From IMG/VR virus record IMGVR_UViG_3300030106_002948, positions 1 to 25,901 of that record: a stretch of DNA of 25,901 nucleotides; one strand, given 5' to 3'. The notes under the pieces were generated by a model. It searched no databases, was not told the origin of the DNA, and saw nothing but the letters and a program-made list of their open reading frames with translations. Numbering within the stretch: position 1 is the first letter of the stretch; the number at the start of each line of letters is the position of its first letter. This stretch comes from a virus (lineage: Duplodnaviria > Caudoviricetes). Below are positions 1 through 25,901 of this stretch, piece after piece. A program made the translations under genes and the position numbers.

Positions 1-123
1 CCACTTGTCAGTGGTGTTGAAGTTTGCCGCCGCTGTCGCGGTGGCCTCTTTGTCCTTGACGACGCCTCGCCAAGTTTTTCCGTACACCTTGATGAGCACG
101 GCCTTTTCTGAAAGCTTAGTCAT
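1..123 (-). CDS. N-terminus of a phage protein (DUF3150-like), running off the left edge
   Basis: Hand-translated from ATG at 123, after GAGGTGA RBS: MTKLSEKAVLIKVYGKTWRGVVKDKEATATAAANFNTTDKW, open to position 1. Resembles N-termini of proteins that accompany phage AAA-ATPase/VWA clusters (from memory). Confidence 0.6.
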   Translation of the reverse strand, partial: MTKLSEKAVLIKVYGKTWRGVVKDKEATATAAANFNTTDKW

Positions 124-143
124 TTCTCACCTCATGAATATTG

Positions 144-163
144 TCAGGTTAATTTTAACTTGA
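144..163. promoter_or_regulatory. Palindromic RRGTTA-W4-TAACYY site, copy 1
   Basis: TCAGGTTAATTTTAACTTGA, intergenic, upstream of the RBS of the 1..123 gene. Confidence 0.8.
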
Positions 164-171
164 AGGGAGAG

Positions 172-191
172 GGGAGGGCCGAAGCCCTCCC
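172..191 (-). terminator. cUUCGg-tetraloop hairpin after the ATPase stop (weak terminator or 3' stabiliser)
   Basis: Minus strand GGGAGGGC-TTCG-GCCCTCCC, followed by a C/T tract rather than a clean U-run. Confidence 0.55.
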
Positions 192-193
192 GC

Positions 194-1279
194 TCAGGAG
201 CGGATGTCTGCCCAGCGTAGGCAGAAGTCCCGGTAGGTTGCGGTCTCAGCGACCAGCGGGATACGCCGCTTGATGGCCTCGATGACGAACACGCCAATCT
301 CAGGGGACGACCAGCCATCACGCTCCATGAACGTGACGATGTTCGCGAAGTTGTCCGCGTTTGCCCTGCGTATTAGCAGGGATGCCGCCGCGAACTGATG
401 ACCCACCTCAGATGGGATGGGGCAGGTATCGGGAGAGGTCAGGGCCTCTTCGATGTTGATGCCTCGTGCCGCATGACACAGAGCGAGGAAGGCGCGAGCG
501 CACTCCTCACCCACGATACCGGAGTAGACCGGCGTCTCCAGCGCAGGAGACGGGGCCAGCTTGACCGCCTCCGACAACTTCGCGAGGGTCCGGGGCGTTG
601 CACCTGTTGGCGTGTCCGACTTCACAGTCGGGTCCAACTTGTAGAGATACTCGGGCATCTGCTTGACGAACGCTGTCACCAACGGGTCTACCTCGGCACC
701 CGCCGCCCAGTCCAGCCAGTCCCCAACGTCGGGAGCCAGCGTGAAATGAACGAGACGGCTTCCCGTCTGCGTCCCCATACCGTGGCTGTTGGCGCGGTCA
801 GACTGGCGATTGCCAGCCAGCACCACCACCACCAATCCCCGCTTGCAGTCGGGGTCGGCCTTGGGATGCCCCGGCAACACATAGTCGCCGATGCGCCCCT
901 CATCCAGCAGCCGCTGCACGGCGGTCTGCTTCTCCCGCGCACCTTGCGGGAACTCGTCCAAGAACAGCACACCATACACCGGCTCGTCAGAGCCAACACC
1001 CGGCCAGATGTCCGGGAGAGCACGGCGCTGCACGCCGTCTATGACTACGGGGAGACCCGCGAAGTCGAGGATATCGAAGTCGTTTATGCGGCGTTCAAAA
1101 AGAACAGGCCCCACACCATCAGGGACGCAACGTCCCTTGGCGGCGGCGTCGAATATCTTGTCGATACCGCCTTGGATGATCTGAGACTTGCCCACGCCGG
1201 GCGCACCCCAGATCATTGCGGGAGAGTAGGGAACAGTGAGGCAAAGCGCCTCAACGAGTTGCGAAGGTTTGATATGCAT
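194..1279 (-). CDS. MoxR/AAA_5-like AAA+ ATPase
   Basis: Walker A GAPGVGKS, Walker B VLFLDE, sensor AGN, arginine-finger region SRLVH, TPR motif. GAGGTG RBS and TAATG overlap with the upstream gene. Confidence 0.9.
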   Translation of the reverse strand: MHIKPSQLVEALCLTVPYSPAMIWGAPGVGKSQIIQGGIDKIFDAAAKGRCVPDGVGPVLFERRINDFDILDFAGLPVVIDGVQRRALPDIWPGVGSDEPVYGVLFLDEFPQGAREKQTAVQRLLDEGRIGDYVLPGHPKADPDCKRGLVVVVLAGNRQSDRANSHGMGTQTGSRLVHFTLAPDVGDWLDWAAGAEVDPLVTAFVKQMPEYLYKLDPTVKSDTPTGATPRTLAKLSEAVKLAPSPALETPVYSGIVGEECARAFLALCHAARGINIEEALTSPDTCPIPSEVGHQFAAASLLIRRANADNFANIVTFMERDGWSSPEIGVFVIEAIKRRIPLVAETATYRDFCLRWADIRS

Positions 1280-1776
1280 TAGTCCACCTCATAGCTTGGG
1301 TTGATTGCGCCGATAGAACGCTTGTAAGCGTCCAACCAGCATATGTCTGCGCTGTACACAGGAACGGCAGAATTCTCTGCCTTAACAAAGCTTCGATGTT
1401 TGTAGGGGTTATATTTAACCCCAACATAGTTTGATGGGTTTGACAGAAACTCTGCCTGCGCGGCGGTCATTTCCCAGAAGCGTGGATTCAATACGAAATT
1501 ACGACCTACTGGAAACGGTCGCACCACACCAACGACCCCCGCGTGTACGTTCTTCCGTTGCTCACGTAGAACGCGGCGGCGTCCTGCTTCGCTGACTTTG
1601 AAGATACAGTCTTCCATGTATACTATATCTGCATGAGCGACCACCCGGCCCTTGCTGGGGCCTTCGAGCGCCTTAACGCTGAAGCATTTCTTGTGAAGAT
1701 TGAAGTAGACAAAGCACCTCAATCCAAGTGCGTCTCTTAGATCGTCTAAAAAAAACTGCATTCCATTTTTAGTCAT
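1279..1776 (-). CDS. Conserved phage hypothetical protein (VYFNLHK...RKNVHA...YNPYK family)
   Basis: Motifs VYFNLHKKCFSV, GRRRVLREQRKNVHA and YNPYK recalled from many phage genomes. ATG at 1776 follows GAGGTGA; exact start uncertain. Confidence 0.75.
   Translation of the reverse strand: MTKNGMQFFLDDLRDALGLRCFVYFNLHKKCFSVKALEGPSKGRVVAHADIVYMEDCIFKVSEAGRRRVLREQRKNVHAGVVGVVRPFPVGRNFVLNPRFWEMTAAQAEFLSNPSNYVGVKYNPYKHRSFVKAENSAVPVYSADICWLDAYKRSIGAINPSYEVD
1404..1423. promoter_or_regulatory. Palindromic site, copy 2 (intragenic)
   Basis: AGGGGTTATATTTAACCCCA inside the 1279..1776 CDS. Confidence 0.6.
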
Positions 1777-1785
1777 CGTCACCTC

Positions 1786-1805
1786 TCAGGTTAAAATTAA
1801 CTCAA
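1786..1805. promoter_or_regulatory. Palindromic site, copy 3
   Basis: TCAGGTTAAAATTAACTCAA abutting the GAGGTGA RBS. Confidence 0.8.
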
Positions 1806-1847
1806 GTCTCATTTGGTGGCACCGCTCGGATGCCACCTTTGAAACTT
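1804..1847 (-). other. Long interrupted RNA hairpin (candidate RNase III processing site)
   Basis: Minus: AAGTTTCA-AA-GGTGGCA-TCCGAGCGG-TGCCACC-AAA-TGAGACTT. Confidence 0.55.
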
Positions 1848-2023
1848 TAGTCGTCGCAGAGAACGACCATCGACCCAAGCCCGATCAACGGGGCGAAGAA
1901 GCCGATGGTCAGAAGTATGTGGCCTTGCTGGGCCGCTTGCTCAGGTGCGTATGCCACAATGAAGGGCAGGGAACACACCAACACGGTGCAAAGCACCAAG
2001 GTTATGAAAGCGAAGAACCGCAT
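1847..2023 (-). CDS. 58-aa membrane protein with two predicted TM helices (not in ORF track)
   Basis: MRFFAFITLVLCTVLVCSLPFIVAYAPEQAAQQGHILLTIGFFAPLIGLGSMVVLCDD. TAATG overlap with the upstream gene and fills the gap exactly. Confidence 0.75.
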   Translation of the reverse strand: MRFFAFITLVLCTVLVCSLPFIVAYAPEQAAQQGHILLTIGFFAPLIGLGSMVVLCDD

Positions 2024-2376
2024 TATTCAACTCCCATGTAGTAAAGTCGTTCTTCGATGCGGGTGCGAAGTTCCGCGTATGCGATTTTGGCTGCGATGCT
2101 GTCATAAGTGACGTTCTCGCCAAAACCGCCGCATTCCTCGATAAACGCCTCGCCGTTCTCGGTGTTGCAATTTTGGCAAATGGCGTGAGCCTTGTGGTAG
2201 TAAATCACATGCTCGCACGCATCTGCGTGCTCATGTACGAGATCAAGCGCTAAATCAATCTCCGTGAGTCCTTCAAAAGCTTCGCCGCCGTATTGCTTAA
2301 CCTCTTCCATGATATCGCGAGCCGCTGCGGCGGCGTACTGATCAAGTTGGTGATCGTTTTTGATTGTGTCGCTCAT
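2023..2376 (-). CDS. Acidic Ocr (T7 gp0.3)-like protein, putative DNA-mimic anti-restriction factor
   Basis: 117 aa with about 24 D/E versus 8 K/R by hand count. LDLVHEHADACEHVIYY and SIAAKIAYAEL resemble Ocr HDAIHMAADNAVPHYY and RILQARIYEQL. Early-operon position. Confidence 0.55.
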   Translation of the reverse strand: MSDTIKNDHQLDQYAAAAARDIMEEVKQYGGEAFEGLTEIDLALDLVHEHADACEHVIYYHKAHAICQNCNTENGEAFIEECGGFGENVTYDSIAAKIAYAELRTRIEERLYYMGVE

Positions 2377-2387
2377 GTCTCACCTCT

Positions 2388-2407
2388 TCAGGTTAAAATT
2401 AACCCGT
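2388..2407. promoter_or_regulatory. Palindromic site, copy 4
   Basis: TCAGGTTAAAATTAACCCGT next to the GAGGTGA RBS. Confidence 0.8.
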
Positions 2408-2408
2408 C

Positions 2409-2459
2409 AACAATTGACGGACAAACGCACCAGTCAAATGCGCTTGCTGGTCAACTATC
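2409..2459 (-). other. Long interrupted RNA hairpin (candidate RNase III processing site)
   Basis: Minus: GATAGTTGAC-CAG-CAAGCGCATT-TGACT-GGTGCGTTTG-TCC-GTCAATTGTT. Several G-U pairs work only on the minus strand. Confidence 0.55.
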
Positions 2460-2466
2460 ACGGCTC

Positions 2467-2488
2467 AGGGCGGGCCGAAGCCCGCCCT
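2467..2488 (-). terminator. cUUCGg-tetraloop hairpin
   Basis: Minus AGGGCGGGC-TTCG-GCCCGCCCT just after the stop of 2499..2717; no U-tract. Confidence 0.5.
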
Positions 2489-2498
2489 TCCCCCGAAA

Positions 2499-2717
2499 TC
2501 AGTAATTGTAAGTGATGTCGTTAACATGAGTAATCGTGTGCTCATCGATGAGGTCTTTCACTTTTTCTGCGAAAGCGTGCGCGTCTTCCTCTGAGCAAGC
2601 GAGTACGCGAATCGATTGGTACGTCTCAGGGTGTCCGTTTAAATCTTCCAGCGCCACGTCGTAAACATTGCTGCCGTCAGATAGTTTGTGCCTCGCGACG
2701 TGAATGTTGATATCCAT
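2499..2717 (-). CDS. Hypothetical protein (72 aa)
   Basis: ORF in operon orientation with TAATG coupling and a purine-rich RBS. Confidence 0.7.
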   Translation of the reverse strand: MDINIHVARHKLSDGSNVYDVALEDLNGHPETYQSIRVLACSEEDAHAFAEKVKDLIDEHTITHVNDITYNY

Positions 2718-2881
2718 TAGATTCCCCCCTTGTGCTTGGGGTGGCGGCGGAAGGAGCCACGCCCCTTGCGAGGCGCAACTTTCTTTTGCTGGAACTGCCC
2801 GCCTTGTAGCGCTGAAGCTATGGGCGAGCGGTGCTTGAGCGCATTAAACCGGCGCTCTTCGGCTTTCGATGTAAACTTCAT
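2717..2881 (-). CDS. arfA: ArfA-like alternative ribosome-rescue factor (54 aa, not in ORF track)
   Basis: MKFTSKAEERRFNALKHRSPIASALQGGQFQQKKVAPRKGRGSFRRHPKHKGGI aligns by eye with the E. coli ArfA core [32 protein letters not shown]. ATGA and TAATG overlaps on both sides. Confidence 0.7.
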   Translation of the reverse strand: MKFTSKAEERRFNALKHRSPIASALQGGQFQQKKVAPRKGRGSFRRHPKHKGGI

Positions 2882-3411
2882 GCTAGTGTCACCTTCCCAT
2901 TTTTGATTACGAGTTGAACCTTGCCGCTCCTCTTGGGCGCGGCCTTGCGAGCCTTGCGGTCTACCGTGACCACAAGGAAGACCTTCTTTCGGCGGCCCCA
3001 GTATTCCGCTGGGGTATCGCCCTCTGGCTTAGTGCTTTGATCGAAGACCAGCCCATCGACGTATGCCTGAGCGTGGCCCCCTGTGATGAGCATGTAAGCG
3101 CCGTTTTTGGGCAGGTCGCGCACTGCATTCCTGAGAGTGCAGCGCTTGACCCGCTCGTTGAGGTCGGCGTCGATGCGAGGGTTGAGACCGGCATGGTCGA
3201 GCGCCTTGAACAGGTCGCCTCCCTCCGGGTCTCGCATGCTGCCGAAGCGCGGGTTCCTCGTCCCACCCTTCCACTTGGGGCCATACCCGCAAAGCTTGCG
3301 GATATTGTTCATAGATTGGTGCAAGCTAATGCCAGCGAGCACCGCAACGCTTGTGGGTCCGCATATCGGGGCGCTGCTGTCCACGCCCTGTGGTTGCTTA
3401 TATTCAGTCAT
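2878..3411 (-). CDS. Papain-fold (C39-like) cysteine peptidase
   Basis: N-terminal CGPTSVA (candidate catalytic Cys), then GHAQAYVDGLVFD (His, Asp); basic C-terminal tail. Confidence 0.65.
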   Translation of the reverse strand: MTEYKQPQGVDSSAPICGPTSVAVLAGISLHQSMNNIRKLCGYGPKWKGGTRNPRFGSMRDPEGGDLFKALDHAGLNPRIDADLNERVKRCTLRNAVRDLPKNGAYMLITGGHAQAYVDGLVFDQSTKPEGDTPAEYWGRRKKVFLVVTVDRKARKAAPKRSGKVQLVIKNGKVTLA

Positions 3412-3422
3412 AGTCAGTCACC

Positions 3423-3442
3423 TCGGGTTAATTTTAACTTGA
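3423..3442. promoter_or_regulatory. Palindromic site, copy 5
   Basis: TCGGGTTAATTTTAACTTGA overlapping the GAGGTGA RBS. Confidence 0.8.
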
Positions 3443-3486
3443 GCCTACGCGGTGCCACCACTCGGGTGGCACCTGACAGGGTCAAG
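3438..3486 (-). other. Long interrupted RNA hairpin (candidate RNase III processing site)
   Basis: Core GGTGCCACC-CGAGT-GGTGGCACC with outer CCTG/TAGG and CTTGA/TCAAG pairings. Confidence 0.55.
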
Positions 3487-3488
3487 AA

Positions 3489-4148
3489 TTACGCGGCGTC
3501 CTTCATCTCCGCGCTGTTGATGGCGTCCACCAAGGTCGCGGCGACATCCGCCGCACCGGGGAGGATCAAAGCGACGGCGTCGAGTAGCACCTGCGCGGCG
3601 TCGTCGTCGGCGACAGTGCCAGTCGATACCCGCTTGCCCGTCACGGTGATGTCACCAGCCTTCGCACCCGCTGCCTTGAGGGCGGCGATTGCGAGGGCCT
3701 GAGCCGGGGTCCGCTCTTCCTTGGGGTTGAGCAAGGCCACCAGTTTGGATTGGGTGGTGATCTCAAGGGCGTCGAAGGTGGCCGAGATTTCTTGCGTGAA
3801 GTTGCCGACATTGCTGTGGCGGTCAGCCGCCTCGACGGCGTTGCCGAATTCGGCGTGGCGAGCAAACTTTATGGCGTTCTCCGCGAGGAGTTTCGCCTTG
3901 GCTTCTTTCATGCCCATGTCCATGATCATCTGGCGGAAGCGACCAGCGACGACTTTGCGGCCCTTGAAGTTCTTTTCGTCAAGGCCAAAAGACTTCGCGA
4001 CGACTGCGAGATGTGCAATTGTGAAGACCTTGTTGGTCTCAGGGTTGAGCTTCTCGCGGAGGTCCGCAATCTCAACCTCTTTGGTCTGTCCGAGAACGAA
4101 CTCGGTGTGGGCGGCGTCGAAGAAAATAGCTGCAGGGGACTGTGTCAT
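3489..4148 (-). CDS. Hypothetical protein, first gene of the leftward operon (219 aa)
   Basis: Long ORF with GAGGTGA RBS; no family recognised. Confidence 0.8.
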   Translation of the reverse strand: MTQSPAAIFFDAAHTEFVLGQTKEVEIADLREKLNPETNKVFTIAHLAVVAKSFGLDEKNFKGRKVVAGRFRQMIMDMGMKEAKAKLLAENAIKFARHAEFGNAVEAADRHSNVGNFTQEISATFDALEITTQSKLVALLNPKEERTPAQALAIAALKAAGAKAGDITVTGKRVSTGTVADDDAAQVLLDAVALILPGAADVAATLVDAINSAEMKDAA

Positions 4149-4167
4149 GGTATCACCTCATGTGTGT

Positions 4168-4237
4168 GTGTTTCGGCCATGCTTGGCCCAAGGCGCAGGA
4201 TTGCGCTCATCAGCGGTGCAGCGTCAGCACCGGACAC
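4168..4237 (-). ncRNA. Type III hammerhead ribozyme, variant with branched stem II
   Basis: Minus: GUGUC^-CGGUGC(UGACGCU)GCACCG-CUGAUGA-GCGCA(AUCC)UGCGC-CUUG-GGCCA(AGCA)UGGCC-GAAACAC. Complete CUGAUGA/GAAA/GUC core, 6-bp stem I and 4-bp stem III. Predicted cleavage between 4233 and 4232. Confidence 0.8.
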
Positions 4238-4240
4238 GTT

Positions 4241-4508
4241 GACCGGGCGGCGGTGAAGTTGGCGACCGTGTGTCGCCCTCGCGTTCAATTGCTAGGCTGA
4301 AGGTAATGCGGCATCGCCACCGTCCCGGTGTTCCCCGCCTCTGGTTTCCTACGCCAGCGTCGGCGGGTGTTTGTTGTACCAGCCCGGCGATTTACAAGAG
4401 ATGTCCGGGTCTGCGGGGCGCTCGTCTGGTTGGCCCTTGCCCCTCTGGGGGGTCTTCCTTCTGGGATGTTTGGGACTTTGCGCCCCGGCCCCTCAGCGGC
4501 CTTGGCCC
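4241..4508 (-). ncRNA. Highly structured 5' leader or candidate ncRNA
   Basis: Nested inverted repeats 4242-4247/4324-4329, 4251-4255/4318-4322, 4261-4266/4272-4277, 4334-4339/4362-4367, 4383-4387/4405-4409 and 4414-4421/4480-4487; no convincing ORF. Confidence 0.45.
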
Positions 4509-4539
4509 ATCTTATCCCACACTCGAAACACAATGTAAA
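4509..4539 (-). promoter_or_regulatory. Possible sigma70-like leftward (early) promoter
   Basis: Minus TTTACA...TAAGAT with a long 19-nt spacer and an AT-rich upstream tract. Confidence 0.35.
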
Positions 4540-4606
4540 CCCACTTTTTACACATTTAGTGCTTTTTTTTGCACATTGCCTGAAACCCGCAGAAAACGTA
4601 CATTTG

Positions 4607-4626
4607 TTGGGTTATATTTAACCTGA
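4607..4626. promoter_or_regulatory. Palindromic site, copy 6
   Basis: TTGGGTTATATTTAACCTGA, 11 nt upstream of the TerS ATG. Confidence 0.8.
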
Positions 4627-4637
4627 AAGACGCGGAT

Positions 4638-5168
4638 ATGAGCGACGACGACAAAAATAATTCGGACGACGAAGCGCCTAAATTAACACTTTTGGCGGGT
4701 GGCAAGGGCGCGGACGCTGAGAAGCCGAGACCTGCGAAGCGCAAGCTAACGGCAAAGCAGGAGCGATTCCTCGCGGGATTGATCAGAGGGCAGTCGCAGT
4801 ACGATGCGTATTGCGCGGCCTACAATGCCGAGGGGATGAAGCGCAGCGCAATCGATACTGAGGCGTGGCGACTTGCGGCCCACCCGGAGATCAGCCGGAG
4901 ATTGCATGCCCATCATGCGTCTATTGAGCGGGCTGCGTCCGCCTCCGCACTCTCCCGGCGGCGGCTCGTTCTTGAGCGGCTTGAGCATGAGGCGGTCAAC
5001 GCGGAGAGCGACAGCGCTCGGGTGCGGGCGTTGGAGCTGCTCGGCAAGACCCACGATGTGGGCTTGTTCATCGAGCGCATTGAAACCGACAGCGGCGACC
5101 GCTCGCCTGACGAGCTACGCCGCGAATTGCAGGACAAGCTGACCGCGCTGCTCGGTCGCTCGGGTTAA
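4638..5168 (+). CDS. terS: Terminase small subunit
   Basis: LTAKQERF...DAY..AY HTH pattern and ARVRALELLGK oligomerisation motif typical of TerS. Confidence 0.8.
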   Translation: MSDDDKNNSDDEAPKLTLLAGGKGADAEKPRPAKRKLTAKQERFLAGLIRGQSQYDAYCAAYNAEGMKRSAIDTEAWRLAAHPEISRRLHAHHASIERAASASALSRRRLVLERLEHEAVNAESDSARVRALELLGKTHDVGLFIERIETDSGDRSPDELRRELQDKLTALLGRSG

Positions 5169-5179
5169 AAATAACCCGG
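5160..5179. promoter_or_regulatory. Palindromic site, copy 7 (overlaps the TerS stop)
   Basis: TCGGGTTAAAAATAACCCGG. Confidence 0.8.
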
Positions 5180-5362
5180 CGGTGGTGCTGCCGTTCTCTC
5201 AGGAAAATCGGGCCACCGGGTCACCCCTTGTAGCCACACTATCGGCTGGGGCTGGGGGTGCGGGGGCCACCCCCCTGCAATTGTCAGCGCGAGGGTGCCG
5301 GGCATACACACTATTTCACACAAATAATCACAGCATTTTCATGGCTAGGGGGGTACCCCCAT

Positions 5363-5887
5363 TTAGGTACCATTCTGGCCCACGAATATAGTATTGCCTG
5401 TATAATTTTTATCGAATTGGTACCATGCACAATCTTCTTTACCCACATATGGTGAGTTTTCGATCCACTTGATCCTTCCTACGCTAATGATCTTCTTGCA
5501 TAGGTGCATGTACGGTGCGCTTTGCTTGGTGTGCGCCCAAGCTGCATCGAACAACAGGTAGGTTGGTGCGATACCAGATAGTCTTACTATGATTTTATGG
5601 AGTATATCTCTAGACCACGGAGGATTTGTGATGAATGCTTCTCCCATACACGATAGCTGGTGTGTTGCATCACCTGTTTTGATTGTGGGTATCTGTGGTT
5701 CTATGTCTGACGCTCTACTACAGACTTTACCATATCCCTTTAAGATACTTATCAGTGCTCCATTACCTGCACATGGTTCTTCGTAACGAGTGATATCCGC
5801 TATATGCGGTACGAGAGGGATAACTGCCTTGGGCGGTGTCGGATAAAAATCTCTTTCGGCCCGGTCAAAATTTGATCTTCTGCCCAT
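5363..5887 (-). CDS. Orphan DNA amino (probably N6-adenine) methyltransferase
   Basis: DFYPTP, SAM-binding EPCAGNG, SDI and catalytic ITNPPW motifs. Confidence 0.85.
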   Translation of the reverse strand: MGRRSNFDRAERDFYPTPPKAVIPLVPHIADITRYEEPCAGNGALISILKGYGKVCSRASDIEPQIPTIKTGDATHQLSCMGEAFITNPPWSRDILHKIIVRLSGIAPTYLLFDAAWAHTKQSAPYMHLCKKIISVGRIKWIENSPYVGKEDCAWYQFDKNYTGNTIFVGQNGT

Positions 5888-5896
5888 CGTTTTTTT

Positions 5897-5944
5897 AAAA
5901 AAGAGCTAGACCAGATTTACTCGAAATGTACATCTGGCCTAGCT
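5897..5944 (-). terminator. Intrinsic-terminator-like hairpin just upstream of the methyltransferase
   Basis: Minus AGCTAGGCCAGAT...ATCTGGTCTAGCT followed by CTTTTTT. Confidence 0.55.
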
Positions 5945-6002
5945 AGGTTGTGCATCATCTACACAGGGAGGAAAACTCTGAACCTTCGACTCAATCACTG
6001 AA

Positions 6003-6097
6003 CTAGGCTAGTTCTAGCATAGATTCTAGTTCTAGTCTAGTCCTAGTCTAGCCTATAATTATATTTTTTAGTCTAGACTAAGTACTAGTACTACTAG
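6003..6097. repeat. CTAG-rich low-complexity array around an AT-only core
   Basis: 11 CTAG tetramers counted in 95 bp, flanking TATAATTATATTTTTTA. Confidence 0.85.
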
Positions 6098-6136
6098 TAT
6101 AAGGGTACAGTTCTGAATTTGTTCGGGGTTGATCCG

Positions 6137-6271
6137 TTGGCTAAGAAGGTTGAGCACAAAGCTAATCTCACAAAAAACAAAAAGACCTCAATTGGTCGGT
6201 CTGCGTTTAGTCGTCCCATCAACAAGCACAAGCGGAAGAACTGGAAGAGGTACAGAGGACAGGGCAGATGA
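6137..6271 (+). CDS. 44-aa basic phage protein of the '...YRGQGR' C-terminal family (not in ORF track)
   Basis: TTG start; MAKKVEHKANLTKNKKTSIGRSAFSRPINKHKRKNWKRYRGQGR; ATGA overlap with the next gene. Confidence 0.7.
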   Translation: MAKKVEHKANLTKNKKTSIGRSAFSRPINKHKRKNWKRYRGQGR

Positions 6272-6495
6272 AGTGGATAATTATTGTTGTCATGACATCT
6301 ATGTCTGCTGATGGGCATAACGCCGTTCAGATAGAAAACAAACACGACGAGCCTCTTGTTTTTGAGACAAAGGAGGATTGCATAAAACACGTAAAAGAAA
6401 ACTACATCCCCATAACTCTCTTCGCTTATAAGATTTTTGATGGTGAGAAGGGTATCAAGAATGTTCAGTGCGTACCCCAATTGGTGGAACTATGA
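6268..6495 (+). CDS. Hypothetical protein with hydrophobic N-terminus and two Cys
   Basis: MKWIIIVVM...FETKEDC...QC; ATGA overlaps at both ends. Confidence 0.7.
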   Translation: MKWIIIVVMTSMSADGHNAVQIENKHDEPLVFETKEDCIKHVKENYIPITLFAYKIFDGEKGIKNVQCVPQLVEL

Positions 6496-6992
6496 ACTTC
6501 CCCAGAATACAACTGAAGAAAGACTTATCCCAAACCACCACGTTTTTTGTGTTTGCTGCCTCATGCAGGGACGCTTTGGTGTATCTGGCATCTCCCTTCA
6601 AATCAGAAAAGCCCTTCCAGCCCCATACAGGCGTCTCTGAGGACGTTTGGAGAGAAAGAGCTAGGCAGGTAACCATTACGACTGAATGGCTACTCAACAA
6701 GGGAATATGGGCCTTCTCGCCTATAGTCTACGGAATGCAAGTTGATGAAACGTGTGGCAGTCATGATTCAGCTTGGTGGCTGAGAAGGGATTTTGAGTTT
6801 TTCAAGAAGTGCGATGTGTTTGCAATTCTTGCTTTGGATGGCTGGCAGGACAGTCCCGGTGTCGAAAAAGAAACAGAATGGGCGCTCACGATGGGCAAGC
6901 CAATATTTATTTTAGAATTGGAGGATGACTGGTTTGACGAAGAGACAACGGCAGGTGCTGGATTTCGTAGAGAAATTTTGGGAGATGCATAG
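6492..6992 (+). CDS. DUF1937 / nucleoside 2-deoxyribosyltransferase-like protein
   Basis: YLASPF, FSPI and LDGWQDSPGVEKE...GKPI motifs. Confidence 0.75.
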   Translation: MNFPRIQLKKDLSQTTTFFVFAASCRDALVYLASPFKSEKPFQPHTGVSEDVWRERARQVTITTEWLLNKGIWAFSPIVYGMQVDETCGSHDSAWWLRRDFEFFKKCDVFAILALDGWQDSPGVEKETEWALTMGKPIFILELEDDWFDEETTAGAGFRREILGDA

Positions 6993-7179
6993 GTACTCTC
7001 CCTCGTATAGGGAGGTTGCTGAAAATCAGGAGATAGCTGTATCCCATGCTTTCTACGTTGTGAAAACTCTATCAAAGAAAGGATTGCTTCATACAGATCA
7101 GGCTTCTTCTAGATCAATCTACCCCATCAAGGTATGGAAGGACATGAGGCATGAGACCGACTTACCAGAGACAGCATGA
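6925..7179 (+). CDS. LexA-type winged-HTH DNA-binding protein lacking the peptidase domain
   Basis: LTKRQRQVLDFV...YSPSYREVA...L.KKG.L....RSI matches the LexA N-terminal domain; only 84 aa. Confidence 0.8.
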   Translation: MTGLTKRQRQVLDFVEKFWEMHRYSPSYREVAENQEIAVSHAFYVVKTLSKKGLLHTDQASSRSIYPIKVWKDMRHETDLPETA

Positions 7180-7750
7180 CTTGGATAACGAACTGTCTGT
7201 GATGAACAGCTTTGCTGTCGTTATGGATACTGAGGTTTATTTCTGGCACGGGCAAAATAATTTATACATGCCGCCAGAAAATGAATTTGGGTTTAAAAAA
7301 TCCCCCAACTTCTCCTGCTACGATTACATGTTGACATGCGACGACGTAGGCTCTGACCTTGGATCAGGCCCTGCCGTTGCAATCGTTGAGATCAAATGCA
7401 GAAACTACAATCATGACGATTTTGACAGCTACAAGATATCGAAAAGAAAAATCGATAATTTGATCAATACGTCTTTTAAGCATGAGATTGTGTCCGTTCT
7501 AATAGTGAAGTGGAATGATTTATGTACAGCCATGATGGTGTATAATCCCTTTCACTTCCCCAAGAATTACGAGAACTACCCTATAACAAAAGAAGGTCAC
7601 GCGATTTTTGAAGACTGGTACTCTGACATGAACTCTTACATTCAGTCGGGTCAAGTAACCAAAACGACATGGGGCAGGGTAGATAGAAAAGACCCTATGG
7701 ATGTTGAGACAGCTTACGAAATACCAATGTCTTTCTTCCGCACTTTTTGA
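7151..7750 (+). CDS. PD-(D/E)xK-family nuclease
   Basis: YDY...VEIKCR catalytic pattern and a C-terminal GR.DR.D..D.E motif. Confidence 0.65.
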   Translation: MRPTYQRQHDLDNELSVMNSFAVVMDTEVYFWHGQNNLYMPPENEFGFKKSPNFSCYDYMLTCDDVGSDLGSGPAVAIVEIKCRNYNHDDFDSYKISKRKIDNLINTSFKHEIVSVLIVKWNDLCTAMMVYNPFHFPKNYENYPITKEGHAIFEDWYSDMNSYIQSGQVTKTTWGRVDRKDPMDVETAYEIPMSFFRTF

Positions 7751-7765
7751 TCAAAACACAGGTTA

Positions 7766-7794
7766 TTGATTTTGTAGGTATTATTTATTATAAA
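7766..7794 (+). promoter_or_regulatory. Possible sigma70-like promoter upstream of terL
   Basis: TTGATT-N17-TATAAA in an AT-rich intergenic region. Confidence 0.45.
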
Positions 7795-7865
7795 TACTGT
7801 GTACTCATTATTTGAGTCCGGTGCCGGGACTACCGATACCCGCGCAAGTTCCCCTTTACGCACCG

Positions 7866-7893
7866 GGAAGAGAGCGCTTCGGCGCTCTTTTCC
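7866..7893 (+). terminator. 12-bp cUUCGg hairpin, terminator or attenuator-like
   Basis: GGAAGAGAGCGC-TTCG-GCGCTCTTTTCC, 18 nt before the terL ATG. Confidence 0.6.
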
Positions 7894-7911
7894 TAATTGA
7901 AACGGGGTTGA

Positions 7912-9411
7912 ATGGACGCACAGCTTCAAAACTATCTGGATAAAGTCGCCACCCTTCCTGTAGAGGAACAGGAGGAGATATTGAAGTTGCTACAAGATTT
8001 AGATGTAGCGACAAAGAGAGAGGCGTCTCAAACTAGCTTCCTCAAGTTTGTGCAGGAAATGTGGCCCGCCTTCATTCATGGTTCTCATCATGAGATCATG
8101 TCGGATGCTTTTGAAAAGGTGTGTGATGGTAAACTCAAAAGACTGATCATCAACATGCCGCCACGGCATACAAAATCTGAGTTTGCATCGTATCTTCTAC
8201 CTGCTTGGTTCCTCGGTAGGTTCCCCGAAAAGAAAGTTATACAGACCGCTCACACTGCGGAACTGGCTGTTGGCTTCGGTCGTAAGGTGCGAAACCTTGT
8301 GGGGGATGACGACTTCAAGGCTGTGTTTAAAGATGTATCTCTAAGGTCAGATTCAAAGGCTGCTGGACGTTGGAACACGAACAAAGGCGGCGAATACTTT
8401 GCTATCGGTGTGGGTGGTGCCGTCACTGGTAAAGGTGCTGATCTTCTGATCATTGACGATCCGCACAGTGAACAGGAAGCACGATCTCCTGACGGATCAG
8501 TCTTCGATCCAGTGTACGAGTGGTATACGTCAGGTCCGCGTCAGAGGCTGCAACCGGGCGGTGCTATCGTTATCGTGATGACGCGGTGGCATCAACGTGA
8601 TTTGGCGGGTCAAATATTAAAAGCTTCCCAACAGAGGGATGGCAGTGATGAATGGGAGGTAATTCAACTTCCCGCAATATTGCCGTCTGGTAATTCTCTC
8701 TGGCCTGAGTTCTGGCCGAAACCAGAGTTGGAAAAGCTGAAGGCAGAACTGCCAGCGTCAAAATGGTCTGCACAATATCAACAAGACCCGACTGCTGAAG
8801 AAAATGCGATCATCAAAAGAGAGTGGTGGCGCAAATGGGAGGAAAAGCAACCTCCTCTATGTGAGTTCATAATTCAGTCTTGGGATACGGCTTTTCTCAA
8901 AACTGAACGCGCTGACTATTCAGCGTGTACGACTTGGGGTGTTTTTTACCCTGATGAAGATGAGGGTGGTAACGCGAACATAATTCTTCTGGACGCATTC
9001 AAGGACAGGATGGAGTTCCCAGAACTGAAGAGTGTCGCAATGAAAACGTATAACGAGTGGGAGCCAGATGCCTGTATCGTGGAAGCCAAAGCAGCAGGAA
9101 TGCCGCTTATATTTGAATTGCGTCAGATGGGTATGCCTATCGGGGAATTCACACCATCTAGAGGCAATGATAAAATAGCTCGCGTAAATGCCGTTAGTGA
9201 TCTCTTTGCATCCGGGGTTGTGTGGACGCCCCAAACCTCTTGGGCAGAAGAGGTCATGGAGGAATTTGCATCGTTCCCTGTCGGGGAGCACGATGACTTG
9301 GTAGACAGTAGCACTCAGGCATTACTTCGCTTTAGGCAGGGTGGCTTCATAAGGATGTCGTCAGATGATGACGAGGACTTTATTCCCCGTGCAAAAGCGG
9401 AGTATTACTGA
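7912..9411 (+). CDS. terL: Terminase large subunit
   Basis: MPPRHTKS Walker A, LLIIDD Walker B, MTRW coupling motif, nuclease motifs SWDTA and HDDLVD. Confidence 0.95.
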   Translation: MDAQLQNYLDKVATLPVEEQEEILKLLQDLDVATKREASQTSFLKFVQEMWPAFIHGSHHEIMSDAFEKVCDGKLKRLIINMPPRHTKSEFASYLLPAWFLGRFPEKKVIQTAHTAELAVGFGRKVRNLVGDDDFKAVFKDVSLRSDSKAAGRWNTNKGGEYFAIGVGGAVTGKGADLLIIDDPHSEQEARSPDGSVFDPVYEWYTSGPRQRLQPGGAIVIVMTRWHQRDLAGQILKASQQRDGSDEWEVIQLPAILPSGNSLWPEFWPKPELEKLKAELPASKWSAQYQQDPTAEENAIIKREWWRKWEEKQPPLCEFIIQSWDTAFLKTERADYSACTTWGVFYPDEDEGGNANIILLDAFKDRMEFPELKSVAMKTYNEWEPDACIVEAKAAGMPLIFELRQMGMPIGEFTPSRGNDKIARVNAVSDLFASGVVWTPQTSWAEEVMEEFASFPVGEHDDLVDSSTQALLRFRQGGFIRMSSDDDEDFIPRAKAEYY

Positions 9412-10514
9412 TGGCGATTAATGACAAGCTTCAAAGAAATAATCGCGTTACGTCTAGAAGAGATGCATATTCTCTAGAAGAGTGTGATGAGGTCTATCAA
9501 GCCTTCATGGCAAGCGATTCTAGTGCGTCTAACTTTGCCAGAGAGCTAGGCATAGGTCTTGGAAAGTTTCGATATATCCTCAGGCGAAGAAAAGAACTGA
9601 TGGAGAAAATAGGTAGTGACGTTCCGTTCGCCATAGAAAGAAAGGATATTGGCGACGATATAGCCGACGTTGATGATATTATAGAGCGCAGGAGAAAAGA
9701 ATTTAAGAGGCGAGACAAAGCCTCAAAGACAAACGCCCTAATACCCTGTAAGGTGAAAATTGATGGGCCAATTGGTATTCTTCACATGGGAGACAACCAT
9801 GTTGATGATCCCGGAACTAATATCAGTTTGTTAGAAAAGCACATTGATCTTATTAATTCTACGGAGGGTTTGTTCGGTGCTAATGTTGGCGATATGGCAA
9901 ACCACTGGGTTGGACGGCTCGCTCGTCTACACGCCTATCAGTCAACTACTGAGGCAGAAACTTGGCGGTTGGTTGAATGGCTGATGACCAGTGTTGACTG
10001 GTTATACATTATCGGTGGAAATCATGATATGTGGGTTGGAAACGGTGACCCAATCCAGTGGATGGTCAGAAACCAAATGGGTGTGTACAAATCACACGGC
10101 GCTAGAATTGAGTTGCAGTTCCCTAATGGCAATTCGGTAATCGTCAATGCGCGTCATGATTGGCCCGGTCATTCTCAATACAACCCGGCGCACGGCCCCG
10201 CAAAAGCAATACAAAGGGGTGTGACAGACCATATCGTTATAGCTGGTCATAGGCACATAACGGGATATCAAATCTTAAAGAACCCTTTGAGCGGTGTTAT
10301 ATCTCACGCATTGAGAGTGGCATCATACAAAATACATGATGACTATGCGACATCATTGGGATTGCCCGATCAAAATATATCACCAGCAGTCTTAACGATT
10401 ATTGATCCTGAGAGAGATCAAAATGATCCGGGCATGATCAATGTTTTTCACGATGTCGATAGTGGTGTAGAATTTTTAACATTCTTGCGGAAAAAATATG
10501 CTAGTCTGAACTAA
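9411..10514 (+). CDS. Calcineurin-like metallophosphoesterase with possible N-terminal HTH
   Basis: GDNH, GD, GNHD, H and GHRH metal-binding motifs in canonical order; FARELGIG HTH-like segment. Confidence 0.85.
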   Translation: MAINDKLQRNNRVTSRRDAYSLEECDEVYQAFMASDSSASNFARELGIGLGKFRYILRRRKELMEKIGSDVPFAIERKDIGDDIADVDDIIERRRKEFKRRDKASKTNALIPCKVKIDGPIGILHMGDNHVDDPGTNISLLEKHIDLINSTEGLFGANVGDMANHWVGRLARLHAYQSTTEAETWRLVEWLMTSVDWLYIIGGNHDMWVGNGDPIQWMVRNQMGVYKSHGARIELQFPNGNSVIVNARHDWPGHSQYNPAHGPAKAIQRGVTDHIVIAGHRHITGYQILKNPLSGVISHALRVASYKIHDDYATSLGLPDQNISPAVLTIIDPERDQNDPGMINVFHDVDSGVEFLTFLRKKYASLN

Positions 10515-10534
10515 GCATCTTAAAGGAAATACTG

Positions 10535-13042
10535 ATGGCTGTAGAAAAACGTCTTGAAGAGAGCGAAATAGAATTGATGGACCCAGATGGTCCAGCGCAA
10601 GAGGTTCAGGTGGCTGTTGTAAATCCTGAGGCTGTTGCAATCTCAACAGAAGACGGCGGCGTTGTTATTGATTTCAATCCTGAAGATGACGTTTTGTCTC
10701 AAGATAGCCATGATGCAAACTTGGCAGAAATCATGGATGACCAAGACCTGCACGCTCTAGCATCAGAGCTTAGTGGTGATTTTGAGATGGATCAGAATTC
10801 ACGTTCTGATTGGGCGGATGCCTATGTAAAGGGTTTGGACTTGTTGGGCCTGAAGGCAGAAGACAGAACTACGCCTTGGCCGGGTGCTTGTGGTGTATAC
10901 CATCCTATTTTGACAGAGGCAGTTGTTCGTTTTCAGTCACAGGCCATCATGGAAGTGTTTCCTGCGTCTGGTCCCGTCAAGACTAAGGTTCTTGGTAAGA
11001 TGTCAGACGACAAACAGGAACAGGCCACTCGCGTTCAAGACTATATGAACTATCTTTTGACGGAAAAAATGACTGAGTACCGTCCTGAGATGGAACAATT
11101 GTTATTTAGTTTGCCTTTGGCCGGGTCTGCATTCAAAAAAGTGTACTTTGATTCAAATATGGACCGAATTTGTACGACTTTTGTACCCGCCGAAGACTTT
11201 GTTGTGAGCTATGGAAGCTCTGATTTGCAGTCAGCAGAGCGATATACGCATATTATGCGTAAATCTTCTAATGAAATTAGAAAATTACAGGTTGCTGGCC
11301 TGTATAAAGACGTAAAATTGGGTAACGCACCCAATTATGAGACCGATATTCAAGAAAAATACGACGAAATGGAGGGCGAGAGCCGATCTGGAGACAATGA
11401 CAACCGTCACATTGTCCTAGAAATGCATGTTGACCTTGATTTAGAGGGATTTGAGGACAAAAACGAGAATGGAGAGCCTACAGAGATAGCATTGCCCTAT
11501 GTTGTCACCATTTTGAAGTCCAATAACAAGGTTTTGTCCATACGCCGCAACTGGTACGAGGACGATAAGTCTAAAATGAAGCGTATGCACTTCGTGCATT
11601 ACCAATATATGCCGGGTTTAGGGTTCTATGGGTTTGGTTTGATACATTTGATTGGTGGTATCGCAAAAAGCGCTACTTCAATCCTAAGGCAGCTAGTTGA
11701 TGCTGGTACCTTGTCCAATCTTCCGGGTGGTTTGAAGTCTCGCGGTCTCCGAATCAAGGGTGATGACAGCCCGATCATGCCGGGTGAGTTTAGAGACGTT
11801 GATGTTCCCGGTGGTGCCATTAGAGACAACATTACGTTCTTGCCATACAAAGAACCCAGCAATGTTTTGCATCAAATGCTTGGTGAGCTTGTAGAGGAAG
11901 GACGCAGGTTTGCCTCTTTGACTGATCTCAAGCTTGCTGACATGAAGCAAGACGCCCCTGTGGGTACAACTCTGGCTTTGATTGAGCGGTCAATGAAGGT
12001 TATGACCGCAATACAGGCGCGATTGCACGCCTCAATGAAGCGTGAGTTCGTATTGATCTCTGATCTGGTGCATGACTATGGCGCAGATACAGATTACGAG
12101 TATGAGGCAGAGGATGACGCCGTAAAAGCTGAGGACTTTGACAATCGTATTGATGTTATCCCGGTCAGCGATCCAAACTCGTCTACGATGAGCCAGCGTA
12201 TCATGCAATATCAAGCTGCATTGCAACTCGCTCAACAAGCCCCGCAAATGTACGACATGCCAGAACTGCACAGGCAGATGTTGGATGTTCTGGGTATTCG
12301 AGATGCGGACACAATTATTCCGCTTACCAAAGAGAAGAAGCCGCGTGATCCTGTGTCAGAAAACATGGATGTTCTGAATGGTAAGCCTCTCAAGGCGTTC
12401 TCGTATCAAGATCATGAAGCTCACATACAAGTACACATGAACGCGATACAAGACCCCAAGATAACCAATCTGGTAAGTCAAAGCCCAATGGCTGGCAACA
12501 TACAAGCTGCTATGGCAGCACATATACAGGAGCATCTGGGCTTTTTATATAGACGCGAGATAGAGAAGCAGATGGGGGTTGAGCTACCACCTGAGGGTGA
12601 ACCGCTCCCTGAAGATGTTGAGGTTAAACTGTCTCGCCTTGTCGCAGAAGCTTCTGACAGGCTGTTCCGCAAAGATGTGATGGAAGAGCAGCAGAAGAAA
12701 GCAATGGAGAAAGCACAAGACCCTGTCATACAAATGCAACAGCAAGAGCTTCAGCTTGAAGCAGCAGACCTTGAGCGCAAGGCTCAGACTGACACTGCGC
12801 GAATGATCAAGGATTTGAAAGAAGCTCAAATGCGTCAGGAGACTGAACTCCTTAGGATCAAGTCTCAAGAACGTATGGAAGGCGCTAGGTTGGGCGTCGA
12901 GATAGCTAAAGACGCATTAGAGGCTGAACAGAAGAAAGAAGACGTTCAGCGTAGAGGCGTTATGGACACTGCAAAGATATTATCAGATGTTGGAAAAAGC
13001 TTGATGAACCCCAATAATGGTAATAGAAATAATTCAGGTTAA
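10535..13042 (+). CDS. Portal protein
   Basis: 835 aa downstream of terL; HPILTEAVVRFQ, GSAFKKVY and PGLGFYGFG motifs; Q/E/K-rich coiled-coil tail. Confidence 0.9.
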   Translation: MAVEKRLEESEIELMDPDGPAQEVQVAVVNPEAVAISTEDGGVVIDFNPEDDVLSQDSHDANLAEIMDDQDLHALASELSGDFEMDQNSRSDWADAYVKGLDLLGLKAEDRTTPWPGACGVYHPILTEAVVRFQSQAIMEVFPASGPVKTKVLGKMSDDKQEQATRVQDYMNYLLTEKMTEYRPEMEQLLFSLPLAGSAFKKVYFDSNMDRICTTFVPAEDFVVSYGSSDLQSAERYTHIMRKSSNEIRKLQVAGLYKDVKLGNAPNYETDIQEKYDEMEGESRSGDNDNRHIVLEMHVDLDLEGFEDKNENGEPTEIALPYVVTILKSNNKVLSIRRNWYEDDKSKMKRMHFVHYQYMPGLGFYGFGLIHLIGGIAKSATSILRQLVDAGTLSNLPGGLKSRGLRIKGDDSPIMPGEFRDVDVPGGAIRDNITFLPYKEPSNVLHQMLGELVEEGRRFASLTDLKLADMKQDAPVGTTLALIERSMKVMTAIQARLHASMKREFVLISDLVHDYGADTDYEYEAEDDAVKAEDFDNRIDVIPVSDPNSSTMSQRIMQYQAALQLAQQAPQMYDMPELHRQMLDVLGIRDADTIIPLTKEKKPRDPVSENMDVLNGKPLKAFSYQDHEAHIQVHMNAIQDPKITNLVSQSPMAGNIQAAMAAHIQEHLGFLYRREIEKQMGVELPPEGEPLPEDVEVKLSRLVAEASDRLFRKDVMEEQQKKAMEKAQDPVIQMQQQELQLEAADLERKAQTDTARMIKDLKEAQMRQETELLRIKSQERMEGARLGVEIAKDALEAEQKKEDVQRRGVMDTAKILSDVGKSLMNPNNGNRNNSG

Positions 13043-13053
13043 AAATAACCTGA
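13034..13053. promoter_or_regulatory. Palindromic site, copy 8 (overlaps the portal stop)
   Basis: TCAGGTTAAAAATAACCTGA with perfect 8-bp arms. Confidence 0.85.
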
Positions 13054-13062
13054 AGGTGATGT

Positions 13063-13269
13063 GTGCCTATAACGGAAAACGTCTATGAGGTATTCCAAAA
13101 GAACCTCAGGACGTACATGAATGAGAAGGCTGACTTCTTGGCTACTGGTGGTGCGAGTAGCTTTGAAGAGTATAACAAGGCTGTTGGAGTTATTCAGGGC
13201 CTTGCATTGGCCGAAAGAGAGCTTATCGATCTCTTTGAGGCTTTGCGTAAAGGAGAAGAGGATGACTGA
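13063..13269 (+). CDS. Small head-region hypothetical protein
   Basis: GTG start after AGGTGA; L..GG...FEEY...G..GL pattern recalled between portal and GroES in related phages. Confidence 0.75.
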   Translation: MPITENVYEVFQKNLRTYMNEKADFLATGGASSFEEYNKAVGVIQGLALAERELIDLFEALRKGEEDD

Positions 13270-13636
13270 AGAAAATGTTGTCCCGTTGGATGATGCTAGG
13301 AAGGCAAAGGCTCTTCCTGATCCAGTGGGATATAAATTGCTAATAGCAATTCCCCTAAAAGAAGAAAAAACGGAAGGTGGTATTCTGCTACCAGAAGATA
13401 CTCGTCGCAGGGAAGAGGCGGCTAGTATTACAGGAATGATCTTAAAAATTGGACCTGATGCTTACACAGATCAGGAGCGGTTCCCTAGTGGGGCTTGGTG
13501 TAAGGAGGGCGATTGGATTGTTATGCGATCTTATACTGGCACTAGAATAGAGGTGCATGGTCAAGAGTTTCGCATCATCAATGATGATTCTGTGGAAGCA
13601 ATAGTGGAAGACCCACGGGGGATTAAAAGAGTATGA
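13262..13636 (+). CDS. groES: GroES-like co-chaperonin
   Basis: P.GYKLL, mobile loop KTEGGILLP, G.ILKIG, EGD and RIINDD. Start moved to ATG 13262 after AGGAG. Confidence 0.9.
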   Translation: MTEENVVPLDDARKAKALPDPVGYKLLIAIPLKEEKTEGGILLPEDTRRREEAASITGMILKIGPDAYTDQERFPSGAWCKEGDWIVMRSYTGTRIEVHGQEFRIINDDSVEAIVEDPRGIKRV

Positions 13637-14598
13637 TTGAAGAAGGTGCCGTTCAAGAAGCGGAAGATTCAGTGCAGGAAGAAGATGTTCCTGACCCGGA
13701 CGCTTTCGAGGTAAGTATTGTAGATGATACGCCAGAGGAAGATCGTGGTAGAGCTAAACAGGCTGATGACGTTGATGATGCTGAAGGCGAAGATGAAGAT
13801 TTGGATGAAACGCAATTCAGCAAGCGTATCCAAAAAAGGATCAACAAACTTCGGTATGATTACAACGAAGAGCGTAGAGAGAAAGAACGCTTTCAAAGAG
13901 AAAACACTGAAGCTGTAAATTATGCTCAGTCAATACAATCTCAAAACGAAGATTTGCGTAATCAATCGGCTGAGTTAAGGCGTCTTCTGTATGATCAGGT
14001 GGCTGCTAAGACTGATACTGAGATTGAGTCTGTAAAACGCCGTTATAAAGAAGCATACGAAAATGGCGATACAGATTCGGTCGTTAGCGCTCAAGAGGAT
14101 TTGAGCCGTCTGTATGCAGAGAAGACGAGATTTTCCGCCGAAAGCGATAGCTTTGAGCAGCAAGCTGCCCCTCAGCAACAACCAGTTCAACAACAGCAAC
14201 CAGATATACCACCACCTGACCCTATGGCAGTTGACTGGCTGAAAAGAAACTCTTGGTTTCAGCAGCCGGGTTATGAAGAGATGACTGGGTATGCTGTAGG
14301 TCTACATGAAAAACTTGTAAAACAAGGGGTAGACCCAAGAAACAATCCAAGCTATTATGAGAATATAGATACTGCATTACAGAAGCAGTTTTCTGAATTC
14401 TTCGGAGAAGGCCAAGAACAAGCTAGTGAGGCTCCGACTTCCCGAAGAACTCCGGTGGTAGCACCGTCCAAAAGGGGGACGGGGCGTACACCGCGCAAAG
14501 TGGAGTTGACTAGCACTCAGGTTTCTCTCGCCAAGAAACTTGGGTTATCGCCTCAACAGTACGCGGCACAGCTTGTGAAGGAGATGAGTAATGGCTGA
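13633..14598 (+). CDS. Putative capsid scaffolding protein
   Basis: Acidic N-terminus, long coiled coil, Q/P linker and C-terminal AKKLGLSPQQYA; lies upstream of the capsid gene. Confidence 0.7.
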   Translation: MIEEGAVQEAEDSVQEEDVPDPDAFEVSIVDDTPEEDRGRAKQADDVDDAEGEDEDLDETQFSKRIQKRINKLRYDYNEERREKERFQRENTEAVNYAQSIQSQNEDLRNQSAELRRLLYDQVAAKTDTEIESVKRRYKEAYENGDTDSVVSAQEDLSRLYAEKTRFSAESDSFEQQAAPQQQPVQQQQPDIPPPDPMAVDWLKRNSWFQQPGYEEMTGYAVGLHEKLVKQGVDPRNNPSYYENIDTALQKQFSEFFGEGQEQASEAPTSRRTPVVAPSKRGTGRTPRKVELTSTQVSLAKKLGLSPQQYAAQLVKEMSNG

Positions 14599-15061
14599 CG
14601 TAAGAGGATCAGAGCGCAAACCGAGACAGACGGATACCCGTGAGCAACAGGTGCGTACAAAAGCATGGGAACCGCCGCAAGTTCTTCCTGATCCAACCCC
14701 GCAAGATGGTTATGTCTTTCGGTGGATTAGGACTTCTACTCTTGGTAACGCAGACAATGTGAATGCATCCAAGCGTTTCCGGGAAGGATGGGAGCCTGTA
14801 AGGGCTGAGGATCATCCAGAGTTGATGCTTCAATCTGACCACGGCACGAAGTGGGAAGGGAACATCGAAGTTGGGGGTCTTCTTCTTTGCAAGACTACCG
14901 TCGAAAATGTAGAAGCGCGTAATGAATATTATGCGAATGCAGCGGCTAGGCAGGTTGAGTCTGTTGATAATAACTTCATGCGGGAGAACGATCCGCGAAT
15001 GCCTAAGCTGAATGAATCCACAACTAGGGTTCAATTTGGTAGTGGTGTGAAGCCGGGTTAA
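14591..15061 (+). CDS. Conserved head-module protein
   Basis: GYVFRWIR, EGWEPV and VGGLLLC motifs; GGAG RBS. Confidence 0.75.
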   Translation: MADVRGSERKPRQTDTREQQVRTKAWEPPQVLPDPTPQDGYVFRWIRTSTLGNADNVNASKRFREGWEPVRAEDHPELMLQSDHGTKWEGNIEVGGLLLCKTTVENVEARNEYYANAAARQVESVDNNFMRENDPRMPKLNESTTRVQFGSGVKPG

Positions 15062-15102
15062 TCTCCTTGGTTTAAACTTTGTCCTTGGAAGGAGATTAGG
15101 CA

Positions 15103-15708
15103 ATGGCAACGACTGCTGCGCCTTATGGTTTCCGTCCTGTTGGTCTTCTTGGCGGCGGAACTTGGTCTGATGCGATTCGTCACATTAAGATTGCCAACAA
15201 TTACGGAACAGCCATTTTTTATGGGGATGTCGTAAAAATCGTTAACACAGGTACGGTTGAAAAGGATGCCGGTACCACAACGATGACGCCCTGTGGAATT
15301 TTTGTTGGGTGTAAATACACCGATCCAAACACTAACCAACTAACCTTTAACCAAACGTATCCCGCTTCTACGGCAGCGGATGATATTATGGCTTATGTTG
15401 TGGATGACCCGAATGTGGTTTTCCAAGCTCAGGGCGATGCCTCTCTGGCTCAAACCGCTCTTGGCAACAATGTGGCTGTGGTTCAGACGGCTGGTTCTAC
15501 GACAATCGGAACGAGTAAGAATGCTATCGATGCGAGTACAATCGCTACCACGAAAACTCTTCCGGTTCGTATCATTGATTTCGTAGATGGTCCGAATTCT
15601 TCGGTTGGTGACAGCTTCACTGATGTCATCTGTAAGTTCAACTCTGGTGGTGACGCGACTGGTGACAGTTGTGCTTCTCACCAATATCAAGATACCACTG
15701 GTATCTAG
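15103..15708 (+). CDS. Putative capsid decoration or minor capsid protein
   Basis: PYGFRP, IFYGD.V and V.DDP motifs; beta-rich; directly precedes the major capsid gene. Confidence 0.65.
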   Translation: MATTAAPYGFRPVGLLGGGTWSDAIRHIKIANNYGTAIFYGDVVKIVNTGTVEKDAGTTTMTPCGIFVGCKYTDPNTNQLTFNQTYPASTAADDIMAYVVDDPNVVFQAQGDASLAQTALGNNVAVVQTAGSTTIGTSKNAIDASTIATTKTLPVRIIDFVDGPNSSVGDSFTDVICKFNSGGDATGDSCASHQYQDTTGI

Positions 15709-15720
15709 GAGGTCTGAGCA

Positions 15721-16629
15721 ATGGCTATCTCAAGAGCACAAATGCTTAAAGAACTCCTGCCGGGGTTGAATGCTCTCTTCGGTCTGGAGTACGAAAAGTA
15801 CGAAGACGAACATACTGAGGTTTATGAGTCAGAATCTTCGGAGCGTAGCTTTGAAGAGGAAGTAGCTCTCTCAGGGTTCGACGCCGCACCTGTTAAGAAT
15901 GAAGGTGCGTCGATCTCGTATGATGTCGCGCAGGAATCTTTCACTGCTCGTTATAACCACGAAACGGTTGCGATGGGTTTTTCGATCACGGAAGAAGCTA
16001 TGGAGGACAACCTCTATGATTCTCTCAGTGCTCGTTATACAAAAGCTCTCGCCCGTGCGATGGCTTACACGAAGCAGGTGAAATCTGCCACGCCTTTGAA
16101 CAACGGTTTTGACACTTTCCAATCTGGTGATGGTGTTACGCTGTTCAGCACTGCCCACCCGCTGGTCAGTGGCGGCACTAACTCAAACCGTCCTGCCACG
16201 GCGACTGATTTGAATGAGACCTCGCTTGAGGCTGCTGTTATTCAAATCTCAAAGTGGACGGATCAACGTGGCCTTCTGATTGCGGCTCGTCCCCGTAAGC
16301 TGATTGTCCCACCGGACTTGATGTTCGTTGCAACTCGAATTCTCGAATCTGAGCTTCGGGTTGGAACCGCTGACAATGATGTCAACGCCATCATGACCAA
16401 CGGTACGATCCCTGAAGGTTACGCGGTCAATCATTATCTCACGGATACAAATGCTTTCTTCATTCGCACCGATGTGCCGAATGGCATGAAGCACTTTGAG
16501 CGTGCTCCGATGACGACTGCGATGGATGGTGATTTCCAAACGGGTAACGTGCGCTACAAAGCGCGTGAGCGTTATTCGTTCGGTGTTTCTGATCCCCTTG
16601 GAATCTTCGGTTCCCCCGGAGCTTCCTAG
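15721..16629 (+). CDS. Major capsid protein (HK97 fold, Mu gpT-like family)
   Basis: MAISRAQMLKELLPGLNALFG, ITEEAMEDNLY, GDGVTLFSTAHP, LIVPP and RERYSFG motifs; strong AGGAGG RBS. Confidence 0.9.
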   Translation: MAISRAQMLKELLPGLNALFGLEYEKYEDEHTEVYESESSERSFEEEVALSGFDAAPVKNEGASISYDVAQESFTARYNHETVAMGFSITEEAMEDNLYDSLSARYTKALARAMAYTKQVKSATPLNNGFDTFQSGDGVTLFSTAHPLVSGGTNSNRPATATDLNETSLEAAVIQISKWTDQRGLLIAARPRKLIVPPDLMFVATRILESELRVGTADNDVNAIMTNGTIPEGYAVNHYLTDTNAFFIRTDVPNGMKHFERAPMTTAMDGDFQTGNVRYKARERYSFGVSDPLGIFGSPGAS

Positions 16630-16634
16630 TCCCA

Positions 16635-16674
16635 ATGAGGGGGAGACCTTGCAGGGTTTCCCCCTCATCCCTTT
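16635..16674 (+). terminator. Hairpin terminator after the major capsid gene
   Basis: ATGAGGGGGAGACC-TTGCAG-GGTTTCCCCCTCAT followed by CCCTTT. Confidence 0.7.
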
Positions 16675-16720
16675 AATTGTCGTAATGGCGCGTATGCGTT
16701 GGTTCTAAGGAGGAACTGTT

Positions 16721-17419
16721 ATGGCAACCACACACTTTACGAATGGTGTTTCTAACCAAACTGTGGGTAACCCACTTTATGATTACCCGTATTTGGACCC
16801 GTTCAAGTACTACACCTATTCCAACGATTTCTTCACTTATCACGCAGATGAGTGGACAATCACCACCACTGAGGCTGGTACTGGTAGCGCCACTGAGGCT
16901 GTTACTTCTCAAGCCGGTGGTGCTCTTTTGATCACAAACGCTGCTGGTGACAATGATCTCGACTTCTTCAATTTGAAGGGCGAGGCTTTTAAGTTTGTCT
17001 CCACGAAGCGCATGTTCTTCAAGGCGAAGTTCAAAGTCAGTGACGCAACCCAGTCAGATGTTGTCATGGGCCTTACGATTACTGACACAACCCCTCTTGA
17101 TACGACTGACGGGATTTTCTTCCAGAAAGACGATGGCGATACCAACATCGACTTTCATATTGAGAAAGACAATTCCGCTACGTCTAACGCTGCAATTGGA
17201 ACTCTTGCGGACGATACGTTCATTACTGTTGCGTTTGCGTATGATCCCAATACGAGTTCTTTCTCCATATTCATGGATGACGTTAAGGTTGGCGAGCAAT
17301 CCACTCTCACGAATGTTCCTGACGATGAGGAACTCACGATTGCATTTGGCATTCAGAATGGAGAGGCAGTTGCAAAAACCATGACCATCGACTTCATTAT
17401 TTGTGCAGTCGAGCGATAA
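16721..17419 (+). CDS. Putative virion structural protein (beta-sandwich-like)
   Basis: T/D/G-rich and beta-rich; AAGGAGG RBS. Confidence 0.7.
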   Translation: MATTHFTNGVSNQTVGNPLYDYPYLDPFKYYTYSNDFFTYHADEWTITTTEAGTGSATEAVTSQAGGALLITNAAGDNDLDFFNLKGEAFKFVSTKRMFFKAKFKVSDATQSDVVMGLTITDTTPLDTTDGIFFQKDDGDTNIDFHIEKDNSATSNAAIGTLADDTFITVAFAYDPNTSSFSIFMDDVKVGEQSTLTNVPDDEELTIAFGIQNGEAVAKTMTIDFIICAVER

Positions 17420-17461
17420 GACAGGGTGAGGGGGAGACCCCTCCCCCCTTAGGGGGTTGAT

Positions 17462-17869
17462 ATGGCAGATGCTGTAAATGTAACTACTGTTGAGGATGGA
17501 GAGCGGCAGCTTGTCGTTCAGTTGACAAATCTTTCTGATGGCACTGGTGAGAGTAAAGTAACCAAAATTGATGTATCGGCTCTAAATTCTAGCGCTACAG
17601 GTAAAGCTTGCAATGAGATTCGCATAGAAGAAATTTGGGGTTCTGTTCATGGTTTTGACGGGGTTCAACTTTTTTATGATGCGGACACAGACGTTGTGGC
17701 GTTTAGTTTGGGTCCAGACTGGACGTATCAAGATTTTTCTAGCGTTGGCGGTTTGAAGATGTATGGCACGAATGCCACGGGCGATATTCTGTTGTCTACG
17801 TTAGGCTCAGAGGCGTCTGGGGATTCTTACACCATAGTAATTCGTGCGGTGAAATACTACGCATCTTAA
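17462..17869 (+). CDS. Putative virion structural protein
   Basis: MADAV...SDGTGES.V.K.DVSAL motif; structural-module position. Confidence 0.7.
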   Translation: MADAVNVTTVEDGERQLVVQLTNLSDGTGESKVTKIDVSALNSSATGKACNEIRIEEIWGSVHGFDGVQLFYDADTDVVAFSLGPDWTYQDFSSVGGLKMYGTNATGDILLSTLGSEASGDSYTIVIRAVKYYAS

Positions 17870-17896
17870 CGGGTCGATGTAAAATGTAGGGTTGTC

Positions 17897-18196
17897 ATGG
17901 CGGCACGGAAAAAACGCGGAACTGGCATGAAAGGTATGACCATCAAGGGTGGTCATAAGCGCCCTACTAAATCTGGCGCTGGCATGACAGCCAAGGGAGT
18001 GGCTAAGTACCGTCGCCAAAATCCGGGTAGTAAACTTAAAACTGCTGTCACCGAAAAGAAGCCTAAGTCAAAATCTAGGGCTGCTCGTCGCAAATCCTTC
18101 TGTGCTCGTAGTAAGGGCCAGATGAAAAAGTTCCCCAAAGCTGCAAAAAACCCAAATAGTAGATTGCGCCAAGCAAGGCGTAGATGGAGATGTTGA
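17897..18196 (+). CDS. Small highly basic protein (DUF6321-like)
   Basis: G.GMTAKG...RRKSFCARS.G...NSRL..ARRRW.C. Confidence 0.7.
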   Translation: MAARKKRGTGMKGMTIKGGHKRPTKSGAGMTAKGVAKYRRQNPGSKLKTAVTEKKPKSKSRAARRKSFCARSKGQMKKFPKAAKNPNSRLRQARRRWRC

Positions 18197-18420
18197 TGGC
18201 TGCTAGAAAAAAAACGACTGCAAAAAAGAAACCTTCTGCTAGAAAATCTAAAAGTAGGGTGAATGAGGCGGGTAATTATACAAAGCCCGCTATGCGTAAG
18301 CGTTTATTTAGCAGAATAAAATCAGGCGGTAAGGGTGGAAAGCCGGGTCAGTGGAGTGCTCGAAAAGCTCAAATGTTAGCGAGCGCTTATAAAAAGGCTG
18401 GTGGTGGGTACAGAGACTAA
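18196..18420 (+). CDS. Small basic protein resembling the N-half of DUF5872
   Basis: YTKP..R...KGGKPGQWSARKAQMLA..YKKAGGGY; start at the TGATG overlap. Confidence 0.7.
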   Translation: MAARKKTTAKKKPSARKSKSRVNEAGNYTKPAMRKRLFSRIKSGGKGGKPGQWSARKAQMLASAYKKAGGGYRD

Positions 18421-18662
18421 TGCCTAAACGTAAATCTCAAAAAAGTCTGACGAAGTGGACAAAGCAAAAATGGAGAACAAAGTCTGGGAAACCCTCCGGG
18501 AAAACGGGGGAAAGATACTTGCCGGAGAAGGCCATCAAATCTCTATCCCCTCAGGAGTATGCAGCGACCACGCGAGCAAAGCGCCGGGGGACTGCTGCCG
18601 GAAAACAGCACGTAAAGCAGCCCAAGAGAATAGCCAAGAAGACGGCAAGGCATCGTAAGTAA
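18420..18662 (+). CDS. Small basic protein resembling the C-half of DUF5872
   Basis: SQKSL.KWTKQKWRTK...RYLP.KA...LS...GKQ. Confidence 0.7.
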   Translation: MPKRKSQKSLTKWTKQKWRTKSGKPSGKTGERYLPEKAIKSLSPQEYAATTRAKRRGTAAGKQHVKQPKRIAKKTARHRK

Positions 18663-18844
18663 TGTCCATATCCAGAAGTCAAATGGGCAGTCAGTTGAAG
18701 GGTGGTAAAAAAATGCCAGCAAAAAAACTCAGTTCAAAGCAAAAAAAGATTGCTAGAGTTGCTCCCCCAAGAAATAAAATTACCGGAGCAGACTTTAAAA
18801 AACTAAAAAAGTCTAAACCATCTAGTAGGCGTAAAAAGAAGTGA
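18662..18844 (+). CDS. Small lysine-rich protein
   Basis: 60 aa; TAATG and GTGA overlaps; KITGADF motif. Confidence 0.65.
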   Translation: MSISRSQMGSQLKGGKKMPAKKLSSKQKKIARVAPPRNKITGADFKKLKKSKPSSRRKKK

Positions 18845-19377
18845 ATGTGTCTAATAACGTCATTAGAGAAGAGTTGAGGGATTGGTCTAGTTCTGTGCTA
18901 GAGATACCAAATCCGCACCTCTCTGGGCTTCCAGCCTGTCCCTACGCAAAAAAATCTTGGTCTGATGGCCGAGTGCAAACTCTTGTAGGGGAAGACGTTT
19001 TAGACTTGAAAGAGGCGATATCTCTATACGATCCAGTTACTACAGACATATTGATATGGGTTAATTTTAACCTTGGTCGTCAAAATTTGTGGGAGCGCTG
19101 GACTACGTTGTGGAACAAGCACAATGTCAAAAAAGATATTCACTTGATGTTGTTTCACCCTGATTATCCGCCGTCAGAGGATAGTGAGGAGTTTTTAACT
19201 GACAATGAATGGGAATCGTCCCTTGATGATTACATGATGGTTTTTATTCAGTCTCTGTCTGCACTAAATAAAGCAAGTGTAGCGCTAGAAGGGATTGGGT
19301 ATTATAATCATTTCTCAGATCATCTTTATCAAACCTTGGTTTTAGATAGAAGGAGAGCTTGCGATGGCAATGGGTAA
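18841..19377 (+). CDS. Conserved phage hypothetical protein (CPYA...HP...GYY)
   Basis: PACPYAK, MLFHPD and L...GYY motifs. Confidence 0.7.
   Translation: MNVSNNVIREELRDWSSSVLEIPNPHLSGLPACPYAKKSWSDGRVQTLVGEDVLDLKEAISLYDPVTTDILIWVNFNLGRQNLWERWTTLWNKHNVKKDIHLMLFHPDYPPSEDSEEFLTDNEWESSLDDYMMVFIQSLSALNKASVALEGIGYYNHFSDHLYQTLVLDRRRACDGNG
19056..19075. promoter_or_regulatory. Palindromic site, copy 9 (intragenic)
   Basis: ATGGGTTAATTTTAACCTTG inside 18841..19377. Confidence 0.6.
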
Positions 19378-19534
19378 GAAAATGATGGCTAAGAAAAAAG
19401 CCAAAAAACCGATGAAGAAAGTCATGGCGCGTGGCGGCATGAAAAAGAACGGCAACGGTAAAAAGAAGGTTATGGCTCGCGGTGGCATGAAGAAAATGAT
19501 GATGCGCGGCGGCAGCAAAATGAAGAAGAAGTGA
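19364..19534 (+). CDS. 56-aa K/M/G-rich protein with three MxRGG repeats (not in ORF track)
   Basis: AAGGAG RBS; MAMGKKMMAKKKAKKPMKKVMARGGMKKNGNGKKKVMARGGMKKMMMRGGSKMKKK. Confidence 0.75.
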   Translation: MAMGKKMMAKKKAKKPMKKVMARGGMKKNGNGKKKVMARGGMKKMMMRGGSKMKKK

Positions 19535-19538
19535 TTAG

Positions 19539-20228
19539 ATGGCGACCAGCGGTACATCAGATTTTACTTTAGATATCCTAGATATCTGCGAGGAAGCCTA
19601 CGAGAGGGCTGGCATGGAGATGCGTGGCGGTTACGAGCTAAAGACGGCTCGTCGCAGTCTTGATCTTATGTCTCTTGAGTGGATCAATCGCGGTGTAAAT
19701 CTTTGGACTATCGAAGAAGGAACTCTTGCCCTGACCGCTGGAACCGCCACCTACAGTTTTCCTGCGGGTACGATTGATTTTATTGAGCACCACATTAGAA
19801 CTAATGCCGGTAGTACAAGCAATCAGTCAGATTCAAATCTAACAAGGATTAGCCCGTCAACATTTGCTAACATTCCCAATAAGCTTACCTCTGGGAAACC
19901 GTTGCAGATTTATATCCAAAGGACAAATTCACCACAATTTACCTTGTGGCCGGTCCCGGATAGCACAGAGACATATACTTTGGCCTTTCTTAGAATTAAG
20001 AGAATTCAAGATGTAGGTACAAAGGGGACGAACAACTATGACGCTCCTGAGCGTTGGCTCCCAGCATTAACCGCTGGTCTTGCTTATTATGTTTCTATGA
20101 AAAATCCCGAAACTCAAGAAAGGACATCAGGTCTTAAACAGATTTATGATGAGCAGTTTGACTTTGCTGCTGGTGAGGATCGTGTGAAGGCAGGTATTAG
20201 AATTACACCGGGAGGGTATAACATATAA
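19539..20228 (+). CDS. Putative head-tail connector or adaptor protein
   Basis: MATSGT..F, EEAYERAG, ARRSL, G.NLWT, LWPVPD and GLAYY motifs. Confidence 0.7.
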   Translation: MATSGTSDFTLDILDICEEAYERAGMEMRGGYELKTARRSLDLMSLEWINRGVNLWTIEEGTLALTAGTATYSFPAGTIDFIEHHIRTNAGSTSNQSDSNLTRISPSTFANIPNKLTSGKPLQIYIQRTNSPQFTLWPVPDSTETYTLAFLRIKRIQDVGTKGTNNYDAPERWLPALTAGLAYYVSMKNPETQERTSGLKQIYDEQFDFAAGEDRVKAGIRITPGGYNI

Positions 20229-20581
20229 TGTCTTACGCTTCTGGTAAGTATGCTCTGGGTATATGTGATCGTAGTGGCTTCACGTACAAGTTGAAGGACT
20301 TGGTGTATGAAGTGCAAGACGGCAAAAATACCGGATTGCGTGTGGGTCGTGATATGTTGGACCCGGATCACCCTCAAAATTTTTTAGGCAGGTTTCCTGT
20401 TGACGACTTTCAAGCATTGAGGGGCGCTCGTCCAGATAACAGGCTTGATTCTTCTTCAAATGCATCTGCCAATTGGAACCCGGTTGGAGATAGAAATATT
20501 TTATCTCAGGCTTATGGGTTTTCGACTGAAGAGAGCTTACAAGCTACCGGCGCTGTCGGGAATGTAACGGTGTCAGTATGA
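20228..20581 (+). CDS. Conserved virion-module hypothetical protein
   Basis: ASGKYALGICDRSGF.Y...DP.HPQ. Confidence 0.7.
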   Translation: MSYASGKYALGICDRSGFTYKLKDLVYEVQDGKNTGLRVGRDMLDPDHPQNFLGRFPVDDFQALRGARPDNRLDSSSNASANWNPVGDRNILSQAYGFSTEESLQATGAVGNVTVSV

Positions 20582-20802
20582 TGTCTGTATTTAGTGAAGA
20601 CATATCATTGATGCAAAAAGCTGCTGCTGACAAAGATATTTTTTACTTTGTGAGCGTTGACGGTGCTAATGAAGAAAACGCAAAGGTTGTCGTAGAGTTT
20701 TCGGGTATGTCTGATCTTGATCATGCTATGTGGTTTGGAAAATATGTCTCTTTGCTCTTACAGCTAAATGATTTCAATGGTTATTCTGAATTGCCAAATT
20801 GA
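20578..20802 (+). CDS. Hypothetical protein
   Basis: ATGA-coupled ORF that fills the gap. Confidence 0.55.
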   Translation: MMSVFSEDISLMQKAAADKDIFYFVSVDGANEENAKVVVEFSGMSDLDHAMWFGKYVSLLLQLNDFNGYSELPN

Positions 20803-20811
20803 GGTTCCGTC

Positions 20812-21444
20812 ATGAATTACACTGAACTTAAAACGGCTATTCAAGATTACACGCAAAGTAGTGAAACTTCCTTTGTCACAAATATAGACACTTTCATTGC
20901 ACAGGCTGAAAATCGTCTGTTTTTTGATATTGATGTGCCTGACTTTCACAAGAACGTCACAGGCACTATGACAACGAGCAATACATATCTACAGAAACCC
21001 AGTGATCTGTTTAAGGTGTACTCGTTGGCGGTTATTCAAACCGGAAATGTATACAAATATTTACTGCCCAAAGATGTTTCTTTTATACGCGAAGCATTCC
21101 CTGATGCTGATGATACGGGTCTTCCTACTCACTACGGTAACTTTGATGAAGAGTTTTTTATCGTAGGCCCCGCTCCAGATCAAAACTACTCTGTTGAGCT
21201 TCATTACAAGTTCCAGCCAGATACGCTTTCGTCTACAAATGCCAATAGTTGGTTTGGTGACAATGCTGAGGCTGCATTGTTGTACGCCACGTTGGTAGAA
21301 GCTTATACATATCTAAAGGGTGAAGCTGACATCATGACGATGTATAACAATCGTTATACCGCTGCACTGCAATCGCTACAAAGATATGGTGCTGCCGATG
21401 TTAATATGGACTCTTATCGCAATACCATGAGGCGAACAGCATGA
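20812..21444 (+). CDS. Putative adaptor or tail-tube-associated protein
   Basis: MNYTELKTAIQDY, FI.QAE.R, GP.PD..Y.VELHY and LLY..LVEAY.YLKG motifs. Confidence 0.7.
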   Translation: MNYTELKTAIQDYTQSSETSFVTNIDTFIAQAENRLFFDIDVPDFHKNVTGTMTTSNTYLQKPSDLFKVYSLAVIQTGNVYKYLLPKDVSFIREAFPDADDTGLPTHYGNFDEEFFIVGPAPDQNYSVELHYKFQPDTLSSTNANSWFGDNAEAALLYATLVEAYTYLKGEADIMTMYNNRYTAALQSLQRYGAADVNMDSYRNTMRRTA

Positions 21445-21734
21445 TTTCTGACTCATTATCTACCGGGGAAGTTCGGTCAGTATTTGTTCAAACAAGTTCA
21501 GACGGTGGTTTGTCTGCTGAACAAATTGCTGATTTGTGCTGTCGTAAGCTAGTGCATGTATCTAATGACGCCCCTCCTGAGATACGGGATCAGGCTATAG
21601 TGTTTAAAGTTCGTGTAGAAAATTTAATTTTGGGATATATTAAAGAAGCTATGAGGGCAGAGCGAGATCGTTGCGTTCATGTTGCTTCTTCTGGTGGTTA
21701 CGATGATCTCGCGAATCTCTTGAGGAGAGTATAA
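21441..21734 (+). CDS. Hypothetical protein
   Basis: ATGA-coupled 97-aa ORF. Confidence 0.7.
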   Translation: MISDSLSTGEVRSVFVQTSSDGGLSAEQIADLCCRKLVHVSNDAPPEIRDQAIVFKVRVENLILGYIKEAMRAERDRCVHVASSGGYDDLANLLRRV

Positions 21735-22168
21735 TGGCTTTTAGCGGGAATTTTATGTGTACCTCTTTTAAGAAAGAGCTTCTGGAGGGTGTACATAATT
21801 TTAAGAACAGTGGGGGTAGCACCTTTAAGCTTGCTTTGTATACCAATTCGGCAAGTTTTACGGCTGCTACGACGGCGTATACGACGAGTAATGAAGTTAG
21901 TGGAACTGGTTATAGCGCGGGTGGCGGCACCCTGACGAGAATCGATCCCACGACTAGTAGCACAACGGGCTTTACTGATTTTGCTGATCTCACATTTAGC
22001 TCGTCTACCATAACTGCTCGCGGCGCTTTGATATACAATGACTCCGCAAGCGGAGACCCAAGTGTCGTTGTTTTAGATTTTGGTTCTGACAAAAGTAGTT
22101 CGTCTGGAGATTTTACGGTTCAGTTCCCTGCTGCTGATGCGTCAAATGCTATTATTAGAATAGCATAG
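21734..22168 (+). CDS. Putative tail or fibre-associated structural protein
   Basis: CTSFK.ELL, FKLALYT, GY.AGG..L, ARGALIYN and VLDFG motifs. Confidence 0.7.
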   Translation: MAFSGNFMCTSFKKELLEGVHNFKNSGGSTFKLALYTNSASFTAATTAYTTSNEVSGTGYSAGGGTLTRIDPTTSSTTGFTDFADLTFSSSTITARGALIYNDSASGDPSVVVLDFGSDKSSSSGDFTVQFPAADASNAIIRIA

Positions 22169-22177
22169 GTGTAGGGC

Positions 22178-22480
22178 ATGTCTTTAACGGGATGGGGTAG
22201 AGGTAGTTGGGGAAGTGGCGCTTGGAATGCCCCGGCCCCTGTTGAAGTCACAGGTGTTGCTGGCACGGGTGGTGTAGGCAGCGTCATTATTGGTGAAGGC
22301 GTAGGCGTTGCTGTCACTGGTTTGTCGGGTACTGGTCAAGTTGATGGCGGCACAATAATTGCGCTGCCGATTACTGTTTCGGTGACGGGTGTCTCTGCTA
22401 CTGGGCAAACGTCACAGATTAATGTTTGGAGTGAGGTTGGGCCAAATCAAAATGCTAATTACCAAAGGATAGCTGCCTAG
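22178..22480 (+). CDS. G/V/T-rich structural protein with WG repeats
   Basis: GWGRGSWGSGAW N-terminus and VTG repeats. Confidence 0.7.
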   Translation: MSLTGWGRGSWGSGAWNAPAPVEVTGVAGTGGVGSVIIGEGVGVAVTGLSGTGQVDGGTIIALPITVSVTGVSATGQTSQINVWSEVGPNQNANYQRIAA

Positions 22481-22481
22481 T

Positions 22482-22501
22482 TGAGGTTAAATTTAACTTC
22501 A
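22482..22501. promoter_or_regulatory. Palindromic site, copy 10
   Basis: TGAGGTTAAATTTAACTTCA, immediately after a stop codon and before the tail fibre RBS. Confidence 0.8.
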
Positions 22502-22520
22502 AACAGCTTAGGAGAGTTAA

Positions 22521-23903
22521 ATGGCTAGTACATTCGTAAATGACCTTCGTCTAGAAGAAATGGCGACGGGGGAAAATTCTGGAACTTGGGGTACTAAAAC
22601 TAATACCAATCTTGAGTTGATCGGTGAAGCTTTTAGTATGGGAACAGAAAACCTTGGTTCTGATGCTAATGCAACGATTACTCTTGCTGATGGTTCTACG
22701 GATGAAGCACGGTCATTTTATTTAAAGATAACTTCTACCAGCCTGTCGGCAACCAGAGAGGTAACTTTAGCTCCTAATACCGTATCGAAGATATGGGTTA
22801 TTGAGAATGCGACCACTGGTAGTCAATCGATAACAATCAAACAGGGTTCAGGCGCTACTGTTACTATTCCAAATGGTGGGGTTAAGGCTGTTGTCACAGA
22901 CGGTGCTGGCTCTGGTGCGGCGGTTCTTGATGTATTCACTGACCTGTCAGTGACTGGTAGTTTTACGACTGGTGCCAGTGTCACCGTGGGTAGCGGTGCG
23001 GAAGAAGACACAAAAATAGTGTTTGATGGTAATGCTCAAGATTTTTATATCGGACTGGACGATAGCGCAGACGATTTGGTTATTGGTAAGGGTTCTGCTG
23101 TTGGAACAACGCCAGCAGTAGAAATTGACGAAAATTTAGATATTAAGTTCGCTGAGAGTATTGGTGTAGGTCAAGCTGCATCCAGCACGACTGGAGACAT
23201 CGTAGCACAAACGATGAGTTTGAAGGGGACCACTCCCAGCCTAACCATTGGAGATGGTGGCGAAGAAGACACAAAGCTTGTTTACGATGGCAATGCTAAA
23301 GACTTCTACATGGGTCTAGATGACAGTGCTGATAAACTTGTGGTGGGTGTGGGATCGACTGTTGGCACCAACTCTATCTTAACGCTTGATGATGATTCTG
23401 TTACCGTTGGAGATGGGGCAGAAGTGGATACAAAGGTTGTATTCGATGGTAATGCTCAGGATTATTACATTGGCCTAGACGATAGCGCAGACAGCTTGCT
23501 AGTTGGTTCTGGTTCTACAGTTGGCACTACCCCAGCAATTACCATCGATCAAAACCAGACGGTCACTTTTAGTAAGTCTGCCGTTGGCGCTACTCTCACT
23601 GATACGTCTAACTCTGGAAATGTGACGTTGGATTTCCAAGCCAGTCAAAATTTTGTTTTGACACTTACAGGTAATGTGACGCTTGACAATCCATCAACGG
23701 AAGCTGTCGGTCAGTCTGGTATTATGGTTTTCATCCAAGATGGAACTGGCTCTCGCACTCTCAGCCTTGGAACTGATTATGAGACGGCTGGTGGTGCCGG
23801 GATAACTTTGAGCACAGATGCAAGTGCAGTTGACGTTGTTCCTTACTTTGTAAAGGCTTCCGGTAGTATTCAGCTTGGTGCTCCACAGAAGGCTTTTGCT
23901 TAA
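22521..23903 (+). CDS. Tail fibre protein with three internal repeats
   Basis: GENSGTWG..TN.NL anchor; three copies of E.DTK.V.DGNA.D.Y.GLDDSAD.L..G.GS.VGT; C-terminal QDGTGSRTL module. Confidence 0.8.
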   Translation: MASTFVNDLRLEEMATGENSGTWGTKTNTNLELIGEAFSMGTENLGSDANATITLADGSTDEARSFYLKITSTSLSATREVTLAPNTVSKIWVIENATTGSQSITIKQGSGATVTIPNGGVKAVVTDGAGSGAAVLDVFTDLSVTGSFTTGASVTVGSGAEEDTKIVFDGNAQDFYIGLDDSADDLVIGKGSAVGTTPAVEIDENLDIKFAESIGVGQAASSTTGDIVAQTMSLKGTTPSLTIGDGGEEDTKLVYDGNAKDFYMGLDDSADKLVVGVGSTVGTNSILTLDDDSVTVGDGAEVDTKVVFDGNAQDYYIGLDDSADSLLVGSGSTVGTTPAITIDQNQTVTFSKSAVGATLTDTSNSGNVTLDFQASQNFVLTLTGNVTLDNPSTEAVGQSGIMVFIQDGTGSRTLSLGTDYETAGGAGITLSTDASAVDVVPYFVKASGSIQLGAPQKAFA

Positions 23904-25901
23904 ATGGTAACATCTCCCGCATCATTCTTTATGGCGTCTAGTGGTGCAGCCACATTTGACTCTACTCTGATTGGTAATTCAATTTGGTTGGATGGTTCTG
24001 CTGATTTTTTAAACAGGCAAAACGGTAGTGATTTTTCTAACCGCAAAGAAGTTACTTTATCTTTCTGGGTGCAGAGAAATAAATTTTCCAGTCAACAAGC
24101 AATCTTTGCAGGTTTGGAAAATGGTGAAGGGTTTATTATTCAATTTATGTCTGGTGATACATTTCAGTTATATTTGAATGGGACAGCTAATCTTACCACA
24201 AATGCTGTTTTTAGAGATATTGGGTGGTACCACATTTTGGTGAGCATTGACACATCACAAGCTGTGTCATCTGATAGATCAAAAGTCTATATCAATGGTG
24301 AGCAGATTACATCTTTCTCATCTGCTGCTTATCCGTCACAAGATTCTAACATACCCGGCATTTCTGGTGAGATGACATCATCAGAAAATATGAGAATTGG
24401 AAACTATAATAATGGTGTTTCTAATTTTTATTTTCACAAAGGTTATGTTACTCAAGCCTGTATGATAGAAAGTAAGTCTATTCAACAAGGTGACTTTACT
24501 GTTAGTGATTTTTTAGATACATATACATTTGGAACTAATGGTTCACAGTTTATTCCAAAGAAAGATAGCGACATTGCCGCATTAGCATCTGCTGCTGGTG
24601 GTAATTCATTCTGTTTAGATTTTGGAGATAGTTCTGATCTTGGTAATGATATTAGCAGCAATAATAATGATTTCACTCCTACAAGTATGGCAGCAGCTAA
24701 TCAAACTGTACATACACCTAGTTTACAATTTCCAGTGTTAAACGCTTTAAATGGTGATGCTACTCTTGTTGGTTCTTTAAGTTTTGGAAACAGACTAGCT
24801 GTTGGCGTATCTAGTTGGGATTCTGTTTTTGCAACTAAATCAATGGGTAGTTCTGGTAAGTACTACTACGAAGTCAGAATGCATACTGAGACTGGTTCAA
24901 ATGGATTTATCGCTGGTATACATGAAGAAAGCACTACATCAAAAAACTGGGCAAACTACATAGGTAACTCAACATCTACCTATGGTTTAGGATATGCGTT
25001 ATATACTGCAACAAATGGTTTTTATACAAATGGCAGCGTAACATCTATAAGTGGATACACCAGTAATATAGCGGCTGGTGATATAGTTATGATGGCGGTA
25101 GACCTTGATAATAATAAACTATACTGGGGTGTAAACGGTACGTTTTTTAATAGTGGTGATCCAGCAAATGGCACGGGTGCGTCAACAACTATACAAGCAG
25201 ATACAGAATATGTATTCGGATTGTCTACAAGTGCATCAGAAGATTATTTTGTAAATTTTGGTCAAGACAGTACGTTTGGTGGTGAAACGACTGCTGGTAA
25301 TAACACTGATGCTAATGGTGTAGGTGATTTTAAATATACTGTACCCACTGGTTTTCAGTGTCTTGCTTCGAGTAGTTTAACTGCACCAGACTATCAAGGA
25401 ATAGATTACTTTGATGCTACTCTTTACGAAGGCAATGGCACTGGTCAAAGAGTAGGTGACTTTGTTCCGTTCACTGATGCGTATACTGTAACAAATTCGG
25501 TAATGTTTGAGGATGGAGATAGCAGATCACTCACACTAAACTCTTCTGCAACTAGAACTTCTGCTACAGTGGCTGCTTTTAGTCTGTGGACAAAGAGAGG
25601 CAACTTAGGAATAAATGCTCGTCCTTTAACCGTTCAAGTAGATGGTAATAATTATTTTAGTATTTATTACAATACAAGCGATCAACTTGATTTTACAATT
25701 AACAACGGTGGTGCCACCATTCTTCAGAGAATTACAACCAGAGCATTTAAAGATACTTCTGCTTGGCACAATATAGTTGTTATTATAAATCAAGGAGAAA
25801 GCACTCAAGCAGACAGAGTAAAAATATTTTATGATGGCGTACAGATTGCTAATGATTCAACAGGTTTTGGTACTAATACCTGTACGCTTGATGGATCATC
25901 G
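23904..25901 (+). CDS. LamG/concanavalin-A plus SPRY-like domain tail fibre or receptor-binding protein, running off the right edge (not in ORF track)
   Basis: ATG directly after the upstream TAA; MVTSPASFFM...TLSFWVQR...FRDIGWYHILV...KVYING, then SGKYYYEV...MAVDLDNNKLYWGVNG, then a second FKDTSAWHNIVV LamG-like unit. Confidence 0.85.
   Translation, partial: MVTSPASFFMASSGAATFDSTLIGNSIWLDGSADFLNRQNGSDFSNRKEVTLSFWVQRNKFSSQQAIFAGLENGEGFIIQFMSGDTFQLYLNGTANLTTNAVFRDIGWYHILVSIDTSQAVSSDRSKVYINGEQITSFSSAAYPSQDSNIPGISGEMTSSENMRIGNYNNGVSNFYFHKGYVTQACMIESKSIQQGDFTVSDFLDTYTFGTNGSQFIPKKDSDIAALASAAGGNSFCLDFGDSSDLGNDISSNNNDFTPTSMAAANQTVHTPSLQFPVLNALNGDATLVGSLSFGNRLAVGVSSWDSVFATKSMGSSGKYYYEVRMHTETGSNGFIAGIHEESTTSKNWANYIGNSTSTYGLGYALYTATNGFYTNGSVTSISGYTSNIAAGDIVMMAVDLDNNKLYWGVNGTFFNSGDPANGTGASTTIQADTEYVFGLSTSASEDYFVNFGQDSTFGGETTAGNNTDANGVGDFKYTVPTGFQCLASSSLTAPDYQGIDYFDATLYEGNGTGQRVGDFVPFTDAYTVTNSVMFEDGDSRSLTLNSSATRTSATVAAFSLWTKRGNLGINARPLTVQVDGNNYFSIYYNTSDQLDFTINNGGATILQRITTRAFKDTSAWHNIVVIINQGESTQADRVKIFYDGVQIANDSTGFGTNTCTLDGSS

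Follow-up and report, generated by a model that had tools for sequence, protein, structure and literature searches.

The analysed window, a stretch of 25,901 nucleotides that spans positions 1 to 25,901 of the virus record IMGVR_UViG_3300030106_002948, carries on its minus strand a real and conserved gene for a 54-residue protein which, judged from its sequence, is a homologue of the ribosome-rescue factor ArfA from E. coli residue 14 onward. As two defining features of canonical ArfA are lacking, we file the protein as a variant and not as a member of ArfA; it probably works like ArfA, and with slightly better than even chances we consider it a ribosome-rescue factor that is free of tmRNA feedback. 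The gene and its immediate surroundings are composed as follows:

2717..2881, minus strand: 54-aa ArfA-like gene (P0001) with its own TAA stop codon; product with a pI of ~12 and 15 Lys/Arg versus 2 Asp/Glu residues
2889..2897, minus strand: Shine-Dalgarno-like GGAAGGTGA within the 3′ end of the upstream gene, 7 nt ahead of the ATG
2878..3411, minus strand: upstream coupled gene, 177 aa, of an unnamed phage family with a Cys/His/Asp pattern; at the same place in two other viral loci (L001 and L002)
2499..2717, minus strand: downstream coupled gene, 72 aa, no family match; different genes at this place in L001 and L002
3426..3439, no strand assigned: copy of the palindrome GTTAWWWTTAAC just ahead of the ribosome-binding site heading the three-gene unit
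2468..2487, minus strand: GC-rich hairpin, looped by TTCG, that immediately follows the three-gene unit; U tract absent from the minus strand

The overlap of the ArfA-like gene with its upstream neighbour reads ATGA, and that with its downstream neighbour TAATG. The first-pass annotation had correctly described an ORF of 54 residues, coupled at both ends, with the quoted motifs and with a stop (the TAA seen in the translation) four residues past the KH motif. Two further viral contigs contain full-length homologues (96% and 85% identity), each preceded by the same upstream gene, and three protein clusters match the protein at 87–89%. Most differences from the relatives fall on third codon positions (17/22, 22/32 and 15/22), and the gene is under purifying selection, with dN/dS values of 0.071, 0.098 and 0.121 in a codon comparison with two related phages. 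The exact protein sequence is present in the ESM Atlas and a close homologue carries the JGI name ArfA, from which it follows that gene callers do detect this gene. The ORF is short, of low complexity and below the Pfam cut-off, as might be expected of a chance basic ORF, but this reading is refuted by the codon comparison (dN/dS ~0.1), is further opposed by the coupling at both ends, the ribosome-binding site and the 1326 relatives that a search with a 7-sequence phage alignment retrieved among 1687 candidates, and retains next to no probability.

The features within the gene on which its assignment and its control depend are:

2729..2794, minus strand: stretch matching the Pfam ArfA profile, comprising F30 (F25 in E. 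coli), the strand region that faces RF2, KGRGSF and the KH motif
2828..2881, minus strand: 18-residue N-terminal segment without the G9/I11 pattern of the gammaproteobacterial activation minidomain, shared with the closest relatives only
2724..2744, minus strand: weak hairpin of 6 bp (−8.7 kcal/mol) surrounding the KHK codons, no U tract

ArfA (PF03889) is the sole Pfam family matched by the protein (E 3.3e-5, profile positions 23–44 of 44). In the family search which the first-pass annotation had proposed, the E-value thus favours ArfA, whereas the 23.7 bits lie under the cut-off of 25.5. The homology claimed there is also borne out by a profile built from the window protein and 16 close relatives: this 17-sequence profile matches six E. 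coli ArfA sequences with E-values from 6e-7 to 1.5e-6, ungapped over residues 14–48, and in the PDB finds nothing besides E. coli ArfA below E 0.48. The register is such that the number in the window protein equals the E. coli ArfA position plus five. Among the matches listed, PF03889 is present in 110 of 120 homologues, and the ESM Atlas neighbours of the protein are ArfA-bearing clusters; NCBIfam and a single-sequence PDB search returned no match. The RF-1 domain of Pfam, i.e. the catalytic GGQ domain of ArfB and the release factors, has no match in the 54 residues, and the GGQ at residues 27–29 was rejected as a catalytic motif because its letters vary even in the closest relatives (P0002–P0004). 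DUF7230 (PF23876) is matched by 2 of 17 relatives (best E 0.019) and not by the window protein.

In a 35-column tree, a branch with a support of 100/99 separates the 13 gammaproteobacterial rows from the 37 rows of phages and alphaproteobacteria; within the latter, the grouping of the window protein with those of phages XM05 and RXM and with alphaproteobacterial genes is weak (80/79). The window protein exhibits the traits of a short phage/alphaproteobacterial ArfA-like subfamily, as delimited in this analysis, namely an NPxA-type helix start, an aromatic residue at position 25, Val or Ile at 30, P32, KGxGS and no G9/I11, with Ser in place of the usual N14. Two further candidates, L003 and a tblastn match of CRP-212 that lies within a long CDS, were excluded for want of clear homology.

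In E. coli numbering, the window protein retains L20, F25, Q27, K34, G35, G37, S38, an aromatic residue at 39, R41, K44 and H45 of E. coli ArfA (YhdL; PF03889), and KGRGSFRRHPKH matches the basic C-terminal loop KGKGS..R..KH in register. The KH motif is absent from many homologues, 16 of 51 viral cores having His at position 45. The protein ends at position 49, beyond the 46–48 residues modelled in ArfA structures and past the dead 40-residue form, and is slightly shorter than the natural active form of ~55 residues (PMC8012679).

Unlike E. coli ArfA, the protein shows no N-terminal minidomain pattern. G9, I/V11, A15 and A18, each found in 28/28 members of the gammaproteobacterial set, are replaced by Ala, Lys, Pro and Ser; L19 and L24 are changed to Ala and Gln, leaving F25 as the only retained member of the L19/L24/F25 patch, and V29 and E30 are changed to Lys and Val. 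Many relatives possess just 3–6 residues ahead of the N14 position. In E. coli, the N-terminal minidomain's ordering is coupled to RF2 opening, and L19, L24 and F25 bind Trp319 of RF2 (PMC5378476), while E30 contacts G530 (PMC8874680). E. coli ArfA was reported not to bind RF2 off the ribosome, and its A18T variant to be inactive and its A18C variant active (PMC4245945), so that Ser at position 18 need not be fatal. By alignment, conservation is accordingly lacking for the minidomain that activates RF2 and for two of the three residues in contact with RF2, and the balance of kept and lost residues suggests a docking half that is intact and an activation half that is non-canonical. A comparable constellation is found in BrfA (YqkK) of Bacillus subtilis, which is likewise small and basic with a KH motif and a non-ArfA N-terminus, recruits RF2, and activates it with this different N-terminus; no BrfA chain is among the 7 PDB matches of the 17-sequence profile up to E 10. 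Rescue systems of this kind are adapted to their own species.

The control of canonical ArfA depends on a non-stop message, and a long hairpin before or over the stop codon was found in 73 of 74 distinct enterobacterial and in 20 of 20 other gammaproteobacterial sequences. The window gene contains neither this RNase III hairpin nor the hydrophobic tail, as the first-pass annotation had stated. Its weak hairpin coincides with the position of the terminator-like hairpin of alphaproteobacterial genes; against synonymous shuffles it gives p 0.05 over one span and 0.24 over another, and in two relatives 0.88 and 0.58. A relic terminator was therefore rejected, the hairpin being neither significant nor conserved. 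Given the own stop codon and no significant hairpin, there is no sequence basis for tmRNA feedback on this gene. The same state prevails in phages: 39 of 49 distinct viral sequences (from 80 loci kept of 130 found, with 2 open-ended loci dropped and duplicates merged) carry no hairpin of the gammaproteobacterial kind, 8 carry a terminator-like one before the stop (6 of them from one close group) and 2 a weak one, and 33 of the 49 end within 20 codons or fewer after the motif lysine. Tail loss is thus the usual condition in phages and not a special trait. Hairpin significance against synonymous shuffles covers 18 of 26 loci, and the U-tract rule of the scoring missed L208 and phage RXM, both of which were read individually. 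In phage XM05 (L006:2519-2650), a hairpin of −26.5 kcal/mol lies over the same codons, with no U tract and with the stop right after; this arrangement could represent an intermediate regulatory state.

Relatives of the short form also reside in chromosomes of alphaproteobacteria, for which a published survey listed arfA in 0 of 2,376 genomes (PMC11633108, Table 1). A profile of the short form matches 11 of 401 alphaproteobacterial genomes, two of them already known from a DNA pattern scan, and the chromosomal genes sit among housekeeping genes. Of 18 chromosomal loci, 3 were missed by the motif rule and 15 scored; 8 were flagged with a terminator before the stop, and L208 is the ninth. These nine hairpins have energies from −23.6 to −28.3 kcal/mol and p ≤0.003 against synonymous shuffles in 9/9 tested. 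They belong to related genomes and are not independent events, and seven of the nine loci stem from a DNA pattern that fixes the arginine codons of the 5′ arm and not the 3′ arm. In all of them (L171, L185, L187, L201-L203, L206-L208) the strong hairpin lies over the RRPKHK codons and ends before the stop, and the neighbouring genes include prs, tauE and mscS; in L171 and L201 the hairpin is followed by a weak U tract. The in-frame terminator of BrfA resembles this arrangement (PMC6881298), which the window gene does not have. The nine members share the short N-terminus and the change of E30 to Val or Ile, and the window protein scores 42.7 bits on their model versus 23.2 on the gammaproteobacterial one. 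As the non-stop design is a hallmark of back-up rescue factors (PMC8012679; for BrfA, PMC6881298), its presence suggests that the short form still serves as a back-up in rescue under the control of tmRNA, and no other indirect evidence speaks as strongly for ribosome rescue by this form.

A second chromosomal state is encountered in an order of small low-GC genomes (G120 sample; 1.2–1.5 Mb, 24–30% GC), which appears to be SAR11-like by size and GC content. Matches were obtained in 39 of its 101 genomes, 30 of them strong, and the 12 copies read (L205, L234-L244) all have their own stop, no significant hairpin and no KH motif, and end 11–16 codons after the motif lysine. Tail-less copies are consequently cellular too, and the view of tail loss as a phage trick, taken in the first-pass annotation, does not hold. 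Directly after the stop codon of one of these chromosomal mini-ArfA genes a TPP riboswitch begins (L205:1404-1491). In a comparison aimed at mutual exclusion with ArfB, the latter scored over the cut-off in 1 of 10 short-ArfA genomes versus 45 of the 151 genomes sampled from the class (p 0.28 in a Fisher test; the tally includes the unpublished genome G045). In the mainly open-access literature, supplements aside, we found no description of a short alphaproteobacterial ArfA-like subfamily.

The main rival to a rescue function is that of a channel plug or RF2 decoy, which would occupy the mRNA channel, perhaps hold RF2 closed as in ArfA(A18T), and thereby block tmRNA entry, park ribosomes or damp host translation. 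A docking half that is kept next to an activation half that is not would be in line with such a role; ArfA(A18T) indeed binds and recruits RF2 without release (PMC8012679), and channel-binding inhibitors exist in eukaryotes (PMC8874680). We nevertheless judge it rather improbable, since chromosomal members with the same short N-terminus keep the non-stop design, a strong match in 30 of 101 genomes of a streamlined order with an own stop in 12/12 copies read is hard to square with an inhibitor, and the related gene gp30 of Pelagibacter phage HTVC027P is high in the late phase of infection, in which the demand for translation is greatest. Alternatively, the protein might rescue with another partner by recruiting RF1 or either release factor, as described for ArfT, which functions with RF1 or RF2 (PMC6881298). 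The hydrophobic patch that explains RF2 specificity is down to one residue; yet this residue, F25, is the main RF2-specific contact and is Phe or Tyr in 9/9 alphaproteobacterial members of non-stop design and in 99 of the 107 proteins matched, and we assign this variant of rescue a lower probability than the plug. Scarcely more credit, and in our estimate slightly less, is due to a basic nucleic-acid-binding peptide with a non-ribosomal role, e.g. in DNA condensation in the head. In L061, L078, L080 and L081, the homologue of a small basic protein encoded at 18184-18420 of the window (phrog_17747) carries an ArfA-like motif fused at its front, and in L020, L022, L028 and L053 such motifs have small basic genes of the head region as neighbours; the window gene, in contrast, is situated in a leftward cassette away from the structural genes, the spacing of KGxGS, F25 and KH is identical to that in ArfA, and the cellular copies are surrounded by housekeeping genes.

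Genes for terminase, portal and capsid are present in the window, a linear virus record with an estimated completeness of 45%. Its capsid is 61–74% identical to that of seven named phage records including HTVC027P and HTVC023P, the top matches being labelled cyanobacterial (74%), gammaproteobacterial (66%) and Pelagibacter (61–65%). A relative matches 18 phage records, mostly with weak E-values, and as 17 of these phages infect alphaproteobacteria, the host is presumably an alphaproteobacterium. Of five related named phages, HTVC027P has the ArfA-like gene, CRP-901 shows a partial match of doubtful status and no match was found in the other three; the gene is accessory. It belongs to a leftward cassette of small genes that faces away from the terminase, apart from the structural genes, and on account of this position its expression would be early. 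The palindrome GTTAWWWTTAAC recurs at 10 window sites (147, 1407, 1789, 2391, 3426, 4610, 5164, 13038, 19059 and 22485; 16 strand matches versus 0.01 expected) and is a candidate phage promoter or operator; most copies either immediately precede a ribosome-binding site or overlap the end of a gene, and they occur in the leftward cassette as well as in the structural region. GC-rich hairpins stand between the gene units of the cassette (172-191, 1816-1838, 2468-2487 and 3450-3475), often just upstream of GTTAWWWTTAAC. The upstream 177-aa gene (2878-3411) falls into large unnamed phage clusters, with a weak lead to Peptidase_C39 (19% of one cluster). On the plus strand, 6119-6271 encodes a basic 50-aa ORF with a YRGQGR motif at its end and counterparts in L001 and L002; it has no match in Pfam or PHROG. 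Scans of the whole window for tRNA/tmRNA and Rfam families returned nothing. For 1800-4300, no RNA data set containing this stretch was listed, which has no bearing on expression. The 106 neighbouring ORFs of 32 viral loci (drawn from 115 picked, near-duplicates excluded) include no common partner and no RNA-repair family in PHROGs, most being without a match; Cr30 alone has RNA ligases near its gene. The counter-defence purpose proposed in the first-pass annotation finds no support in these neighbours.

Phage ArfA-like genes have been named from annotation before, namely gp30 of HTVC027P (PMC12753301) and g10 of Citromicrobium phage vB_CbaS-RXM (PMC8953757), and several Brevundimonas phage GenBank records are annotated ArfA; the novelty implied by the first-pass annotation is thereby lost. 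The main text of the paper on HTVC023P-type genomes (PMC9599517) makes no mention of a phage ArfA, and a search of the mainly open-access literature, supplements aside, found no functional test of any phage ArfA. Both gp30 and g10 belong to the same short subfamily (N/S-P-x-A helix start, aromatic 25, V30, P32, KGxGS). HTVC027P has a capsid and a terminase related to those of the window (65% and 54%), and gp30 resembles the window gene in having its own stop and no hairpin, but differs by the absence of KH and by another N-terminal extension. In g10, unlike in the window gene, a strong hairpin (−24.7 kcal/mol, p 0.003) lies in frame and well ahead of the stop codon.

Returning to the favoured rescue function free of tmRNA feedback, we propose the following scenario: The short ArfA homologue would be produced from a message with its own stop codon, its amount being set by phage transcription and not by overload of tmRNA. 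Where ribosomes have stalled on broken messages, the peptide likely docks in their empty mRNA channel, a step well supported by homology. By analogy to the ArfA structures, the basic C-terminal loop would bind 16S rRNA in the channel and the F30-containing strand would pair with RF2 of the host. RF2 might then be switched on without the canonical N-terminal minidomain, which is the weakest step, and the ribosome be freed. Such a reaction may allow ribosomes, being scarce, to remain in use during the turnover of host RNA by the phage. HTVC027P infection gives cells without detectable rRNA (PMC11066056, in passages that do not mention ArfA), and gp30 is highly transcribed at 3 and 12–15 h after infection (PMC12753301); both observations fit a recycling of scarce ribosomes. 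A more far-reaching version, possible although on the whole doubtful, would be that the short phage/alphaproteobacterial form, including that of streamlined marine lineages reported to be ArfA-less, activates a release factor without the canonical N-terminal switch, and that the phage copy, freed from tmRNA feedback, outcompetes tmRNA, thus recycling ribosomes and sparing phage proteins from tagging during the destruction of host RNA.

The bare occurrence of an ArfA-like gene in a phage is not new; the part worth testing is a short subfamily with three regulatory states, which provides natural pairs with and without non-stop control and is carried by the cultured phage-host pairs Cr30-Caulobacter, RXM-Citromicrobium and HTVC027P-Pelagibacter. 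If the protein were an inhibitor, it would constitute a bacterial mRNA-channel plug derived from a rescue factor. If it rescues, a core of ~35 residues would be enough to re-purpose a release factor, and ArfA-type rescue would extend into the alphaproteobacteria, the class in which the survey had found 0 of 2,376 genomes with arfA (PMC11633108).

Follow-up and report, generated by a model that had tools for sequence, protein, structure and literature searches.

The stretch of DNA analyzed here (the window, 25,901 nucleotides) is an entire viral record and represents a fragment of the genome of an uncultured, marine-type tailed phage. Its minus strand carries, at positions 4168..4237, a type III hammerhead-like RNA with all core bases present and an 18-nucleotide (nt) module inserted at the A9/G10.1 joint. 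The element is real and conserved. The reading favored here is that this module-bearing RNA probably undergoes signal-independent self-cleavage 3' of C4233 and drops the leader of the transcript; self-cleavage of the window RNA as such is predicted with high confidence.

On the minus strand, the 5' strand of stem III (4234..4237, including the U16.1-A15.1 pair) forms 4 bp with 4171-4168. The GUC triplet (4235-4233) conforms to the NUH rule with U16.1-A15.1 present, and the predicted cut site lies between 4233 (C17 of GUC) and 4232. Stem I follows with 6 bp (4232-4227 with 4219-4214; whole hairpin, 4214..4232) and a 7-nt loop ending in GCU (4222-4220). The core strand from C3 to A9, CUGAUGA, occupies 4207..4213 and is followed by the insert (4189..4206), composed of a 5-bp hairpin (4206-4193) and a CUUG linker (4192-4189). 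The true stem II (4175..4188) shows 5 bp with G10.1-C11.1 at the base and an AGCA loop; pairing with loop I is predicted for the AGC of this loop (4183-4181). The remaining positions, 4168..4174, contain G12-A13-A14, A15.1, and the 3' strand of stem III, with GAAA at 4174-4171. A CA-rich spacer and a Shine-Dalgarno sequence complete the region (4153..4167), with GAGGUGA at 4159-4153, 8 nt past stem III. A sequence-only reading of this DNA had described a full core in type III order on the minus strand, placed just before a ribosome-binding site, and every element that it listed is found at its place.

The window thus possesses the C3-U4-G5-A6-N7-G8-A9 and G12-A13-A14 segments of the hammerhead core, covarying stems I to III, together with a G10.1-C11.1 pair next to G12. 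Its blocks run in the order S-C-G and not in one of the noncircular orders SGC, CSG, and GCS. All four helices appear in the minimum-energy fold of the 70-mer, in which pair probabilities are 0.76 to 1.0 for stem I and both hairpins and ∼0.5 for stem III; the latter value falls to 0.01 to 0.02 when the leader is part of the folded RNA. Weak stems III are common among natural hammerheads, as reported by Perreault et al. (PMC3088659). The folding energy of the element is unremarkable (z score of -0.63). A descriptor allowing any insert after A9 matches the window once and matches none of 300 Markov-resampled windows. A second window match of model R1, at 13135-13220 (20 bits), was rejected, as it falls within the GroES-like gene and has no C3.

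A search with the terminase small subunit yielded seven loci, of which six reach the hammerhead site. An intact hammerhead precedes a homologue of gene 3489..4148 in all six (five distinct sequences), found without any RNA query and with an intact CUGAUGA strand in each; core and stems are kept at all six. Three of these loci (L003, L006, and L008) contain an 18-nt insert and keep every core base; the identical L004 and L005 have no insert, and L007 has a single U. In L004, L007, and L067, the insert is absent or 1 nt long before the same gene as that in the window. A hairpin identical to the distal one of the window directly follows A9 in the insert-less L004 and L052. Because L004 keeps this identical distal hairpin, the latter is assigned as stem II, and the proximal hairpin with CUUG is assigned as the insert. 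The earlier description of a hammerhead with two hairpins in place of one stem II, one of them extra, therefore holds with a refinement as to which of the two is which. Two other assignments were rejected: the proximal hairpin as stem II, because only the distal hairpin is retained in relatives without an insert, and a single helix closing both hairpins, as implied by Rfam local alignments, because its second pair would be a C-C mismatch in the window. A one-step branch-migration isomer, with the insert between 10.1 and 10.2, is possible by sequence in 40 of the 43 one-hairpin cores but is 12 to 14 kcal/mol worse in 31 of 31 cases, with energies from a model without coaxial stacking; the A-U first pair of L111 also speaks against it.

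Pattern scans of viral, metagenome, and GTDB contigs extended the comparison. The collected set comprises at least 384 loci in addition to the window, many of them the same contig twice; at least 176 passed the descriptor, giving at least 83 distinct cores from one widespread phage family. None of the 68 pattern matches in GTDB genomes, obtained with a pattern demanding C or G after A9, passed the descriptor. The conservation of the core and loop motifs in the 83-core set is partly built in, because the core, together with one loop motif or both, was prescribed in most scan patterns. In the last viral scan, neither loop was constrained, and 20 of its 21 loci fold as the family of the window does. 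All 57 long-insert cores listed share a loop I of 7 nt with U as its first base, and in all of them stem II is closed at its base by a G-C pair.

Insert sizes among the 83 cores listed are 0 nt (3 cores), 1 nt (23), 14 to 21 nt (43), and 24 to 37 nt (14); inserts of 2 to 13 nt are absent among the matches listed, with sizes of 2 to 6 nt covered by only three scans. These cores comprise 26 with 0 to 1 nt, 43 with one hairpin, and 14 with two hairpins. The single-base insert is U in 18 of 23 cores listed. The descriptor set no requirement on insert structure; the helix nevertheless begins at the base right after A9 in 32 of 33 distinct one-hairpin inserts, compared with a mean of 10.7 and a maximum of 18 in 1,000 shuffles. 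The first base of one-hairpin inserts is G in 40 of 43 cores, and their 3' ends are mostly 4-nt C-N-N-G linkers (CUUG in 22 cores, CACG in 3, CUAG in 3, CCUG in 2, and CUCG in 1), besides one UUCG and seven 2-nt linkers. Two-hairpin inserts begin with C in 14 of 14 cases, a base that cannot pair with C11.1. In 11 of the 14, both arms have at least 3 bp, and no unpaired base separates them from A9, from each other, or from G10.1 (shuffle mean of 0.34, maximum of 3); by eye, they represent about five lineages.

Covariation was assessed in an alignment of 33 distinct one-hairpin members, in which related sequences are counted more than once. Pairing is seen in 97.6% of all cells, and both partners have changed in 16 of 23 pairs; none of 500 shuffles attains the observed covariation, and slid partners pair in 31 to 42% of cells. 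Stem I is paired in 100% of cells with compensatory changes in five of six pairs, stem II pairs in 98.8% of cells, stem III shows compensatory changes at its two outer pairs, and the insert helix shows them in four of four counted pairs. Compensatory changes in related phage contigs, proposed earlier as a check, are thus present in every helix. U16.1-A15.1 is UA in 33 of 33 members, as the descriptor required. The predicted contact between loop I and loop II, also part of the sequence-only reading, is suggested by one clean compensatory case: GCU/AGC pairs in 94.9% of cells, a motif fixed by most scan patterns, and changes to GCC/GGC in L399 from the free-loop scan. The contact is shifted by one base in the near-identical L209 and L261, and L011 shows a mismatch.

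These data bear on the idea that the insert cripples catalysis and that copies with an insert are retained solely for their part in the leader structure. No known alignment exceeds 1 to 2 nt at the A9/G10.1 joint (PMC10085705), and a saltern hammerhead was impaired by two bases inserted elsewhere in its core (PMC3088659). Nevertheless, the insert-bearing L003, L006, and L008 retain their complete cores, and stems I and II are maintained in the 33-member alignment at the levels given above, which leaves this idea with a very slight probability.

The comparison suggests how the hammerhead fold could accommodate the insert. In known hammerheads, A9 pairs with G12 atop G10.1-C11.1 (PMC11300833). 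In the window, G12 directly follows C11.1, so that both pairs stay possible. The backbone would exit the core 3' of A9, pass through a side helix, and reenter at G10.1, while the A9-G12 pair would stack on stem II as before and the GCU/AGC loop contact would dock stems I and II. In members with two hairpins, a four-way junction would arise from the two flush arms of the side helix, whereas in one-hairpin members the second arm has likely shrunk to a C-N-N-G cap; C-N-N-G mini-loops presumably form a C-G pair. Comparison of sequences shows the ribozyme to be the constant part, with an optional insert that is gained, lost, or doubled at a fixed position while the core stays, and the fold and insert position are shown in the same way.

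Homologues of gene 3489..4148 are preceded by 22 distinct cores, with inserts of 0, 1, 15, 18, 19, 26, 36, and 37 nt. On a tree of 18 downstream proteins (the truncated L042, L260, L269, and L274 were left out), the three insert states need at least four changes, and well-supported branches force at least two changes for each state. The states are not clustered beyond shuffles, 34 of 200 of which give a value as low. The tree has long branches, so that its deep order is unsure, and recombination could give the same pattern.

The insert might act as a switch, with a protein, RNA, or ligand at the side helix turning cleavage on or off as in a natural allosteric hammerhead. Cleavage is controlled by engineered aptamers placed at the base of stem II (PMC2777235), which is also the site of the insert, and the geometry of the insert is strongly kept, with the CUUG linker in 22 of the 43 one-hairpin cores listed. 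In contrast, insert stems and loops (3 to 8 nt) vary freely and have unrelated sequences, and the repeated, unclustered changes of insert state on the 18-protein tree also argue against a switch. A partner in the leader had been suggested as well, namely, a pairing of GCCUUGG in the insert with positions 4499-4505. The 7-nt match exists, but 402 of 1,000 dinucleotide shuffles of the leader contain one as long; the site is changed in the closest relative, L001, which has an identical insert and an otherwise close leader, and the pairing is not common to other relatives. Complementarity of a 260-nt leader to the insert at a P value of ≤0.05 occurs in only 2 of 19 insert loci and at different places. 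Neither a sequence-conserved binding module nor a conserved alternative pairing, as expected of a riboswitch, is found. Because the insert keeps its pairing rather than its sequence and the leader pairing is explained by chance, a switch is improbable, and rather than a sensor, the insert most likely represents an expansion that is tolerated or aids folding. A bolder proposal, rather unlikely at present, regards the A9/G10.1 joint as a natural plug-in port at which phages swap one- and two-hairpin modules; the four-way junction would set folding speed or bind a factor from the phage or its host, and these RNAs would be the first natural hammerheads with cutting tuned or switched by a module inside the core.

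The family shares with type III hammerheads of RF00008 the strand order, CUGANGA and GAAA, GUC, and the U16.1-A15.1 and G10.1-C11.1 pairs, and would also share the predicted contact between loops I and II, but differs in the structured insert of 14 to 37 nt that parts A9 from G10.1. Searches with Rfam hammerhead models, proposed earlier as a check, did not recover the element: Rfam 15 gives no hammerhead at the gathering score over the window and none by E value over 3900-5200. RF00008 matches 2 of 20 family loci at ∼33 bits, compared with a cutoff of 48.5, and none of the 10 insert-less loci among them at E values of up to 1. Since insert-less relatives fail the gathering cutoff too, the miss reflects the narrow range of the model. 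In the three-way junction of hammerheads, A9 is at most 1 to 2 nt from stem II; because 18 nt intervene in the window, the RNA is filed here as a new structural variant and not as a member of RF00008.

The insertion point itself has a precedent in the (+) hammerhead of CChMVd, which contains an extra A10 between A9 and G10.1; a U at this joint raised cleavage 3- to 4-fold, while C or G was harmful (PMC3705267). One extra base at the same point occurs in 23 of the 83 family cores listed, in 18 as U, but the family carries whole hairpins there and belongs to DNA phages. This parallel and the still possible A9-G12 and G10.1-C11.1 pairs favor probable cleavage despite the insert. Other variants alter the three-way junction and likewise keep the core: the SGC and CSG permutations reorder the blocks (PMC10085705), and the pseudoknot hammerhead swaps helix II for a pseudoknot (PMC11300833). 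Both retain the joint between CUGAnGA and stem II, whereas the window family keeps the canonical order and opens this joint. The 2023 permutation search describes known alignments with at most 1 to 2 nt between CUGAnGA and the neighboring stems and, because no alignment exceeded this distance, assumed CUGAnGA to be inseparable from these stems (PMC10085705). No hairpin at the A9/G10.1 joint is described in the open-access text consulted, which included passages of the hammerhead papers cited here and of PMC12192606, PMC13481778, and bioRxiv 10.64898/2026.09.16.752053. Insert-less family members may already be present in published alignments.

In its placement, the element resembles hammerheads located before genes of phages and prophages, such as HHphage of the haloviruses HF1 and HF2, which lies 13 nt before the first open reading frame (ORF) of an early transcript (PMC3088659). 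The position before a start codon and the proposed role in processing are shared, but the core variants given in that report are substitutions or 1- to 2-nt insertions at other positions. The family also differs from hammerhead arrays: a single copy occurs in each of five records searched whole. Two insert-bearing copies in tandem are present in L072 (673-739 and 1303-1369), each preceding a different gene, and in L209 (472-546 and 957-1027). Other hammerheads were observed in two loci. L007 contains, around 2622 on the minus strand and before the next gene, another hammerhead-like motif, whose stem I region is long; the window has no counterpart of it. L067 contains at 393-462, on the minus strand, a type II hammerhead above the Rfam cutoff (50.6 bits), ∼1 kb from the family ribozyme.

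Cutting after C4233 would create a message that starts with the stem I hairpin and a 5'-OH, 84 nt 5' of the start codon, since the 5'-most base of the 3' product is, in the type III order, the first base of stem I. A 5'-OH and a 5'-terminal hairpin slow 5'-end-dependent decay. The likely purpose would be to provide the message with a protected, uniform 5' end and to make translation of the next gene independent of a variable leader, similar to the effect of engineered RiboJ. RiboJ raised mRNA about 2-fold and protein 2- to 10-fold (PMC6206723). Both consist of a hammerhead and an extra hairpin 5' of a ribosome-binding site, and the window RNA, like RiboJ, would remove a variable leader; RiboJ is engineered and carries the hairpin 3' of the ribozyme, while the window RNA is natural and has the hairpin inside the core. 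A Shine-Dalgarno-like word and a start codon, sought with a loose pattern without a control, follow within 60 nt in 67 of the 83 cores listed (47 of 57 insert cores and 20 of 26 insert-less cores). Since 10 of the 57 and 6 of the 26 have no start site nearby, a role at the mRNA end cannot cover all members. The predicted accessibility of the ribosome-binding site changes on cutting from 0.63 to 0.58 in the window and by more than 0.15 in only 2 of 22 loci. Unmasking of the ribosome-binding site was therefore rejected, and the nearly unchanged accessibility fits end processing. The large differences between leaders before the same gene fit an insulating role. In one metatranscriptome run, one contig matches 4294-4443 exactly and another matches 3754-3875 at ∼90%; none spans the ribozyme.

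Cutting might instead destabilize the message, with the 5'-OH product degraded as after cleavage of glmS, which leads to decay by cellular RNases (PMC6765202). Expression of the first gene would then be pulsed. Two Pelagibacter phages are among those with the closest cultured terminases, and the 5' exonuclease RNase J is present in many alphaproteobacteria; however, a 6-bp hairpin begins with the very first base of the 3' product, which has no unpaired 5' tail. The absence of such a tail should hinder 5'-end attack. In a halovirus, an early transcript mapped within 3 nt of the hammerhead cut site is a lasting species (PMC3088659). A destabilizing function thus appears very improbable, and a protected, uniform 5' end remains the preferred role of cutting.

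The predicted 5' cleavage product is a structured leader of ∼270 nt (4238..4508, minus strand) that is likely noncoding. Aligned to that of L001, it shows hairpin changes that keep the pairing, in addition to indels, and it has no Rfam match. Upstream lies an inferred promoter-like site (4509..4540, minus strand), divergent from the terminase small-subunit gene at 4638. A strict σ70 scan did not detect it; a loose -35/-10 pattern, used without a control, occurs 150 to 340 nt upstream in 12 of the 22 loci of the 3489..4148 family, including the window, and resembles the alphaproteobacterial housekeeping consensus. Leaders of the window (4238-4508) and its relatives are mosaics of common hairpin modules in differing combinations and possibly represent an undescribed family of phage noncoding RNAs.

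A small H-type pseudoknot is found near the 5' end of the leader upstream of 15 of the 83 ribozymes listed (L004:3639-3684, L007:3828-3873, L044:1799-1842, and L086:1516-1561, all on the minus strand, L002:2692-2737 on the plus strand, and 10 more). It consists of a short stem whose loop pairs with a 4-mer past an A-rich linker. In 13 aligned sequences, 100% of cells are paired, with compensatory changes in both helices, the rows having been chosen by that pairing. The pseudoknot has no Rfam match in the loci scanned and was not found in the leader of the window by the pattern used.

Leader release may matter too, as leaders are structured and 15 of them share this covarying pseudoknot. The leader could even be the main product, with the ribozyme generating the 3' end of a structured phage RNA of 100 to 300 nt and any effect on the message being secondary. 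This is consistent with the pseudoknot, with the absence of a gene end within 60 nt upstream in 58 of the 67 cores with enough flank (16 more are short-flanked), and with the 16 of 83 cores listed that have no start site nearby. Leader length and sequence, however, vary widely before the same gene, nine cores, including the L013-L032 group, lie leaderless directly between two genes, and the leader of the window shows no pseudoknot with the pattern used. As a main function, a leader product is unlikely while keeping some credibility; it is compatible with the preferred reading, in which the message receives a defined 5' end, and both can hold together. In L013, L014, L016, L020, and L032, a GC-rich hairpin adjoins stem III right past the stop codon of the previous gene; the upstream cleavage product would thereby carry a cap at its 3' end.

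The hammerhead occupies the gap between gene 3489..4148 and the divergent terminase small-subunit gene. The former, on the minus strand with its ATG at 4148, is the first gene after the leader and encodes 219 amino acids; its product has no Pfam, PHROG, or confident Atlas family and represents a phage protein family. The transcript is presumably early. Small genes lie on the minus strand, left of 4148. The annotated plus strand codes for the small (4638) and large (7912) terminase subunits and for portal, GroES-like, major head, and SU10-type adaptor proteins. The closest cultured terminases, 54 to 58% identical, belong to 023Pt_psg01, DSL-LC04, and the Pelagibacter phages HTVC027P and HTVC023P (∼54% for the latter two). 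Searches for cultured phages by blastn (three queries) and by tblastn (the downstream gene) returned nothing useful, and model R1, run without a positive control, matched none of the four closest cultured relatives.

Further features of the record were observed. A palindromic 14-bp motif, RGTTAWWWWTAACY, occurs in 10 copies in the window (147, 1407, 1789, 2391, 3426, 4610, 5163, 13037, 19059, and 22485) and in none of 100 shuffles. Its sites lie mostly in gaps or just 5' of ribosome-binding sites, and it is also found upstream of the terminase small subunit in relatives; it is likely an operator or a phage-specific promoter element. A 54-amino-acid ORF (2717-2881, minus strand) shows a weak match to the ribosome rescue factor ArfA (23.7 bits versus a Pfam cutoff of 25.5). 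Another ORF (5363-5887, minus strand), on the strand opposite to that of the neighboring genes, aligns with a DNA methyltransferase profile, but only over the second half of the latter (positions 201-371 of 458).

Hammerheads before phage genes have been known since 2011, and the placement and likely role of the present family are of that known kind. The new part is an expandable core joint that accepts up to 37 nt of many unrelated sequences. If the RNAs of this family cut, current descriptors and Rfam models overlook a ribozyme class. The hammerhead core would then possess an unrecognized tolerant port, into which aptamers could be engineered while the contact between loops I and II stays undisturbed. 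According to reviews, the function of self-cleaving RNAs in bacteria and phages is largely open (PMC6765202); if the reading is true, the natural pairs with and without an insert before the same gene would provide a ready test of this function.
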